Shown piece by piece: positions 1-64,000 of a stretch of DNA of 64,000 bases. Origin of the DNA: an uncultured Kiritimatiellota bacterium (GTDB lineage Bacteria > Verrucomicrobiota > Kiritimatiellia > RFP12 > UBA1067); assembly GCA_934635045.1 (NCBI GenBank), contig CAKTZA010000009.1, positions 4,738 to 68,737 of the forward strand, read 5' to 3'. The notes under the pieces are model-generated. The model worked only from the letters and a program-made list of their open reading frames with translations, made no database searches and was not told the DNA's origin. The position numbers and the translations under genes were made by a program. Numbering within the stretch: the stretch's first letter is position 1; each line of letters begins with the position of its first letter.

Positions 1-1008
1 GCGCATCTCCTTCCCCTGAATGAACGCCACTTCGCACCGCCCGCCGCGCGCCAGCCGATCGGCGAACGAGTTCACAACGCCCGCGACCGTCTCCGGCTCC
101 ACGAGCGCCATCAGCGGGAAGAGCGTCTTCCACGTGTCCCAGACCGTGTAATGGTCGTCCCACATCTCGCCCCGTCGACGCGGCTGGACGAACGCGTGGA
201 AGAGGTGCGTGTAGAATCGAACCTGCGACGCCACGTCCGACTTCGGCAGGGCGACGGTCGACAGCCGCTTGTTCCAGACCGCGCGCGCCGACGCAGCGAT
301 TTCGTCGAGCGAACGCCCGCGCAGTTCCGCATCGTGGAACTGCCGCGCCTCGTCGATCGACGCGAACGACACGACGATGCGCAGCTCGCCGTTGCCCTTC
401 GTCGCGTAGAACCAGCAGTCGTACGGCGCGGGGTTCCAGTTGCCGAAATACGTGCCGCCGCCGAAGAGCGCCTCGCCCTCGACCTTCATCCAGGCGTTCG
501 AGCTCGCGACGGCACGGCCGATTTTGCAGAGGAAGTCAACCGTCGGGTCGCCTTTCGAGTAGGCGTAGATCGCGCCATTCGCCGTCGCCGCCACGGCGAC
601 GTCCGTCCCCAGTTCGGTGAGGCGCGCGCGGAAACGGTAGGGATGCGCCTCCAGAACCTCCATGTCCGAAGGGGTGCCGAAGACCACACGGAACAGCCCA
701 TACGACGGCACGCCACCCGTCCCCTGCGCGTGGAGCTGCGAGAAGCCGGCGACCCTGTCGCCGTGCCAGAAGCCGTTCGGTGGCGGGAAGGCCTGTCCGG
801 GCGACGGCCACACCGTGTCCGGGCTCGGATGGACACTGCCGTGCGGGACGCACGGCCCCAGCAGGCAGCTGCCGCGCCCGACGCGCGCGCCAATCCGCGT
901 GTCCACGAAATCCGCCGGGGTCGTCCCCGCGTCCGTCGCCATTGCCGCCGTGCCGCACAGCGCTACCACGGTGCCGACAAGAATTCCGCACAAGATTCTC
1001 AGTTTCAT
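1..1008 (-). CDS. GH92-like alpha-mannosidase, N-terminal 336 codons (3' end runs off the window)
   Basis: Absent from the ORF track because it has no stop in the window. My minus-strand translation from ATG 1008..1006 gives MKLRILCGILVGTVVALCGTAAMA (signal peptide)...GFSQLHAQGTGGVPSYG...FYTHLFHAFVQP...VWDTWKTLFPLMALVEP, open in frame to base 1. The motif pattern recalls GH92. ATGA overlap with the upstream stop at 1005. Confidence 0.6.
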   Translation of the reverse strand, partial: MKLRILCGILVGTVVALCGTAAMATDAGTTPADFVDTRIGARVGRGSCLLGPCVPHGSVHPSPDTVWPSPGQAFPPPNGFWHGDRVAGFSQLHAQGTGGVPSYGLFRVVFGTPSDMEVLEAHPYRFRARLTELGTDVAVAATANGAIYAYSKGDPTVDFLCKIGRAVASSNAWMKVEGEALFGGGTYFGNWNPAPYDCWFYATKGNGELRIVVSFASIDEARQFHDAELRGRSLDEIAASARAVWNKRLSTVALPKSDVASQVRFYTHLFHAFVQPRRRGEMWDDHYTVWDTWKTLFPLMALVEPETVAGVVNSFADRLARGGRCEVAFIQGKEMR

Positions 1009-4000
1009 TTCTTCTTGCTAAACCACAGAACCGCACAGCCATGCGGCGGCAATGTCACGTTCAGCCGCTTCCCGTCCGTGGGGACGGTGCGACCGTCATG
1101 CAACGAGACCGGTGCGGCAACGCCGCAGTCCAGCGCCCCAGACAGCGGAACGGAAACGTCCGTCGCCTTCGACTGGTAGTTGCCGAGATACAGGATCGGC
1201 CCCGCGTCGCGGGCGATGACCTGCGCCTCGACGAAGTGCTCGGCGCCGTCGCCCTCAACCAAAACATCCGGCGGAAGGCCGTTCTCGTCAAGGATGCCCT
1301 TCCACGCCTCCAGCATCCGCCGCGCCGTCGGCGTCGCGACGAACTGGTAGACGCGCCCCCGTCCAAACGTCCGAACCTTCACGTCAGCCTTGTCATCCGG
1401 TCGCCCGGACTCGAAGCGGTCGATTCGCGTGAAGTCGCGTACGCAGGGGAAGAAGCCGTCCGCATCCGCAATCGGCGCGCCATATTCGTCGCCAAGGAAG
1501 GTTTCCGGCGAGGCGAGGGCGATGCCGCCGCGCTTCACCCAGTCGCGCACCTTCGCGAAGGCCTTCGGATCGACCAGGTGCGCCGCCGACAGCATCAGCG
1601 CACGATAGCGGGAGAGCGTGCCGTCGAGAACCTGCGACGACGTGACGAGGTCGAGCGGACGGCGCGCGAACGTGCCGGCGTAGAACTCCTTCTCCGGCGA
1701 GAACGGACGGCGCAGGTCGCACAGCGTCTCGAACGAGACGAACAGCGCCGTCGTGCCGCGAATGCGCGGCACGGGCGCCAGCAGTGCCCCGTAGTCCTTG
1801 AGCGACCGCCCGATCTCGCAGAGCGCCGGGAGGACGTCAAACTCGTTGTTCGCCGGGTGGTTGACCGAATCCGCCGCCGGGAAGAAGCTCCAGTAGGTCG
1901 GCACGATTCCCTGATCGCCATGAACCACGTGGCCCCAGACGCCCAGCCGGTATTCGTCGGCCGTCTTCTTGCCGCCGTACTTGACCATCGCGCCCTCCGT
2001 GTTGACGAGGGGCTGTCCGCCCTTCTCGGCGAGCGAGCTCAACAGCGCGGTGAACATGTAGCCCGCGTTGCCGATGGCGAGCGGCATCGCCTCGGGCGAC
2101 GAGACGTCGACCCACGGCGTGAAGATGCGCTCGGTCGAGAGGACGTCCGCATACGCGGCGACGGCCTCAAGGTCGCAGCCCCGCGTCGCGTAGCTGTGCC
2201 GATGGTCGCCGCCGGACACCGTGGCGAACGGCTGGATCGAGAACAGCACGCGGTTCGTGCCGAGCAGACGCTCGATCATCTCGCGCTTGCGCGCAATCGC
2301 CGCCGTGTACTGGCTCTGCTGGAACTTGATCCAGTCGACCGAGGGTGCCAGCCCGTTCGCGAACGTGGCCTTGGCGGTCAGCGGAGGCGGCTCGATCTCG
2401 CCAAACGTCCGATAGGCCTTGCGCCAGCGGGCGTTCAGCGCGTCAATCGACCCGTATTTCGTCTTCAGCCAGCGCGGGAACGCGACCCGGTTCGTCGGCG
2501 AATACGAGATGTAGAGCGACTCGTTATCCAGCTCGATCAGCTGGAGGTTCGCCCCCACCCCCAGCGTGTCGTCGAGACATTCGCGGTAAAGCCGTTCCAT
2601 CGCCTCCCAGGTGGACGGCTCCTCCGGGCAGCCGAGGAGCGAGTAGTTCGAGCCATGCTTGACGTCGATGCCCTGAACGTCGCGCAGAAACGTGTTGTAG
2701 GTAAAGAACACGGCGTTCATCTCCAGCGCCCAGGACTGATTCTTGACTTCGCGCGCCGTCCGGCGCAGCTCCGACCGCTCGTCGCGCCACTTGCCGTCGA
2801 CTTTCTGCTGATGCGTGCGGCGCGGATTGACGACGCCCTTGAACGTGTCCAGGACGGGATAGAGCGTGAACGTGGCGTAGTCGAAATTGAAGAGATCGAG
2901 TGCCGGGCCGAGATAGAGCTTGGCCAGCGGCGACGTGATGCCGTTGCCGCCCTGCCCGATGATGCCGCCGATCTCGGTTCCCCACATGATCTTAGGATGG
3001 CCGTCGACCAGGAACATGCCGTCGCGCGCCGTGACCTTCGGCTGATGCGCGGCACCCTTGCGCGGCGGATAGCACGCCATCAGGCGGGCATAGGCGTTGG
3101 TCTCCCACGCATACTCCCGTTCGCAACACGCGAGCTCGCTTGCGAAGTCATTCTGCAGTTGCGCGAACTCGCCCGCCGTGTCAGCGTTCAGCTCCAGGAA
3201 GGCGACAAAATCGTGCCCCGCCGTCGACTTCTCCTGCTGGCGCGGATCCGGGTGGCCCGGCTTGCGCGTGAAGGAGTCCGACCAGACGCCGCGCAGCTGG
3301 CGGATCTGCTGTACATCGGCCCACAGCCGCGTCTCATCGCCCTTCCGAAGGATTGCCGCCGCGATGCCGACCTCGTTCGTCGCGCCATCCCGCGCCACGT
3401 GCAGCCACGCCGTCGGAAAGACGCGCCAGCCCTTCGCCGTGCAGGTCGCCGCGTCCAGGACGCGGTAGTAGGCGGACGGATAGGCCGGCAGGACGAACTT
3501 CGCCGGAACCCGCGCGCAGGCCGTCGTCCAAAAGATCTCGCCGTCCTTGATTTCCTGTCCGAAGGCCGAGCGCAGCGGAACGTCCATCTGCCTCACGGAA
3601 TCGAGGAACGCCTCGACGGCATCGACCGAGCCGACCTTGGAGTAGCGCGTCGCCTTGAGCGTGCGCCCCAGGCCGTAGGCGAGCAGCGTGTTCGCCATGC
3701 GATACTCGTCGCGCTGGCGGGCAACGGTATCGATGCGCTTGCACAGGGCCAGTTCCTTCTCGTCCACGACGTCTTTCGCCGCCGTGACGTCCGCCGGAAG
3801 CGTCACGTAGGTCTGCGCGTCCCGCGCGGCCTTCAGTTTCACGGTCTTGCCGTCGCGCGACGGCTCCTCCCGCCCGCGCTGGAGCGTGACCGCGATGATG
3901 CCGACAACCGCCGTGGTGTTGCGCGACACGATGTCGAGCGACTTGAGTTCCTTTTCGGGATGCGGATTCTCCACAACCTTGCGCCAGACGCCGACCAGTC

Positions 4001-4523
4001 GCCCGACGGGGTTGTAGCCGGCCCACGCGAGCGTCGCAGCGGACAGTTCCTCCGGCACCCACCAGTTGCCGACGTCCGCCTTGAACCGCATCGGCAGAAC
4101 CTCCCGCGTCCCGTCGCGATAGGTGAGCACATAGTCGAAGACCGGCTTGCCGAACAGCTTGTCGTCGCCCCACGCGGCGGACTGGAGAAAGTGCAGACGA
4201 TCCCACATGCCGGGCGGCAGCGCGATGCCCTTCACCTCCGGCGGGAAATACGGGCGGTTCGCGCTCTGCAGGGCGATGCAGGTGGCCCCGCCGTTCTTGT
4301 CGGGGTTGATGACGTCGAAGACGACGCCGGCGAACGAGCGCATTCCGACCGGGAACGTGCGCAGGTCGTTCAGGCCTTCGTCGAACCAGCCGCCCATGTA
4401 GTCGTTGGCGACCGAATCGGAGAAACCTGTCGTGACCTTCTTGCGCAAGTCCACGCAGCGAAACTCGGCGGCGGCGGAGAGCGTCAGCAGGACGCCCAGC
4501 CCCCAAAAACTCAAACGCTTCAT
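1005..4523 (-). CDS. Secreted GH42-like beta-galactosidase-family glycoside hydrolase with large N-terminal extension
   Basis: 1172-aa ORF with N-terminal signal peptide MKRLSFWGLGVLLTLSAAAE. The LQLIELDNESLYISYSP...FPRWLKTKYGSIDALNARWRKAY block resembles the GH42 acid/base region and following helix. Confidence 0.55.
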   Translation of the reverse strand: MKRLSFWGLGVLLTLSAAAEFRCVDLRKKVTTGFSDSVANDYMGGWFDEGLNDLRTFPVGMRSFAGVVFDVINPDKNGGATCIALQSANRPYFPPEVKGIALPPGMWDRLHFLQSAAWGDDKLFGKPVFDYVLTYRDGTREVLPMRFKADVGNWWVPEELSAATLAWAGYNPVGRLVGVWRKVVENPHPEKELKSLDIVSRNTTAVVGIIAVTLQRGREEPSRDGKTVKLKAARDAQTYVTLPADVTAAKDVVDEKELALCKRIDTVARQRDEYRMANTLLAYGLGRTLKATRYSKVGSVDAVEAFLDSVRQMDVPLRSAFGQEIKDGEIFWTTACARVPAKFVLPAYPSAYYRVLDAATCTAKGWRVFPTAWLHVARDGATNEVGIAAAILRKGDETRLWADVQQIRQLRGVWSDSFTRKPGHPDPRQQEKSTAGHDFVAFLELNADTAGEFAQLQNDFASELACCEREYAWETNAYARLMACYPPRKGAAHQPKVTARDGMFLVDGHPKIMWGTEIGGIIGQGGNGITSPLAKLYLGPALDLFNFDYATFTLYPVLDTFKGVVNPRRTHQQKVDGKWRDERSELRRTAREVKNQSWALEMNAVFFTYNTFLRDVQGIDVKHGSNYSLLGCPEEPSTWEAMERLYRECLDDTLGVGANLQLIELDNESLYISYSPTNRVAFPRWLKTKYGSIDALNARWRKAYRTFGEIEPPPLTAKATFANGLAPSVDWIKFQQSQYTAAIARKREMIERLLGTNRVLFSIQPFATVSGGDHRHSYATRGCDLEAVAAYADVLSTERIFTPWVDVSSPEAMPLAIGNAGYMFTALLSSLAEKGGQPLVNTEGAMVKYGGKKTADEYRLGVWGHVVHGDQGIVPTYWSFFPAADSVNHPANNEFDVLPALCEIGRSLKDYGALLAPVPRIRGTTALFVSFETLCDLRRPFSPEKEFYAGTFARRPLDLVTSSQVLDGTLSRYRALMLSAAHLVDPKAFAKVRDWVKRGGIALASPETFLGDEYGAPIADADGFFPCVRDFTRIDRFESGRPDDKADVKVRTFGRGRVYQFVATPTARRMLEAWKGILDENGLPPDVLVEGDGAEHFVEAQVIARDAGPILYLGNYQSKATDVSVPLSGALDCGVAAPVSLHDGRTVPTDGKRLNVTLPPHGCAVLWFSKKK

Positions 4524-4545
4524 CTGAAACAGATCCTTTCTCGTC

Positions 4546-6510
4546 TTAGCGAATGATCACCACCGTGCCGCGTTGCGAGCGCACGTAGACCTCGATCGTC
4601 TTCTCGGTGACGACCGCACGGATGCCCGGGCCGCAGTCGATGTCGTCGACCGTGATGTTGTTGCCCGCCTCGGCGTTGGTGAAGTTCCACTTGTCGTTCG
4701 TCACCTTCATCAGCGTCCAGTGTCCGCGTGTGCGCGGCCCCTCTTCGCCCATCACGCGAATCAGCGGCCGCCCCGTCTTCTTGGCGTTGTCGCGCCGCGT
4801 GACGGTGCCGCACGTGACGACGGACTGATCCGGATTCGTCAGCTCGTAGCCCTCGCGCGGGATGTGGAAGTTGTAGGTCGCATCACCGAAGAAATTGAGA
4901 TTGGTCGCCTCCAGACGAGGATTGTCGCCCAAGAAGCGAATCTGGCAGTTGCTGTCCGTCAGATCCTTGAAGTTCGGCTGGAAGTTCGCGACTCGAAGTG
5001 TCGCGTTCGAGATGTCCAGCCGCGTGTCGCGCGAATAGTCGCCGAGGATCAGCCGCGCACAGCCGAAGACGGCACCGTTCACGAGTTCGAGACGTCCGCC
5101 CGTTCCACGTGCGTCAGCCGAAGAGCCGCCGTCCACCACCACTTTCGCCGTCCCGTCATCGACAAGTTCGGCATTGTCAAACCGAATCAAGCCGTCGCAT
5201 CCGACCGTCGTCAGGCTCGCGTTCTTCGTCAGCATGACCTGTGCCCCGTCCGAGGCGCAAAAGACGTTGTTCGACGCCGACGCGGTCGCGCCGATGCGGA
5301 CGGTCGTGTTCTCGAAGGCGGCACGGGCCGCCGCGCCCGCGACGGAAAAGACGTTGCCCGTCGACGCATGGCCGATGTCCCAGTACGCTGTCGCGGCATT
5401 CGTGACGGTCAGCGTGCCGCCGACGGTGACGCGGTTGCCGACGTTGGCAGCGTCGCACCCCATCGACAGCGGGCCGCAGTAGGTGAGTCCGGCGTCCGCC
5501 GGAATCTCGAACGCATTCTCGCACGATTCGGCGCCGTAGCCCACGGCCACGCCGCTCTTGGTGTAGAGGTAGTTGCCAAGTCCGCGCACGAGCAGGCGGT
5601 TGCCGACAATCGGATTCGGATGCGTCGTGTCCGCCGCGTCGCGCGAACGCCCCAGCTGGATGTCGCCCTGCGCAAACACACGGCCGCCGTTGGCGATCTC
5701 GAACGTGTTGGACGAGCTGTTCTCGCCAATCCAGATGCCGTAGTCGGCCATCAGGGTCGCATCGTCCACCAGCACGCGATTTCGGTCGCCCGCACCTAAG
5801 TTGTAGTAGATTCCGACGCGCACGGACGCCCATTTGGCGCTGCCGACGAAAGAGGCAGTCGCCTTGTTCGAGACGGCGAAGACGTTATCCGAACCCTGTG
5901 CCAGGCGGAGTGTGTTGTCGTTCGTCACCCGGTAGGTCGTCCCCTCGCCTGTCACGACAATTTCGTTGCCGCCCGCCGTCGTCGTGTTAGCACTGACCTG
6001 AATCGACCCTTCGAATGTCGCGCCGTCCCTGATAACGAGGCGGTTCGGGCCCGCATTCGGACTGAGCGAGAAGTAGTTGGCGACCGAGCAAAGCGTCCCC
6101 CGACCGGCGACCGTCAACACGTTGCCCCTGTCGTTCGCGCCGTCACCCATGAACATTCGGTCGTTCAGCGTCCGCAGTGTGCCGCTCGACAAGAGGAACT
6201 CCCGACCGGCCCCATTAAAGAAGACGCGGTTGTCTGCCGTGAGGACATGCCCATCGCCGAGGGCCAGTTCCAGATTCGCGGACAGGCTCAAGTTGTAGAC
6301 GGTCAGCACCGAAGCCGATGCCAGCGTCAATGGCGACGACTGCTCAAGCACGACAAGGGCCGTGTCGGTTTCAGAAGGGATTACCCCCCCCCCCCCCCAG
6401 TTGTCCGAGAGGGCGAGATCGCCGCCATCCGCGCGATTCCACGTGTAATCGTCCGCAACGCCCGGCAGGGTGCCCGCCAAAACCGCCAACAGTGCTACTT
6501 GAATTTTCAT
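4546..6510 (-). CDS. Secreted repetitive beta-helix/adhesin-like protein with G15 tract near the 5' end and C-terminal ...VVIIR tail
   Basis: Start chosen at ATG 6510 (MKIQVALLAVLAGTLPGVADD signal peptide) behind the SD-like AAGGAAG. The track start at 6837 reads through intergenic repeats. The body is Gly/Asn/Thr/Val-rich and repetitive. Confidence 0.6.
   Translation of the reverse strand: MKIQVALLAVLAGTLPGVADDYTWNRADGGDLALSDNWGGGGVIPSETDTALVVLEQSSPLTLASASVLTVYNLSLSANLELALGDGHVLTADNRVFFNGAGREFLLSSGTLRTLNDRMFMGDGANDRGNVLTVAGRGTLCSVANYFSLSPNAGPNRLVIRDGATFEGSIQVSANTTTAGGNEIVVTGEGTTYRVTNDNTLRLAQGSDNVFAVSNKATASFVGSAKWASVRVGIYYNLGAGDRNRVLVDDATLMADYGIWIGENSSSNTFEIANGGRVFAQGDIQLGRSRDAADTTHPNPIVGNRLLVRGLGNYLYTKSGVAVGYGAESCENAFEIPADAGLTYCGPLSMGCDAANVGNRVTVGGTLTVTNAATAYWDIGHASTGNVFSVAGAAARAAFENTTVRIGATASASNNVFCASDGAQVMLTKNASLTTVGCDGLIRFDNAELVDDGTAKVVVDGGSSADARGTGGRLELVNGAVFGCARLILGDYSRDTRLDISNATLRVANFQPNFKDLTDSNCQIRFLGDNPRLEATNLNFFGDATYNFHIPREGYELTNPDQSVVTCGTVTRRDNAKKTGRPLIRVMGEEGPRTRGHWTLMKVTNDKWNFTNAEAGNNITVDDIDCGPGIRAVVTEKTIEVYVRSQRGTVVIIR
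6384..6398 (-). repeat. Homopolymer C15 (G15 on the coding strand) inside the beta-helix protein gene
   Basis: ttaCCCCCCCCCCCCCCCag; encodes W-G-G-G-G-V around codons 38-43. Confidence 0.95.
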
Positions 6511-6542
6511 TGTCTTCCTTCTTTTCATTTGAGATTGCGAAT

Positions 6543-6571
6543 AATATACCATTATTTTCCGTCTGAGTAAA
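6543..6571 (-). promoter_or_regulatory. Sigma-70-type promoter (TTTACT-N17-TGGTATATT) for the beta-helix protein gene
   Basis: Minus strand reads TTCCTTTACTCAGACGGAAAATAATGGTATATT. The block closely resembles the one at 9664-9691. Confidence 0.55.
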
Positions 6572-6726
6572 GGAAGCGTTTCGCAAAGCTTTCGGAAGCA
6601 ATTCGCACGGCTGGCGAGAAGCTGGCGAGAAGGAGGATAATACCTGTCGCAGTGCGGCATGCGACCACGAAACGCCACCGCCGCGAAGCGTCGTAGGAAT
6701 GCGTGCCTCACATGAAACGGGGAATG

Positions 6727-6841
6727 TCTCACACGGAGATACGGAGGCACGGAGGGAAAGCGGATGCAGTCGGTCGATGTTGCGCACCACGACTCCCCCA
6801 ACCCTACCACTTGAACCCTACCACTGGGGTCAGACACTCTT
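6727..6841. repeat. Intergenic repeat R, copy 1 (TCTCACACGGAGATACGGAGGCACGGAGGGAAAGCGGATGC...GGGGTCAGACACTCTT)
   Basis: Direct repeat of 7080-7193 with a handful of mismatches by eye. Confidence 0.85.
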
Positions 6842-6876
6842 TAGCAGACACTCTTTAGCACGGAATCAAGAATTTC

Positions 6877-7050
6877 AACGCAAAGATCGCAAAGACTCTC
6901 GACGCAAAGTCCACAAAGGCTTTGCGTTCTTTGCGTGACCCTCTGCGCTCTTGGCGTTAAAAAACGTCGCGACCTCATCGTTTCGTGTTCTCGCGCAGAG
7001 CCGCCGAGAACGCAGAGATTCGCCAGACGCCTCTGCGTCTCTGCGTGAAG
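6877..7050. repeat. GCAAAG/CTTTGC (and GCAGAG/CTCTGC) hairpin-rich intergenic element, same family as A1/A2
   Basis: Starts tttcaacgcaaag... and ends ...ttggcgttaa, like 24048-24125. Internal inverted GCAAAG...CTTTGC arms. Confidence 0.7.
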
Positions 7051-7079
7051 CCACGTCTCACACGACGAAACGGAATTGT

Positions 7080-7193
7080 TCTCACACGGAGATACGGAGG
7101 CACGGAGGGAAAGCGGATGCTGTCGGTCGACGTGCGCACCACACCGCACCAAACCCTACCACTCGAACCCTATCACTGGGGTCAGACACTCTT
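7080..7193. repeat. Intergenic repeat R, copy 2
   Basis: See 6727-6841. An R fragment also lies inverted inside nadE at ~53777-53822. Confidence 0.85.
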
Positions 7194-7200
7194 TTGCACG

Positions 7201-9654
7201 TCAATCCGTCTGGTCGGCGAGGTGCGTGACCGTCAGCGCGTCCCGCGACAGCTTGCCGGCGAACGTCAGCGTCCGCGGACGGCCCGGCAGCAGCGTGAGG
7301 CAGTTGTCGTCGAACTCGCCGCGCACGCCCTTCACGTTCGCCCAGACGTAGAACGCGGGCCTGTCCGTCGCGAGCTCGACCGCCCCCGACGGCGTGACGG
7401 TCGCCGTCACCTTCGCCCGCGCGAGCGGCATGTCCTTGTAGAACCCGAAGTGCCAGTCGTTCTGGAACGTGCCGCGCGCCGTCTTCAGCGTCAGCACGAG
7501 GAAGGTTGGGGCGTGGGCGTTGTCGGGGGTGGGCTGGGCGAAAGACGCGATCGCCGTCGAGCTGTCGGGCGGGAGCGCGACCGGCCGGGTCTCGGCGGAG
7601 ACGATGCGCCCGTCATACGTCCAGTACTCCAGCGTCAGCTCGCCCGTCACCGTCTCGGCGGTGTCGTTGAGCCCGAAGACCTGCCCGTGCGTCACGTCGG
7701 CCTGACCGTCCGCGACCGTCGGCTGGGCGACGACGGTGACCGGCGCGTAGAAGCGTTTCGCGAGATACTGCAGCGGCTTCCACTTGCCGCCGTACTCGAT
7801 CGAACTCCAGCTCGCGACAGGCCAGTTGTCGTTCAGTTGCCAGAAGAGCGTCCCCATGCAGCGCGGACGCTGCGCGCGCCAACCGTCCACGGCCATCTTG
7901 ATCGCCATGCCCTGCTGGAACTGCGACAGCAGCAGCTCGGCCTCGACGTCCTTCGCCGGACGGAAGTAGCGCCGCATCGTCTCGCGGATGCGCCGGTTGC
8001 CGCCGGGGTTCTTCTGGTGCCACTCGAATTCCGGTGCGCGCGACAGGATCTGCTCGCGCGTCGCGAACGTCTCGGCGACCTCCATCGACGGGAAGCTCTG
8101 GTAGCCGAACTCGCTGCAGAAGCGCGGCGAATAGGCGTAGTAGGCGTCAAACGGACGGTTCTCGTGCCAGACCTGCCAGTTGTGCATGTCGCCCTGCGCG
8201 TCGTTCGTCCAGTTGTCCGCGAAGTTGCCGGGGCCAGCGCACGGCGAACTCGGCCAAAACATCCGCGACGGGTCATAACGCGCGACCAGCTCGTCCTGCA
8301 CGGCGTGGCGCTTCATCAGCGCGTCCTTGTAGAATTCCGGCTCCGCCCGCGTCTCCTTGAACCACTTGAGCGCGCCGACGCACTCGTTGTCGCCGCACCA
8401 AAGCGCAATCGAGGCGTGGTCGCGGAGGCGGCGCAGCTGGTGGGCGAGTTCGGCGCGCACCTCGCCAAGAAATTCGTCCGTCGCCGGATAGACGGCACAC
8501 GCGAACATCTGATCGTGCCAGACGAGGAGGCCCAGTTCGTCGCAAAGATCGTAGAACGCGTCCTTCTCGAACTGCCCGCCGCCCCAAAGTCGGATCATGT
8601 TCATGTTCGCCGCCGCCGCGCTCGTCAGGAGATCGCGATATTTCTCCGGCGTCTGGCGCGACTCGAAGGCGTCACAGAGAATCCAGTTCGCGCCCTTCAT
8701 GAAGAGCTCGCGGTTGTTGACGCGCACGGCGAGCCGCGACCCCGGCTTACCCTTCGCGTCCACATCGGGCGTCGTCAGGATCTCGATCTTGCGCAGGCCA
8801 ATCCGGCGCGTCACCGTCTCGTCGCCGACCTTCACGGAATACGTGTAGAACCTCTGCTCCCCTGCACCATTCGGACACCAGAGCGGCGGGTTCGCAATCG
8901 AGAGGCGGTTCGTGACCGTCGACGCGCGTCCGTCCGCGTCCGTGACGTCCGCGAAGACCGTGAGGTCGCAGTGCGAGAGGTCGTCGTTGAACGTCTGCTC
9001 GGAGTAGACGTACTCGACCTTCAGCCCGTCGTGGGCGACGAGGCGCACGGGGCCGCAAAGGCCTGCCGTCATCTGCGCGAGGCCCCAGTCCCACCCAGCG
9101 TGGCAGGCGGGCTTGCGGATGAGTGCCTGGTTTTTCGCCCACGGCACGTTGCTCATCGGGAACGCGCGCCCGATTGCCGCGCGGCGGCGGTCGGCCTCTC
9201 GCCACGCGCTGCGGAAGACGGCGCGGATCTCGTTGCGCCCGGCCTTCAGCGCGCCCTTCGCGTCGAACGTCCAGCGCGCGAAGCGGTTCGACGTCGCACC
9301 GACCTTGACGCCGTTCAGGTAAATGTCCGCAAACGTGTCCGCGTCCTCGATCTCCAGCACGATGCGCCGCTTCGCGAGGAAGTCGGGCGCAACATCGAAC
9401 GCGCGCGCGAAAACCCAGTCCGTCTGGCCGACCCACTGGACGTTCGTCTCGTTGCAGCCCCAATACGGGTCGGGGATCCGCCCCGCGTCAAGCAGCGCGG
9501 TGTGGACGTCGCCCGGCACCCGCACGGCGCACGTCTGCGCGGCGTTCGTCACGGGGGACAAGCGCCAAATGCCCGACAAATCCACGACATCCGCCGACCA
9601 GGCGGAGGCCGCGACAACCATCAGAAACGAACAAACGAGTCTCTTGCTATTCAT
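7201..9654 (-). CDS. GH2 beta-mannosidase
   Basis: Motifs LFMKGANWILCDAF, NMIRLWGGGQFEKDAFYDLCDELGLLVWHDQMFACAVYPA and LWCGDNEC are typical of GH2 beta-mannosidases. Start set at MNSKRL (ATG 9654) because ATG 9663 abuts the -10 box. Confidence 0.8.
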   Translation of the reverse strand: MNSKRLVCSFLMVVAASAWSADVVDLSGIWRLSPVTNAAQTCAVRVPGDVHTALLDAGRIPDPYWGCNETNVQWVGQTDWVFARAFDVAPDFLAKRRIVLEIEDADTFADIYLNGVKVGATSNRFARWTFDAKGALKAGRNEIRAVFRSAWREADRRRAAIGRAFPMSNVPWAKNQALIRKPACHAGWDWGLAQMTAGLCGPVRLVAHDGLKVEYVYSEQTFNDDLSHCDLTVFADVTDADGRASTVTNRLSIANPPLWCPNGAGEQRFYTYSVKVGDETVTRRIGLRKIEILTTPDVDAKGKPGSRLAVRVNNRELFMKGANWILCDAFESRQTPEKYRDLLTSAAAANMNMIRLWGGGQFEKDAFYDLCDELGLLVWHDQMFACAVYPATDEFLGEVRAELAHQLRRLRDHASIALWCGDNECVGALKWFKETRAEPEFYKDALMKRHAVQDELVARYDPSRMFWPSSPCAGPGNFADNWTNDAQGDMHNWQVWHENRPFDAYYAYSPRFCSEFGYQSFPSMEVAETFATREQILSRAPEFEWHQKNPGGNRRIRETMRRYFRPAKDVEAELLLSQFQQGMAIKMAVDGWRAQRPRCMGTLFWQLNDNWPVASWSSIEYGGKWKPLQYLAKRFYAPVTVVAQPTVADGQADVTHGQVFGLNDTAETVTGELTLEYWTYDGRIVSAETRPVALPPDSSTAIASFAQPTPDNAHAPTFLVLTLKTARGTFQNDWHFGFYKDMPLARAKVTATVTPSGAVELATDRPAFYVWANVKGVRGEFDDNCLTLLPGRPRTLTFAGKLSRDALTVTHLADQTD

Positions 9655-9663
9655 TGGGGACAT

Positions 9664-9691
9664 AGTATACCATATTTTCCCAATGAGTAAA
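9664..9691 (-). promoter_or_regulatory. Sigma-70-type promoter (TTTACT-N16-TGGTATACT) for beta-mannosidase
   Basis: Minus strand reads TTCCTTTACTCATTGGGAAAATATGGTATACT. The -10 ends 10 nt before ATG 9654. Confidence 0.55.
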
Positions 9692-9711
9692 GGAACAGAC
9701 GCGAAATTACG

Positions 9712-10881
9712 TTAGGAACAGACGCGCAAGGCTTTCTGCTGCCACGCGCGCAGCGAGAGGCCCGTCGCCTTCGTGAAGGCGTAGCGCAGGGAACGCGGAT
9801 CGCGGTAGCCGCAGTGGGAGAAGACCGAATTGACGGCGACAGTCGGATCGGACAGGAGCTTCTGCGCCTGGGCGACGCGGACGGCCACGATCTCGTCCCG
9901 GATGGAACGCCCGGCCACGGCCCGGAAGCGGTTCTCCGCCGTGCGCGTCCGCATCCCCATCTCGCGCACGACATCCGTCGCCGAGAGGCCCTCGCAGGCA
10001 TGGACGCGCACGTACTCGACGGCGCGGACGGCCCGCAGGTCGACACGCTCGGTCGGACGCGTCGAGTGCCGCCGCTCGACCGGCAGGGAGCCGAACGACA
10101 GCTGAACCGGCTTCAGATTCGGACGCTTGAACCGACGGGCCAGCAGACCGGCGGCCAGCTTGCCCGACCGCTCGAACGCCGGCGCCACGCTGGAGAGCGT
10201 CGGCAGCGTGTTCTCGCAGACGAGCACGTCGTTGTCGATGCCTATGACGGCCATCTCCTCCGGCACGGCGACACCCGCGCGCTCCGCCGCCCGCAGGACG
10301 TGCACGGCCATCTCGTCGTTCGCCGCAAGGATGCCGCAGGGCTTCGGAAGGTTCGCGACGAACGCCTCCAGCCGCGCGGCAAAGTCCGCAAAGGCTTCCG
10401 TCCGCCGACCCTCCCATGCGCGGAAGACATGCCCCCGCTTGGCGCGCCGCTTCATCTCGCGCGTGAAAATGGCCTCGCGCTCCATCGACCAGTCGCGACG
10501 CGCCCAGTTGTAGTGGACATAGCCGTAGTCGGCGAAATCGCGCGCGAAGAGCTCTGCGAGGGCGCGCTTCACGACGTCCTCGGAGTTGTGGCGCACGCCG
10601 AATGTCCGCGTACCGACCTGCGCGGCGTCCGCATCGCAGTAGACGGCGGTCTGTCCGTCGAACGCCGACACCGGACACCCCCGATGGCGGAAGACGCCGC
10701 CCTCGACAATGACGCCGTCCGGCTTCCAGTAGGCGAGCACGGGCTTCACGCCGCGCGGCAGTTCCCCGACGTCGACGGCCTCGACGTGCCAGCGTTCCTG
10801 ACGGGCGACGGCGTAGATGCCCGCGAGGCGCAGCCGCCACATCATGAACGCGCTCTCGTAGAAATAGACGACCGTCTTCAT
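9712..10881 (-). CDS. XylR-like regulator (periplasmic-binding-type sensor domain plus C-terminal AraC HTH)
   Basis: Start at MKTVVYFYES (ATG 10881), directly after the upstream stop. The C-terminus carries an AraC-type HTH (VVREMGMRTRTAENRFRAVAGRSIRDEI...FSHCGYRDPRSLRYAFTKATG). Confidence 0.7.
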   Translation of the reverse strand: MKTVVYFYESAFMMWRLRLAGIYAVARQERWHVEAVDVGELPRGVKPVLAYWKPDGVIVEGGVFRHRGCPVSAFDGQTAVYCDADAAQVGTRTFGVRHNSEDVVKRALAELFARDFADYGYVHYNWARRDWSMEREAIFTREMKRRAKRGHVFRAWEGRRTEAFADFAARLEAFVANLPKPCGILAANDEMAVHVLRAAERAGVAVPEEMAVIGIDNDVLVCENTLPTLSSVAPAFERSGKLAAGLLARRFKRPNLKPVQLSFGSLPVERRHSTRPTERVDLRAVRAVEYVRVHACEGLSATDVVREMGMRTRTAENRFRAVAGRSIRDEIVAVRVAQAQKLLSDPTVAVNSVFSHCGYRDPRSLRYAFTKATGLSLRAWQQKALRVCS

Positions 10882-10882
10882 C

Positions 10883-11704
10883 TCAGCTGGCGGGCGGGGG
10901 CGGCGGCAGGCGCCCTTCGAGCGCGTCGGCGGCAATGGCCTTCACGTCCGTGTCGAAATCGCCCTTCACGATCCAGCGAAGGTAACTCGGCTCCTTGAGC
11001 ATGATGCGCTTCAGGGGCTCGCCCTTCTTCTTGCCGAAGTTGACGTAAAGGACGCCATCGCGCCAGCGGAAGAACCCGGCGCGGTCGGCGTTGAGGGGAT
11101 CGTGCGGCACGAGATAGCTGTCGATCGCCGCCACGTCCTTGCCCTTCAGCTCGGCATAGCGGTCGCCCGCCTCCGCCGTCTGGGCGCGCGCGAGCTGCGC
11201 GGCGAGGACGTCCCGCGTCGCCACGGCGTCCGCCATCGCCCCGTGCGCGCCCTCATGCGCGCGGCCACAGTAGAACTTCACGGCCGTCGAGAGGTCGCGC
11301 GGCTCCATCCTGTGGTAGATGCGCTGCACGTCGATGCGATTGACGATGGCGGCAGAAAGGTTGCGGCCGACCCGCAGGAACTCGGACTCGAGGCACGGGA
11401 TGTCGTAGCGGTCAGAATTGAAGCCCGCGATGTCGCAGCCCTCGAAGAACGCATAGATCTCGTCCGCCAGCTCGGCGAATGTCGGACAGTTCTTCACCGT
11501 CGCGTCGTCCACGCCGTGGATTGCCGTCGTCTCCGGGGGAATCGGCATCTCCGGGTTGACGAGATGTTCGAGCCGCTCCTCGGTTCCGTCGGGATTCATC
11601 TTGACGGCGGCGATTTCGAGAATGCGGTCCTTTCGAGGGAAGAGCCCCGTGGTTTCAAGGTCGAAGACGACAAGCGGACGTTTGAGTTCGATTGGAAATT
11701 TCAT
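10883..11704 (-). CDS. DnaQ/DEDDh-type 3'-5' exonuclease
   Basis: LVVFDLETTGL (ExoI), ...HGAMADAVATRDVL (ExoIII H-x4-D). TATAAT box 7 nt upstream of the ATG. Confidence 0.7.
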   Translation of the reverse strand: MKFPIELKRPLVVFDLETTGLFPRKDRILEIAAVKMNPDGTEERLEHLVNPEMPIPPETTAIHGVDDATVKNCPTFAELADEIYAFFEGCDIAGFNSDRYDIPCLESEFLRVGRNLSAAIVNRIDVQRIYHRMEPRDLSTAVKFYCGRAHEGAHGAMADAVATRDVLAAQLARAQTAEAGDRYAELKGKDVAAIDSYLVPHDPLNADRAGFFRWRDGVLYVNFGKKKGEPLKRIMLKEPSYLRWIVKGDFDTDVKAIAADALEGRLPPPPPAS

Positions 11705-11711
11705 GGGCGGA

Positions 11712-11720
11712 ATTATACCA
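11712..11720 (-). promoter_or_regulatory. Extended -10 box TGGTATAAT, 7 nt upstream of the exonuclease ATG
   Basis: Minus strand: TGTGGTATAATtccgcccATG. Confidence 0.55.
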
Positions 11721-11737
11721 CATTATCGGCACTTTGG

Positions 11738-11758
11738 GGCCTGTCCCCGCGACAGGCC
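11738..11758 (-). terminator. 8-bp GC-rich hairpin (GGCCTGTC/GACAGGCC) after the antiporter gene, no U-tract
   Basis: ggcctgtc-cccgc-gacaggcc lies 47 nt past the stop at 11805 and just upstream of the next -10 box. Confidence 0.35.
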
Positions 11759-11804
11759 GCCTCACGCAGACAACGCCACCGCGCCGAGGCGCGCGGCAGG
11801 GCGC

Positions 11805-13826
11805 TTAGGCCGTCACGCCCAGGAGATCCTTGAGTGCGCCGACCTGCTTCGCGTCGCCGAGCGCGATCAGCTCGTCGCCGATGCGGAACTCGATCTCCGG
11901 GCCGACGTTCCGGTAGGTGTGGCCGTCGCGGACGACCGAGACGATCGAGGCCCCCGTCTTCGCGCGGATGTTGAGCGAGACGACCGTCTCGCCGACGGCC
12001 GGCGAGTCCGCCGCCAGGACGAGCCGGTGGAACAGGCCCGCCGGCACGGGCACCGTCATCGTCCGCTCCAGCCCCTTGCGCCGCTCCTCCTCCGTCAGCG
12101 ACTCGTTGAACCGCCGGATCGCGCCCCGGCCAGAGCGCAGCAGGAACCGCCAGCCCAGCCCGGCGACGACGAGCGTGACGGCCGTCGAGACCCACTGCGC
12201 GAGGCGGTCGTGCGGCAGGATGGTCAGGTTGACCGCCGTCCACAGCATGACGAAGAGCGCCGCTGCGACGAGGATCGTGAAGAGGCGCGCCGTCTCGCGG
12301 AACGCGACGAGCACGCGCGAGCGCCCGCGCCCGGCCAGCAGCTCCGCCACGGCGTCGCCCATCGTCCGCGCCTCCAGGATCGCCAGCGGCAGCAGCGCGA
12401 CGGACAGCAGGTTCGCGAGCACGAAGAAGATGAGCTCGTCATGCGCCTCGAACCAGCGGGAGAACTTCGCGTAGTCGAAGGTCGAGAGGCGCGAGCAGAC
12501 GAAGGCCCCCGCGAACATCAGCACCGCGTAGACGCCCATGCGGATCGCGGACAGCCGGAGGCGCGCGAACGTCGGCGACCCCTTCCCGGCCATGATCTTC
12601 TCGCGCCACGCCCAGTACGAGTCGAGCGCGCGGCGGAGGCGCTGCGGCAGGCGGCGCTCGGCGAAGTCGCCCGCGCGGTCGGAGAGGCGAATCATGAACG
12701 GATTCAGGAGCGTCGTCAAGAGCGACGCGCCGACGGCAATCTGGAAGAGCGGCACCGTCGCGTCCTTCTGGAGCCCCGCGTAGAGGATCGCGACCATGAA
12801 CGCGAACTCGCCGATCTGCGCGAGCCCGAAGGCGTTCTGCACGGACGTCTTCACGTCAAGGCCGCAGAGGAGCGAGGCGACGAGGTTGTTCACGAACTTG
12901 CCGACGATGACGACGAGCGAGACGAGCAGCACCTGCGGCAGGCAGTGGAAGAGCGCGACCGGATCGACCAGGAGGCCGATCGACACGAAGAACACGGCCG
13001 AGAACATCGACTTCAGCGGATCCGCGAGCGTCGCGAGCCGTTCGCGCACGCAGCTCGTCGAGCCGAGGATGCCAACCAAGAACGCGCCAAGCGCCAGCGA
13101 GTAGTCGAGCCGGTACGCGAAGTACGACACGCAGAAGCAGCAGCCCAGAATCGCGAGGACGAGCGACTCGTCGTCCTGCCGCTTCGCGACGGACTTGAGG
13201 AGGCGCGGCACGAAGACGAAGCCCACGACCAGCACCGTGAGGAAGAAGACCGTGAGGCCGCCGAGCGACTTCACGAGCGCGAGCGCCGACATGCCCTCGC
13301 CGGACGCGAAGCCCGTCACGACGGCAATCGCGCCGACGCAGATGATGTCCTCGCAGACGGACGTGCCGAGCACGTATTTCGTGAACGGGCGGTTCGTCCA
13401 GCCCATCTCGCCGATCACCTTCGCGAGCAGCGTCGTCGCCGAGTCGCAGATCGCGACGCCGAGGAAGAGGGACGGCACGGACGCCCAGCCGAAGAACTTC
13501 GTGCCGACCTCATAGCCGAGCCAGATCATCACGAGCGTGTCCAGCACCGCCGCCGGCAGCGCGACGCCGCGAATCTTCTGCATGTCCTTCGCGGAGAACG
13601 AGAGCCCCATGCCGAACATGAGGAAGACGACGCCAAGCTGGCCGATCGTGTTCGTCGAGGAGAGGTCGAGCAGGAAGCTGCCGCCCCAGGTGTGCGGGCT
13701 CATGACGACGCCCGCGAGAATGTAGCCCAGCACCTTCGGCCACCCGAGGCGCGCGAAGACGACCGAGACGATGCCCGCCGCCGTCATCAGCACCGCCAGA
13801 TCCTGAAAGAAATAGCTCTCAATCAT
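11805..13826 (-). CDS. CPA2 cation:proton antiporter with C-terminal TrkA-C (RCK_C) domain
   Basis: Start at MIESYFFQDLAVLMTAAGIVSVVFARLGWPKVLGYILAGVVMSP (typical Kef/YbaL N-terminus). Multiple TM segments. C-terminal GETVVSLNIRAKTGASIVSVVRDG...IGDELIALGD. Confidence 0.75.
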   Translation of the reverse strand: MIESYFFQDLAVLMTAAGIVSVVFARLGWPKVLGYILAGVVMSPHTWGGSFLLDLSSTNTIGQLGVVFLMFGMGLSFSAKDMQKIRGVALPAAVLDTLVMIWLGYEVGTKFFGWASVPSLFLGVAICDSATTLLAKVIGEMGWTNRPFTKYVLGTSVCEDIICVGAIAVVTGFASGEGMSALALVKSLGGLTVFFLTVLVVGFVFVPRLLKSVAKRQDDESLVLAILGCCFCVSYFAYRLDYSLALGAFLVGILGSTSCVRERLATLADPLKSMFSAVFFVSIGLLVDPVALFHCLPQVLLVSLVVIVGKFVNNLVASLLCGLDVKTSVQNAFGLAQIGEFAFMVAILYAGLQKDATVPLFQIAVGASLLTTLLNPFMIRLSDRAGDFAERRLPQRLRRALDSYWAWREKIMAGKGSPTFARLRLSAIRMGVYAVLMFAGAFVCSRLSTFDYAKFSRWFEAHDELIFFVLANLLSVALLPLAILEARTMGDAVAELLAGRGRSRVLVAFRETARLFTILVAAALFVMLWTAVNLTILPHDRLAQWVSTAVTLVVAGLGWRFLLRSGRGAIRRFNESLTEEERRKGLERTMTVPVPAGLFHRLVLAADSPAVGETVVSLNIRAKTGASIVSVVRDGHTYRNVGPEIEFRIGDELIALGDAKQVGALKDLLGVTA

Positions 13827-13836
13827 TTTGGGCGAA

Positions 13837-13845
13837 ATTATACCA
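13837..13845 (-). promoter_or_regulatory. Extended -10 box TGGTATAAT, 10 nt upstream of the antiporter ATG
   Basis: Minus strand: TGTGGTATAATttcgcccaaaATG. Confidence 0.55.
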
Positions 13846-13846
13846 C

Positions 13847-13882
13847 AACGGCGGAGATCCTGCAGAAGGAAACTCCGCCGTT
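13847..13882 (-). terminator. 10-bp perfect hairpin (AACGGCGGAG/CTCCGCCGTT) after the TonB-dependent receptor gene
   Basis: Stem arms at 13847-13856 and 13873-13882, 16-nt loop, immediately upstream of the antiporter -10 box. No clear U-tract. Confidence 0.4.
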
Positions 13883-13908
13883 GGCCACAGGGGGCGTCCG
13901 CATAGTCG

Positions 13909-16104
13909 TCAGAACTTGCCGCGCAGGCCGATCTCGAACGTGCGCGGGTCGCCCGCGAAGCACTCGTAGAAGTGCCGCGACGTGTCGAAATAGCGCGCGT
14001 CGAAGAGGTTGCGCACGCCAAGCGTCAGGAACCAATCGTCGCACCACCCGAACTTCGAGAGCGGCACGGACATGTTGACGTCGAAGACATGGCTCGGATC
14101 GAACCGCAGGTTCTCGTTGACGTACTCGCCGCGCATCGTCGCGTAGCTCATCGAGCGGTAGCGGTAGCCGAGGCCGACGACGATGTCCTCGATCGCGTCA
14201 AACCCGTGCAGGCGATAGGACGTGTTCAGCGTGACGGCATGGCGCGGGAAGCGCTCGAACGAGCCGGCCTTGCCCGACTTCGTGCAGTTCTCGTAGAGCG
14301 TGTGCGTGTACATCGCCAGAACCGTCCAGTTCTCCGTGATGTCGCCCGTCAGCGACAGGTCGACGCCGCGCGAACGGCTGTGCCCCTCGTAGTAGACTTC
14401 CTGCGTCCGCCGGTCCTGGACGGGCGTGTTCTCCTGCTCGATGCTGAAGTAGGACGCCGAGACCCAGAACTTCTCCAGCGGGCGGATGCGCGCGCCCGTC
14501 TCCCACTGCGTCGCCGTCCACGGATCGGTCGGCCGCGTCCCGTCCGGCGTGCGGTAGCCCAAGGTCGGCGTCTGCGTCTGCGAGACGTTGCCGAAGAAGA
14601 CGAGCCAATCAAGGGGCTGAACCGTGAGGCCGCCGCGCGGCGAGAACGCGAAGGCATGCGCCTCGTCGTAATGCGCTGTCGTTGTCGTTCCGCCGCGCCC
14701 CGTCGTCGTCACGACCGAGGCGTTCTCGACGAAGTAGTCATAGCGCAGGCCCGCGAGAAGCGTGACCCATCCCCAGCCGATCGAGTCCTGCACGGTTGCG
14801 CCGTAGCGGGAGACCGCCGCACCGAACGCATCGCCGTCGCGGTAGTAGAAGTCGGGCTGGACAAGGAACGTGTTGCGGAAGCCGAGTGGCAATTCATTCT
14901 TCGTGTAGACCGAACGCGCGTAGAGGTTGAAGTTGCGCTGGATGGCGCTTGATTCAGAGAAAGACGAGGTCATGTACTTCTTCCCCGTCAGCCACTCCCC
15001 CGTCTCGTAGAAGTGGTTCATGACCTGATCATACTCGGCCTGGCTGGCCATGTCGCCAGTCGGGTTCGTCGCACTGCGCAGCGACGGCACATACGGCTCG
15101 CGCGTCTTCTGATCCCAGTCGGAATACATGAACGAGCCGCCGAACTTGAGGAGCCAGTCGTCCGTGACCTGCCAGTCGACGTAGGGGTTGACCATCATTC
15201 CCCGATACTTCGTCCGGTCGGTCGGACGGCACGAGGACTCGTTCCAGCCGTAGCCGCCGGCGGGTTTGCCGCGCCAGACGGGAATGCCGATGTAGCTTGG
15301 GCTGTCGGACGAGACGAACATCGTCTTCAGCCCGAACGTCACGTCATCCGTCGGCTTGAAGACGAAGGACGGCGCGAGCGTGTACTGCTCGCGTGGGCGC
15401 GCCCCCTTCTGCGAGCCGCTGGAGATGTAGGCGGGCGAGTAGATGTCGAAGGAGGCGGGGAGGCGAACCGCGAACTTGTCCTCGACGACGACCTCGTTCG
15501 CGTCAATCATGCCGCGCTGGCGCCAGACGTTGCGCCCGACGGACGTCTGCTCGGAGAAGTTGATCTCGCTGTCGCGGAGGTGCGCGCCCTTCAGGTACAT
15601 GTTGATCGAGCCGCCCGCGCCGTTGTTGTTCTGCTGCGCGCCCGCGCCGCCCGACAGCGAGGCGATCGGCCCCTTCACGATCTCGACGCGCGCCATCATC
15701 GCCGGGTCCATGAATAGCCCCGCGCCGCGCCCGACGGGGATCACGCCGTCGAACGCCGGCTCCGTGCCGCCCATGCCGCGAATGGAGAAGCGCCCCGGCT
15801 GGCGCACGAGCAGCGACGTGCCGCCCGTCTCGATGCCCGGCACCTGACGGAGCAGGTCGTTCATGTCCGTCGGGTTGCGCTCGCGGATGAAGTCCTCCGT
15901 CAGCGTGTCGACGACGCAGGGCAGCGTTTCGGGCGGCTCGCCCGTGAACGTGCCGCCCGTCACCGTCTCGGGCCGGTATTTCGAGAGCGCATTCGCCTCG
16001 ACCGTGACGGTTCCGAGATCCGCGACCGAATTCGTTTCAACGTTCTCCGCAGCCGCAAGACCGAGGACCGACAGCGCCGACGCGCAAAAAAGAAGTGATT
16101 TCAT
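13909..16104 (-). CDS. TonB-dependent outer-membrane receptor
   Basis: Signal peptide, plug-like region (LLRQVPGIETGG...GRFSIRGMGG), long beta-barrel body, terminal ...FEIGLRGKF. Start ATG 16104; an alternative GTG lies at 16122. Confidence 0.8.
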   Translation of the reverse strand: MKSLLFCASALSVLGLAAAENVETNSVADLGTVTVEANALSKYRPETVTGGTFTGEPPETLPCVVDTLTEDFIRERNPTDMNDLLRQVPGIETGGTSLLVRQPGRFSIRGMGGTEPAFDGVIPVGRGAGLFMDPAMMARVEIVKGPIASLSGGAGAQQNNNGAGGSINMYLKGAHLRDSEINFSEQTSVGRNVWRQRGMIDANEVVVEDKFAVRLPASFDIYSPAYISSGSQKGARPREQYTLAPSFVFKPTDDVTFGLKTMFVSSDSPSYIGIPVWRGKPAGGYGWNESSCRPTDRTKYRGMMVNPYVDWQVTDDWLLKFGGSFMYSDWDQKTREPYVPSLRSATNPTGDMASQAEYDQVMNHFYETGEWLTGKKYMTSSFSESSAIQRNFNLYARSVYTKNELPLGFRNTFLVQPDFYYRDGDAFGAAVSRYGATVQDSIGWGWVTLLAGLRYDYFVENASVVTTTGRGGTTTTAHYDEAHAFAFSPRGGLTVQPLDWLVFFGNVSQTQTPTLGYRTPDGTRPTDPWTATQWETGARIRPLEKFWVSASYFSIEQENTPVQDRRTQEVYYEGHSRSRGVDLSLTGDITENWTVLAMYTHTLYENCTKSGKAGSFERFPRHAVTLNTSYRLHGFDAIEDIVVGLGYRYRSMSYATMRGEYVNENLRFDPSHVFDVNMSVPLSKFGWCDDWFLTLGVRNLFDARYFDTSRHFYECFAGDPRTFEIGLRGKF

Positions 16105-16154
16105 TACCTTGTGAAACGCCACATCAATCGCAAAGGTTCATTCGACCGTGCGCC

Positions 16155-16859
16155 TCACTTCAGCTTGAACGTGAGCGTGATCTTCGCCGTCGACGAAACC
16201 GACTGACGGTCGCGCTTGGCCGGCGTGAAGTGCGCCGCTTTCACGGCCTTGACCGCCGCTTCGTCCAGTTCTTGGTAGCCGCTGGAGGAGACGACCTTCA
16301 CCTCGCCGACCGCGCCGGACGCGGTGACTTCGATCTCCAGTTGCACGTCGCCCTGCTCGCCGCGCAGACGCGCCCCTTTCGGATAGTCGGGCTTGATGCT
16401 CTTGCGCGGACGCGGCGGCGCATCGACCCGCGCCTGACGCGGCGCGACCGCTGGCGCAGGGGCCGACGCGGCGACGGGCGGACGCGGCGGTTCCTTTCGC
16501 GACTCTTCTTTCGGCGGCTCGACGACCGGCGTCTCCACCGGAGGACGCTCCGGTGCAGGCTCCGGCAGTTTCAGCGCGTCCAGCTCCGGCGGCAGTTCCT
16601 TCGGCGGCTCGCTTTCCGGCGGACGCTCCGGCTCGGGCGGCGGTGGCTCTTCGGGCACGGGCTCTTCCGGCGCGGATGCGAGCGTGGGCTGAACCGCCGC
16701 CGTCTCGTCCTCTGTCTCGGCGAACGACAGTTCGACGCTCGACAGGTCAAGCTGCGCAAGCGCATCCGGCGCCGGCGCATATTCGACGTAGACCGCCAGC
16801 GCCGCCGCAAGCGCCGCGTGGAACAGGATCGACAGGAAAATGGCGACGCCGAATCTCAC
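16155..16859 (-). CDS. tonB: Energy transducer TonB
   Basis: N-terminal TM anchor, Pro/Glu-rich spacer (PEEPPPPEPERPPESEPPKELPPE), C-terminal TonB_C-like YPKGARLRGEQGDVQLEIEV. GTGA overlap with exbD. Confidence 0.75.
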   Translation of the reverse strand: MRFGVAIFLSILFHAALAAALAVYVEYAPAPDALAQLDLSSVELSFAETEDETAAVQPTLASAPEEPVPEEPPPPEPERPPESEPPKELPPELDALKLPEPAPERPPVETPVVEPPKEESRKEPPRPPVAASAPAPAVAPRQARVDAPPRPRKSIKPDYPKGARLRGEQGDVQLEIEVTASGAVGEVKVVSSSGYQELDEAAVKAVKAAHFTPAKRDRQSVSSTAKITLTFKLK

Positions 16860-17254
16860 GGCTTGCCGCTCACCTGAAAGCTGACCTTCTCGACCCCCGC
16901 CGCCTTCAGCTCGGACAGCAGCTCGATGCCCGTGCCCAGCGACGACTTGCGGTCGCCTGAGATCAGCACGGGCAGTTTCATGTCCGCCGCATAGAGGTCT
17001 TTCACCTTCGCGAGTGCCGCCGCGCGCGTCGTCGCTTCGCCGTTGAACTGCAATGCGTCGTCCGGCCCGATCGTCAGGACAACCCGCTCGCCCTTCTCAT
17101 CCGCCCCCGCCGCGTTCGGCAGGTCGACCTTGAGGCCCTTGTGCACCGTCATGTCGAAGATGCAGTAGATGAAGAAGACGAGAACGAGGAACATGACATC
17201 CATGAGCGACGTCATCTCCAGCCGCGCGCCGCGTCGCCGCCTACTCTTCGGCAT
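16856..17254 (-). CDS. exbD: Biopolymer transport protein ExbD/TolR
   Basis: 132 aa with the typical N-terminus RRRRGARLEMTSLMDVMFLVLVFFI. Overlaps both exbB and tonB. Confidence 0.75.
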   Translation of the reverse strand: MPKSRRRRGARLEMTSLMDVMFLVLVFFIYCIFDMTVHKGLKVDLPNAAGADEKGERVVLTIGPDDALQFNGEATTRAAALAKVKDLYAADMKLPVLISGDRKSSLGTGIELLSELKAAGVEKVSFQVSGKP

Positions 17255-17606
17255 GGCGCTCCAGGATGTTGTAGGGGAAGAGGAGGACGAGCGAGGCGAT
17301 GAGGCCCGCCGCCGTCGTGATCAGCGCCTCGCCGATGCCCGCCGTCGCCGCCATCGGGTTCGCGACGCCGTCCGCGCCGTTCAGCGCGCCGAACGTCTGC
17401 ATGATGCCCGTCACCGTGCCGAGAATGCCGAGCATCGGCTCGGCCGTGATGATCGTCGAGACGATCGTAAGGCCCTTCCCGTCGCGGCGGCCCGCCCGGA
17501 ACGCGAGCGCCTTCCAGATCAGGATCGCGAGACCAAGAACCGACAGGCCGAGAATCGGCCACATGACCGGCCCGCCCGCCAAGAACGTCTGAATCAGTTT
17601 TTCCAT
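17241..17606 (-). CDS. exbB: MotA/TolQ/ExbB proton-channel family protein (short form)
   Basis: 121 aa, three TM segments, conserved GILGTVTGIMQTF and GEALITTAAGL motifs. Confidence 0.7.
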   Translation of the reverse strand: MEKLIQTFLAGGPVMWPILGLSVLGLAILIWKALAFRAGRRDGKGLTIVSTIITAEPMLGILGTVTGIMQTFGALNGADGVANPMAATAGIGEALITTAAGLIASLVLLFPYNILERHAEE

Positions 17607-17618
17607 TGAGTTTCCATC

Positions 17619-18509
17619 CTAAATTCGTTTAACGCCATCCGCCACAGGTGGGTTCAGCCGGTTGCTGGACGTTGCCCCCGCTCCCCAGACCTGCCGGAGA
17701 AACGCGAGGCCGCGTTTCAGGGCTTCGAGCGTGACGCCCGCATGGGGCTCAAGCACAAGATGCCGAGCGGCCCGCGCGACGGGCTCCAGCGCGGCAAAAT
17801 CAATCTTCCCCTCGCCCGGCGGCAGGTGGTCGTCTCCGCCGCGCGAGTCGTTGAGGTGAAGTCCCACGGGTTGCACAAACCCCGTCGCCTCGGCTGCTGA
17901 CGCCGCCACCCAGCCCTTCGTCTGCCGCACATAGGCATGGCCCGTGTCAAGCCAGGGCCGCACCCAGTCGCCGACCAGATCCCGGATTTCAGCCTCATTG
18001 GGGAAGCCCTCCAGATACGGCAGGTTCTCCAGTCCGAGCGTCACGCGATGCGCCTCCAGCACGGGCGCAAGCGCGTCAAGCTCCCGCCGAAAGACATCCA
18101 CGAGCTTGCGTCCGACACGCAGGCGTTTCTTCGGACGGTTGCGCGCGAAGATTGTCTGGCAGGGAACGCGCCCCGCGTGGAGAACGACGGCCTCGGCACC
18201 CATTTCCGCCGCAAACGCGATGTTCTTCTTCACGTGGACGCGGGCCAGTCCGCGCGCGGCCTCGTCGAAATCGGCGAGGAGGTAAAGTTCGGGATAGCCG
18301 CACGGCGCGGAGAGCGGCACCGGACAAAAGGCGTGAATGGAGCGGACGGGCATCTCGTCCAGCCGCGACTTGAAGCCCGCAACATGTTCCATCGTCGTGT
18401 GGAAGCCCAGTTCCAGCGCCTCGAACCCCAAGGCTTGGGCCTCTTCGACAATCGCTTCGCCGGACGTCAGCCGTCGATTGTTCCAATTGGTCGAAAGCGC
18501 GAACGTCAT
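17619..18509 (-). CDS. Xylose-isomerase-like TIM-barrel (sugar phosphate isomerase/epimerase family) protein
   Basis: Start at MTFALSTNWN (ATG 18509), 2 nt after the DUF58 stop. The track's 86-aa N-terminal extension overlaps the DUF58 gene. Sequence pattern ...GFEALELGF...AVVLHAG...GLENL... Confidence 0.55.
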   Translation of the reverse strand: MTFALSTNWNNRRLTSGEAIVEEAQALGFEALELGFHTTMEHVAGFKSRLDEMPVRSIHAFCPVPLSAPCGYPELYLLADFDEAARGLARVHVKKNIAFAAEMGAEAVVLHAGRVPCQTIFARNRPKKRLRVGRKLVDVFRRELDALAPVLEAHRVTLGLENLPYLEGFPNEAEIRDLVGDWVRPWLDTGHAYVRQTKGWVAASAAEATGFVQPVGLHLNDSRGGDDHLPPGEGKIDFAALEPVARAARHLVLEPHAGVTLEALKRGLAFLRQVWGAGATSSNRLNPPVADGVKRI

Positions 18510-18511
18510 GG

Positions 18512-19510
18512 CTACCGCTTGCGCGCGCGCCGCTTGAAGAGCGCACGCACGGCGTCGATGTACGGACGGTCGGTCGCGATCGGCAGCGTCTCGATGCCCG
18601 TCTTGAGGAAGAACCGCCGCAAGTCCTCGGTCTCGGACGCGGCGCGCGCGGTAAACGCACGGCGCACCTTCGCGCTGGACGTATCCACGAGGACGAGCGC
18701 CCCCGTCTCGGGGTCTTCGAGCTCCACAAGCCCCACGTCGGGCAGCGCGCTTTCCGCCGGATCGCACACGGGCACGCAGATGAGGTCGTGATGCCGCGCC
18801 GCCGCACGCAGGAGCCGCTCGGCAGAAGAACGGGCGTCCGCACTTTCCCCTTCCGCGCCCTTTCCTTCTTCCTTCTTCCCTCTTCCTTCTTCCTTCTTCC
18901 CTCTTCCTTCTCCCTTTTGCCCTCCCTTCTTCCTTTTCCCTTCTGGCATGAGGAAGTCGCTCACGAGAAAGACGACGGCGCGGCGCTTCTGGACGCCGTT
19001 CAGGAACTTGAGCGCGCCCTCGATGTCCGTGCCGCCCTGCGCGTCGTCCTCGGCGGCCAGCACCTCACGCACGAGGCGCATGACCGAGTCGCGGCCCTTG
19101 CGCGGCGGGATGTACTTGACGATCCGGTCGGAGAAGAGGACGAGGCCGATCTTGTCCTGGTTGCGGATCGCCGTCAGCGCGAGTAGCGCCGTCACCTCGG
19201 CGGCGAGCTCCATCTTCGAGCGGCGGACGCTACCGTAGCCCTGCGAGCCGGAGACGTCCACGAGAAAGAGGATCGTCAGCTCGCGCTCCTCGGCGAAGCG
19301 CTTGATGTACGGCACGCCCGTCTTCGCCGTCACGTTCCAGTCGATCGTGCGCACGTCGTCCCCGACCTGGTAGGGGCGCACCTCGTCGAATTCGACGCCC
19401 TGTCCCTTGAAGGTCGAGTGGTAGTCGCCCGCAAGCTGGTCGTCGATCAGCTTGTTGGTGAGGATCCGTATCTTCCCCACCTTCGCCATCAGTTCCTTTA
19501 CGTCAGTCAT
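18512..19510 (-). CDS. DUF58 (VWA-like) protein, usual MoxR partner, with in-frame KKEEG low-complexity insertion
   Basis: YHSTFKGQGVEFDEVRPYQVGDDVRTIDWNVTAKTG...LFLVDVSGS is the DUF58 signature. The insertion PEGKRKKGGQKGEGRGKKEEGRGKKEEGKGAEGE is encoded by the pyrimidine run 18845-18945. Confidence 0.8.
   Translation of the reverse strand: MTDVKELMAKVGKIRILTNKLIDDQLAGDYHSTFKGQGVEFDEVRPYQVGDDVRTIDWNVTAKTGVPYIKRFAEERELTILFLVDVSGSQGYGSVRRSKMELAAEVTALLALTAIRNQDKIGLVLFSDRIVKYIPPRKGRDSVMRLVREVLAAEDDAQGGTDIEGALKFLNGVQKRRAVVFLVSDFLMPEGKRKKGGQKGEGRGKKEEGRGKKEEGKGAEGESADARSSAERLLRAAARHHDLICVPVCDPAESALPDVGLVELEDPETGALVLVDTSSAKVRRAFTARAASETEDLRRFFLKTGIETLPIATDRPYIDAVRALFKRRARKR
18845..18945. repeat. 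Pyrimidine (CTTCCTTCTTCCCT) run in the DUF58 gene
   Basis: Encodes GKKEEGRGKKEEG on the minus strand. Confidence 0.85.
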
Positions 19511-19550
19511 TGGTCATCCACCTCCACAATCACCTCTTATCCAAAAGGCC

Positions 19551-19688
19551 GCAAAGGCTTTGACGCAAAGGCCTCCAAGGCGCTTGCGCTCTTTGCGCTT
19601 CCCTTCGCGTTCTTTGCGGTAAGGCACCAACCGTCTGCTTTCTCATGTGAGTTACGTCTCCTCGTCCGGCACGACCTCGCACGTCTTC
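19551..19688. repeat. Repeat A1: GCAAAG-type element plus a remnant of the 3' end of the small gene 24146..24358
   Basis: Aligns with 24054-24191 (mostly identical by eye), including cgtctcctcgtccggcacgacctcgcacgtcttc, which in A2 is coding sequence. Confidence 0.8.
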
Positions 19689-19753
19689 TTATTTACAATT
19701 ATCATGTCTGCCATCTCACACCACATTCTCTACATCCATCGTGGTTTTTCCCA

Positions 19754-21190
19754 TCAGATTCTCGCCTTCAATCCCGTGATCTCGCCCACATCGAGTTTCG
19801 TAAACGCGAAGCACTTCCTACCGAGGTCTTTCAACGACGCACCGATGAGATAGAGTTCCTTGTCGTCAAGGATGAGAAACCGGTCATGAAACGCCGCGCT
19901 TGTCTTCACGGAAAGGCCGCCATATTGAGCGTTGAACTTCGCGACATCGCTGTCCGCAACTTTGTTGCCGCGCACAGACGTCACAACTTCCACCTCGACC
20001 CCTTTGCGCTTTTTCGCAAGCATGTCAAGCGTTCCCGTTCCAACCCAGCTGTCAATCAACAGAATCGACCTCTTCGCCCGGGCTATCAATCTCTCCATCA
20101 GCGAACAGGCGTCCCACAACTGCCCGTCATAGAACACACCCTGCAAAGGCGGTTCCTTCGTCTGAATGAAGAAATCAACCTTACCCTCAAGCATCGACAA
20201 CCTCTCATCGTGTCCGGCCAACCGACGATCGATCCGATCCTCCAGCAGACACAACCTCTGGTTGACCGCATAGCCTTTCAGCAGATACTCGCGCAAAACA
20301 CCCGTGGCCCATTGCCGGAACTTCGTAGCCCGCAATGAATTGACGCGGTAGCCGACGGCGATGATCATGTCGAGATTGTAGAATGGGACAATTCGTGAAA
20401 TCATCCGCCCACCCTCGTTTTGAACCTGTGCAATTTTTGCACAGGTTGACGCCGCCTCAAGTTCGCCTGTCTTGTAAATGTTGTGTATGTGACGATTGAT
20501 GACCGTTCGATCCACGCCAAACAACTCGCCAAGCCGGGACTGATTGAGCCATACCGTCTCGTTTTCCACGCGAACGTCCAACCGCATTGTCTCGTTCGGC
20601 TGGTAGACAACGATCTGATTTTCCATGTTCTCCCTCATGACATCCATCTGCACAGGGTCGAATGCTGTCACCGTCAGGCCTTTCTCGACATACGATTTAA
20701 GGCTGTCGAAGACAAACGGCATCGAACGTCCGCCCGTCTTCGGATACGGCTTCGCGTAGAAGGCCGCGTCGATCCGAACGACGGGACAGCGCGACGAGCA
20801 GACGTAGACCTCCGCCGCCTTGCGGCCCAGCAGCTTCAGGGGCGTGGTCGCCTCCGCCAATTCGTAAAGCGCATACGTCTCGCCATGGGCCTTCGCCGGT
20901 TCGGCAAGGGAATAGCCCGTCGCCGCCAGTTCCTTGCATCCGACAACCGCCTTGAAGTGTGCCGTGAACGCGAGTGGACGCGCCCCTTCGGCAAAGAGAA
21001 CGATGCCGCCGACACGCTCGTGGAACGCAAGTTTTCCGCACTTCGGCAACGGCAGGTTGTAGAGCCTTTTCGCGGCAATCCACGCCGCGTTCTCCGGCCG
21101 ATACGTCCCGACCAGGACAATGTGCCCAGTGCCCCCTGCCCGCACCGCACGGCGCATCCGCTTGCAATTCTCTCTCCCGCTTTCCTTCAT
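19754..21190 (-). CDS. Fusion protein: about 158-aa unknown N-terminal domain (identical to that of the MTase at 25234..26748), RhuM-family core and PLD-like C-terminal region
   Basis: ETVWLNQSRLGELFGVDRTVINRHIHNIYKTGELEAASTCAKIAQVQNEGGR...FYNLDMIIAVGYRVNSLRATKFRQWAT matches the RhuM family pattern. C-terminal AFHDRFLILDD. Own TTTGGTATAAT box 7 nt upstream of ATG 21190. Confidence 0.7.
   Translation of the reverse strand: MKESGRENCKRMRRAVRAGGTGHIVLVGTYRPENAAWIAAKRLYNLPLPKCGKLAFHERVGGIVLFAEGARPLAFTAHFKAVVGCKELAATGYSLAEPAKAHGETYALYELAEATTPLKLLGRKAAEVYVCSSRCPVVRIDAAFYAKPYPKTGGRSMPFVFDSLKSYVEKGLTVTAFDPVQMDVMRENMENQIVVYQPNETMRLDVRVENETVWLNQSRLGELFGVDRTVINRHIHNIYKTGELEAASTCAKIAQVQNEGGRMISRIVPFYNLDMIIAVGYRVNSLRATKFRQWATGVLREYLLKGYAVNQRLCLLEDRIDRRLAGHDERLSMLEGKVDFFIQTKEPPLQGVFYDGQLWDACSLMERLIARAKRSILLIDSWVGTGTLDMLAKKRKGVEVEVVTSVRGNKVADSDVAKFNAQYGGLSVKTSAAFHDRFLILDDKELYLIGASLKDLGRKCFAFTKLDVGEITGLKARI
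20648..21122. repeat. 475-bp direct repeat N, copy 1 (N-terminal domain of the RhuM fusion)
   Basis: Line-by-line comparison with 26254-26728 showed no mismatch. Confidence 0.9.
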
Positions 21191-21197
21191 GCCGCGT

Positions 21198-21206
21198 ATT
21201 ATACCA
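21198..21206 (-). promoter_or_regulatory. Extended -10 box TGGTATAAT, 7 nt upstream of the RhuM-fusion ATG
   Basis: Minus strand: TTTGGTATAATacgcggcATG. Confidence 0.55.
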
Positions 21207-21262
21207 AAGTGCGCCGCCTCAGCGGCACAATGCCCCAAAAGACACGAACGACTCGCAGGCTT

Positions 21263-22975
21263 TCAGCCTCCGTAGCTCACGAAACCGAAGTTCCCATTCG
21301 CGTGGATGCGGCGGATCGTCTCGGCGGCGAAACACGCCTGGTCGGCCACGTTCAGCCGAATCGGCCGTTCGGTCGGCAGCCCCAAATGCGTCAGCACGAT
21401 CTTCAGGATCGTCGCCGGGTTCTCGAAGCGCGCGGGCGCGGACACGCCGACGGCGATGTAGACGTCCTCCATCGGCGCAATGCCGACGCAGATCGTGATG
21501 CCCTTCTCGCTGCAGCGGCTCAGACTCTTCTCCATAAGGAAAAGCTCCTCGCCCGTCAGGAGGTCGCGGCACTTGAGACCGACGCCTGCCTTCATCGCCA
21601 GAATCTCCAGCCACGTGTAGCGGTAGTTCGCGTAGTACGTCGCCGCGCGCGCGTCAATGTCATCGAATTCCTCCTTCCGCGCCAGCACACGCCGAATCGC
21701 CGGACCGTCGCCCTGGTCATCCATCATTGACGCGAAGTCTCCCACCACGCAGTCGAGCGTCGGGTCGAGGTCGGCCAACGAGTCGCGCTCTTCAAGGAAA
21801 CCGAGCCGAACCGCCGCCTGACGCCGTTCCTCCTGCGTCAGCTCCGTGACGACGTGGGCGCGGACAAAATCCATCGTGACTTGCCGGACATCCTCGTAAA
21901 CCGCGAGCTTGGCGTCACGCCTCGTGGCGTCCTTGACGAATGCGAAATCGATTGGGCCATTGTAGGCGGACAGCGGAATGTCTTCAGGCTGGATGTAGTC
22001 GCCGTCATCCGGCTCGTCTGAATCGGAATCGTCGTCCCAGTCGTCCACGCCCTCGTCGCGGCCCTCGCCGAAGTCGAACACGTCGTGGATGTCCTCGTCT
22101 GCCTGCTCGTCGACGAGCCCAAGGTCGGCAAGCTCGCGCGGCGTCCGGCCGCGCCCTTCCCACGTGCGCGTCGTGTCCAAAAGCGGGCTGAGGGCCTGCG
22201 CGAGACGCTGGACGGCCTCATCGTCGGACGGTTCCCAGTCGCAGTTCTCGCGGATGTACTTGAGCGCCGTGACAACCTTCGCGCCATTGACGCGCGCGTT
22301 GCACTGGACGCCCAGCGTGTCCAGTTCCTGTTCAGCCCTGTCAAGACGATACGCTTTCTTGACGAACCTCTCGAACGCGCGGCTCTCTTTCGTTTCCTCG
22401 GCCGCCATCGGCTCCTCGTAGAGGAGGAAGTCGTCTTCCGGCAGCACGGCGAGGTCGAGCTTGCGGAAACTGGCCATGGTGTCCGCGACCGTGCGCGTGA
22501 TCTCGGCGTTCGCGTCCTTCGACGGAGTCGGCTCCTCGTCCCAATCACTCGACGTCAGGTCGTGGTAGACGATGACGCGCGGCTCGTCCGCCTTCAGCTG
22601 CCAGGTCGAGAACCAGATCTCCGGCGCATCGCACGGCCCGTCCAGCAGATGCTCAAGGTCTTCCGGCTCGGGGCGGTTCGCGAAATAGTCGTGAAGCCGG
22701 TCGACGAGCGCGTCGAGTTCGGCGACCGTCATCGCGTCCGAAATCGGCGCGTCGTGATCTTTCGCGTAGCCGTTGTAAAGCGAGACGAACTCCTCCAGCG
22801 TAAGGACGCCATAGAGGTTCGCCGCCGCGTTGAGGCAGCGCAGCGCGAATTCCTCGCGCGCGTTCAGCTCGGCGGGCTCGTGCGCACCCTCGTCGCGCCC
22901 GCATTCTTCCTCCGCCGCGCTGTCGTCCTTCCAGACGCCATCCGGCCCAATGATCGTGTCAAATGGTCTTTTCAT
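21263..22975 (-). CDS. Hypothetical, strongly acidic 570-aa protein
   Basis: Start at MKRPFDTIIG (ATG 22975), in ATGA overlap with the upstream stop. Asp/Glu tracts (DDWDDDSDSDEPDDGDY). No motif I recognise. Confidence 0.5.
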   Translation of the reverse strand: MKRPFDTIIGPDGVWKDDSAAEEECGRDEGAHEPAELNAREEFALRCLNAAANLYGVLTLEEFVSLYNGYAKDHDAPISDAMTVAELDALVDRLHDYFANRPEPEDLEHLLDGPCDAPEIWFSTWQLKADEPRVIVYHDLTSSDWDEEPTPSKDANAEITRTVADTMASFRKLDLAVLPEDDFLLYEEPMAAEETKESRAFERFVKKAYRLDRAEQELDTLGVQCNARVNGAKVVTALKYIRENCDWEPSDDEAVQRLAQALSPLLDTTRTWEGRGRTPRELADLGLVDEQADEDIHDVFDFGEGRDEGVDDWDDDSDSDEPDDGDYIQPEDIPLSAYNGPIDFAFVKDATRRDAKLAVYEDVRQVTMDFVRAHVVTELTQEERRQAAVRLGFLEERDSLADLDPTLDCVVGDFASMMDDQGDGPAIRRVLARKEEFDDIDARAATYYANYRYTWLEILAMKAGVGLKCRDLLTGEELFLMEKSLSRCSEKGITICVGIAPMEDVYIAVGVSAPARFENPATILKIVLTHLGLPTERPIRLNVADQACFAAETIRRIHANGNFGFVSYGG

Positions 22976-23991
22976 GTTCTGATCGTCCTTTGCCGTAAGT
23001 TTTCCCTCGTACAAGCTCCCTGTTCGTCGATCTCATTCCAATTCCCCAGCACCTGCCAGGTTCCGCCGTTGTCCGCGCCGACCCGCCGCAGACGGCCCTC
23101 CGCCTTGAGCAGACGAAGATTCCTTTCAATCCCCGAACGCGAAAGCCCCGTTTCCCGCACCAGATCCGCCGTCGTCCATTCCGGGCGGCTCGCAAGCGCA
23201 GCCAGGATTTTCTCCTTACTTTTCTCCTTACTCTTGGCGTCGACCTTTTCGCTCGCCAACGCACGCCGCTCCCGATAAAACGTCACCTTCAGGGTCGCCG
23301 ACTCTTCGGAAACGACGGGCACCGGAAGCCCCATCTTGGCACAGGCCTCAAAATAGCGCGACACGCCACCACCCCAGCCCTCGACTTCGCCCATGTATTC
23401 CAGCGCCGCGCCAACGGCATGGTTCCGAAGCTTCGAGAATCCGTTTCGCGCGTCTTCGACCGTCATCTCGCGGACGAGGCCACCGGGCGAGACAACCTCC
23501 AGTCGATCATCATAAACGGCCACGTAAACGCACGACGGCGACAGGTAGTCACGATGGAAGACGGCATTGCAAATGGCCTCGCGAATCGCATCGATCGGCA
23601 ACTCGTAGACGTCCCGCCGCGCCGTGCCGACAAGTTCCGTGCCCACGCGAATGTTCCGCAGCACGAACTGATAGACCTTTTCGCCGCTCTTCACGTCCAC
23701 GGCAATCAGCGACTTGCCTTCGACGACAGCGGGCTTCACATCGATGGAGATGTGCGGCGAGCACATGTTCAAGACCGCATCGACGATGGCGTCCATTTCG
23801 GCGGCGACCTTTTCGCGCGGGATGCCGACAATCCGCCCCGTCTCGTTCTCGACGCCGAACAGCAGCCGTCCGCCGCGCCCGTTGGCGAACGCCACGACGG
23901 TCTTGACGAACTTCAGCGAGTCCTTCGGACGCGCCTCCTTGAACTCAAGCGAGGCATTCTCGCCCTGTGCAATCTGTTCAAGCAACGTCAT
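22972..23991 (-). CDS. AlbA_2/Schlafen-like divergent-AAA domain protein with HATPase_c_4-like and C-terminal wHTH regions (COG2865 type)
   Basis: GENASLEFKEARPKDSLKFVKTVVAFANGRGGRLLFGVENETGRIVGI (AlbA_2 pattern). IREAICNAVFHRDYLSPSCVYVAVYDDRLEVVSPGGL. Start at MTLLEQ (ATG 23991). Confidence 0.65.
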   Translation of the reverse strand: MTLLEQIAQGENASLEFKEARPKDSLKFVKTVVAFANGRGGRLLFGVENETGRIVGIPREKVAAEMDAIVDAVLNMCSPHISIDVKPAVVEGKSLIAVDVKSGEKVYQFVLRNIRVGTELVGTARRDVYELPIDAIREAICNAVFHRDYLSPSCVYVAVYDDRLEVVSPGGLVREMTVEDARNGFSKLRNHAVGAALEYMGEVEGWGGGVSRYFEACAKMGLPVPVVSEESATLKVTFYRERRALASEKVDAKSKEKSKEKILAALASRPEWTTADLVRETGLSRSGIERNLRLLKAEGRLRRVGADNGGTWQVLGNWNEIDEQGACTRENLRQRTIRT

Positions 23992-24053
23992 GCCGCCACG
24001 CCTCTTGTCTGAAGAAACCGCAAACAAACCATCTCGTCCTCGGCATTTTCAAC

Positions 24054-24191
24054 GCAAAGGCTTTGACGCAAAGGACGCAAAGGCGCTTGCGCTCTTTGCG
24101 GTTCCCTTCGCGTTCTTTGCGTTAAGGCACAAACCGACTGCTTTCTCATGTGGCTTCCATCTCCTCGTCCGGCACGACCTCGCACGTCTTC
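24054..24191. repeat. Repeat A2 (covers the last ~15 codons of the small gene plus the downstream spacer)
   Basis: See A1. Confidence 0.8.
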
Positions 24192-24358
24192 GAATAGTCC
24201 GTGTGTGGCCCGCAGGCCAACGACAACTTCACAATGTCAATCATGCCACCACCGACAAGGCCGTCGGCCACCCACTCGGCATCGTCAGGCGATTCCGCCA
24301 TCACCTCGATGCGGGCGGTGTAGGTTTCGGTGACATCAACAAGATAGCGACGCTTCAT
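24146..24358 (-). CDS. Small hypothetical protein (70 aa) downstream of the restriction gene
   Basis: ATG 24358 preceded by a strong SD (GAAGGAGAAGCC). Its last ~15 codons lie inside repeat A2. No recognisable domain. Confidence 0.4.
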   Translation of the reverse strand: MKRRYLVDVTETYTARIEVMAESPDDAEWVADGLVGGGMIDIVKLSLACGPHTDYSKTCEVVPDEEMEAT

Positions 24359-24368
24359 GGCTTCTCCT

Positions 24369-25244
24369 TCAACAGGCAAGATCCAGCGGCAAGTCGGAAA
24401 TATCCTTAAGGCGCTTACCGTCAATCATGTTGTTTAGCAAGACCATCGCCTCGTCACGGCTCTTCGACGAACATTTCTTCACCGCCGACAAAAGCTCATA
24501 CAACGCGAAATGATAAACACAGTCAATGTCGCCCGTGCCAAGGGCCAGCGAGGCGATACGCGAGGGCGAAGGTTCTGCCGTAACGACCATGATATGCGGC
24601 ACACGCCCCTTGCGGTCGCGCATCAGGTTCAAGGCTTCCGTCCGACTGTTCTGCGCACGGTCGCTCCGCATTGTCCACTTCGCCGAAATCGACGCATGGA
24701 GGATTGGCTTGCCTCCGTTCTTCTTGCGCAAGTCGGCTTTCAGGCAGATCGAATCATCGACAAAATCAGCAAGTCGATTGATTTCATCGTCCTCACACAA
24801 AGCACGGGCCACAACCACATCCGGCGACACGAGATAGTCGTTGCCCAACGCCGCCTGGAGTTTCGGATTCTCGCGAACAGCCTCCGCCAAGGCGAAGAGA
24901 TGTTCGTACTGGGCGAAATCCGCCGTCTTGACACGGCTCTTGTTTCCCAACCTCGCCACACTCCAAGTACCGGGGCGCAGATTCTGCAATTTCGGAAACG
25001 TCGACTCCACGAATTTTGCAACGGCATCCTCAAAACTGGCTCCGGCTGTCTGCCCTTTCTCCTTGGCACACGCATATCCCGCGCCAAGGAATCTCGCAAT
25101 CCCGTCGGCTATCGCACACGAAAACGCATTCTTTCGGTCGGCATTGGACGCCACCCCCTCCTTGTCAAAGCAGAGAATGCCGCCCTGGACAAGCCGATCA
25201 TGGAAAGCCTTTCTGGCTTCGGCAAACACAACCTCACGCCTCAT
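24369..25244 (-). CDS. Type II restriction endonuclease, NgoMIV/Cfr10I/Bse634I family (CCGG-core recognition likely)
   Basis: SPD...(47 aa)...SAK-WTM-RSDR-AQNSRT-E. The D-to-K spacing of 47, K-to-E spacing of 14 and RSDR four residues after K reproduce, as I recall them, NgoMIV D140/K187/R191-S-D-R194/E201. Start at MRREV (ATG 25244). Confidence 0.7.
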   Translation of the reverse strand: MRREVVFAEARKAFHDRLVQGGILCFDKEGVASNADRKNAFSCAIADGIARFLGAGYACAKEKGQTAGASFEDAVAKFVESTFPKLQNLRPGTWSVARLGNKSRVKTADFAQYEHLFALAEAVRENPKLQAALGNDYLVSPDVVVARALCEDDEINRLADFVDDSICLKADLRKKNGGKPILHASISAKWTMRSDRAQNSRTEALNLMRDRKGRVPHIMVVTAEPSPSRIASLALGTGDIDCVYHFALYELLSAVKKCSSKSRDEAMVLLNNMIDGKRLKDISDLPLDLAC

Positions 25245-26748
25245 GGTTGAGACACCTCCTAATCTGTATGCCCACAGCCTGTGCAACAGGCGGCGGAAAC
25301 GCATTCCCAATCATCCGGCAAGCCGCTGTCTTGCGCGCCCCGAAGTCCCAAGCTTCCGGGAAACCCTGAATGCGCGCAATCATCTCCTTCGTCAGTCGCG
25401 GCGAGCCGGTGAAATCACGTGACGGCGGCTCATTGGCTATGCCAAGCCCATCCACATCCAACTCTGCCCAAGCTCGTCGCGCACGCGTCGGGCCGAGATC
25501 CGGGCCACCATGTTTCTTGCTTCCCCCAACAATCGTCGGAGCGATGCGGTTCGCGTGTTCCACCCACATATCCAACCCGCGCCAGCCATTCGCCCCCATC
25601 AGTTCGCGCAGGGCTTCGCCCACGGTCGGCGCAGCCCTGCGGCTCGGTTCGGGATAGGCGAAGTCGAGCGGCTGGTCATTGCGGATGCCGACAATGATGA
25701 CGCGCGGACGAATCTGCGGAACGCCATAATCGTTCGCCTGCAGAAGCTTGATCTGCGTACGATAGCCAAGTCGGGAAATCGAGTCAAGGATGCGCGCGCG
25801 ATAGGCAGCAAACTTCGGATCCAGAAATCCCCGCACGTTTTCCAACATCACGGCGCGCGGACGGATTTCCGAAATCAGGCGGATGGCCTGCGGGAAGAGA
25901 TCTCGTTCGTCGTCTTCGCCCAACTGGCGCGAAGCAACGGAAAACGGCGGACACGGGACGCCGCCGGCAAGGAGATCGACGCCTTGATACGGCGTGCCGT
26001 CAAATTGATGCACGTCCCCGCAGATGACATTCCACTCCGGCTTGTTGCGCCGCAGAACGGCACAGTAGTCTTTCTCGTATTCGACAAGCGCAACATGCCG
26101 GAAGCCGGCGCGGTCAAGTCCGATGGCCTGTCCCCCGGCCCCCGCACAGATTTCGACACACGTCAGTTCGCCCGCCGCACGCGCCGCCGCCAGAAGGCCG
26201 TCGGCGACTTTCTGCCCGTAGTCGAAACCGAAACTGTCCTGGAAGAAGTCGTCCTGCACAGGGTCGAATGCTGTCACCGTCAGGCCTTTCTCGACATACG
26301 ATTTAAGGCTGTCGAAGACAAACGGCATCGAACGTCCGCCCGTCTTCGGATACGGCTTCGCGTAGAAGGCCGCGTCGATCCGAACGACGGGACAGCGCGA
26401 CGAGCAGACGTAGACCTCCGCCGCCTTGCGGCCCAGCAGCTTCAGGGGCGTGGTCGCCTCCGCCAATTCGTAAAGCGCATACGTCTCGCCATGGGCCTTC
26501 GCCGGTTCGGCAAGGGAATAGCCCGTCGCCGCCAGTTCCTTGCATCCGACAACCGCCTTGAAGTGTGCCGTGAACGCGAGTGGACGCGCCCCTTCGGCAA
26601 AGAGAACGATGCCGCCGACACGCTCGTGGAACGCAAGTTTTCCGCACTTCGGCAACGGCAGGTTGTAGAGCCTTTTCGCGGCAATCCACGCCGCGTTCTC
26701 CGGCCGATACGTCCCGACCAGGACAATGCTCGAATCCCGCCGCTTCAC
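25234..26748 (-). CDS. C5 cytosine DNA methyltransferase with the same ~158-aa unknown N-terminal domain as the RhuM fusion
   Basis: Motif I CVEICAGAGGQAIG, motif IV GGVPCPPFS, motif VI AVMLENVRGF. GTG start 26748 overlaps the moxR stop (GTGA). Confidence 0.85.
   Translation of the reverse strand: MKRRDSSIVLVGTYRPENAAWIAAKRLYNLPLPKCGKLAFHERVGGIVLFAEGARPLAFTAHFKAVVGCKELAATGYSLAEPAKAHGETYALYELAEATTPLKLLGRKAAEVYVCSSRCPVVRIDAAFYAKPYPKTGGRSMPFVFDSLKSYVEKGLTVTAFDPVQDDFFQDSFGFDYGQKVADGLLAAARAAGELTCVEICAGAGGQAIGLDRAGFRHVALVEYEKDYCAVLRRNKPEWNVICGDVHQFDGTPYQGVDLLAGGVPCPPFSVASRQLGEDDERDLFPQAIRLISEIRPRAVMLENVRGFLDPKFAAYRARILDSISRLGYRTQIKLLQANDYGVPQIRPRVIIVGIRNDQPLDFAYPEPSRRAAPTVGEALRELMGANGWRGLDMWVEHANRIAPTIVGGSKKHGGPDLGPTRARRAWAELDVDGLGIANEPPSRDFTGSPRLTKEMIARIQGFPEAWDFGARKTAACRMIGNAFPPPVAQAVGIQIRRCLNHEA
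26254..26728. repeat. 475-bp direct repeat N, copy 2 (N-terminal domain of the MTase)
   Basis: See copy 1; offset 5606 bp. Confidence 0.9.
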
Positions 26749-27707
26749 GGCACGGGGACTTCGGAGAGGATCTTGTCGATGACCTTGTCGGACGTCACGC
26801 CCTCGGCCTCCGCCTCGTAGGTGAGGATGATGCGGTGGCGGAGGACGTCATGCACGACCTCCTTCACGTCCTGCGGCGTCGCGTAGGCGCGGCCGTGCAG
26901 GAGCGCGTTGCCGCGCGCGGCGAGGTTCAGCGCGAGCGTCGCGCGCGGCGAGGCCCCGTTCTGGACCATCTCGCTCGCCTCGCGCGTCTTGAAGACGATG
27001 TCGAGGATGTAGTCGCCGACCTTCTCGTCGCAGTAGACCTCCTTCAGCGTCGCGCGCAGGGCCGCGACGTCGTCCGGCGTGCACACCGTCTTCGCTTCCG
27101 GTGCCTGCGCATTCTCGGCGAAGCGCTGCATGATGCGCCGCTCGTCCGCCTTCGACGGCGTCTCGACGAGGCACTTGAACATGAAGCGGTCGACCTGCGC
27201 CTCCGGGAGCGGATACGTGCCCTCCTGCTCGATCGGGTTCTGCGTCGCGAGGACGAGGAACGGCTGCGGCAGCTTGTACGTCTCCTCGCCGATCGTGACC
27301 TGCTTCTCCTGCATCGACTCCAACAGGGCGGACTGCACCTTCGCCGGCGCGCGGTTGATCTCGTCCGCCAGGAGCAGGTTCGTGAAGACGGGACCCTTCT
27401 TCGGCGTGAACTCGCCCGTCTTCGGAGAATAGACGAGCGTGCCGACGACATCGGCCGGCAGCAGGTCCGGCGTGAACGAGATGCGCTTGAATTCGAGGCC
27501 GAGCGCCTTGGCGAGCGTGTTGACGGACAGCGTCTTCGCAAGGCCGGGGACGCCCTCCAGCAAGATGTGCCCGCCGGTCGTCAGCGCGAGAATGAGCCGG
27601 TCGACGAGCTTCTCCTGCCCGACGATCACCTTCGCGACTTCTTCGCGGATCTTCGTGACGAGTTCGCCCTGCGCGGCGATGCGGTTTGTGGCTTCCTTGA
27701 GGTCCAT
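26745..27707 (-). CDS. moxR: MoxR-family AAA+ ATPase
   Basis: GHILLEGVPGLAKT (Walker A), LLADEINRAPAKVQSALLE (Walker B region), VLATQNP. Start at MDLKEA (ATG 27707) behind SD GAAGGAA; the track start overlaps the -10 box. Confidence 0.85.
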   Translation of the reverse strand: MDLKEATNRIAAQGELVTKIREEVAKVIVGQEKLVDRLILALTTGGHILLEGVPGLAKTLSVNTLAKALGLEFKRISFTPDLLPADVVGTLVYSPKTGEFTPKKGPVFTNLLLADEINRAPAKVQSALLESMQEKQVTIGEETYKLPQPFLVLATQNPIEQEGTYPLPEAQVDRFMFKCLVETPSKADERRIMQRFAENAQAPEAKTVCTPDDVAALRATLKEVYCDEKVGDYILDIVFKTREASEMVQNGASPRATLALNLAARGNALLHGRAYATPQDVKEVVHDVLRHRIILTYEAEAEGVTSDKVIDKILSEVPVP

Positions 27708-27777
27708 ATCTGTTCCTTCGTGCTGATTTCGGATGTTTGTACTGTTTTGGCTGTTGGTTCGTTTGAAATCAGGTGGC

Positions 27778-27786
27778 ATTATACCA
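27778..27786 (-). promoter_or_regulatory. Extended -10 box TGGTATAAT upstream of moxR (leader ~65 nt)
   Basis: Minus strand: TATGGTATAATgccacc...GAAGGAACAGATATG. Confidence 0.5.
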
Positions 27787-27851
27787 TAAATGCCGCACGG
27801 CGCGGCACGTCATTCGGGGCGGAAACGCCAAGTGCGGCATGGGCGTCAGGG

Positions 27852-28484
27852 TCAGGCCGTGAGCACGCCCCGGAACTTCAGGCCGCCGAAGATGCGGTCG
27901 CAGACGAACGCAACGAACTCATGCCGCCATTCGTCCTCGGTCGCGCCCGGCGGACGGTGACGCGCCCGCCAGATGGGATGGTAGAGCGCGTAGGCGCCGA
28001 GCTGAACCCAGATCGACGCCGACCACAGGTACGCCTCGTGGTCGTTGTCTGTCGCCATGCGCATGAGGCGGAAGAGCCGATTGCGCGCAGGGCTTGCGAA
28101 ATGCTCCTCCAAGTAGTCCTTCACCTTCGACGGATGCATGGTCTCCTGACGGAAGATGCCCGCCGCATAGGCGCCGACGCCGACTTTCGCGTGAAAGGCC
28201 TCCACGAACGTCTCGACCCAGATGTGGACGGCCGCCTTCCACGTGCGCGCATCACGGACGCCCGCCACGACGGCGGCCATCTCCGAACCGTGTGTCGCCT
28301 CGTAGACGCGCTCGACACATTCGCGGTAAAGGCCCTCCTTGCTGTGGAAATGGTAGTTCACGAGCGCACCGTTGACCTTGGCCGCGCGGCAGATCTCCCG
28401 CACGGTCACGCCCTCCAGGCCCTTCTCGGCAAAGAGCCGCGTCGCGGCCTCCATGATCTTCTCCTTGGTCTTGTTCTTCTCCAC
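27852..28484 (-). CDS. TetR/AcrR-family transcriptional regulator
   Basis: N-terminal HTH: IMEAATRLFAEKGLEGVTVREICRAAKVNGALVNYHFHSKEGLY. Confidence 0.8.
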   Translation of the reverse strand: MEKNKTKEKIMEAATRLFAEKGLEGVTVREICRAAKVNGALVNYHFHSKEGLYRECVERVYEATHGSEMAAVVAGVRDARTWKAAVHIWVETFVEAFHAKVGVGAYAAGIFRQETMHPSKVKDYLEEHFASPARNRLFRLMRMATDNDHEAYLWSASIWVQLGAYALYHPIWRARHRPPGATEDEWRHEFVAFVCDRIFGGLKFRGVLTA

Positions 28485-28509
28485 GTGTCTCTGTCTGAAC
28501 CTTTTGTTT

Positions 28510-28523
28510 TAAACGTGCGTTTA
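28510..28523. promoter_or_regulatory. Inverted repeat TAAACG-NN-CGTTTA, candidate TetR operator
   Basis: taaacgtgcgttta begins at the last base of the putative -10 and lies 26 nt upstream of the TetR start. Confidence 0.4.
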
Positions 28524-28552
28524 GAATATCATTTTTGAAACGAACCTGTCAA
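28523..28552 (-). promoter_or_regulatory. Sigma-70-type promoter TTGACA-N18-(TGA)TATTCT for the TetR gene
   Basis: Minus strand: TTGACAGGTTCGTTTCAAAAATGATATTCT. Confidence 0.45.
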
Positions 28553-28568
28553 CGGGATGAGAAGCCCT

Positions 28569-29159
28569 TCAGCGGGACGTCCCACAGAAGAAGATGAGTG
28601 CGGCCAGTTGGAGGGCGAGCAGCCCGTAGACGAGCCACGCGACCTTCCGGCCGTTTGTCGGATCGACCGCCTCGCGCTCGGAGTACTTCGTTACGCCCGC
28701 GATGTAGGCGAGCCAGACCGCCGCCGCGATCCAGACGGGACCGCCCACGGAACCGCCCAGCAGCACATTGCACCCACGCGCCGCGCCCATGAGCAACGGA
28801 TTCTTCGTGCGGTTGTAGAGCTGGATCGCGACCGTCAGCGCGACAAGTACAAGAAACGGGCCGTGACCGAGATAAAGCGCCAGCACGGCAAGGCACAGGC
28901 AGGCCGTGCGCGCCGTCCGCGCCGCGCGCAGGGAGATCTCGCCCGCCGCGAGCGGGCGCGTCTTCGGGTCGGTCGCCGCGCCGACGAGGTCGTTGTCGAC
29001 GAGCCCGTACAGGTACATGCAGACCGAGGCGAGGCAGACGAGGGCGATGTCACCCACGCGCGCGGCGACCAGTCCGCCGCACGCCGCCGCGCCGACCAGC
29101 ACGTCCCCCGGCACGGTGACGAGGTTCTGGACGCGAAAGAGCCGAAGCCACGCGCTCAT
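28569..29159 (-). CDS. Short UbiA-prenyltransferase-like membrane protein (196 aa)
   Basis: FRVQNLVTVPGDVL..., Asp-rich first motif region VDNDLVGAATDPKTRPLAAGEIS, several TM helices. Shorter than typical UbiA members. ATGA overlap with dapB. Confidence 0.5.
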   Translation of the reverse strand: MSAWLRLFRVQNLVTVPGDVLVGAAACGGLVAARVGDIALVCLASVCMYLYGLVDNDLVGAATDPKTRPLAAGEISLRAARTARTACLCLAVLALYLGHGPFLVLVALTVAIQLYNRTKNPLLMGAARGCNVLLGGSVGGPVWIAAAVWLAYIAGVTKYSEREAVDPTNGRKVAWLVYGLLALQLAALIFFCGTSR

Positions 29160-29899
29160 GCCACGACGCCCTTGACGGCATCCGCCAGCACGTCGCGCAT
29201 CGTGTAGATGCCGGGGGCCTGTCCCCGCGCCCAGACGAGCGCCTTCAGCGCGCCGGCGGCGAACGCCGCGCGATCCTGCGCCTTGTGCGTCAGCTCGACG
29301 CGCTCAAGGTCGCCCGCAAACATGACGGTGTGGTCGCCGACGACCGCGCCGCCGCGCAGCGCGTGAATCGCAATCTCGCCGACGGGACGTTCCCCGATGT
29401 CGCCGTGGCGGCCGAAGACGAAATCGTCTCCCAGTCCGCGCCCCTGCGCCGCCGCCTTGGCCAGCATGAGCGCCGTGCCCGACGGCGCGTCCTTCTTATG
29501 GCGGTGGTGCATCTCCGTCACCTCGATGTCGTATGCGGGGCCGAGGATCGTTGCGGCCCGCCGGACGAGATCCACCAGGAGGTTCACGCCGAGCGAGTAG
29601 TTGCCGCTCTGCACGACCGGGATCTTCTGCGCGGCGGCGTCCACGGCCTTCTGCTCGTCGGAGGTGAGGCCCGTCGTGCCGATGACGTAAGGAATACCCT
29701 GCTCGGCCGCCTGCGTGACGAAGCCGGGCACGCCCGCATGATACGAGAAGTCGATGACGCCCTCGGTCTCCTTCGGCCATGTTCGGTCGTAGCCCTCCGC
29801 CACGTCGATCTTGGCGACGACCTCCAGCCCGGCGTCCTTCGCCAGCTCAACCAGTTTCTTTCCCATGCGCCCGGCGGCGCCGACAAGTGCGATTTTCAT
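29156..29899 (-). CDS. dapB: 4-hydroxy-tetrahydrodipicolinate reductase
   Basis: MKIALVGAAGRMGK (NAD fold), TEMHHRHKKDAPSGTAL signature. Confidence 0.9.
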   Translation of the reverse strand: MKIALVGAAGRMGKKLVELAKDAGLEVVAKIDVAEGYDRTWPKETEGVIDFSYHAGVPGFVTQAAEQGIPYVIGTTGLTSDEQKAVDAAAQKIPVVQSGNYSLGVNLLVDLVRRAATILGPAYDIEVTEMHHRHKKDAPSGTALMLAKAAAQGRGLGDDFVFGRHGDIGERPVGEIAIHALRGGAVVGDHTVMFAGDLERVELTHKAQDRAAFAAGALKALVWARGQAPGIYTMRDVLADAVKGVVA

Positions 29900-29931
29900 G
29901 TGTCTTCTCCCATCTCCGCTGTTGAGGCCGT

Positions 29932-29940
29932 ATTATAGCA
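29932..29940 (-). promoter_or_regulatory. Extended -10 box TGCTATAAT upstream of dapB
   Basis: Minus strand: TTGCTATAATacggcc...GGAGATGGGAGAAGACACATG. Confidence 0.5.
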
Positions 29941-29994
29941 AATCCTTCCCCTGGCGTCTTGACGAGGAGTCCTGGCATCATAGTTTCCGTTCAA

Positions 29995-30624
29995 TCATTT
30001 TCCAAGAAATTCTTCAACTTCTCGCTTCAGGCGGACAGACAGAAACGGCATGGCATCCTCTGCTTCAGAGGGTTTTCCAACCTCATTCGAAGAAAGTATC
30101 TTGGCGACAGCAATGGCCTCCTTAATCGTGGCATCATCGCCAAAATTCTCAAAGCGAAGTAAAGCGCGAGACACGACATTCGTAGAATCCACAAAACCCA
30201 CACCTTGAATCTTCTGCCATGCCCTTGCTGATGCCATGTAGGCCTCTTGCCGATCATTGTTCGTATTCATGCAGGCGACATGCAACAGCTGTAGATGCCA
30301 GTACTGCCATTTGTCCGTTGTCAGCAAAGGATGCGCAAGCGCATTCGTCACTGTTTGACAAGCGGCCGCAAGCCAAGACTCGTTCATTGTCGCCCCGAAC
30401 ATTTCAAGTTGCGCACGGACAAGAACCACACGCGCAGACAATGACAACTCCACGTTTGTCGTCTGGTTCACGCATCGGCTCACATAATTTGTAAAGTCCG
30501 TTTCGATCAGGTTTGCCCTGTGGCTCAGCGCATTCGTCACCTCCGTCTCGAAATCTCTCGCGAGAATCGACACACCCGAATTCAGAGTCAACCAAAACAA
30601 GACAAAAACTATATTTCTTGACAT
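29995..30624 (-). CDS. Hypothetical secreted all-helical protein, low-GC gene
   Basis: Start at MSRNIVFVLFWLTLNSGVSILA (ATG 30624), 3 nt after the upstream stop. Composition is visibly AT-richer than the flanks. No recognised domain. Confidence 0.45.
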   Translation of the reverse strand: MSRNIVFVLFWLTLNSGVSILARDFETEVTNALSHRANLIETDFTNYVSRCVNQTTNVELSLSARVVLVRAQLEMFGATMNESWLAAACQTVTNALAHPLLTTDKWQYWHLQLLHVACMNTNNDRQEAYMASARAWQKIQGVGFVDSTNVVSRALLRFENFGDDATIKEAIAVAKILSSNEVGKPSEAEDAMPFLSVRLKREVEEFLGK

Positions 30625-30626
30625 GT

Positions 30627-33600
30627 TCACCAATCTCCTTTCATTACTTCCTTCTTTCGCCGAAGCCCTAACCATGACTTGAAGTATATATACTTTTCAC
30701 CTTTCTCAATTGCACAGGCATTCCAGGCCTTGTTGTCAGCATTGGCCTTCATCCACGCATCCGTGTCACCCAGCGCCGCGCGGTTCGCTATCCACGACCG
30801 GATGATTCTCGTCGGGGCCCCACCCTTGTCACCCGGAGCCTTGTAAGCGTAGCCCAGCAAGGTCTGCGGACCAACCTGTTCCCATACTTTTCCCGGCGAA
30901 ACAAAATGCGAAGCGTTCTTGAAATTGATGTCCAGCACCGAACACCCTGCAAGAATCGCGCAGTCAAGGTCCCTACCCCAGCATCCTTGCAACATGGACG
31001 GCTTGAGCCCTCCCTGAAGGGCGTTGGTGTCATGATTGCCATGCCCCGAGAAGTAGAACACGTCCGCTTGGTTCATAATCTGACGCATAGGACTTTGCAC
31101 ACCGCCATACGCGACCGACACGACCTCACATCCCGCCGCCTTGAAGAAAGACTTTGACCGGGCACTGACTGGCGGGGATGCCTCTAAATCCACGGTGGAG
31201 GCCTCGGTCGCTTTCCCTCGAAAAGCATAGCCCAGTTCCGAGAACGCCTCGCTGTCCGAAAGGTCCTGAACCTCCGTCGTCGGAACGTCGATCCACGCCA
31301 TCTCGTCCACGCCGTCCTCGTCCTGCGACGGCAGAAGCCCCAGCTCGACCAGCTGCGCGCGCGTCCGGGACATGCGGATCTCGGAATTCGTGCCGCCGCT
31401 GAAGAACTCGGACGCCGCAATGGGGATCGCGACGCCTGTCGGGCAGGTTCCCGACGTCGACACCACGACGTTGCTTCCCATCACGCGCCGGAAGAGGTCG
31501 AAGTCCGCGAGGACCGGCGTGACCGCCACCCGAATCCGAAGCGCCTCGTCGTCGAGCAGTACGCGCGACGCCGCGAGTTCGGACCATGCCTCGTCGTCCG
31601 GGGCGCAGACCGTGACTTCGCACCGGTAGACATGTAGCGTCGCCTCCAGCCCCTCGGCCACGTTGCCACCCCTGCCCTCGCGCATATGGATGTGCGACGT
31701 CAGGAGGCCGTCGGCGTTCTCCGCCATCCAGCCGAGTCCGCAGACGACCTCGTTTCCAGGAAGCCGCGCCGCCTTGTAGCTTTCGTAGGACGGCGCAGTC
31801 GGCAGGCCGTTCACCTTCGCCTGCCAGCAGTACCAGTCCGGGTCCGTGTGTCCGTCGGAGTTCAGCCACTGCATCGTGAGGCGGTAGGAGTTCCCCTTCT
31901 TCAGGATTCTCAGCCTCTCCGATCCCGCCCCCGGAGACGCCATCGAGAACGTGTCCGACAGGCGGTCGAGCGGGCCGAGTCCGGCAACCGTCATGCTCCA
32001 GGCGGCGTAGTCGCCGTTGATGTCAAACCGCATCCCTCGGTCCGGGAACTTCGCCGAAGGCTTCCCGCCATCGGCGGCGTCTGCCGGATCGGAGCCGTTA
32101 CAGATCTCCTGGATGTCCGAGACGCCGTCGCCGTCCGTGTCCGACGCACGGGGGTCTGTTCCCAGGGCCCGTTCGTCCGCATTGCAGAGGCCGTCGCCGT
32201 CTGCGTCGCCGGACGCGCCGTTCTCGCCGGATGCGTCCAGCGGGTCAAGCCCCTGCGCCACCTCCCAGCCGTCAGGCAGCCCGTCACCGTCCGAATCCGT
32301 CGACAGCGGATTCGTGCCACGGCCAACCTCCTCGCCATCCTTCAGGCCATCGCCATCCGTGTCGGGATTGGTCGGGCTTGTTCCGCGAGCATTCACCTCT
32401 TGCCCGTCCGAAAGCCCGTCCCCGTCCGTGTCGGGGTTTCTCGGATCAGTGCCCCGCTGCTGCTCCTGGAGGTTCGTCAGCCCGTCACCGTCCGGATCCG
32501 CGCCCGCCCCGTCGCCGCCGGCCGACACGAGCGGATCGAGGCCGTTGGCAACTTCCCAGCCGTCCTGCAGTCCGTCGCCGTCCGTGTCCCTCGACAGGGG
32601 ATTCGTGCCAAGGCCCATCTCCACATCGTCATCGAGGCCGTCGCCGTCCGTGTCGGCGCTGGTCGGCAAGGTGCCAAGGCCGACCTCGGCACCATCGTCC
32701 AGGCCATCGCCATCCGTGTCGGCGCGAAGCGGATCCGTCCCGTGCCCCAGATGGTACTCGACCGTCGTCCGCGGCAGGATCGGCCCGCGCGCGGCGAAGT
32801 CCCACGTCAGGTTGTAGAGCCCGTCCGGCGTGACGATGCGCCTGACCTGCACGCCGACGACGGCTTCCGACCCGTCAAGCCAGACGTCGGACGCAAGGTA
32901 GCTCACGCGCACGACGGATCCCGTCCCGCCGGGGACGATGACCTGGTAGGTCATCCGACGGTCGTCGGACGTCCCACGCAGCCTCACGTTGCGGTACTCG
33001 ACGACGAAACAGCCGTTGCTCTCGACGATCCCCGTCCGCATGTACGACGCGGCGTCGCCGTCGACCAGCGCCGTGCTGCACCAGTAAGGCGCAACCAGGA
33101 TGTCGCCCATGCTGTAGGTCCCCCTGTCCAGCGGCGTCGCGAGTTCGGGGAAGACAAGAGCAACGTTCGATCCGGGCGCATTCAGGTACATGACCCCGTT
33201 GTCGAAGCACACCGCCTTCGACATCAGGCTGCCAAGGACCGTCAGGCCGTCAGGCAGCGAAGCGATCGCTAACGCCCCCCAGTAGCTGTGCAGGCCACCT
33301 CCGTACGAGGTGCCGCCGACCGTCGCCCAGCCCGTCGTGTCGTACCACTCGAAAGCGTCCGCCCTGACGATGCACCCCGTCTCGGTGCCGTCCGCAAGCC
33401 CGTCCCCGTCCGTGTCGGCGACCAGGGGGTCTGTCCCCAGGGCGAGTTCGTCACCGTCTGGCAATCCGTCCCCGTCCGTGTCGGGGTTCGCGGGGCCTGT
33501 CCCCAGCGTCCACGCCTCATAGGCGTCCGAGAGGCCGTCGCCGTCCGAGTCGTCCTGCGTGGCGAGCCGGAAGAACGCCGCGCGTTCCATCGCGTTCGTC

Positions 33601-34202
33601 TGGAAGCTGTCAATGCCGATCTCGACAGCCGCGGGGGACTGCGCGCCGGACACGTCGACCTGCGCGAGGCGCGTCCAGCCGCCCGATGCCAGCTGCCAGT
33701 GCCCGAAGACGTCGAGACGGCCGTTGGGCAGGGAGAGGCCATCCGGCCACGCCACCCCCAGCGTCACCGTGTCAGTTCCCTTCTCGATTCCATAGAAGCA
33801 GAAGTTCGTCACCGAAGACAATGTGAGGTTGCTGTCGCTTAATGCGGAGTTGTTGGAGGCGGGGAGGCGCGGAGGGTCTTTGACAGGATCCACAGGATTT
33901 GAGGCGTTTGGCGTATCCGTCTCGGCAATCCTGTCAATCTTGTCAATCCCGTCTAAAAAACCACTCGCCGCTTCGGCGCACCGTTCCTTGTACGTCCGCG
34001 TCACCGAGCCCTCCATCGTCGCAAAGGCCATGAAGCCGCCGAGGACGAAGACCGTCGGCCCGCCCAGCCGCCGGACCGCCGCGCGCACACGGGCGGGACA
34101 GCGCGACAGGCCAAGCGCCAGCGCGGCAAGGGCGACCCCGCCCAAGCCAAGGCAACAGCCCCACAGCACGACCGAGTCAAAAGCCTCTCGATCCAATGTC
34201 AC
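30627..34202 (-). CDS. Giant membrane-anchored/secreted protein with many thrombospondin type-3 (DxDGDG) calcium-binding repeats and a C-terminal His/Cys (clan-CD-peptidase-like) domain
   Basis: N-terminal hydrophobic segments. More than 12 copies of DTDGDGL(x)DG(x)E...GT(D/N)P. C-terminus ...[12 protein letters not shown]...[12 protein letters not shown]... GTG start at 34202; the start is uncertain. Confidence 0.6.
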
Positions 34203-34237
34203 GGTTCAATCACGGGAACATTGAAACTCATGCCCGT

Positions 34238-34246
34238 ATTATACCA
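34238..34246 (-). promoter_or_regulatory. Extended -10 box TGGTATAAT upstream of the TSP3-repeat protein gene
   Basis: Minus strand: TATGGTATAATacgggc. Confidence 0.5.
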
Positions 34247-34287
34247 TACTCATGTCCGTCGATTCTCTAAGGCCCGATGGATGACAA

Positions 34288-37200
34288 TCACAAGTCCACA
34301 GCCTTGGACGGCCTGATCTCATCGGCGAAAAGGGAAACGAAGCCTGTCGCAAACGCATGGCAGCAACTTGCCTGCGGCGCGTCATGTTCCCACAGTGTTC
34401 CGGTTCGGCATGCCATGTCCGCATAGTAGGCAAGGGCTTCCTTTCGGGCGAGTTCGGGCATTCCCGCACGCGCAAGGCAGAGGAAGCGCAATTGCATACC
34501 GGGGAAGAGTCCGGCCTTCTTCAGAGAGCCGCGTTCGCCCCGCACCAGACGCCCCCAAAGTTCGGCGTCGCGGACAGAGTCTGCCGTACCCGTGAAGAAC
34601 GCATAGTACTGGCACGTCTCGGTCGCTTCAGGACGCACGGCAAGTGCGCCATCCTTCCCGCGCACCGCATGGTCGCGAAACTGTGCCCCGTCAAATGCCT
34701 GCGCACGGACAGCGGAACGGATCGCATCCGCACGACGGACGCAACGCTCCCATCCGTACAGTCGCCCGACCGCATCCAATGCGCCGGCATAGAGCATGTT
34801 CGCCGGATAGTTCACGTCCTGCACGTAGTCGTTGGACTCATCCCAGCCGACGAACACCCATGACGGAAGCTTTTCAAGAAGTCCATCTGCGTTGACATAT
34901 CCATCAAACCACTTCAACAGCTCCCTCACGCGTCCCTCCAGCAGCTTCGCCGTCTCGCGATCTCCGGTTCGGCGAACGTAGTCCTCAATCTCAAGGAGAA
35001 ACCAGAGCGCATACGTCGGAATGTAGAGGCCATCTGTATGATCCGACGGATAGCACATCGCCACCATGCCCTTCGGAAGATGCGGAAAACCCTGCGCAAG
35101 CGCATAGTCGCGCAAGAACGACCTCTCTACTGACGCATTGCCCGTCAGAAGCTGCAGACTTGGGCCCGAAAAATAGGAATCTCCCAGCCAGCCGGCGCGT
35201 TCGCGGCTCGGGCAGTCCATTGGCACGTCCGTCGCGCACTGCGCAAGCGTCCGGGCGGCCGCCGCCAAGACCTTGGCGGCCACGGGATCCGCCCCCACAT
35301 AGACGTTGTTGAAAGCCTCGGCATTCCGATAGCGGCGCACGACAGGCGCCTTCCACGTCGCCTTGCCGGAGCGCATCGCCAAGCGGGCAAACTTGAACGT
35401 CTGCGGCTCGAAGAACTCCAGCACATATCGCCCCGGGCGCCTGATGTCCCATATTGCGCCGGCCGCGATTTCGATGCGTAGCGGGTTCACGTCCCCATCG
35501 GGCGCGCGCATCTCATCCATGGCCACCATGAACCGCCCCGGCTCCGTACACGCCAGCTCGACCTGAAGGAATCCAGTGGTGTTATGATCTCCGGCATAGA
35601 GTTTCGCCTGAACCTTTCGCCCTGCCACGCCAGGCTTGGCCCTACGCCATTTTGCCAGTTCGTGCCAGACGTTCACCTCGCATTCCTCTGCCTTATACCC
35701 GCAGAAGACAGGTGGGGCTATATTTTCAAAGCAGCGCGTCTTGGGCAAAGGCGTCGATTCGTCGCAGACAATGTCGTAGGCATCGACCTCGACGAACGAC
35801 CTGTCGAGGCTGAAGTCGCAAGGCGGCACCTCCCGCGCGATGAAGCGCGGCGCGGCAACCGCCTCAAGTTCCCGCGACGGAGCCGGCGCACCGCCGATCA
35901 GGTACGCCTCCGAGAAGCCTCTCTGGAAACTGGCTCGCGGCGTCTTGACGATGCGTTCGGCCGCCCGCGCCGTCCAGTTCGTGCCGCCAGTCGCGGAAAG
36001 GACGCGTCCGTTTTGCACGATTTCCGCCGCGAGAAAAGGCGACTGGTTCATGTACACGAAGTTGTTGCACCGATACGCGTTCACTTCGATGCGCAGATGG
36101 TTTCGTCCGGCATTCAGCCGCACCGGAAGAGCATCGACACGCGCAAAGCCAGTCGGCGCGCGCGCAGGGCCGGCCGAGACAAACGTGCCGTTCAACTCGG
36201 CCTTGCAGCAGGACGCGGCCGCAATCCGCAACTCTGCCAGGCCATCCTCAGCCGTCAGTTCCGTCTCGAATGCGAACGTCTCGTTCATCGTGTCGCCCGC
36301 GCCCTTTGGCCACACCGCCTGTGCAGCAAGGAACAGGTCAGGCGCATTGAATTTCTTGTGGTTCAGGAACTCCCAGACGCGATCCAGCCACGTGTAGCTG
36401 CCCGTACCCGGTGCGGCGGCGTTCATGAAGCAGTGATCCCTCTTCGCCAGCGTATGCAGATCGCCCTGCACCCCCATGCGACGCAACTGTTCCCAGCACT
36501 TGACCGAATTCATCGCCGCCCATCCGTCCGCATCGCCGTGCAGGAACAGCATCGGACAGGTCGAAAGGTCGAAGGAGAACTCCGGCGCGAGACGCGCCGC
36601 ATCGTCATTGCCGCCCGTGCGATTCGGCTCGTCAAGACCGTCCGTCAGTGCATAGGCCGGATACAGCGCAATGCCCCACTGCACATTGCACGGAATAAGA
36701 TCTGTCTCATCGACCGGCCAATATGACTTGCGCCGAGAACTCGTCGCCCCCATGATCGTGAGATGTCCACCGGCGGACGCACCCATGATCCCAATGCGGT
36801 TCGGATCGAGGTGACGCGCCTCCGCTTCGCGGCGCACGACGCGGACTGCACGCTGAAGATCCTGCCAGGCGCTCGTATGCTTCGCGAGGCCTGTCGGACG
36901 CGGTGTGCGGTATTTGAGCGTCACGACCGTCATGCCCTTCTCGTTCAGGTAGCGTCGCGCCGACGTTACGCCATCCCAGGAATCCGGACGGTTATCGAAG
37001 TAGGCTCCGCCGGAATAGATGATCTGGATGCCCTTGGTGCGAGGCGTCTTCGGAAGATGCCATTCGAGATATGGAACGCACTGGTTCGTCTGTGCAGCCG
37101 GCATCTTGCCTTCTGGCCAAAGGGGCATCCGTTCGTAGCCACCCCGATCGGCATCATCCGGGAAACGCGCGGCAAGGCCGACCTCATCGCCGAGCCGTCC

Positions 37201-38190
37201 ATCGAAGTTCATCTGGCGGATGAACTCAAGCGCGCGGTCAAACCAGTGATCCCATGCCGTGCCGTCATCGCCACGGTTCATGTCGCCGTGAAACCCATGC
37301 CAGCGATCCGCGAAAAGATGCAGCTCGGCAGGTATCTTCATCCGGCGGAGCTGACGGTATATCTGCGTTGAACCCAAAGGGGAGAAATCGTCCGCCCCCC
37401 CGTGGAACAGGCACATCGGGCAGGTCTTGCCGTCAAACGCAAGCTCTTTCACGAGCGCGACGTCGGGCGCATCTCCCTCGCGGGCGTTCGGCACGCCCTC
37501 GCCGTCTGTCAGCACGTATGCCGCAGCCTGCGGCACGGCGAAGAGCAGGTTGCACGGCAAGGCATCGAGTTCGTCGACCGGGGCATACGCCGCCGTCTCC
37601 GACGATGTGGCCAGAAGGAGGACGAGCTTGGCGCCGGCCGATATTCCCGTGGCGCCGATCTTCTCCGGGCTGAAGCCCCACTTCGACGCATGCGCCCGCA
37701 TGAACCGTATGGCCCTCTGCGCATCTTCCCAGCCGGACTGGTGTATTGCAAGCCCCTTCGGACGAGGTGTACGGTACGTCAGGTTCGCGACCGTCACGCC
37801 CGCGCGGACGAATCTGTCAATGGCCGGCTGCAGGCGTTCCGCGTCACAGCAGGACGAGAAGCCGCCGCCCGAGACCATGAGCACGGCAAGGTCGGTTCGA
37901 TTGGACGGATTCGGCGCGTACCAGTCGATGTACGGTCGCCGAAAGTCCTCCGCGCGAAACATCTGGGCACGGGTCTCTTCCGCCTGCGCGGCGATCTGAT
38001 GCGGCTGCTCGTCCGGCATCTTGCCTTCGGGCCAGATGTATTCGCGCAGGACTGGCCTTGCCGAAGGCGTCAGCGGCCCGAACGACGCCCGGTCATCCGG
38101 CGAACCCCATGTCCCAAACGCCCAAGACGATGCCGCCGCCACAAGGCAGACGAGTGACACGGCACACTTTCGCACGCATTCAGCGTACAT
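34288..38190 (-). CDS. Tri-domain secreted enzyme: two alpha/beta-hydrolase (esterase) modules fused to a GH78-like alpha-L-rhamnosidase module
   Basis: Two GxSxG sites (GISAGAKL, GASAGGHL), each preceded by an LxxSGGG(F/A) block. C-terminal MDCPSRERAGWLGDSYF resembles the GH78 six-hairpin signature. Start at MYAEC (ATG 38190) behind GGAGAGGA. Confidence 0.55.
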   Translation of the reverse strand: MYAECVRKCAVSLVCLVAAASSWAFGTWGSPDDRASFGPLTPSARPVLREYIWPEGKMPDEQPHQIAAQAEETRAQMFRAEDFRRPYIDWYAPNPSNRTDLAVLMVSGGGFSSCCDAERLQPAIDRFVRAGVTVANLTYRTPRPKGLAIHQSGWEDAQRAIRFMRAHASKWGFSPEKIGATGISAGAKLVLLLATSSETAAYAPVDELDALPCNLLFAVPQAAAYVLTDGEGVPNAREGDAPDVALVKELAFDGKTCPMCLFHGGADDFSPLGSTQIYRQLRRMKIPAELHLFADRWHGFHGDMNRGDDGTAWDHWFDRALEFIRQMNFDGRLGDEVGLAARFPDDADRGGYERMPLWPEGKMPAAQTNQCVPYLEWHLPKTPRTKGIQIIYSGGAYFDNRPDSWDGVTSARRYLNEKGMTVVTLKYRTPRPTGLAKHTSAWQDLQRAVRVVRREAEARHLDPNRIGIMGASAGGHLTIMGATSSRRKSYWPVDETDLIPCNVQWGIALYPAYALTDGLDEPNRTGGNDDAARLAPEFSFDLSTCPMLFLHGDADGWAAMNSVKCWEQLRRMGVQGDLHTLAKRDHCFMNAAAPGTGSYTWLDRVWEFLNHKKFNAPDLFLAAQAVWPKGAGDTMNETFAFETELTAEDGLAELRIAAASCCKAELNGTFVSAGPARAPTGFARVDALPVRLNAGRNHLRIEVNAYRCNNFVYMNQSPFLAAEIVQNGRVLSATGGTNWTARAAERIVKTPRASFQRGFSEAYLIGGAPAPSRELEAVAAPRFIAREVPPCDFSLDRSFVEVDAYDIVCDESTPLPKTRCFENIAPPVFCGYKAEECEVNVWHELAKWRRAKPGVAGRKVQAKLYAGDHNTTGFLQVELACTEPGRFMVAMDEMRAPDGDVNPLRIEIAAGAIWDIRRPGRYVLEFFEPQTFKFARLAMRSGKATWKAPVVRRYRNAEAFNNVYVGADPVAAKVLAAAARTLAQCATDVPMDCPSRERAGWLGDSYFSGPSLQLLTGNASVERSFLRDYALAQGFPHLPKGMVAMCYPSDHTDGLYIPTYALWFLLEIEDYVRRTGDRETAKLLEGRVRELLKWFDGYVNADGLLEKLPSWVFVGWDESNDYVQDVNYPANMLYAGALDAVGRLYGWERCVRRADAIRSAVRAQAFDGAQFRDHAVRGKDGALAVRPEATETCQYYAFFTGTADSVRDAELWGRLVRGERGSLKKAGLFPGMQLRFLCLARAGMPELARKEALAYYADMACRTGTLWEHDAPQASCCHAFATGFVSLFADEIRPSKAVDL

Positions 38191-40216
38191 ACGTGATCCT
38201 CTCCCCATCTGCTTCAATGAATGGCACGCCCTCCTCCGGCATTCCGGCCTTCACGCCGAGCCCCTCAATCCACCAGCCATAGGGCGCCAGGCGATGCCCG
38301 TCAATCGTCCGAGGCACATCGCCAAGGTTCACGAGGAAGCGCACGCCACCGTATGTCGCCACAACGGTTCCGTCGTCGGACGGCGTGGCCGGATCAATGC
38401 CACGCGCGAACAGGGGTGATCTGTCGTGTACAAACTCCGTGACACGGCCACCAACAGTCCGTGAAAGCACACGGGACTGTAGGGCGTGCAACCAGGCATA
38501 CCAGCGCCGAATACGCTTATCCTTCGTCAGCTCATCTGCCTTGTACGCCACGACAATGTTGTAGCCGAGCGCAAGAACCCACGCGAGGACACGCTCGTTC
38601 CTGGTGAAACCCGCGAGATCATGATGGTAGAAAAGGAGCTTGTCTCGGAAGAGGCGCTGGGCCACAGGTTCGAGAACCCACGTGTCAGCGGGGAAACGCT
38701 TTTCCTTGTGCAGTTTCCGTCCGACCATGTCCTCAAGCGGAACAGTCCCCCAGGCGCAGCCGGTCAGTCCGAGTTCTGAATCCGCCACCATGTCAAAGCC
38801 GTCCTCCGTGAAGAGCGGCATGTGGCGGCTGTCCTCCTCTACAATGGAAATCATACCCTCCTCATGCGCCGTGACGGACGGGGAATGCGGGCTGAAGTCG
38901 CGAAACCACGGCAGGGAACCGCACTGATCCTGAAACAGGATGTCAGAGCCATAGGTCTCGCGCGCTTCACGCCGGGTGGCGCGGTTCGCCGCCTGCACGA
39001 CCGGATGCCAGTACGTGATGTTGTAGCCCTTGTGCGGCCCGTACCTGAGCGTAATCGGGCTGCCGTCGCGCTTTCTGGCGATCGGCTCCATGCCGGCCTT
39101 CTTGAACACCTCCGACTTAAAGGGTTCGGAACCCCACCAGCATGGATTCGTGTACGGCATGAACAGTCCGCCACGGGCATGGATGGCCGCCACCATGTTC
39201 TTGAAGTCGTCGGAGCTGCCAAACGTCTTCCGGGGCGGGAAGAAATCGGGATATGCGTTGTCGAAGCCATGCGGCATGTAGTCGTGGATATGGACGAGCG
39301 TCGGCATCGGCAAGTCCTCGGCAAGTGAGGTAATCCGCTTCGCGTCGGCAGCGAGGACGAGCAACAGCGGAGAGGCGGCAAGCTTGCGCAGAAACGCCGT
39401 CCCGTCACGCGGCGGCAGTTTCGACGACAGCGAACGGCCGAGGCCATTTTCCTTCAGGTACGCCGCGAGGGACGAATCGACGGTTCCGCCCTCGACGATC
39501 CGCACCACTGGCGTCTCGACCGATTCGCCGGGCTTCAGCCAGTACGCCGATGCATGCGAATAGTATCCGCCACGGCTATCGCCAGCCACAGTCGCCGATC
39601 CCGGAACGAACGGATGCGGATTCTTCCACGGCGCAAAATACCCGCGACGCTGGACGCCATAGACCTGGAGGGACGCGCCGGATTTCGTCTCCAGACGCGC
39701 CCAGTCCGCAAAGAGCGGCGGGTAGGGGACGGAGTAGTTGCACTTGGACGTGAAGAATTTCTCGTTGAGCGCCATGCCCGTCGTCTCGTTGCCGCGACCC
39801 GGGTAGACGAACCTCGCCACATCGGCTGGACGAAAGCGCAGGTTCGCAGGGAAGTGGAATTCCTCGACGATGCCCTTCTTCGCCGTCAAGCGGGCTTTCA
39901 TCGTCAAGGATCCGTCGCGCGGACGCACCGTCGTTACCGTGACATCCAAGACGGGAGACGACCATTTCGAGACAACCGTATCGCCGCGTCGCGTCTCTGT
40001 GAATCGTCCGCCGATGCGGTCCTCCCGTTCGACCTGCGCCGCAGAAAGCCTATTCGTCTCGGCGAACTTCACGCGCCACAGGCCGTGTTCGCCGGATTCA
40101 AGATAGGTCTTTCCATGGACATCACGGGCCACGATACGCCCCTTCTCGCACCGCACCTCGCCCATGGCGGGCAAAAGCGTGCAAGCAACCGCCGAAAACG
40201 CAAGCAAAGCTCTCAT
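38180..40216 (-). CDS. Hypothetical secreted protein, possibly a glycoside hydrolase
   Basis: Start MRALLAFSAVACTLLPAMG (signal peptide) behind GGGAGG. 678 aa, embedded in the glycan cluster. I cannot assign a family. Confidence 0.35.
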   Translation of the reverse strand: MRALLAFSAVACTLLPAMGEVRCEKGRIVARDVHGKTYLESGEHGLWRVKFAETNRLSAAQVEREDRIGGRFTETRRGDTVVSKWSSPVLDVTVTTVRPRDGSLTMKARLTAKKGIVEEFHFPANLRFRPADVARFVYPGRGNETTGMALNEKFFTSKCNYSVPYPPLFADWARLETKSGASLQVYGVQRRGYFAPWKNPHPFVPGSATVAGDSRGGYYSHASAYWLKPGESVETPVVRIVEGGTVDSSLAAYLKENGLGRSLSSKLPPRDGTAFLRKLAASPLLLVLAADAKRITSLAEDLPMPTLVHIHDYMPHGFDNAYPDFFPPRKTFGSSDDFKNMVAAIHARGGLFMPYTNPCWWGSEPFKSEVFKKAGMEPIARKRDGSPITLRYGPHKGYNITYWHPVVQAANRATRREARETYGSDILFQDQCGSLPWFRDFSPHSPSVTAHEEGMISIVEEDSRHMPLFTEDGFDMVADSELGLTGCAWGTVPLEDMVGRKLHKEKRFPADTWVLEPVAQRLFRDKLLFYHHDLAGFTRNERVLAWVLALGYNIVVAYKADELTKDKRIRRWYAWLHALQSRVLSRTVGGRVTEFVHDRSPLFARGIDPATPSDDGTVVATYGGVRFLVNLGDVPRTIDGHRLAPYGWWIEGLGVKAGMPEEGVPFIEADGERITYVR

Positions 40217-40248
40217 CCGCCCCTCCCAGCTTTCAGGTATCACGCCAT

Positions 40249-41784
40249 TCAGGCCAACTTCATCCAGTTAGACGCGACGGAACGCCCTTCATTCCCCCAG
40301 CAGTCTGCCGGCGTGACAACGAACCGCACGCTCCGGTTGCGAGGTATCACGTCACCGAAAAACGCACACGTGCACGGCCCCTTCTCACGAGACTCGGCCT
40401 GCATGCCATCCGGCGGGAAAACCCGGCTCTCGGCTGCCGTCCGCACCGTATCCGCATCGCGCACCTCGCAGCGAACGCCAAAATCGTAGGCCCGTATCGG
40501 CGAACCGGCAAGCGTCGTGACGGGCGGGAACGAAACCACGACCTGCTCGCGCGGCGTCTTGTCGTCACTGTAGCCGTCCTTCGCCCGGCGATGTCCATCC
40601 TTCACGCGCTTGGCCGTCACCTTCGCGCCCGGCGCGAACTGGGGAGGCGTGGCCTTCGCAGCCTCGGCGCGGCGGCGGAAGTCGAACGTCGCCACGCCCT
40701 GCGGCGGAACCGTGCGCCCGCCGTAGAGAGGAATAATCCAGTCCGGTCCAAGCGACTGGTCGTGCGTCCACTCGCGCCGCTCGAATACGATGCGGTCTCC
40801 GTAGACCGACATCAGCATACCCTGCCGGACGCTGTGCACGTCCACCTTCGGCATCTCCTGCGGCGGCGTGCGGTTGAAGTCGGCGCAGTTGAAGCCGTTT
40901 TCCCTGCCCGGAACGGTGAACTCGTGCCCACGTGCACAGGAACATCCGACCGAGGTGAACTCACCCTGCCAAACGCACTTCTCGTCCGTCAGCGACTGGT
41001 GCTCGTGCCCCGTGAGCGCAAGGCAGTTGGGATAGCCGTTCAGGGCCTTTCGCGTCAGGCCCCTGTCAAAGGACTTGATCCACTTTTCGCCGCGCAGGAG
41101 CCACGTTGCGTATGTCGTGTCCTCCACGTACTCGTGCTGGACGTAGAAGAACGGACGATCCTTGGGGAGATCGAGCGTGGGCAGGAACTCCGGCAGCGGC
41201 GTACGCTCGTTTTTGAAGCCCTTGGCGTACTTATGGCCCTGTTCGTCCCCCAAGATGCTCATCCAGTTGCGCAGGATGAACGTGTACCCCTTCACGGTCT
41301 TCGCGCGGATCGGCTTGTAGTCCTCCCCAAAGCAGCTCTGCCACACTTCCTGTTTGCGCCAATGGAACGCTTCGGCCTTCGACTCGTCGAATGTTTTGAA
41401 CCAGCTTCCGGCAAATGCGTCCTCATCGTGGTTCCCTGTCACGAAAAGCTTTTCGATGCGGACGCCATCCGAACGGCGATCGTCTGGGAAAACCTTCCGC
41501 CAGGTACGCGCCACGGACTCGAACTCGCACCTGCGGCTCGTGGTCGTGAGGTCACCGGCGATCAGCACGGCATCGACCTTGCGGCTGTCGTAGAAGCGCA
41601 GCGCCTTCTCGAAGAAATTGGCGTTGTCGTCCCGCGTGATGTGGATGTCCGAAAGAACCCCCACGATCAGGTTGGGCCTTGCGCCCTTCGGCAAGGAGGC
41701 CAACGCCGTGTGCGCCGTCTTCGACATGGCAGACGGCACCAGCGCCGCCCCTGTCGCACCCAAAAGAAACTCGCGTCGATTCAT
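40249..41784 (-). CDS. Tat-exported calcineurin-like metallophosphoesterase
   Basis: MNRREFLLGATGAAL (twin-arginine signal). GVLSDIHIT, AGDLTT, VTGNHD, LTGHEH metallophosphoesterase blocks. Confidence 0.7.
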   Translation of the reverse strand: MNRREFLLGATGAALVPSAMSKTAHTALASLPKGARPNLIVGVLSDIHITRDDNANFFEKALRFYDSRKVDAVLIAGDLTTTSRRCEFESVARTWRKVFPDDRRSDGVRIEKLFVTGNHDEDAFAGSWFKTFDESKAEAFHWRKQEVWQSCFGEDYKPIRAKTVKGYTFILRNWMSILGDEQGHKYAKGFKNERTPLPEFLPTLDLPKDRPFFYVQHEYVEDTTYATWLLRGEKWIKSFDRGLTRKALNGYPNCLALTGHEHQSLTDEKCVWQGEFTSVGCSCARGHEFTVPGRENGFNCADFNRTPPQEMPKVDVHSVRQGMLMSVYGDRIVFERREWTHDQSLGPDWIIPLYGGRTVPPQGVATFDFRRRAEAAKATPPQFAPGAKVTAKRVKDGHRRAKDGYSDDKTPREQVVVSFPPVTTLAGSPIRAYDFGVRCEVRDADTVRTAAESRVFPPDGMQAESREKGPCTCAFFGDVIPRNRSVRFVVTPADCWGNEGRSVASNWMKLA

Positions 41785-41812
41785 CTCTATTCCTCTTTTT
41801 CTTTGTTTTTGG

Positions 41813-44110
41813 TTAACGAATAATCAGGCAGAAGCCAGTACCCAAAATCACCGAACCAAGACCTTCCACCCAGTCGCAGTCCAAGGCCGTCCACGTGCCG
41901 CGCCGGAAGGTCTCCCCCGACACGGTCGCACTGCGGAAAAAGGCCGCTACCCCCGGTGCCACAGACAGTCTCGCGCCTCGTGAAAGTCTTGCGCGCGTTC
42001 CGCTCGTGACCTTGTCGTTGCGGTCGATGCCGAAATCCACGGCATCAAGCGACAGGATGGAATCTGTCGGCAACGACAGCACACCGTCCGTCACAATCCC
42101 GAACCGAAGGTCTGACGCATAGGCGACTTCAAGGCCATCGATCAAAACAGATGTCGTGCGACCGCCGGTGGCAGAGGTGAACGCAAGGTAGGCCTTTTCG
42201 CTACCGCAGATTTCCGTAAGATCCACCCCCGTCCACATGCGGGTAAACACGACAGGCTCAACCTTGTCGTCCTGCTCCTGCTTGAGCGTAAGCGTCACAG
42301 TCTTTGCGACCGTATCGCTTTCAAGCGCAAAGTCAAAGGTGCGCGTCAGCAGGATGTCCTTGCCGTTCGCATCCTTCTCCCCCGCATACGTGTTGAAGTA
42401 GATCATCGGGTCTGTGATGTAGCGGTTGTCCGGGTTCTTCTTGTCAAAGGCGTCCTCCCATCGGCCGTTTCTCCCGAAGCGGTATTGTCCCATGTGATCC
42501 CATGTTGTATAGTTGACGAAGCCGATGGCCAAGCTGTTCGTGATCGCGGCGGATGCGTTTGTCGCCGAATGGTAGCCCAAGTCACTGCTCACGTTCCATT
42601 CGCCGCAAGCCGAAAAGCCGCGCGGATCGTTATGAAGGACGAGCGCAAAGCCCCATGCGCCCGAACCGGTCATCGTCGCCCGACCGGAAACCCTCATCCG
42701 TCCGGCAATCGCGATTGGACGCTTTCGCGCTGTCAGGGACACGTTTTCTCTGGTCGCGCTCCCGACCCTTAGGCCAATCGTGCCATCCGCATTCTGCTGG
42801 TAAGGGGATTCAGATGCGGCGGCGACAGAATCGCCGTTGGCATTGAAGCGATCATAATGCCAAAGTCCGTTCGCGGCATCGGACGGCACCGACACCGCAT
42901 TCGGCAGGCTTGAAAACGAGATGTCACCATCCGATGAACAGACGCCAAGGTTCAACACCTGATCGTTGGAATCGAGGTTCACGAGAGACACGTCCGTCTG
43001 TGGCGCAGTGAAACGAACCGTGCCCGCCAGGCGATTGGTCGCAAATGGAGAGTTCGACGAGACAATGATTTCCGGCGATGCAGTCGTGACGACAAGCGAC
43101 TTCAGGAATGTGTCATCCTGTCCGTCATTGATTCTGAGATTGGAAATCGTTCCGTACGTCGTGCGTCCGCCCGAATCCGTCGTGAACGCAAGGTACGCCG
43201 TGTTGCCCTCGCAGATCTCCGTCAAGTCCGTGTTCTCCAGCGTACGCGTAAAGACGACATCCGCGCCGTCCTGTTCCTGTGTGAGCGTCAGCGTCACCGT
43301 CTTCGCGGACGTGTCGCTCGCAAGCACGAAATCAAACACCCGCGTAGAGGCGACCTCGGGCGTCACCGTGGTGTCAGCCGTGTTGAAGAAAATCATCGGG
43401 TCTGTCGTCGCCGTCTCCGTCCAATTGCCGTTTCGTCCAATCCTGTAGCGGCCAAAGTAGTCCTTCTTGTGGAAATTGACGAAGCCGACGGCAAAGCTCT
43501 TCAGGATTGGATCGGTCGTCTGGGCATAGCACAGCCCCTCGTTGCCGGCTTGCGTCCCCTTCGCCTCGTAGCCGCGCAGATCGTTGTGGAGAACAATCGC
43601 AAGCCCCCAAGCGCCGGTGCCGGACAGCGTTACGCGCCCGGAGATCGACATCTTGCCATCGAGCCGCACCGGCACCTTGCGAGACGTGACCGTCGAGCCC
43701 CAGCTTGTGTTTGTGCCGACGGCAAGCGCCCCTCCGCCAAGATCAAAAGGATCGCCCGTCTCGGTTCTGATTGACTGGGTCACGTTCCCGACCTTAATCG
43801 CAGTCTCGGCCCGATAATACCAGTCTTCAGGCACCTCCCTCGCACACATAAGCTCCAGAGAACCGGCCTCGTAGACAAGGTCAAGGTCACGCGCCGCAGT
43901 CCTCGTCAGCGCAAGCCGCCCCTCGCCTCTCTTGTGGACGGTCTCGCCCGCAAGCGCAGAAAAATCCGAGGCCGTCGGCCTTGCACACGCTCCGGCAGGG
44001 ACGTTCACGGCCCATGTGTCACCCTCCTTTTCCACAATTTGCGCAAACAGAAGCAGACACGGAAAAAGAGCCGTGACCAGGCTGACGACCGCCTTTTTAC
44101 TGTTGAACAT
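41813..44110 (-). CDS. Secreted protein with two tandem L-type-lectin/ConA-like domains and C-terminal ...CLIIR tail
   Basis: Internal duplication: SGTGAWGLAIVLHNDLRGY...FVNFHKK...RYRIGRNGNW...AYLAFTTDSGGRTT versus SGSGAWGFALVLHNDPRGF...FVNYTTW...QYRFGRNGRW...AYLAFTSATGGRTT. Start ATG 44110. Confidence 0.55.
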   Translation of the reverse strand: MFNSKKAVVSLVTALFPCLLLFAQIVEKEGDTWAVNVPAGACARPTASDFSALAGETVHKRGEGRLALTRTAARDLDLVYEAGSLELMCAREVPEDWYYRAETAIKVGNVTQSIRTETGDPFDLGGGALAVGTNTSWGSTVTSRKVPVRLDGKMSISGRVTLSGTGAWGLAIVLHNDLRGYEAKGTQAGNEGLCYAQTTDPILKSFAVGFVNFHKKDYFGRYRIGRNGNWTETATTDPMIFFNTADTTVTPEVASTRVFDFVLASDTSAKTVTLTLTQEQDGADVVFTRTLENTDLTEICEGNTAYLAFTTDSGGRTTYGTISNLRINDGQDDTFLKSLVVTTASPEIIVSSNSPFATNRLAGTVRFTAPQTDVSLVNLDSNDQVLNLGVCSSDGDISFSSLPNAVSVPSDAANGLWHYDRFNANGDSVAAASESPYQQNADGTIGLRVGSATRENVSLTARKRPIAIAGRMRVSGRATMTGSGAWGFALVLHNDPRGFSACGEWNVSSDLGYHSATNASAAITNSLAIGFVNYTTWDHMGQYRFGRNGRWEDAFDKKNPDNRYITDPMIYFNTYAGEKDANGKDILLTRTFDFALESDTVAKTVTLTLKQEQDDKVEPVVFTRMWTGVDLTEICGSEKAYLAFTSATGGRTTSVLIDGLEVAYASDLRFGIVTDGVLSLPTDSILSLDAVDFGIDRNDKVTSGTRARLSRGARLSVAPGVAAFFRSATVSGETFRRGTWTALDCDWVEGLGSVILGTGFCLIIR

Positions 44111-44166
44111 ACACACCTCTTATGGTTTGAACAATTATTGGACAGTGCCTCTTCAAAGGCATTTGA

Positions 44167-44175
44167 ATTATACCA
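44167..44175 (-). promoter_or_regulatory. Extended -10 box TGGTATAAT upstream of the lectin-like protein gene
   Basis: Minus strand: TTTGGTATAATtcaaatg...AAGAGGTGTGTATG. Confidence 0.5.
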
Positions 44176-44243
44176 AATTCGGTCACGCAAAAGAGAACAG
44201 TCTGTCCGACGAAAAGCAAACAAATTGTCCGGCAATCCGAAGC

Positions 44244-45431
44244 CTATGTCCGCCGCGACTTTTCGCGCCACTGCGCGAGCGTGTGTCCCGTTGCCGCCTT
44301 GAACACGCGGCGCAGGTCAACCAGAGACGAAAAGCCGCAGAAGTCGGGCAGGGACGCAAGGTCGTGGTCGCCGCCCCGGATCAGCTCCTTCACCCGCGCA
44401 ATGCGCCGGCTGCGGATCTCCTCCAGGATCGTATGGCCCAGGCACGCGCGAAAACGCTGATGGCCGTAAGAACGCCGACAGCCCATGACCGCGATGACGT
44501 CTGCCGACGTGATGCGGTCGGTCGCGTGCCGGCGGATGAACTCCAGCGCCCGCATGACACGCCCGTCACAGACGGGCAGAAGCTGCGTCGATGCGCGGCG
44601 CACGACCTGCGCGACGCCAAAGGTCGCGGCCTGTCCCCGAACGTCCTCGCCCGCCAGCAGACGATGCAGCGTCTGCGCGGACAGGTAGCCGCACGACTCG
44701 AAGTCCTGTTCGACGCTCGTCAGCGTCGGGTCGCCGCTCTCGCAGATGTCGCGCCGGTTGTCCACGCCCACGAGCGCGATCTCGTCCGGGATGCCGATGC
44801 CCTCCGCGAGGCAGATGCTGCGGACGCACTCGGCCACCACGTCGTTCGCGGCGAACACGCCGCAGGGTCTCGGCAGGGCCATCAGCCACGTCCGCAGGGC
44901 GCGCATCCGCCGCGCCGCCGTCGTTGCCGGGACGGCAAACCGGCTGAACGTCGCGCCGTGGGCTTGCGCCCGCCGCGCGAACACGTCGCCTCGCCCCACG
45001 CTCCACGCGCGACACGGGTCGGCGACGAACGGCACATAGGCGAAATGGACGAGCCCCTGCCGGACAAGCTCGTCGAACGCCGCACCCGCCACGGCTTCCG
45101 CATCGCTCGACACGCACGCGAACGGCGCACGATCCGCGCCAACCGCGTCCGGCGAACTGTCGCAGAACACGACCGGAACCCCGTTCAGTCCGGGCATTTC
45201 GGACAGCGTCTCGACCGAAAGCCCCGCGTCCGCCAGAAGCCCAACCGGACGCCACTGGTCAACAAGCCCGCCCAGGATGTCCCGGTAGTCGATGCGGAGC
45301 AGCGTCCAGCCCGCCACGTCGGCGTAGCGCCGAATGCCCTTCACAAGACGCACGGACGACTCGTCCACCGCAATCCGCAAAACCAGCACGCACGGACGCG
45401 CGGCAGTCGTTCCCCGGTGGCGTTTGACCAT
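44244..45431 (-). CDS. XylR-like regulator (sugar-binding-type domain plus AraC HTH), second copy
   Basis: Same architecture as 9712..10881. C-terminal FIRRHATDRITSADVIAVMGCRRSYGHQRFRACLGHTILEEI... Confidence 0.65.
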   Translation of the reverse strand: MVKRHRGTTAARPCVLVLRIAVDESSVRLVKGIRRYADVAGWTLLRIDYRDILGGLVDQWRPVGLLADAGLSVETLSEMPGLNGVPVVFCDSSPDAVGADRAPFACVSSDAEAVAGAAFDELVRQGLVHFAYVPFVADPCRAWSVGRGDVFARRAQAHGATFSRFAVPATTAARRMRALRTWLMALPRPCGVFAANDVVAECVRSICLAEGIGIPDEIALVGVDNRRDICESGDPTLTSVEQDFESCGYLSAQTLHRLLAGEDVRGQAATFGVAQVVRRASTQLLPVCDGRVMRALEFIRRHATDRITSADVIAVMGCRRSYGHQRFRACLGHTILEEIRSRRIARVKELIRGGDHDLASLPDFCGFSSLVDLRRVFKAATGHTLAQWREKSRRT

Positions 45432-45455
45432 GTGTCTGCTCCTTCCGCAGCCTCT

Positions 45456-46793
45456 TCAGGCGGGAACGCCGACCAGGATCTGCGGATGCGCTTCGGTGAT
45501 GCGGATGCGGACGAGCGAGCCGATGGCCGGCGCGCGCAAGGCGCAGGCGGCATCGGCCGGCGGCTCCCAGACGACGATGCGGTTGCCAGAGTCGCGCCCC
45601 GACAGGCGCGCCTTGTTGCGCTTCGACGGCCCTTCGACCATGACCTCGCGCACCGTGCCGACAAGCGCGTCGTTGCGGCGCTGGCCGCGAACCTCCTGGT
45701 CGGCGAGAAGCACCTGGTCGCGCCGTTCCTTCTCCGCCGTCGGCACGTCGTCCGGCCGCGCCGCGCTGCGCGTCCCCGGACGCGGCGAGTACTTGAAGAC
45801 GAAGGCGTTGTCGAAGCCGGCCTCCTCCATCAGCGACCGCGTCGCCTCGAAGTCCGCCTCCGTCTCGCCCGGATAGCCGACGATCACATCCGTCGTCACC
45901 GCGAATTCGGGATCGAACGCGCGGAGCTTCCGCACCGCGTCGAGGTACTCGGCGCGCGTGTAGCGCCGCCCCATCTCCTTCAGGATGCGGTCGGAGCCGG
46001 ACTGCACCGGCAGGTGCAGGTGACGGCAGACCTTCGGGCAGTCCCGGTAGACGGCGACCAGCTCGTCCGTGCAGCCCTTCGGGTGCGCCGAGGTGAAGCG
46101 GATGCGCGCAAGCCCGTCGATCTCCTGCAGGGCGCGCAGAAGGCGCGGGAACGCCTCGCCCTCGTCCGTCTCCCACGCCCGGTTGCGGATGCCGTAGCGG
46201 AGGACGCTCTGTCCGAGGAGGCAGACCTCCTTCACGCCGCGCGCGGCGAGGCTCTTCACCTCGGCGATGACTTCCTTCGCCGGGCGGGAGTACTCGTGCC
46301 CGCGCACGTCCGGGACGATGCAGTAGCTGCACCGGTTGTCGCAGCCGAGAAGCACCGTCACGTAGCTCTGCACGGCGGCGAACGTCCCGGCGCGGCGCGT
46401 GTCCGGGTGCGCGTCCAGCCCCTGCGGCACCTCGTCGTCGCCCAGCTCCAGCGTCGGGTACTTCGCGTCCGCCACGATCTTCGGGATGAGGCCGAAGCGA
46501 CGCGGCCCGACGGCGAAATGCAGCTTCGGCAGGCGCCTGAAGACGTCCGCCCCCATCCGCTTGACGGCACAGCCCATCAGGCCGACGACCTTGCCCGCCG
46601 CGAGCAGGTTCCCGGCCTTGCCGACGGACTTCTCCTCGGCCTTCTGGCGGACGGTGCAGCTGTTGATGAGGACGAGGTCGGCCGCGCCCTCCGTCGCGAC
46701 CTCCTCATGGCCCGCCGCGACGAGCAGCGCCGCGACCGCCTCCGAGTCGCGCACGTTCATCTGACAGCCGTAGGTATGGATAAGGAACTTCAC
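45456..46793 (-). CDS. miaB: tRNA-2-methylthio-N6-dimethylallyladenosine synthase
   Basis: KFLIHTYGCQMN, radical-SAM CDNRCSYCIVP, C-terminal TRAM. GTG 46793 in GTGA overlap with the upstream stop. Confidence 0.85.
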   Translation of the reverse strand: MKFLIHTYGCQMNVRDSEAVAALLVAAGHEEVATEGAADLVLINSCTVRQKAEEKSVGKAGNLLAAGKVVGLMGCAVKRMGADVFRRLPKLHFAVGPRRFGLIPKIVADAKYPTLELGDDEVPQGLDAHPDTRRAGTFAAVQSYVTVLLGCDNRCSYCIVPDVRGHEYSRPAKEVIAEVKSLAARGVKEVCLLGQSVLRYGIRNRAWETDEGEAFPRLLRALQEIDGLARIRFTSAHPKGCTDELVAVYRDCPKVCRHLHLPVQSGSDRILKEMGRRYTRAEYLDAVRKLRAFDPEFAVTTDVIVGYPGETEADFEATRSLMEEAGFDNAFVFKYSPRPGTRSAARPDDVPTAEKERRDQVLLADQEVRGQRRNDALVGTVREVMVEGPSKRNKARLSGRDSGNRIVVWEPPADAACALRAPAIGSLVRIRITEAHPQILVGVPA

Positions 46794-47986
46794 TTCTTCT
46801 TCAGCACGACCAGCGTCTCGAAGCGCGCCGTGCGCGGAAACATGTTGAACCACCGGACGGACGCGACGTCATACGACCGCGTAATCTCGCGCAAGTCGCG
46901 CACGAGCGTCGCCGGATCGCAGCTCACGTAGAGGATGCGCGGAGCCGCCGACGCCGCGAGCCCCTGCGCGCCGCCCGGCTCCAGCCCACCGCGCGGCGGA
47001 TCGACGATGACGGTCGTCTGCGGCCCAATGGGCAGACGCTTCAGGCAGCGCCCGACCTGCTCGGCGCGGAATGTCGCCTGCGCGGCTTTCTGCGCGGCGG
47101 CGTTCCGCGTCGCGAACGCGACCGCCTGACGGCCCGACTCGACGCCGAGCAGCTTCGGCGGACGGCACGCGAGCCCGAACACGCCCACGCCACAGTAGAG
47201 ATCGAGAACCTCCGGCGCGACCGCGCGACCCTTTTCGTATTCGGCGACGACCGCCTGGGCGAGCGCTTCACCGACTTCGGGATTGACCTGGTAGAAGCCA
47301 TCCGCCGGCACCTCGAAGTCAAGGCCACACGTCGTCTCCTTCAGGACAAGATCCTTCGGCGCGTCGCCGACCCACCACTTGACGCCCGTCTTCCTCGTCC
47401 AGCGGACGGTGACGTTCCCCTTCTGCGCCGTGTCGCGGCGGACGGCCTCCGGCCCCGTCGTGAGCAGCGTCGTCACCGCACGCCGGATCTCGGGCAGCTT
47501 CGCGTTGATCTCGGGCCGCGCCAATGGATCGCTCGTCACGTCGACAATGGCGTGGCTCGGCTCCATGCGGTAGCCGATCGCCCACGCGCCATCCTGCCGC
47601 GCGAAATGGTAGACGACCTTGTTGCGGTAGTGGAGGAAGGAGGGAACGGGGAACGGGGAACGGGGGAAGAAGGGGGCCTGGATGCGGGCGCGGTCGAAGA
47701 ACTCGCGGAGCTGCTGTTCCTTGGCGGCGCATTCGCCCGCCTCGGAAAGCCCCGCGTAGACCATGCCCGGCATAGCGCCCGCCACGGCGTCATCGCGCCG
47801 CTCCGGCGAGCGTTCGACGACCTCGACGAGACGCGCCTTGACGAAGTGCTTCTTCTCCTCGACAATCTCGGCCTTGACCTGCTCGCCGGCCCACGCGCCG
47901 GGCACGAACACGACACGCCCGTCGCCGAGGCGGCCGAGGCCGTCCCCGCCGTAGACGTTCTTCGCGATGTAGACGGTCGAGATCAC
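46790..47986 (-). CDS. TRAM-domain SAM-dependent RNA (uracil-5)-methyltransferase, RlmD/RumA family, with PFPVP insertion
   Basis: VLDLYCGVGVFGLA, IVDPPRGGL, ILYVSCDPATLVRDL. The inserted FFPRSPFPVPSF is encoded by G-run repeat 47642-47676. Confidence 0.75.
   Translation of the reverse strand: MISTVYIAKNVYGGDGLGRLGDGRVVFVPGAWAGEQVKAEIVEEKKHFVKARLVEVVERSPERRDDAVAGAMPGMVYAGLSEAGECAAKEQQLREFFDRARIQAPFFPRSPFPVPSFLHYRNKVVYHFARQDGAWAIGYRMEPSHAIVDVTSDPLARPEINAKLPEIRRAVTTLLTTGPEAVRRDTAQKGNVTVRWTRKTGVKWWVGDAPKDLVLKETTCGLDFEVPADGFYQVNPEVGEALAQAVVAEYEKGRAVAPEVLDLYCGVGVFGLACRPPKLLGVESGRQAVAFATRNAAAQKAAQATFRAEQVGRCLKRLPIGPQTTVIVDPPRGGLEPGGAQGLAASAAPRILYVSCDPATLVRDLREITRSYDVASVRWFNMFPRTARFETLVVLKKK
47642..47676 (+). 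repeat. G-run repeat GGGAACGGGGAACGGGGAACGGGGG (G-quadruplex-type motif) in the rlmD-like gene
   Basis: Five G3-5 runs separated by AAC/AAGAA on the plus (template) strand. Confidence 0.85.
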
Positions 47987-50013
47987 TTCGTGAACTTCAC
48001 GACGAATCCGCCGCCCTGTGCCAGGCGGAAGGGCATCCTCTCGCCGGCCTTGACCCGCTTCGTCTCGTGGACGTAGTGCGTCGGCTGCGCGTCGGCGTCC
48101 GCCGCGTCACGGAAGATCTCCGCCGTCCATTCGCCCGCGCCGAGGAACGACGTCTCAACCGTGAAGTCCTGCGCCGTCGCGGACGCGATGCCGGCCGCGT
48201 ACCAGCTGCCGTCCTTCGCCTGGCGCGCGCACGCCGCGACCGTGTCCGGCGTGCCGCCAAGGGCGACCGTGTCCTTCCAGACGACGGGCGTCGCCGCCAT
48301 GAACGCGAACGACTCCATGTTCCGCTCGTAGTTCGTCGGCGAGTCGCTCAGCATTTGGAGCGGCGCCTCGTAGAGGGCCATCATCGCCATCTGCCGGCAC
48401 CGCGTGCCGACCGAGCCGGGGAAGTTGCCGGTCTTGCCCTTCGCCGGGTACTTCCCGACCGGGTAGTTCAGCATCGCGCCCGGCGTGTAGTCCATCGGGC
48501 CCGCCGTCAGGCGCAGGTAGAACGCCCGTACGTCGTTCGCCATCATGTCGTAGTCGCCGCCGAACCACTTCATCTGCTCAAGCCCGTGGATGCCCTCGTA
48601 GTTGACGATGTTCGGGTACATCCGCTGCATCCCGACCGGGCGGTAGGCGCCGTGGTAGTCGACGAGCATCCGGTGCCGCGCGCAGGCCGCCGCGAACCTC
48701 TCGAGGAAGTTCGCGACCTCCGCGTCGCCCCGGTCCATGAAGTCGACCTTGAAGCCCTTCGCGCCGAGCTTCGCGAAGTGCGCGGCGACCTTCTCCTCCT
48801 CGCCGTAGGCCTGCGCCCACGCCATCCAGAGGATGATGCCGACGCCCTTCCTGTCAGCGTAGTCGATGATGTGCGGCACGTCCACGTTCGGGTGGTACTT
48901 CCAGATGTTGAGCGACTCGCTCCAGCCCTCGTCGAGGATCACGTACTCCACGCCCGTCTTCGCCGCGAAGTCGACGAACCGCTCGTAGGTTTTCGTGTTG
49001 CAGCCGTCGTTGCCCTGGTTGTCGAAGCAGTTCCACCAGTCCCACGCGACCTTGCCGGGCTTCACCCACGAGAAGTCCGCGCCCTTCGCCGCCGGCGTCG
49101 CGAGGGCGTTCACGATGTCCGCCTCGCAGAGCTTCGACGGCGCGTCCGCGAGGACGAACGTGCGCCACGGGAAGGTGCGCGCGCCGTCCGCGACGAGCAG
49201 GTAGTCCTCGAATTCCGTGATCTTCACCCAGCGGCCGCCCTTGTCGAGCTTCTGGTCTCCCCAGCCGCCGACACGCTGAGTCTTCTTCGGCCAGCGCGCG
49301 AATTCGGCCTTGAGCTCGACAGGGCCGGACTTCTCCGTGCGCGTCAGGTTCCAGACCGGGTAGCCGCGCACGTCCGACTCGGTGACGGCGACCGTCTTGC
49401 CGCCGGTCGTGTAGACGAGCGGAAGATAGACCAGGCGGTCGCCCTGCCAGCTCGCCGGGCCGCCGTCCTTTGACGTCAGCACGTCCGCCGCCGACAGGCG
49501 ACGGGGAACGCTCTCCTCCTGACCGAAGCCGCCGGTGTAGTTGGCCCAGCACGTCGCTGCCGCGTCCGGGATCGTCACGTCGGCCTTTTCCGCGTCGATC
49601 GTGCCGCCCTTCGCCGTGTAGAAGCGGTAGGCGACGCCGTCGTTGCGCGCGGCAAGCTCGATGCCCCAGTCGCCGAAATCGGCCTTCGCGAACGCGCCCG
49701 CGAGGTCGAGCCTGTCCTTCTTGTAGACCGGCGCGGTCTCGACGCCCGTCTGCGTCCACCGCGTGACCGTCGGCTTCTTCGTCGCCGCGTCCTTCCAAAG
49801 GCAGCGCCCGTCGACCTTCAGGCTGATCTCGCTCTTCGCGACGACCTCCACGCCGTCACGGGCGACCGCGTAGGCCAGCGGATTCGTCCAGAGCCGGATT
49901 TCGTTGCGCCCGTCCGGCGAAACCGCCGTCATTTCGGGCTTGCCCGTCTTGCAGAGGCAGCAGCAGCCCGCCGCAGCCGCGCAGAGTGTCAGCGCCATCA
50001 GGAGTTTCTTCAT
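47983..50013 (-). CDS. GH97 alpha-glucosidase/alpha-galactosidase family protein
   Basis: Lipoprotein-like signal MKKLLMALTLCAAAAGC. GVEYVILDEGW, GIILWMAW, GFKVDFMDRGD are GH97-type blocks. Confidence 0.8.
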   Translation of the reverse strand: MKKLLMALTLCAAAAGCCCLCKTGKPEMTAVSPDGRNEIRLWTNPLAYAVARDGVEVVAKSEISLKVDGRCLWKDAATKKPTVTRWTQTGVETAPVYKKDRLDLAGAFAKADFGDWGIELAARNDGVAYRFYTAKGGTIDAEKADVTIPDAAATCWANYTGGFGQEESVPRRLSAADVLTSKDGGPASWQGDRLVYLPLVYTTGGKTVAVTESDVRGYPVWNLTRTEKSGPVELKAEFARWPKKTQRVGGWGDQKLDKGGRWVKITEFEDYLLVADGARTFPWRTFVLADAPSKLCEADIVNALATPAAKGADFSWVKPGKVAWDWWNCFDNQGNDGCNTKTYERFVDFAAKTGVEYVILDEGWSESLNIWKYHPNVDVPHIIDYADRKGVGIILWMAWAQAYGEEEKVAAHFAKLGAKGFKVDFMDRGDAEVANFLERFAAACARHRMLVDYHGAYRPVGMQRMYPNIVNYEGIHGLEQMKWFGGDYDMMANDVRAFYLRLTAGPMDYTPGAMLNYPVGKYPAKGKTGNFPGSVGTRCRQMAMMALYEAPLQMLSDSPTNYERNMESFAFMAATPVVWKDTVALGGTPDTVAACARQAKDGSWYAAGIASATAQDFTVETSFLGAGEWTAEIFRDAADADAQPTHYVHETKRVKAGERMPFRLAQGGGFVVKFTK

Positions 50014-50076
50014 GCGTCGTTTTCCTTTTCGTCTTTTATGCGTTTTTCTTGTTATGTGTTTTCCTTGGTGGTCAAA

Positions 50077-50894
50077 TCAGAGGACGATGTTGTCGATAAG
50101 GCGCGTCTTGCCGCAGTACGCCGCGACGAGGACGCAGCAGCCCTTCGCGATCTTCTTGCGCGGCTCCAGTGTCTCGGCGTCGACGCATTCGACATAGTCG
50201 ACCTTGAGCCCGCCCTTCGCAATCGCCTTCGCGGCAGCCTCCGTCGTCTTGACCAGCCCGGCCTTGACGGCCTTCAGCGTCTGGGAGAGAACGAGGGCCT
50301 TCGCCTTCTCGTCGTCCGTCAGGTACGTGTTGCGGCTCGACCGCGCAAGCCCCGACGGCTCGCGCACGATCGGCGCGACGACGACCTGAAGGTCGAAGTT
50401 GAGGTCGCGCACCATCCGCTTGATGACCTGCGCCTGCTGGTAGTCCTTCTGACCGAAGACGGCGAAGTCGGGATGCGCGAGATTGAAGAGCTTGGCGACG
50501 ACCGTGCAGACGCCCCGGAAGTGGCCGGGACGCCGCGCGCCGCAGAGGCCCTTCGAGAGGTCTTCCTCGGTGACGTAGACGGAGTGGCGCGGGAGGTACA
50601 TGTTCGCCGGCGTCGGGAAGAAGACCGCCGTCGCGCCCGCCGCGCGGCACTTCGCGAGGTCGGCCTGCTCGTCGCGCGGATACTTCTCGTAGTCTTCGCC
50701 CGGACAGAACTGCACGGGGTTCACGAACACGGAGACGACAATCTCGTCCGCCCCCTTGGCCTTCGCCTTCGCGATCAGCGAGAGATGCCCCTCGTGCAGA
50801 TAGCCCATCGTCGGCACAAGCGCGATCTTCGCGCCGGCGAGCTTGCGGGCCTTGGCCCATTTCTGGAGTTTCAGCGGTTCACGGAAGATTTTCA
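50077..50894 (-). CDS. panC: Pantoate--beta-alanine ligase
   Basis: ALVPTMGYLHEGHLSL signature. Start at MKIFREP (ATG 50894), 7 nt after TATAAT. Confidence 0.9.
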
Positions 50895-50901
50895 TGGCGC
50901 G

Positions 50902-50910
50902 TATTATACC
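50902..50910 (-). promoter_or_regulatory. Extended -10 box TGGTATAAT, 7 nt upstream of the panC ATG
   Basis: Minus strand: TATGGTATAATacgcgccATG. Confidence 0.55.
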
Positions 50911-50943
50911 ATAACGCCGACGACGACCGCGCACGGCGCGCCG

Positions 50944-51804
50944 TCAGACGAGATTTCGAAGATACTGCCCATAGCTCGACTTCCCGTAGGCGTCGGCCAG
51001 CCGCTTCAGCTGGGCCTTGTCGATCCAGCCCTGCGACCACGCGATCTCCTCGATGCAGCTCATCTGGAGGCCCTGCCGCTCGACGATCGCCCGCACGTAG
51101 TTCGTCGCGTCCGCCAGCGACTGGTGCGTGCCCGTGTCGAGCCAGGCATAGCCGCGGCTCATGACCTTCACCTTCAGCTCGCCGCGCCGGAGGTATTCGC
51201 GGTTCACGTCCGTGATCTCGAATTCGCCGCGCGCGGACGGCTTCAGGTTCGCCGCGATCTCCACGACGGAGTTCGGATAGAAGTAGAGCCCGACGACCGC
51301 GTAGTTCGACTTCGGCTGTGCCGGCTTTTCCTCCAGCGAGACGGCCCGTCCGTCCCGGCCAAATTCCACGACGCCGTACCGTTCGGGATCCGCCACGCGG
51401 TAGCCGAAGACCGTCGGCGCCGGATCCGCGTTCGCCGCGCGCAGCATCGCCGGCAGCTCCGCGCCGTAGAAGATGTTGTCGCCGAGGACGAGGCAGACCT
51501 CATCGCCGCCGATGAAGTCGCGTCCGAGCACGAACGCCTGCGCAAGTCCGTTCGGCGTCTCCTGAACCTTGTAGGAGAAGCGCATGCCGAGGTCGGAGCC
51601 GTCCCCCAGAAGCCGCTCGAACAGCGGCAGGTCGGTCGGCGTCGAGATGACGAGGACGTCGCGGATCCCGGCGAGCATGAGCGTCGAGAGCGGATAGAAG
51701 ACCATCGGCTTGTCGTAGACCGGCAGCAGCTGCTTCGAGACGACGCGCGTGAGCGGATGAAGCCGCGTCCCCGCGCCTCCCGCGAGGATGATTCCCTTTC
51801 GCAT
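50944..51804 (-). CDS. rfbA: Glucose-1-phosphate thymidylyltransferase
   Basis: [49 protein letters not shown] is near-canonical RmlA. Confidence 0.9.
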
Positions 51805-51813
51805 GGCGTCCCT

Positions 51814-52533
51814 CTATTTCTTGCTGCCGTTGCCGAGGAAGCGCAGGATGTGCAGGAACAGGTTGATGAAGTCGAGGTAGAGCGTCAGCGCGCCGAGGAT
51901 GCCGACGCGATGGCGCGCCGCCGCGTCAAGCGAGCCTTCGACCGCCGCGAGCCGCCGGATCTTCTGCGCGTCGTACATCGTCAGGCCCGTGAAGATCAGG
52001 ATGCCCGCGAAGGAGATGATCAGGTCAAACCCGGACGACCGCGTGAACAGGTTCACGACGCCGGCGAGGATGAGCCCCCACAGCGCCATGCCGCAGACGG
52101 AACCGATGCTCGACAGGTCGCTCTTCGTCACGCTCCCCCAGATCGCGAGCCCGCCGAACATGCCGGCCGTGATGAAGAAGACCTTCTGGACGAGCGCGAG
52201 TTCGTAGGCGATGAAGACGACCGAGAGCGTCAGCCCGTTCACCGCCGCATAGGCGACGAACATGAGGTACGCGAGCGCAACCGGCATCTTCTGAATCGCG
52301 AAGCTTAGGATCAGCACGAGCGCGAGTTCGGCGACGATGCAGCCCATGAAGCCAGGGCCCTGAAGGACAACCTGCCACAGGCCCGTCGAGGCCGTCAACC
52401 ACGCGACAATGCCCGACAGCGCGAGCCCCGCGCACATCCACCCGTAGACGATCTTGAACGTCGCCGCAATCTGCGTCTGCTTCGCCGCAGTCGCATAGCC
52501 AGGGTGCCCAAACTGCTTCTCAAAGTCAATCAT
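51814..52533 (-). CDS. Bax-inhibitor-1/YccA-family membrane protein
   Basis: Seven predicted TM helices. C-terminal GALTLYLDFINLFLHILRFLG is typical of BI-1/YbhL proteins. Confidence 0.75.
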   Translation of the reverse strand: MIDFEKQFGHPGYATAAKQTQIAATFKIVYGWMCAGLALSGIVAWLTASTGLWQVVLQGPGFMGCIVAELALVLILSFAIQKMPVALAYLMFVAYAAVNGLTLSVVFIAYELALVQKVFFITAGMFGGLAIWGSVTKSDLSSIGSVCGMALWGLILAGVVNLFTRSSGFDLIISFAGILIFTGLTMYDAQKIRRLAAVEGSLDAAARHRVGILGALTLYLDFINLFLHILRFLGNGSKK

Positions 52534-52562
52534 GGTCTTTCTCCTTTGTTCGTTAGGACGCT

Positions 52563-52571
52563 ATTATACCA
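52563..52571 (-). promoter_or_regulatory. Extended -10 box TGGTATAAT upstream of the BI-1 family gene
   Basis: Minus strand: TATGGTATAATagcgtcctaacgaacAAAGGAGaaagaccATG. Flanked by the inverted repeat AGGACGC/GCGTCCT. Confidence 0.5.
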
Positions 52572-52575
52572 TATA

Positions 52576-54786
52576 TTAGGCGTCCTGAACCTCGCCCATG
52601 AGTTCTTTGAACGTGCCATCGCTCGGCATCCGCCAGTCGGCGCGCGGCGAAAGCGAAAGCGTGATCTTCGGGCCGTCGGGAACGCAGTTGCGCTTGTACT
52701 GCGCGGCGAAGAACCGCCGCAGGAACGTCGCGCACGTGCGCGCGATCGTCTCGCGGTCGTAGACGCCGCGAAAGGCGACTTCCGCCAACGTCCGCAACTT
52801 TTCGGACTCAGCCCCGTTCGCGAGAAAATGATAGAGGAAGAAGTCATGCAGCTCGTAGGGCCCCAGCCGCGCCTCCGAATCGTTCGCCGCCGCGTCCGGC
52901 ACGAGTTCCGGCGTGATGGGCGCGTCCGCAATCTCGCGCAGCAGCGGGCCCAGCGGCGCGGACGACTGCGCGGCCACGGCACGAAGTGCCGCGAGCACCA
53001 TTGTCTTCGGCACGGAGGCATTGACCTGATACATGCTCATGTGGTCGCCGTTGTAGGTGTTCCAGCCGAGGGCGATTTCCGAGAGGTCGCCCGTTCCGAC
53101 GACGAGCGCGCCCGCCATGTTCGCGATGTCCATCAGGACCTGCGTCCGCTCGCGCGCCTGCACGTTCTCGAACGCAAGGTCGTGCGTCTGCCCGTCGTGG
53201 CCGATGTCCGCCAAGTGCTGACGGCACACCGCGCAGATGTCCACGACGCGCACCACGGCGCCAACGGCCTGCGCAAGCGCAACGGCGCGCCGCTGCGTCC
53301 TCTCCGACGACGCAAACCCCGGCATGACGACGGCAATCAGCCCCTCTCTCGTGGGGACAGACCCCACTGACTTGGGGACAGACCCCGGCAAATTCGCAGA
53401 ATCCGTGGGGACAGACCCCGACAAACTGGCGAAATCCGTGGGGACAGACCCCGCCTTCAGCCGCGCGACGGCCCGCGCAGCGGCAAGGAGCGCGAGCGCC
53501 GAATCCGCACCGCCGGAAACGCCAATGACCAATTTCTGGGCATGCGCGGCCTCGAGGCGCCGCGCCAGCGCAACGGCCTGAATCGTCAGCAACTTCTCGA
53601 CCCACCCCGGCTCGCCAAATTCCGTCAGGAACGGATGTGGATCTATAAAATCATTCAAAATTTCATTTGAACCTTCACTTTTCGCACACTTCTCAGAATT
53701 TCCCTTGGGGTCTGTCCCCAAATCTACGGGGTCTGTCCCCTGACTCATTGTCCCCTGGCTCATGGGGTCTGTCCCCACCTTCAAATCCCCCTCCGTGTCT
53801 CCGTGCCTCCGTGTGAGACCTTCATTCCAAGTCGACTCAGTGCAATCACACACAATCAACCTCGTGGGGACAGACCCCAGCCCCACGCCGCCCATCTCGT
53901 TCAACGACGTCTCGGCGCGCCGCCGATAGGCCAACGCCGCGAAATCAACTGTCGCTGCGACGACTTCTGATTCTTTTGCGAACAAACTTCCCTTTTTCAG
54001 CAATTTACCGTCAACTGCGATGAGGGACTGTCCCCCGAAAACGGCATCGGACGACGATTCGCCCACGCCCGCCGAAGCCAGCGCATAGACGCACCGCAAC
54101 GCGGCGCTTTGGCTCAGGACGCGCAGCTCGCGATGTGCGGCCTTGCCCAGAAACTCAGTGCTCGCCGAAAGGTTGAAGACGCAGTCGAGCCCCGCAGACG
54201 CCAAGCGCGCACTCGGCGGAATCGGCACCCACAGGTCTTCGCAGATTTCAATCGAAAACTTGATGTTTTTGAACGAAAAGACGAGATTTGTCGCAAACGG
54301 CACGGGGCCTGTCCCCAGCCAGTCGGGGGCTGTCCCCACGTTTGAAGAACGTGAATCGGTGGGGTCTGTCCCCACGGGGGGCAGGGCGGTGGATGAGGTG
54401 AACTGGCGGTGCTCGTAATACTCGCCGTAGGTCGGCAGGTAGGTCTTGGGGACAGACCCCCGGATGCGTCCGCCGGAGAGAACGACCGCCGTGTTGAAGA
54501 GGCCCGCGCCGACCTTCAGCGGTACGCCGACGATCAGCGCGAGCGGCAGGTCGGCCGTCTGCGCCGCGAGATCCCGCAGCGCCTGCCGCGCCGCATCCAG
54601 CACGTCGTCGCGAAAGAACAGGTCGCCGCACGTGTAGCCCGTGAGCGACAGTTCGGGGAACGCCAAGACGGCGACGCCCTGCGCCGCCGCCGCGCGCGCC
54701 ACCTTCAGATGCTCAACCGCATTCGACGCCGGATCCCCAAGATGGAGTTCCGGCGTCGCCACGGCGATTCGGTCAATGCCTTTCAC
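52576..54786 (-). CDS. nadE: Glutamine-dependent NAD+ synthetase with three in-frame repeat-derived insertions
   Basis: CN-hydrolase part (AFPELSLTGY, EICEDLW) and synthetase part (IGVSGGADSALAL PP-loop). GTG start. Insertions rich in GSVPT/GTDP. Confidence 0.85.
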   Translation of the reverse strand: MKGIDRIAVATPELHLGDPASNAVEHLKVARAAAAQGVAVLAFPELSLTGYTCGDLFFRDDVLDAARQALRDLAAQTADLPLALIVGVPLKVGAGLFNTAVVLSGGRIRGSVPKTYLPTYGEYYEHRQFTSSTALPPVGTDPTDSRSSNVGTAPDWLGTGPVPFATNLVFSFKNIKFSIEICEDLWVPIPPSARLASAGLDCVFNLSASTEFLGKAAHRELRVLSQSAALRCVYALASAGVGESSSDAVFGGQSLIAVDGKLLKKGSLFAKESEVVAATVDFAALAYRRRAETSLNEMGGVGLGSVPTRLIVCDCTESTWNEGLTRRHGDTEGDLKVGTDPMSQGTMSQGTDPVDLGTDPKGNSEKCAKSEGSNEILNDFIDPHPFLTEFGEPGWVEKLLTIQAVALARRLEAAHAQKLVIGVSGGADSALALLAAARAVARLKAGSVPTDFASLSGSVPTDSANLPGSVPKSVGSVPTREGLIAVVMPGFASSERTQRRAVALAQAVGAVVRVVDICAVCRQHLADIGHDGQTHDLAFENVQARERTQVLMDIANMAGALVVGTGDLSEIALGWNTYNGDHMSMYQVNASVPKTMVLAALRAVAAQSSAPLGPLLREIADAPITPELVPDAAANDSEARLGPYELHDFFLYHFLANGAESEKLRTLAEVAFRGVYDRETIARTCATFLRRFFAAQYKRNCVPDGPKITLSLSPRADWRMPSDGTFKELMGEVQDA
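53353..53452. repeat. Four tandem GGGGACAGACCCC units (irregular 21-33-nt spacing) inside nadE
   Basis: Exact 13-mers at 53353, 53374, 53407 and 53440; encode GSVPT(D/R/K)... repeats. Confidence 0.9.
53645..53878. repeat. Composite insertion in the nadE inter-domain linker: AT-rich stretch, 3x GGGGTCTGTCCCC, inverted R fragment, 1x GGGGACAGACCCC
   Basis: 13-mers at 53707, 53728, 53764 and 53866. ccctccgtgtctccgtgcctccgtgtgagacc is the reverse complement of the R-repeat core. Confidence 0.85.
54304..54460. repeat. Third nadE cluster of the 13-mer (one exact copy plus two variants) and an exact copy in conserved coding sequence
   Basis: ggggcctgtcccc at 54304, ggggctgtcccc at ~54326, ggggtctgtcccc at 54361, ggggacagacccc at 54448 (encodes the conserved GSVPK). 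Confidence 0.8.
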
Positions 54787-54804
54787 CGTTTCCTGTCCTT
54801 TCGT

Positions 54805-55623
54805 TCAGAACGAGAACGCCACGTTCACGCCCCCCCAGACACGCTGGTTCTTGTCGCGCCCCATGTAGTCCGCCCGCCGCGCGTCGCGGTCGACGATCCA
54901 CGTGTAGTTGACCTGCGCGCCGACGCTCAGCCAGTCCGTCACGGCATAGGCCAGCGCCAGCCCCGTCGTCTGGTCGAGGAACGCCGTCTTGTTGACGTCA
55001 TCGACGTAAGCGCGCAGGTAGGCGTCCGTGCCCATGCCCAGCGAGACGGACGGGGTCAGCGTCAGGCTCTCGCAGAGCTCGAAGTCGTGCGCGAGCGCGA
55101 GGTTGCCATAGAAGAGCCCGTCGTCGTCGTTGTCCCGGTAGTCCCAGTAGACGGCGGCCGTCGGCGTGACGATCGGGTTGTTGTAGGCGACCGAGAGGTA
55201 GAGCTCCTCGTTGCTTTCGCCGTCATCGACGTTCGGGAACGTGTACCAGATGTGTCCGGCCTCGATGTCAAAGTCGCCGAAGCTCTTCGCATACGAGACC
55301 GTGTAGTCGATCTCCTGGTTGCCCATGTTGCGCACGGGCGAGCCCTCGCGGCGGTTCGTCAGCTTGAAGCTCGACCAGACGTTCGCGCTGAACGCGCCGA
55401 AATCGCCGAGGTCAAGGCCCAGCGTCGCCGCCGGCTGCCACACGGGGGCGTCGGAGCAGATTTGCCCGCGCCACATGTAGGAGCTGAAGAAGTCGACCGT
55501 GACCTCGACCGACAGCGGCGAGCTTTCGGCCTCCTCCAGTTCGTTCGTTTCCGCCGCGAGCGCGCCTGCGGCCATTGCCGCCGCCGCTGCGGAGATTCCC
55601 ATTCGGATTAAGGTGTTGTTCAT
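54805..55623 (-). CDS. Outer-membrane beta-barrel porin-like protein (TorF/Gcw_chp type) downstream of amtB
   Basis: Start MNNTLIRMGISAAAAAMAAGALA (signal). VDFFSSYMWRGQ and alternating beta-strand pattern. Ends ...GGVNVAFSF. Confidence 0.55.
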   Translation of the reverse strand: MNNTLIRMGISAAAAAMAAGALAAETNELEEAESSPLSVEVTVDFFSSYMWRGQICSDAPVWQPAATLGLDLGDFGAFSANVWSSFKLTNRREGSPVRNMGNQEIDYTVSYAKSFGDFDIEAGHIWYTFPNVDDGESNEELYLSVAYNNPIVTPTAAVYWDYRDNDDDGLFYGNLALAHDFELCESLTLTPSVSLGMGTDAYLRAYVDDVNKTAFLDQTTGLALAYAVTDWLSVGAQVNYTWIVDRDARRADYMGRDKNQRVWGGVNVAFSF

Positions 55624-55680
55624 TGTCTTTTTTCCTGTCTTGATTGGTGGTTTGGTGGTTACGATTGCTTGTCTCATCTG

Positions 55681-55722
55681 CCCGAAGCGCCGTCCGGCGA
55701 GCCGCACAGGCGGCGTTTCGGG
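55681..55722 (-). terminator. 12-bp hairpin (CCCGAAGCGCCG/CGGCGTTTCGGG, one G-U pair) between amtB and the porin-like gene
   Basis: Arms at 55681-55692 and 55711-55722. Could be a terminator, attenuator or processing site. Confidence 0.35.
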
Positions 55723-55732
55723 ATGGCCTCAC

Positions 55733-57091
55733 TTACATGTTCGAGAAGAACTGGAAGGAGGCGTAGGCGTCTTGTCCGTGTTCGGTCACGTCGAGGCCCT
55801 TGAGCTCGGTCTTCGCGTCGACCCGCAGCAGGCCCAGCCGCTTCAGGACGTAGAACAGCACGAGGCCGAGTCCGAACGCCCAGAGGCAGGTCATCGCGAC
55901 GCCGACGAGCTGGACGCCGAGGAACTTGAAGCCGCCGCCGTAGAAGAGGCCGACCATCGAGTTGCCGTAGCCGAGCGCCTCCGGCGCGGCGAAGAGGCCG
56001 ACCGCGAGGGTGCCCCACACGCCGTTCACGCAGTGGACCGAGACGGCGCCGACCGGGTCGTCCACGTGGATCTTGTCGAAGAAGAACACGCTGAGGACGA
56101 CGAGGACGCCGCCGATGGCGCCGATCAGGAGCGCCGCGTTCGGCGTCACGAGGTCGCAGGGCGCGGTGATCGCGACGAGGCCCGCGAGCGAGCCGTTCAG
56201 GGCCATCGTGAGGTCGGGCTTGCCCATGACGACCCAGGCGGTGACGAGCGCGGCGCAGGTTCCGGCGCAGGCCGCGAGGTTCGTGGTCATCGCGACGCGG
56301 CTGATCGAGCCGATGCCGGCGGTGTAGCTCGCGGGGTTGAAGCCGAACCAGCCGATCCAGAGGAGGAAGACGCCGAGCGTGCCGAGGACGAGGCTGTGGC
56401 CCGGGATTGGGTTCGCCTTGCCGTCATGACGGTACTTGCCGATACGCGGGCCGAGCACCATCGCGCCCGCGAGGGCCAACCAGCCGCCGACCGAATGGAC
56501 GACCGTCGAACCGGCGAAGTCGTGGAAACCCAGGGCCTCGATCCAGCCGACGGATTCCGCACCGTGCAGACCGCCCCACATCCAGTGGCCCGTCACTGGG
56601 TAGACGAACGCCGAGACGAGCGCCGTGTAGATCAAGTAGCTGCGGAACTGGATGCGCTCCGCCACCGCGCCCGAGACGATCGTCGCGGCCGTCGCAGCGA
56701 ACATGGTCTGGAAGAAGAAGAACGTCCAGTCCCAAGTCCCCTCGCCCGCGAAGACGCTCGGCATGCAGATACCGCCCCAGCCGAGCGCGCCGCCCAGCTT
56801 CGAGGCGCCGAACATGAGCGCCGCGCCGATGAAGTAGAACACGATCGAGCCGAACGCGAAGTCCATCAGGTTCTTCATCATGATGTTCGCCGCGTTCTTC
56901 GCCCGCGTGAAGCCCGTCTCGACGAGCGCAAAGCCCGCCTGCATGACGAACACGAGGATGCCGCCGAGGAGCGTCCACACGACGTTCAGGTTCGTCTGGA
57001 CGTCCGCCGCCGTCGGCGCGGCCTCCTCCGCCCAAACGCCGCCGGCGCCCAACGCCAGCAAGCCGCACAACAGTAGTTTCTTCATTTTCAT
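55733..57091 (-). CDS. amtB: Ammonium transporter
   Basis: VFVMQAGFALVETGFTRAKN, 11-12 TM helices, C-terminal cytoplasmic tail. Alternative ATG at 57085. Confidence 0.9.
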   Translation of the reverse strand: MKMKKLLLCGLLALGAGGVWAEEAAPTAADVQTNLNVVWTLLGGILVFVMQAGFALVETGFTRAKNAANIMMKNLMDFAFGSIVFYFIGAALMFGASKLGGALGWGGICMPSVFAGEGTWDWTFFFFQTMFAATAATIVSGAVAERIQFRSYLIYTALVSAFVYPVTGHWMWGGLHGAESVGWIEALGFHDFAGSTVVHSVGGWLALAGAMVLGPRIGKYRHDGKANPIPGHSLVLGTLGVFLLWIGWFGFNPASYTAGIGSISRVAMTTNLAACAGTCAALVTAWVVMGKPDLTMALNGSLAGLVAITAPCDLVTPNAALLIGAIGGVLVVLSVFFFDKIHVDDPVGAVSVHCVNGVWGTLAVGLFAAPEALGYGNSMVGLFYGGGFKFLGVQLVGVAMTCLWAFGLGLVLFYVLKRLGLLRVDAKTELKGLDVTEHGQDAYASFQFFSNM

Positions 57092-57149
57092 TGCCCCTTC
57101 CTTTTTGCTTCTTCCTTTTTACTTCTTCCTTTTTACTTTTTCCCTTGCC
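57092..57149. repeat. Three tandem ~14-nt units (GTAAAAAGGAAGAA on the mRNA strand) in the glnK-amtB spacer
   Basis: Minus strand: AGTAAAAAGGAAGAAGTAAAAAGGAAGAAGCAAAAAGGAAGGGGCAATG. Confidence 0.8.
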
Positions 57150-57152
57150 TCA

Positions 57153-57494
57153 TTACCCGATCGCCGCCGGCCCCTTCTCGCCGGTGCGGATGCGGATGCA
57201 CTCGTCCATCGGCAGCACGAAGATCTTGCCGTCGCCGATGTCGCCCGTGCGCGCGCCCTCGACGATGCCGTCGATCGTCTTCTGGACGAACTCGTCGTTC
57301 ACCGCGATGGCGAGACGGATCTTCTTCAGGAGCGTCACCTCTTCGATGGCGCCGCGATACTGGTGGACGTAGCCCTTCTGCTGTCCGCACCCAAGGGCAT
57401 TGGAGACGGACATCTTGTACACCTCGCGCGTGTACAGGGCCTGCTTGACGGCGTTGAGCCGTTCAGGCTGAATGTAGGCGATGATTAGTTTCAT
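57153..57494 (-). CDS. glnK: P-II nitrogen regulatory protein (GlnK/GlnB family), non-canonical T-loop
   Basis: 113 aa, aligns without gaps to E. coli GlnB as I recall it (GDGKIFV, RIRTGE boxes). Position 51 is Glu rather than Tyr. Confidence 0.85.
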   Translation of the reverse strand: MKLIIAYIQPERLNAVKQALYTREVYKMSVSNALGCGQQKGYVHQYRGAIEEVTLLKKIRLAIAVNDEFVQKTIDGIVEGARTGDIGDGKIFVLPMDECIRIRTGEKGPAAIG

Positions 57495-57546
57495 CTGTTG
57501 CTTTCCTTGTTTGCGTCACCACGACATGCGGCAACGCAAAGGGAAA

Positions 57547-57562
57547 TGCAAAGGCCGTGCCA
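57547..57562 (-). promoter_or_regulatory. Sigma-54 (-24/-12) promoter TGGCACGGCCTTTGCA upstream of glnK-amtB
   Basis: Exact match to TGGCACG-N4-TTGCW on the minus strand. The element ends ~52 nt upstream of the glnK ATG. Confidence 0.7.
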
Positions 57563-57677
57563 TCGCCTACGCAGGCGCGGACACGGCCGAATCATTACGC
57601 GCGCTGTACAGATGCGGCAAGAGACGCAACACGCACTGTCTCACCGCGTCAAGGCGTCTGCGCGCGTTTCGCAAACG

Positions 57678-59381
57678 TCACTTAAGCGAACGCGCCGCAG
57701 GGGCCGCTTGCTTCCGCATCTTCAGCGCCGCCGCGACGAGTCCGTCGAAGAGCGGATGCGGCGCGGTCGGACGCGACTTGAACTCGGGGTGGAACTGCCC
57801 CGCGATGAAATACGGATGATTCGGCAACTCGACGATCTCGACAAGCGCGCCGTCCGGCGACGTGCCGGAAACGACCAGCCCCGCCGCCTCCAGCGCCTTG
57901 CGCCCCTCCGTGTCGTAGCCGAGCTCGTAGCGGTGGCGATGGCGTTCGGAAATCGTGAAATCGGCCTTGCCCTTCTCGCCATAGGCGGGCGCGTAGAGCT
58001 TCGCCGCGAGCGTCCCCTTCTTCACGACGCACGGATACGCGCCGAGGCGCATCGTGCCGCCCTTCTGCGTGACGCCCTTCTGCGTCTCCATGAGGTCGAT
58101 CACCGGGTGCGTCGTCTTCGGATCGAACTCCGTCGAGTTCGCGTCCGACCAGCCGACGACATCGCGCGCGTACTCGATCGCCGTACACTGCATGCCGAGG
58201 CAGATGCCGAGGAACGGGATCTTGTGTTCGCGCGCATACTTGATCGCGAGGCACTTGCCCGGCACGCCGCGGCTGCCGAAGCCGCCCGGCACGAGGATGC
58301 CGTTCACGCCCGCGAGCAGTTTGCAGTCCGCACTTTTTCCCTCTTCCTTGTTCTTTTTTACTTCCGCTTCCAGCTCCTCCGCCTCAATGCACTTCACGTT
58401 CACCTTGCAGTCATGCGCCATGCCCGCGTGGTGCAGCGCCTCGTGGACGGACTTGTAGGCGTCGCGGATCGCGATGTACTTGCCGACGAGCGCAATCGTG
58501 CAGCTCTTCTTCGGCTGCGTCGCCTTCTTGACGAGCGTGTCCCACACCGTGTGCTTGATCGGCCAGATGTCGAGGTGCAGCTGCTTCAGCACCTCCTCGT
58601 CCAGTCCCTGCTTGCGCAGCTCGCGCGGAATCGCGTAGACGGAGTCCGTCACGTCCTTCTCCTCGATGACGCGCTCGGGGCGGACGTTGCAGAAGAGCGC
58701 GAGCTTTTCGAGGTGCTCCTTCGGAATCGTCATCTCCGTGCGGCAGACGAGGATGTCGGGGATGATGCCGATCGCGCGGAGCTGCCCGACGGAATGCTGC
58801 GAGGGCTTCGTCTTCAGCTCGCCCGCCGCCTTCAGGTAGGGGACGAGCGTCAGGTGCACGAAGCACGTGTTGTCCATGCCGTGCTCGAAGCGAAACTGCC
58901 GCGCCGCCTCCAGGAACGGCAGCGACTCGATGTCGCCCGACACGCCGCCGATCTCGCAGAGGACGATGTCGCAGTCATGCTCGCCGGCGGACCTGATCGC
59001 GTCCTTGATCTCGTTCGTGATGTGCGGCACGACCTGCACCGTGCCGCCGAGGTAGCCGCCCGCACGCTCGCGGGCGAGGACGGCCGAGTAGATGCGGCCC
59101 GACGTGTAGTTCGACGCCTTCGAGCAGGTCACGCCCGCAAAGCGCTCGTAGTGGCCGAGGTCGAGATCCGTCTCGGCGCCGTCGTCCGTCACGAACACCT
59201 CGCCGTGCTGGTAGGGGCTCATCGTGCCGGGGTCGACGTTCAGGTACGGGTCGAGCTTCTGCATGAACACCTTGTAGCCGCGGCTCTTCAGGAGAAGCGC
59301 GAGGGACGCGCTCGTGATGCCCTTGCCGAGGGAACTCACGACGCCGCCGGTGATGAAGACGTATTTGACAGGTTTTTTCAT
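57678..59381 (-). CDS. pyrG: CTP synthase
   Basis: KYVFITGGVVSSLGKGI, GATase GICLGMQ. Small KKNKEEGK insertion. ATGA overlap with carA. Confidence 0.9.
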   Translation of the reverse strand: MKKPVKYVFITGGVVSSLGKGITSASLALLLKSRGYKVFMQKLDPYLNVDPGTMSPYQHGEVFVTDDGAETDLDLGHYERFAGVTCSKASNYTSGRIYSAVLARERAGGYLGGTVQVVPHITNEIKDAIRSAGEHDCDIVLCEIGGVSGDIESLPFLEAARQFRFEHGMDNTCFVHLTLVPYLKAAGELKTKPSQHSVGQLRAIGIIPDILVCRTEMTIPKEHLEKLALFCNVRPERVIEEKDVTDSVYAIPRELRKQGLDEEVLKQLHLDIWPIKHTVWDTLVKKATQPKKSCTIALVGKYIAIRDAYKSVHEALHHAGMAHDCKVNVKCIEAEELEAEVKKNKEEGKSADCKLLAGVNGILVPGGFGSRGVPGKCLAIKYAREHKIPFLGICLGMQCTAIEYARDVVGWSDANSTEFDPKTTHPVIDLMETQKGVTQKGGTMRLGAYPCVVKKGTLAAKLYAPAYGEKGKADFTISERHRHRYELGYDTEGRKALEAAGLVVSGTSPDGALVEIVELPNHPYFIAGQFHPEFKSRPTAPHPLFDGLVAAALKMRKQAAPAARSLK

Positions 59382-60661
59382 TTTGAAATCATCTTTCTAA
59401 ATTGGTCAAAGAGATAGGCCGAGTCGTGCGGGCCAGGGCAGGATTCGGGGTGGTACTGCACCGAGAACGCCAGAAGCGTCTTGTGCCGCACACCCTCGAT
59501 GGAGCCGTCGTTGAGGTTCACGTGCGTCACGTCCAGGCAGTCAGGCACCGAGTCGGGCAGCACCGCGAAATTGTGGTTCTGGCTCGTGATCTCGACCTTG
59601 CCCGTCGCGAGGTTCTTGACCGGGTGATTGCAGCCGTGATGGCCGAACTTGAGCCGCCCCGTCTTCGCCCCGCAGGCGAGCGACAGGAGCTGATGGCCGA
59701 GGCAGATGCCGAAGACCGGCACACGTCCCAAAATCGCCTTGATGTTCGCGATCGCGTAGCCGACGGCCGCCGGATCGGCCGGGCCGTTCGAGAGAAAAAC
59801 GCCGTCCGGCTTCAGCGCCAGCACGTCCGCCGCCGGCGTCTGCGCCGGCACGACCGTGACGCGCGCGAACGCCGCGAGCGACCGCAGGATGTTCGTCTTC
59901 ACGCCGAAGTCGTAGCAAACGACATGGAGAGATGGAAGAGGTGAGAAGGAAGAAGGAAGAAGTGTGGAATCGTCAGTTTCTTCTCTGTCTTGACAACACG
60001 ACGAAGACGCCTCGGCAACCAAACTTTTTCCTTTTTCCTTTTTCCTTCTTCCTTCTACATCAACCTCATACGCCTCTTTGCAGCTTACGCGGCTGGCGTA
60101 GTCCTGCCCGTCCAGACCCTCCCACGCCCGCGCCTTCTCGACAAGGAAAGAGGCATTGTCCTCACTTTCTTCTTCCTTCTTCCTTTTTCCTTCTTCCTTC
60201 TTCCTGCCCCCTTCCTCCTCGACGTGCAGCCACGCCTTCTGGTTGCCGTGTTCCCGCAGGTGGATCGTCAGCGCGCGCGTGTCGACGCCATAGATGCCCG
60301 GCACGCCGTTCGCCTTGAGGTAGGCGTCCAGCGACTGCGTCGCGCGATAATTCGACGGCTCGGTGAGGTCGCCGATCACGAGCCCCGAAAGAAAAAGGCC
60401 CCGGGACTCGACGTCCTCGGGGTTGACACCGTAGTTGCCGACTTCGGCGGCGGTGAGGGTGACGAACTGCCCCGCGTAGGAGGGATCCGTCAGGATTTCC
60501 TGATACCCGCACATGCCGGTGTTGAAGACGACTTCCCCGCACCGATCCGCGCGCGCGCCAAACGCCACGCCGTGAAAGACCGTCCCGTCGGCCAACGCCA
60601 GAAACGCCTTCCGTTCCCGCTCGGTCCGCCATTTCGCTTCAAATTCGTTTTGCATAGTCAT
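59378..60661 (-). CDS. carA: Carbamoyl-phosphate synthase small (glutaminase) subunit with an in-frame low-complexity insertion spanning ~295 nt between the two domains
   Basis: VVFNTGMCGYQEILTDPSYAGQ and GICLGHQLL...HGCNHPV motifs. Start ATG 60661 or 60655 behind GGAGCGGAGA. Insertion 59926-60220. Confidence 0.85.
   Translation of the reverse strand: MTMQNEFEAKWRTERERKAFLALADGTVFHGVAFGARADRCGEVVFNTGMCGYQEILTDPSYAGQFVTLTAAEVGNYGVNPEDVESRGLFLSGLVIGDLTEPSNYRATQSLDAYLKANGVPGIYGVDTRALTIHLREHGNQKAWLHVEEEGGRKKEEGKRKKEEESEDNASFLVEKARAWEGLDGQDYASRVSCKEAYEVDVEGRRKKEKGKSLVAEASSSCCQDREETDDSTLLPSSFSPLPSLHVVCYDFGVKTNILRSLAAFARVTVVPAQTPAADVLALKPDGVFLSNGPADPAAVGYAIANIKAILGRVPVFGICLGHQLLSLACGAKTGRLKFGHHGCNHPVKNLATGKVEITSQNHNFAVLPDSVPDCLDVTHVNLNDGSIEGVRHKTLLAFSVQYHPESCPGPHDSAYLFDQFRKMISK
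59926..60220. repeat. carA insertion built from purine-run and pyrimidine-run arms (partly inverted)
   Basis: agaaggaagaagg (59944-59956) is the exact complement of ccttcttccttct (60044-60056). A further CTTCCTTCTTCC run lies at 60164-60220. Confidence 0.8.
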
Positions 60662-60680
60662 CTCCGCTCCAGAATTCGTT

Positions 60681-60696
60681 TGCAAGACAAATGCCA
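60681..60696 (-). promoter_or_regulatory. Sigma-54-like (-24/-12) element TGGCATTTGTCTTGCA upstream of carA-pyrG
   Basis: GG and GC dinucleotides sit at canonical spacing, with two mismatches to TGGCACG-N4-TTGCA. The element ends 19 nt upstream of ATG 60661. Confidence 0.45.
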
Positions 60697-60793
60697 ACGC
60701 CCTTCAAACCGCGCGTTTCGTGTCGTTTGCCCGCATTCATCGATGACCACAAGGCTCTCATGGTCAATCGAATGTAAAGTACGCCTTTTCTCA

Positions 60794-62173
60794 TTACAGG
60801 ACATGGAAACGCGCATCTGACGACACAGACAAAAGTTCGGACGGATCGCGCCGCGTCGCCAGCCAAGGGTAGGCGCCGAGCTCGACAAGCGCCTCACCCG
60901 CCAGAAAAAGAGAGCCGCAAATCAAAACCGTGGGGACAGACCCCAAAGTGGTGGGGTCTGTCCCCACATGCGCAGCGGCGGAAGCGGCGGCAATCGCCTC
61001 CGCCAAAGAGGCGCATGGCGTGGCCTCCAGCCCCACAGCCCGCATCCGTGCGGCCAGTTCCGTCGCCGCAAGCGAGCGTGGGTTGCTTGTCCACACGGCG
61101 TAGGCACGCGCCACAAACGGCGAAAGGATCCGCAGAACCTCATCGACATCCTTGTCGCCGCAGGCACCGAAAACCAGGTTGAGCGCGTGCGGCGCATCCG
61201 AACCGAGAAGCTGCGCCAATGACGCCGCAAGCGCCTGTGCCGCCGGCGGGTTGTGCGCACCGTCGACGAGAAACGAGCCAACGCGCTGAAACCGCCCCGG
61301 CCAGACGACGCGGGAGAAGGAAGAGGGTGCTGGGAACGGGGAACGGGGAACAGGGAACGGGGAACGGGGGGCGGTGGACGGGGAACGGGGGGCGAGGACT
61401 TTCAGCGCGGCGAGGGCCGTGACGGCATTCTCGCGGTTGAAGGCGCCCAGCAAAGGAAAATCGGACGGGATTTCCGACTCATCCGCCCATTCGGGCGCAT
61501 AATGGAACGGCGCGTTCCTCTCGACGGCGACGCGGCGCACGACCTCGACGACAGCTGGCGCGTTCCGACCCAAGACGACCGGCACGCCGGGCTTGATGAT
61601 GCCCGCCTTCTCCCATGCGATCTGCTCGACCGCATGCCCCAGCCAGTCGCAGTGGTCGAGGCCGATCTTCGTGATGACGCACAGTTCCGGCTCGCAGACG
61701 TTCGTCGCGTCCAGCCGTCCGCCGAGCCCACATTCGAGAACCGCATGCGAGACCCTTTTCTCGGCAAAGAGCAGAAAGGCGACGGCCGTCAGGGCCTCGA
61801 AGAACGTCAGGCCGTCCGCCGCCGGACACGCCTCGGCCGCTTCCTGGACTTTTCGCGCCAGCCGTTCCAGCGTCTCGTCGTCGACTGGCTCGCCATTCAG
61901 GAAGAACCGCTCGTTCAGCCGGACGAGGTGCGGCGAGGTATAGCGGCCCACGCCGCCTGTCGGCCCCCTTTCGCCGCCCGCGCCCAGCGCCGCGTCGATC
62001 AGCGCGCAGACCGCGCCCTTGCCATTCGTGCCGGCAACGTGAATCGACTTGAACTGCCGCTGCGGATGGCCCAACGTCCGGCAGAGATCCGAAATCGTCT
62101 CCAGACCCGGCTTCATGCCAAACCGTCGCCGCGCGGCCAATGCCGAAAGAAACGACTGTGCCATCTGCGTCAC
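60794..62173 (-). CDS. folC: Bifunctional folylpolyglutamate synthase/dihydrofolate synthase with two repeat-derived insertions
   Basis: IHVAGTNGKGAV P-loop, WPGRFQ box. Start GTG 62173 or ATG 62164. Insertions PRSPFPVPRSPFP and VGTDPTTLGSVPT. Confidence 0.8.
   Translation of the reverse strand: MTQMAQSFLSALAARRRFGMKPGLETISDLCRTLGHPQRQFKSIHVAGTNGKGAVCALIDAALGAGGERGPTGGVGRYTSPHLVRLNERFFLNGEPVDDETLERLARKVQEAAEACPAADGLTFFEALTAVAFLLFAEKRVSHAVLECGLGGRLDATNVCEPELCVITKIGLDHCDWLGHAVEQIAWEKAGIIKPGVPVVLGRNAPAVVEVVRRVAVERNAPFHYAPEWADESEIPSDFPLLGAFNRENAVTALAALKVLAPRSPSTAPRSPFPVPRSPFPAPSSFSRVVWPGRFQRVGSFLVDGAHNPPAAQALAASLAQLLGSDAPHALNLVFGACGDKDVDEVLRILSPFVARAYAVWTSNPRSLAATELAARMRAVGLEATPCASLAEAIAAASAAAHVGTDPTTLGSVPTVLICGSLFLAGEALVELGAYPWLATRRDPSELLSVSSDARFHVL
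60929..60967. repeat. Inverted pair of the 13-mer inside folC
   Basis: cgtggggacagaccccaaagtggtggggtctgtccccac. Confidence 0.9.
61332..61392 (+). repeat. Extended GGGAACGGGG repeat (more than 8 G-runs) in folC
   Basis: gggaacggggaacggggaacagggaacggggaacggggggcggtggacggggaacgggggg. Confidence 0.85.
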
Positions 62174-62186
62174 CCCTCAGCCTTGG

Positions 62187-63560
62187 TCAGAACCTGAACT
62201 CGACCTGCCAGCGGAGGAAGAACGCCGGCTTGCCCGTCTCGAAGTAGTCGCCGGGGTTGAAGAACTCGGCGTAGAGGTGTCCGACGACCTCGAAGCGCTC
62301 GCCCCTCCTGCGGTCGGCGAGCCAGAGCGGGAAGTCGTACCGCCCCTGCGTGAGGAAGCCCTTGAAGAACCCGTCGCCGCCGCCGAGGCCGTCCTGCGCG
62401 GCCGCGAAGAGCGGCCCCGCGCTCGCCTCCAGCCGATGCGCCCGCCCGAGGTCAAGCCCGGCGGACGCCTTCAGGTGGTGCAGGTTGCTCCACCACGCCG
62501 CGCCGTAATGCGTGCCGTAGAGGAAAAGCTCGGAGTCATTGACGCCGCGCGACCACATCGGGTCCCACGCGCCGTGCCCGCCGTCCTCGTCCGCCGCGTC
62601 GTCGTCGCCGCTCATGAAGCGGTAGCCGAGCGAGCCGTAGGGCCTCGCGGACGACGCCGTCGCCGACTTCCAGTCGAGGCCCGCGTAGGCGCTCCAGCCG
62701 GTCAGCGTCGCGTGGTCGCCGTTCTCGCCGACCTGCCCCATCGCCTCCAGCTGCAGCGACCATTCCTCGTCGACCTGCGGCAGGAGGCGCGCGCCGACGA
62801 GCTCGCGCTGCGTCTGCGGGTGCCGGACGCCCTTGCGGTCGAACGCGCGCGTGTTCTTCTGCATCGCGAACACCTGATAGGGCAGGGCGGGCGAGAGCCG
62901 CGAGCCCCAGATCGCGCCGAAGCCCCAGTCGTCCATGTCGGGGTCGGCCCCGCCGCCGAGCCCCGTCAGCGACGTGTGCTTCGAGCGGTCGGTCCCCCAG
63001 CGCACGTCGCTGTCGTCGAAGTCGTAGAGCGCGAACAGGTCGAACGTCGACTCGTCCGTCACGTGCAGCTTGAGCGCCGCCATGTCGGAGTAGACCGTCC
63101 GCGAGCCGTCGCCCGGCGTGCCGTCCACGAAGACGTGGCAGAGCCCGCAGTAGCCGTAGAGGTCCTGCCGCCCGACCTTCAGGTCGAGAAAGCCGTCGAA
63201 CAGCCCCGTCCCCTCGACGAAGAGGTTGTCGAGGATGACCTCGTCAGGGAACGTGTGCGTGTTCCTGTACGGCTCGGGACACCAGCGGAACTCGTCCGCG
63301 AGGCGCGCGTGGAGCCGCCATGCGCTCCCGCTCTCGGTCACGCCCTTCACCTCGCCCCAGATGCGCGGACGGAACCGCATGTGCTGGACGAAGCCGCTGC
63401 GCCGCACGGGGAACTGGACGCCGCCGCCCGGCAACCCCGGCACGTTCTGCATGAGCTCCTGACGGACGCGCAAATCCGCGCCCGCGTCGAAGTCGATGCC
63501 GCACTGCGCCCCCAAGGGCAACAGCGCGACAGTCATCAGCCCCCCGAAAAGTCCTTTCAT
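62187..63560 (-). CDS. Outer-membrane beta-barrel protein (alginate-export/porin-like)
   Basis: Start MKGLFGGLMTVALLPLGAQ (signal). Aromatic-rich alternating strands. Terminal ...FFLRWQVEFRF. Confidence 0.5.
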   Translation of the reverse strand: MKGLFGGLMTVALLPLGAQCGIDFDAGADLRVRQELMQNVPGLPGGGVQFPVRRSGFVQHMRFRPRIWGEVKGVTESGSAWRLHARLADEFRWCPEPYRNTHTFPDEVILDNLFVEGTGLFDGFLDLKVGRQDLYGYCGLCHVFVDGTPGDGSRTVYSDMAALKLHVTDESTFDLFALYDFDDSDVRWGTDRSKHTSLTGLGGGADPDMDDWGFGAIWGSRLSPALPYQVFAMQKNTRAFDRKGVRHPQTQRELVGARLLPQVDEEWSLQLEAMGQVGENGDHATLTGWSAYAGLDWKSATASSARPYGSLGYRFMSGDDDAADEDGGHGAWDPMWSRGVNDSELFLYGTHYGAAWWSNLHHLKASAGLDLGRAHRLEASAGPLFAAAQDGLGGGDGFFKGFLTQGRYDFPLWLADRRRGERFEVVGHLYAEFFNPGDYFETGKPAFFLRWQVEFRF

Positions 63561-63643
63561 GGACAGGTCTTGAACCACAGATGGTCACGGACTGTCTGCT
63601 TGACCCGCATCAATCCGTGAAAATCCGTGGCTCTCGTTCGCCT

Positions 63644-64000
63644 TTACTTGACCGGCAGCAGCTTCTCCTGCCCGTTCATGTACGGACGGAGAACCTCCGG
63701 GATCGTGACCGACCCGTCCTCGTTCAAGTGCTGCTCCAGGAGCGCGACCATGAGACGCGGCAGCGCGACGCCCGAGCCGTTGAGCGTGTGGACGAGCTTC
63801 GTCTTGCCGTCCGCATCCTTGAAGCGACAGTTGAGGCGGCGCGCCTGGTAGTCGGTGAAGCACGAGCAGGACGACACTTCCAGCCACTGCTGTTCGCCCG
63901 GCGCCCAGAGCTCAAGGTCGTAGCACTTGGCGGCCGAGAAGCCCATGTCGCCCGAGCAGAGCTGAAGGACGCGGAAGTGGAGGCCGAGGCCCGTGAGGAC
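63644..64000 (-). CDS. serS: Seryl-tRNA synthetase, C-terminal part (5' end beyond the window)
   Basis: ...[43 protein letters not shown]...[19 protein letters not shown] is the class II motif 2/3 region of SerRS. The frame stays open to base 64000. Confidence 0.85.

Follow-up and report, generated by a model that had tools for sequence, protein, structure and literature searches.

The 13-nucleotide sequence GGGGACAGACCCC, found repeatedly within two genes of a gut Kiritimatiellia bacterium, is probably a miniature REP-like hairpin, which elsewhere marks the ends or flanks of widespread Y1 HUH transposase genes (IS200-like, of the RAYT/"TIRYT" type) and which was seeded into nadE and folC and then subjected to local turnover. 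The genes of two essential enzymes would hence carry a REP-type selfish element in frame; nadE has 12 units, one of which adjoins the presumed catalytic lysine. What escaped the original prediction is that the 13-mer also occurs in other genomes; judged from the genes that it adjoins, it is a hairpin conserved across phyla in a family of Y1 (IS200-like/RAYT-like) transposases.

In the 64-kb window (i.e., the whole stretch of DNA that was analysed), GGGGACAGACCCC has 13 exact copies compared with none in 100 dinucleotide-preserving shuffles, and 22 sites match it with at most two mismatches, compared with 2.3 expected. The predicted coordinates and strands of the 13 copies were all reproduced, as was their near-restriction to nadE and folC (12 of 13). 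Ten of them, and not eleven as had been counted, are located in nadE (53353, 53374, 53407, 53440, 53707, 53728, 53764, 53866, 54361, and 54448); of the others, two belong to folC and one to a gene with TSP3 repeats. Two of the predicted degenerate copies, at 54304 and 54325 (the latter had been placed at about 54326), are one-mismatch 13-mers in nadE. The longer perfect hairpin GTGGGGACAGACCCCAC that had been described is real but applies to 3 of the 13 copies only; the predicted ssDNA fold of this 17-mer has an energy of -5.8 kcal/mol. All exact copies lie within ORFs and are clustered, and the extragenic high-copy pattern typical of REPs is not seen in the window; the proposal of a REP-like palindromic element residing in frame within coding sequence was nevertheless supported. 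A DNA uptake sequence, a Chi-like sequence or another genome-wide signal, as had been offered for uptake or recombination, would likewise be a short, exact, over-represented oligomer, sometimes present in inverted pairs. Such a signal is extremely improbable here, with 12 of 13 copies clumped in two genes, both orientations and tandem arrays within one gene, and, instead of an even density of about one copy per kb, a remainder of ~60 kb that is empty except for a codon coincidence in the TSP3-repeat gene at 33426.

The nadE gene (52576 to 54786, minus strand) encodes a glutamine-dependent NAD+ synthetase of 736 amino acids with the Pfam domains CN_hydrolase and NAD_synthase, and its ORF is intact with all repeat inserts; comparison with the Mycobacterium tuberculosis enzyme (3dla) gives an E value of 3e-106. 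An identical protein is encoded by 10 contigs that stem from several metagenome assemblies made independently, and the repeats are therefore no assembly artefact. Array R3 (53353 to 53452, plus strand) consists of four exact 13-mers spaced by 21, 33, and 33 nt, is read as GSVPTDFASLSGSVPTDSANLPGSVPKSVGSVPT on the gene strand (amino acids ~446 to 479), and is found where M. tuberculosis NadE has a five-residue loop. Array R2b (53707 to 53776, minus strand; VGTDPMSQGTMSQGTDPVDLGTDPK), with three exact copies spaced by 21 and 36 nt, is part of the inter-domain linker, which is ~50 amino acids longer than that of M. tuberculosis NadE and at the start of which the single copy R2a (53866 to 53878, plus strand) is read as LGSVPT. 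Array R1 (54304 to 54373, minus strand), composed of one exact and two one-mismatch copies (VGTDP..VGTAP..LGTGP), occupies a loop of the glutaminase domain, in a segment missing from distant orthologues. Copy R0 (54448 to 54460, plus strand) falls within the conserved core RGSVPKTYLPTY, the lysine of which we take to be the catalytic lysine of a nitrilase-type triad, according to the alignment with M. tuberculosis NadE and general knowledge of the family. The nadE inserts correspond to low-confidence coil segments of the structure model, with pLDDT values below 50 for residues 447 to 479 (R3) and 316 to 383 (linker); the copies fall in three segments that are missing from distant orthologues and predicted to be disordered. 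The second gene, folC (ORF 60794 to 62173, minus strand; Mur_ligase domains), contains an inverted pair of 13-mers (60932 to 60965, copies at 60932 and 60953; HVGTDPTTLGSVPT). This REPIN-like doublet is predicted to fold as ssDNA into a 16-bp stem (-20.5 kcal/mol, z=-6.8).

Alignment of NadE orthologues identified the segments as lineage-specific insertions, as had been suspected; they are missing from Kiritimatiellia orthologues of about 600 amino acids (59-67% identity to the window protein) and likewise from M. tuberculosis NadE. The anticipated variation in unit number was found between strains as well as between species, with NadE lengths among these relatives ranging from 632 to 772 amino acids. 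R3 has one copy in L110, two exact and two variant copies in L206, and none in L208, where the R2a site carries the near-match GGGGGCTGTCCCC (GAVPS). Strain L247 has one additional 21-nt unit in R1, and its copy is exact at the site that reads ggggacaggcccc in the window; a single 21-nt unit is the only indel between two strains that differ by 26 substitutions in 2211 nt. The view that the repeats were seeded by native GSVPK codons was not supported, since the R0 core site reads GAVPK in the 99%-identical strain L247 and in the more distant relative L208 (about 70-80% identical), and the motif is exact in the window. The near-matches at this site are GGGGGCTGTCCCC and GGGGGCCGTCCCC, respectively, the latter being separated from GGGGTCTGTCCCC of the window by a two-base change; R0 is thus a near-match turned exact and no source. 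The spacers of the two 33-nt R3 units differ at 5 of 20 positions, compared with 0 of 13 in the 13-mer, and the window holds no further copy of these 20-nt spacers at up to three mismatches that could be identified as their source. The flanks of the relatives' loci contain zero 13-mers, and copies in this lineage are confined to nadE and folC; local slippage therefore fits better than ongoing transposition.

The comparison of relatives shows that the copies then multiplied and turned over locally. Whole units (hairpin plus 8-23 nt) are gained or lost, near-matches close by turn into exact copies, and old copies degenerate to GTGP, GTAP or GPVP. These local changes were probably brought about by replication slippage and by template switching from one hairpin to another.

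In agreement with the original prediction, all 13 copies, i.e., the 12 exact copies of nadE and folC and that of the TSP3-repeat gene, are read as G-T-D-P or G-S-V-P. Codon usage, which had been named as an explanation that would make the 13-mer unremarkable, was ruled out as the source of the copies. ACA accounts for 7.6% of Thr codons, TCT for 6.2% of Ser, GGG for 21.5% of Gly, and CCC for 23% of Pro codons, and GGG-ACA-GAC-CCC would be expected for GTDP by usage alone with p ~0.003, while exactly these codons recur in 12 of 12 copies. All six independent sites share one reading phase (p about 0.004 under random phase); as this is not predicted by transposition, the shared phase needs either peptide-level selection or pre-existing G-x-V-P codons. 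If GSVP/GTDP were a selected peptide linker and DNA identity its by-product, the single phase in 12 of 12 copies and the predominance of the same phase in genic arrays of other phyla (seven loci) would be accounted for. However, there are zero synonymous differences despite the rare codons, other phases are used elsewhere (GLSP eleven times in an aaRS-like gene; GDRP in Stieleria), many arrays are intergenic or not spaced in multiples of three, and the segments are predicted to be disordered, all of which makes selection for the peptide very improbable. Selfish DNA tolerated by the proteins is the preferred view of the element, as opposed to a functional motif of the protein. With nadE and folC being essential, survival is limited to stop-free insertions of a multiple of three in loops and linkers, and this filter results in GTDP/GSVP peptides in disordered segments.

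Outside this lineage, paired 13-mers occur in at least 118 loci from over ten bacterial phyla, as tandem arrays and dispersed copies that are mostly intergenic, compared with 7 loci for a loop-permuted control motif. The taxa among the matches listed include Treponema, Coriobacteriia, Planctomycetes, Kiritimatiellia/Verrucomicrobia, Actinobacteria, Acidobacteria, Oxalobacteraceae, and Bacillus; no copy was present in unrelated nadE loci totalling 587 kb. One Treponema locus has 6 of 7 copies in intergenic position, and a Coriobacteriia locus has 12 copies in 8 kb, mostly intergenic. T-runs follow some Treponema copies situated between convergent genes. The stem is extended by the flanks in a lineage-specific manner, and the arrays have a dominant 21-nt period with spacers of 8-23 nt. 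A full-text literature search with the 13-mer and its 11-mer core retrieved unrelated primers only. Zero arrays were present in IMG/VR viral contigs, and the element is therefore not phage-borne.

The 13-mer adjoins a Pfam Y1_Tnp gene in 10 of 118 of the matches listed. Eight of these loci have Y1_Tnp ORFs (E 1e-8 to 1e-17) with the motif directly adjacent or flanking them, and two have more distant homologues next to it; in an all-against-all clustering of the ORFs neighbouring the motif, the third cluster was the Y1 transposase. The best NCBIfam match of these proteins is the REP-associated tyrosine transposase (REP_Tyr_transpos) with 51-69 bits, below the cut-off of 80; transpos_IS200 scores 20-25 bits, below its cut-off of 55, and the proteins do match Pfam Y1_Tnp. 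A C-terminal HTH may be present in one protein, with weak HTH_23/HTH_38 matches (E 3e-4, below cut-off); the others gave no Pfam HTH match. In the Kiritimatiellia MAG JBMNOD01, a Y1_Tnp gene beside the 13-mer is present in at least 20 copies, 19 of 20 being flanked by the motif. Similarity between these copies sets in precisely at GGGGTCTGTCCCC, ~100 nt upstream of the start codon ATG, and a second 13-mer follows ~1.3 kb downstream of the left-end copy in the same orientation. Relative to the transposase gene, the motif is oriented differently from locus to locus. Neither the 64-kb window nor the 22-kb loci of close relatives contain a Y1 transposase gene, so that mobilisation in this genome is only inferred; when the Kiritimatiellia transposase was used to search the reference genomes, the MAG nearest to the window was not among the matches.

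These data bear on the possibility of a home-grown minisatellite, in which a chance hairpin-prone nadE sequence would have been expanded purely by slippage and quasi-palindrome template switching, the identity across phyla being coincidental. The absence of copies beyond nadE and folC and of a transposase gene in their vicinity, the strain-level difference of one unit indel, and near-matches that turn exact beside an inverted partner would agree with such an origin. It is quite unlikely given the number of cross-phylum loci relative to the permuted control, the marking of Y1 transposase genes in Kiritimatiellia as elsewhere, the inverted pair in a second gene 7 kb away, and the use of rare codons. 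A host-beneficial cis element, the hairpins of which would be kept for binding of a host factor or as structures tuning nadE/folC expression, mRNA stability or translation pausing, is unlikely as well. In its favour are the perfect conservation of the 13-mer alongside diverging spacers, the T-runs of Treponema, and the functions in termination and mRNA stability with which REPs elsewhere are credited (PMC3733652). Yet copy number and position vary freely among close relatives, R3 is absent from L208, and the host genes of arrays in other phyla have no common function. Moreover, an Rfam search at gathering threshold with ten array loci returned just a 16S fragment, and G-U versus A-C pairs in the flanks revealed no strand-specific asymmetry beyond shuffled controls.

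The transposase-linked hairpin is closest to a class of repeats already described. TIRYT/subclass 2.1 genes are flanked by repeats of the consensus GGGGWSAS, i.e., GGGG[AT][CG]A[CG], which occur as singles, dimers, and clusters (TIRtrons/TIRYT, subclass 2.1 TnpA-Y1 HUH; Di Nocera 2013, PMC3733652; Quentin 2018, PMC6006769). Since its first eight bases, GGGGACAG (GGGG-A-C-A-G), fit this consensus, the element belongs to a known family of REP-like hairpin repeats, the nadE/folC case being unusually dense. The flanking of Y1_Tnp genes, the occurrence in singles, dimers, and clusters, and the wide phyletic spread are shared, while the 13-mer differs in that its unit is just a 13-nt mini-hairpin and in that the copies described here are intragenic, in frame, and without a transposase gene in view. 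Neither the 21-nt array period nor the fact that the 13-mer is exactly invariant from phylum to phylum is stated in the parts of these two papers that were consulted. Residence in coding sequence is less unusual than had been thought, as REPs within ORFs, including clusters encoding 43-82 amino acids, have been described (PMC3733652).

With the REP/REPIN-RAYT (TnpA-REP) system of Proteobacteria, the element shares short hairpins, doublets in inverted orientation (the pair in folC), an associated Y1 transposase relative, clustering, and the occasional location within ORFs. Unlike REPs, it has no GTAG or CGTC tag, a conserved tetranucleotide of this kind being absent at the hairpin end in the flanks of 225 copies and of the window copies, and the associated proteins stay below the REP_Tyr_transpos cut-off. 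In place of a single-copy domesticated gene, the Y1 gene is multi-copy and IS-like in one MAG, and in place of repeats co-evolving by lineage, the 13-mer core is conserved across phyla. IS200/IS605 elements have in common the Y1 HUH transposase and a hairpin at the element end (the left end in JBMNOD01 starts at the 13-mer); in contrast, most 13-mer hairpins are solitary or arrayed without a gene, and the proteins are below the IS200 equivalog cut-off. Rickettsia palindromic elements (RPEs) and mitochondrial GC clusters are likewise selfish palindromic DNA that adds surface peptide segments in frame to essential protein genes. RPEs are 100-150 bp long, restricted to one lineage, and unrelated in sequence to the 13-mer; to our knowledge, no RPE transposase has been found. 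A CRISPR array was rejected on account of the repeat length of 13 nt (not 23-47), spacers of 8-23 nt, and the position within an intact ORF. The start of a Tn3-family inverted repeat (GGGGTCTG...) was dropped after the Y1 link emerged, and transcription-factor sites were rejected on spacing, distribution, and codon statistics.

Regarding the mechanism, the transposase would recognise the folded hairpin on single-stranded DNA and cut and rejoin beside it, by analogy with Escherichia coli TnpA-REP, which processes folded single-stranded REPs in vitro (PMC8266576), and with IS200/IS605. Non-autonomous copies would have been seeded into nadE and folC in an ancestor of this Kiritimatiellia clade. 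A bolder and rather doubtful proposal is that the 13-nt hairpin is the universal recognition module of subclass-2.1 Y1 transposases and that the enzyme itself builds arrays of hairpin and short variable spacer (preferred unit, 21 nt) by repeated strand transfer, even in essential genes. The spacers would then be captured or newly made sequence and no diverged duplicates, and the system would give rise to new disordered loops in proteins as a general process across phyla.

Since units turn over between strains, nadE and folC provide a natural experiment in which mobile DNA makes and remodels protein loops and linkers. That one invariant hairpin of 13 nt can be linked, in more than ten phyla, with TIRYT/subclass 2.1 Y1 transposases, which have been little studied, puts a defined substrate at hand for the biochemistry of this family. 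For annotators, low-complexity GTDP/GSVP inserts in otherwise conserved proteins are a warning, as they can be repeat-derived.

The exact copy of the TSP3-repeat ORF (33426 to 33438, minus strand; Pfam TSP3_bac, 8 repeats) is probably a native GTDP of the protein repeat and no inserted element; the four GTDP motifs of this ORF have four codon sets, and the other three thus differ in codons from the copy. A further degenerate copy, predicted at 11740-11752, is really located at 11736-11748 and belongs to a separate intergenic palindrome.

The 13-mer GGGGACAGACCCC is present in 13 exact copies in the 64-kb window, with count, coordinates, and strands all as given in the original prediction, and in none of 100 dinucleotide-preserving shuffles of the window. 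The nadE ORF (52576-54786, minus strand) encodes a glutamine-dependent NAD+ synthetase with the Pfam domains CN_hydrolase and NAD_synthase (match to M. tuberculosis NadE 3dla, E=3e-106). It is densely occupied by the element, as predicted, with ten exact copies instead of the eleven counted before, and two copies with one mismatch besides. A folC-like gene (60794-62173, minus strand) carries an inverted pair, and the thirteenth exact copy is found in an ORF with TSP3 repeats. The proposed reading of the copies as GTDP or GSVP holds for all of them. Codon usage can be ruled out as the source of the 12 nadE and folC copies, since this genome seldom uses the codons in question (ACA, 7.6% of Thr codons; TCT, 6.2% of Ser codons) and the chance of obtaining the 13-mer for GTDP from codon usage alone is about 3 in 1000. 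The TSP3 protein contains four GTDP motifs written in four different codon sets. On both grounds, the 12 copies are treated as a DNA-level repeat, and the TSP3 copy is probably a coincidence with a native motif. An assembly artefact is likewise ruled out, because 10 contigs, drawn from several gut metagenome assemblies that are independent of each other, encode exactly this NadE protein.

Upon alignment with M. tuberculosis NadE, the nadE copies are found to occupy three extra segments, namely a loop of the glutaminase domain (amino acids ~136-160), the interdomain linker (~288-400), and a loop past the SGGxDS helix (~442-480); one more copy is located within the conserved core RGSVPKTYLPTY. 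In a 16-homologue alignment, Kiritimatiellia orthologues of about 600 amino acids with 59-67% identity to the window protein are devoid of all three segments, which identifies these as lineage-specific insertions, as had been suspected. In an AlphaFold2 model of moderate confidence (mean pLDDT 63, shallow alignment), the catalytic domains are well predicted, and low-confidence coil at residues 117-160, 290-305, 316-383, and 447-479 coincides with the inserts; three further low-confidence segments contain no repeats. The copies are placed in loops, with the reading frame left intact.

The NadE proteins of closer relatives in the same alignment range from 632 to 772 amino acids, differing in the number of GTDP, GTGP, and GSVP units and having unrelated spacers, and all 13-mers in the relatives' 22-kb loci reside in nadE or folC. 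The anticipated copy-number variation is evident at DNA level from the array at 53353-53452, which comprises four copies in the window, one in the relative L110, two exact copies plus two of GGGGCCTGTCCCC in L206, and none in L208. The two 33-nt units of this array are identical at all 13 core positions, with 5 differences in the 20 positions of the spacer. Between the window and one strain, 26 substitutions are found over 2211 nt, and the sole indel is exactly one 21-nt unit. Where L208 has GGGGGCCGTCCCC (GAVPK) and GGGGGCTGTCCCC (GAVPS), the window has exact GGGGTCTGTCCCC. Thus, the insertions turn over rapidly: units are gained and lost, and near-matches are converted to exact copies. The "native GSVPK" codons, originally named as one possible seed of the arrays, are such a converted near-match, since the core site reads GAVPK in the strain differing by 26 substitutions, as it does in L208.

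A scan that took one genome for each species and looked for pairs of 13-mers separated by 5-35 nt revealed more than 118 loci; the same kind of scan with the loop-permuted control GGGGAGACACCCC gave 7. The loci listed are from Treponema, Coriobacteriia, Planctomycetes (Stieleria, Rhodopirellula, Phycisphaera), Kiritimatiellia, Verrucomicrobia, Lentisphaerae, Actinobacteria, Acidobacteria, Oxalobacteraceae, Gammaproteobacteria, Bacillus/Niallia, Clostridia, and one Kaiserbacteria MAG. Viral contigs contained arrays of neither motif, and 587 kb of unrelated nadE loci contained no 13-mer. Across the listed loci the core is exact, the spacers follow local base composition and vary by lineage, the same-strand spacing is most often 21 nt (61 pairs in 20 loci), and numerous spacings are not multiples of three. 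In a Treponema locus, six of seven copies are intergenic, and a Coriobacteriia locus has 12 copies in 8 kb, mainly between genes. The stem is lengthened by lineage-specific flanks, such as AAAT...ATTT in Oxalobacteraceae and AGA...TCT in Treponema. In-frame arrays are also found in other real genes (an E2 lipoyl linker, an ABC ATPase, an aaRS-like gene), with GTDP, GSVP, GLSP, or GDRP as the encoded peptides. In Phycisphaera sp. RhM (L155, 1-640), an array of 12 units repeating every 21 nt lies within or beside the rRNA operon spacer, as it begins ~320 nt past the 3' end of a 16S rRNA gene. The locus with the aaRS-like gene (L099, 7561-7801) has eleven 13-mers with a 21/24-nt period, in frame as RGLSP...; by eye, the flanking sequence of the host ORF resembles a class II aaRS (EpmA/lysyl-tRNA synthetase-like). 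Its contig is labelled Muribaculaceae and is probably mis-binned, given a GC content of 71%.

Clustering of the ORFs neighboring the arrays yielded one family spanning four phyla, all four members of which match Pfam Y1_Tnp (IS200-like transposase; E 1e-12 to 1e-17), with the 13-mer flanking the gene, abutting it, or close by (~470 nt in L132). Further Y1 genes were recovered by tblastn and Pfam at L164, L188, L197, L153, L115, and L152, so that the hairpin is associated with a Y1 gene in other genomes, at 10 of 118 listed loci; 2 of the 7 control-motif loci also have one. The control arrays concerned (L204, adjacent; L202, about 2 kb away) suggest sister hairpin-transposase pairs that differ in the loop. 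A 347-amino acid Y1 gene is repeated at least 20 times in JBMNOD01, a Kiritimatiellia MAG; the copies are 82-100% identical and many are at contig ends, so that the element behaves as an active multicopy IS and not as a single-copy domesticated RAYT (REP-associated tyrosine transposase). Similarity between these copies starts exactly at GGGGTCTGTCCCC, ~100 nt ahead of the start codon, and a second 13-mer of like orientation usually follows ~1.3 kb downstream.

RAYT-like "TIRYT" genes with flanking repeats sharing GGGGWSAS, present as singles, dimers, and clusters, are described in Di Nocera et al. 2013 (PMC3733652), which also reports REPs within ORFs, including clusters encoding 43-82 amino acids. 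In Quentin et al. 2018 (PMC6006769), TIRYT and Y1 HUH subclass 2.1 are treated as one and the same; the subclass is found in 14.9% of strains and has the flanking consensus GGGG[AT][CG]A[CG], which is matched by GGGGACAG of the window. Folded single-stranded REPs are processed in vitro by E. coli TnpA-REP (PMC8266576). The GTAG tag that marks classical REPs is missing from the window element; the top NCBIfam match of the 13-mer-linked enzymes is REP-associated tyrosine transposase, and they score below the cut-offs of both the REP_Tyr_transpos and the IS200 equivalogs. For these reasons the element is filed, on sequence features, under the TIRYT/subclass 2.1 repeats and not under classical REP-RAYT. 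It would be a REP-like repeat of TIRYT-type Y1 transposases lying in frame in essential genes, i.e., of a kind already known; from the original interpretation, the REP-like palindrome in frame in coding sequence is retained, but not the alternative of seeding by native codons. Of interest are the copy density in an essential enzyme, the turnover at strain level, and the exact conservation of a 13-nt hairpin across phyla; the 13-nt sequence is printed in no paper of the full-text literature searched.

In the window lineage, the copies would have been seeded by a Y1 enzyme, and local changes would be driven by slippage and template switching. Since there is no Y1 gene in the 64-kb window or in the relatives' loci, and the 13-mers of this clade do not extend beyond two genes, such an enzyme may be encoded elsewhere in the genome or may have been lost, and the arrays may now be evolving by slippage alone. 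Transposition does not explain why six independent sites all share the GTDP/GSVP phase. Descent from pre-existing G-x-V-P codons, which are present in L208 at the sites corresponding to 54448-54460 and 53866-53878, is plausible, as is selection favoring linker peptides that are small and polar.

Other repeats are found in the window. A carA-like ORF (carbamoyl-phosphate synthase small subunit; 59378-60697, minus strand) contains two in-frame purine-rich heptamer arrays at 60010-60235, which read (CTTCCTT)n and (CTTTTTC)n in plus-strand notation and encode EEEGGRKKEEGKRKKEEESED and EGRRKKEKGKS; with similar arrays at 18858-18944 and 57097-57143, these constitute a second dispersed repeat family. 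In folC, an in-frame (GGGAACG)n array (61325-61398, minus strand) of ~8 copies with a 21-nt superperiod encodes PRSPSTAPRSPFPVPRSPFPAP and is distinct from the 13-mer pair of that gene. The one-mismatch GGGGACAGGCCCC is part of a separate intergenic palindrome, GGCCTGTC-CCCGC-GACAGGCC (11720-11760), which is located between two minus-strand genes and looks like a terminator. The ACAGG variant is also seen at 29214, 33492, and 54304, and it alternates with the exact motif in L206.
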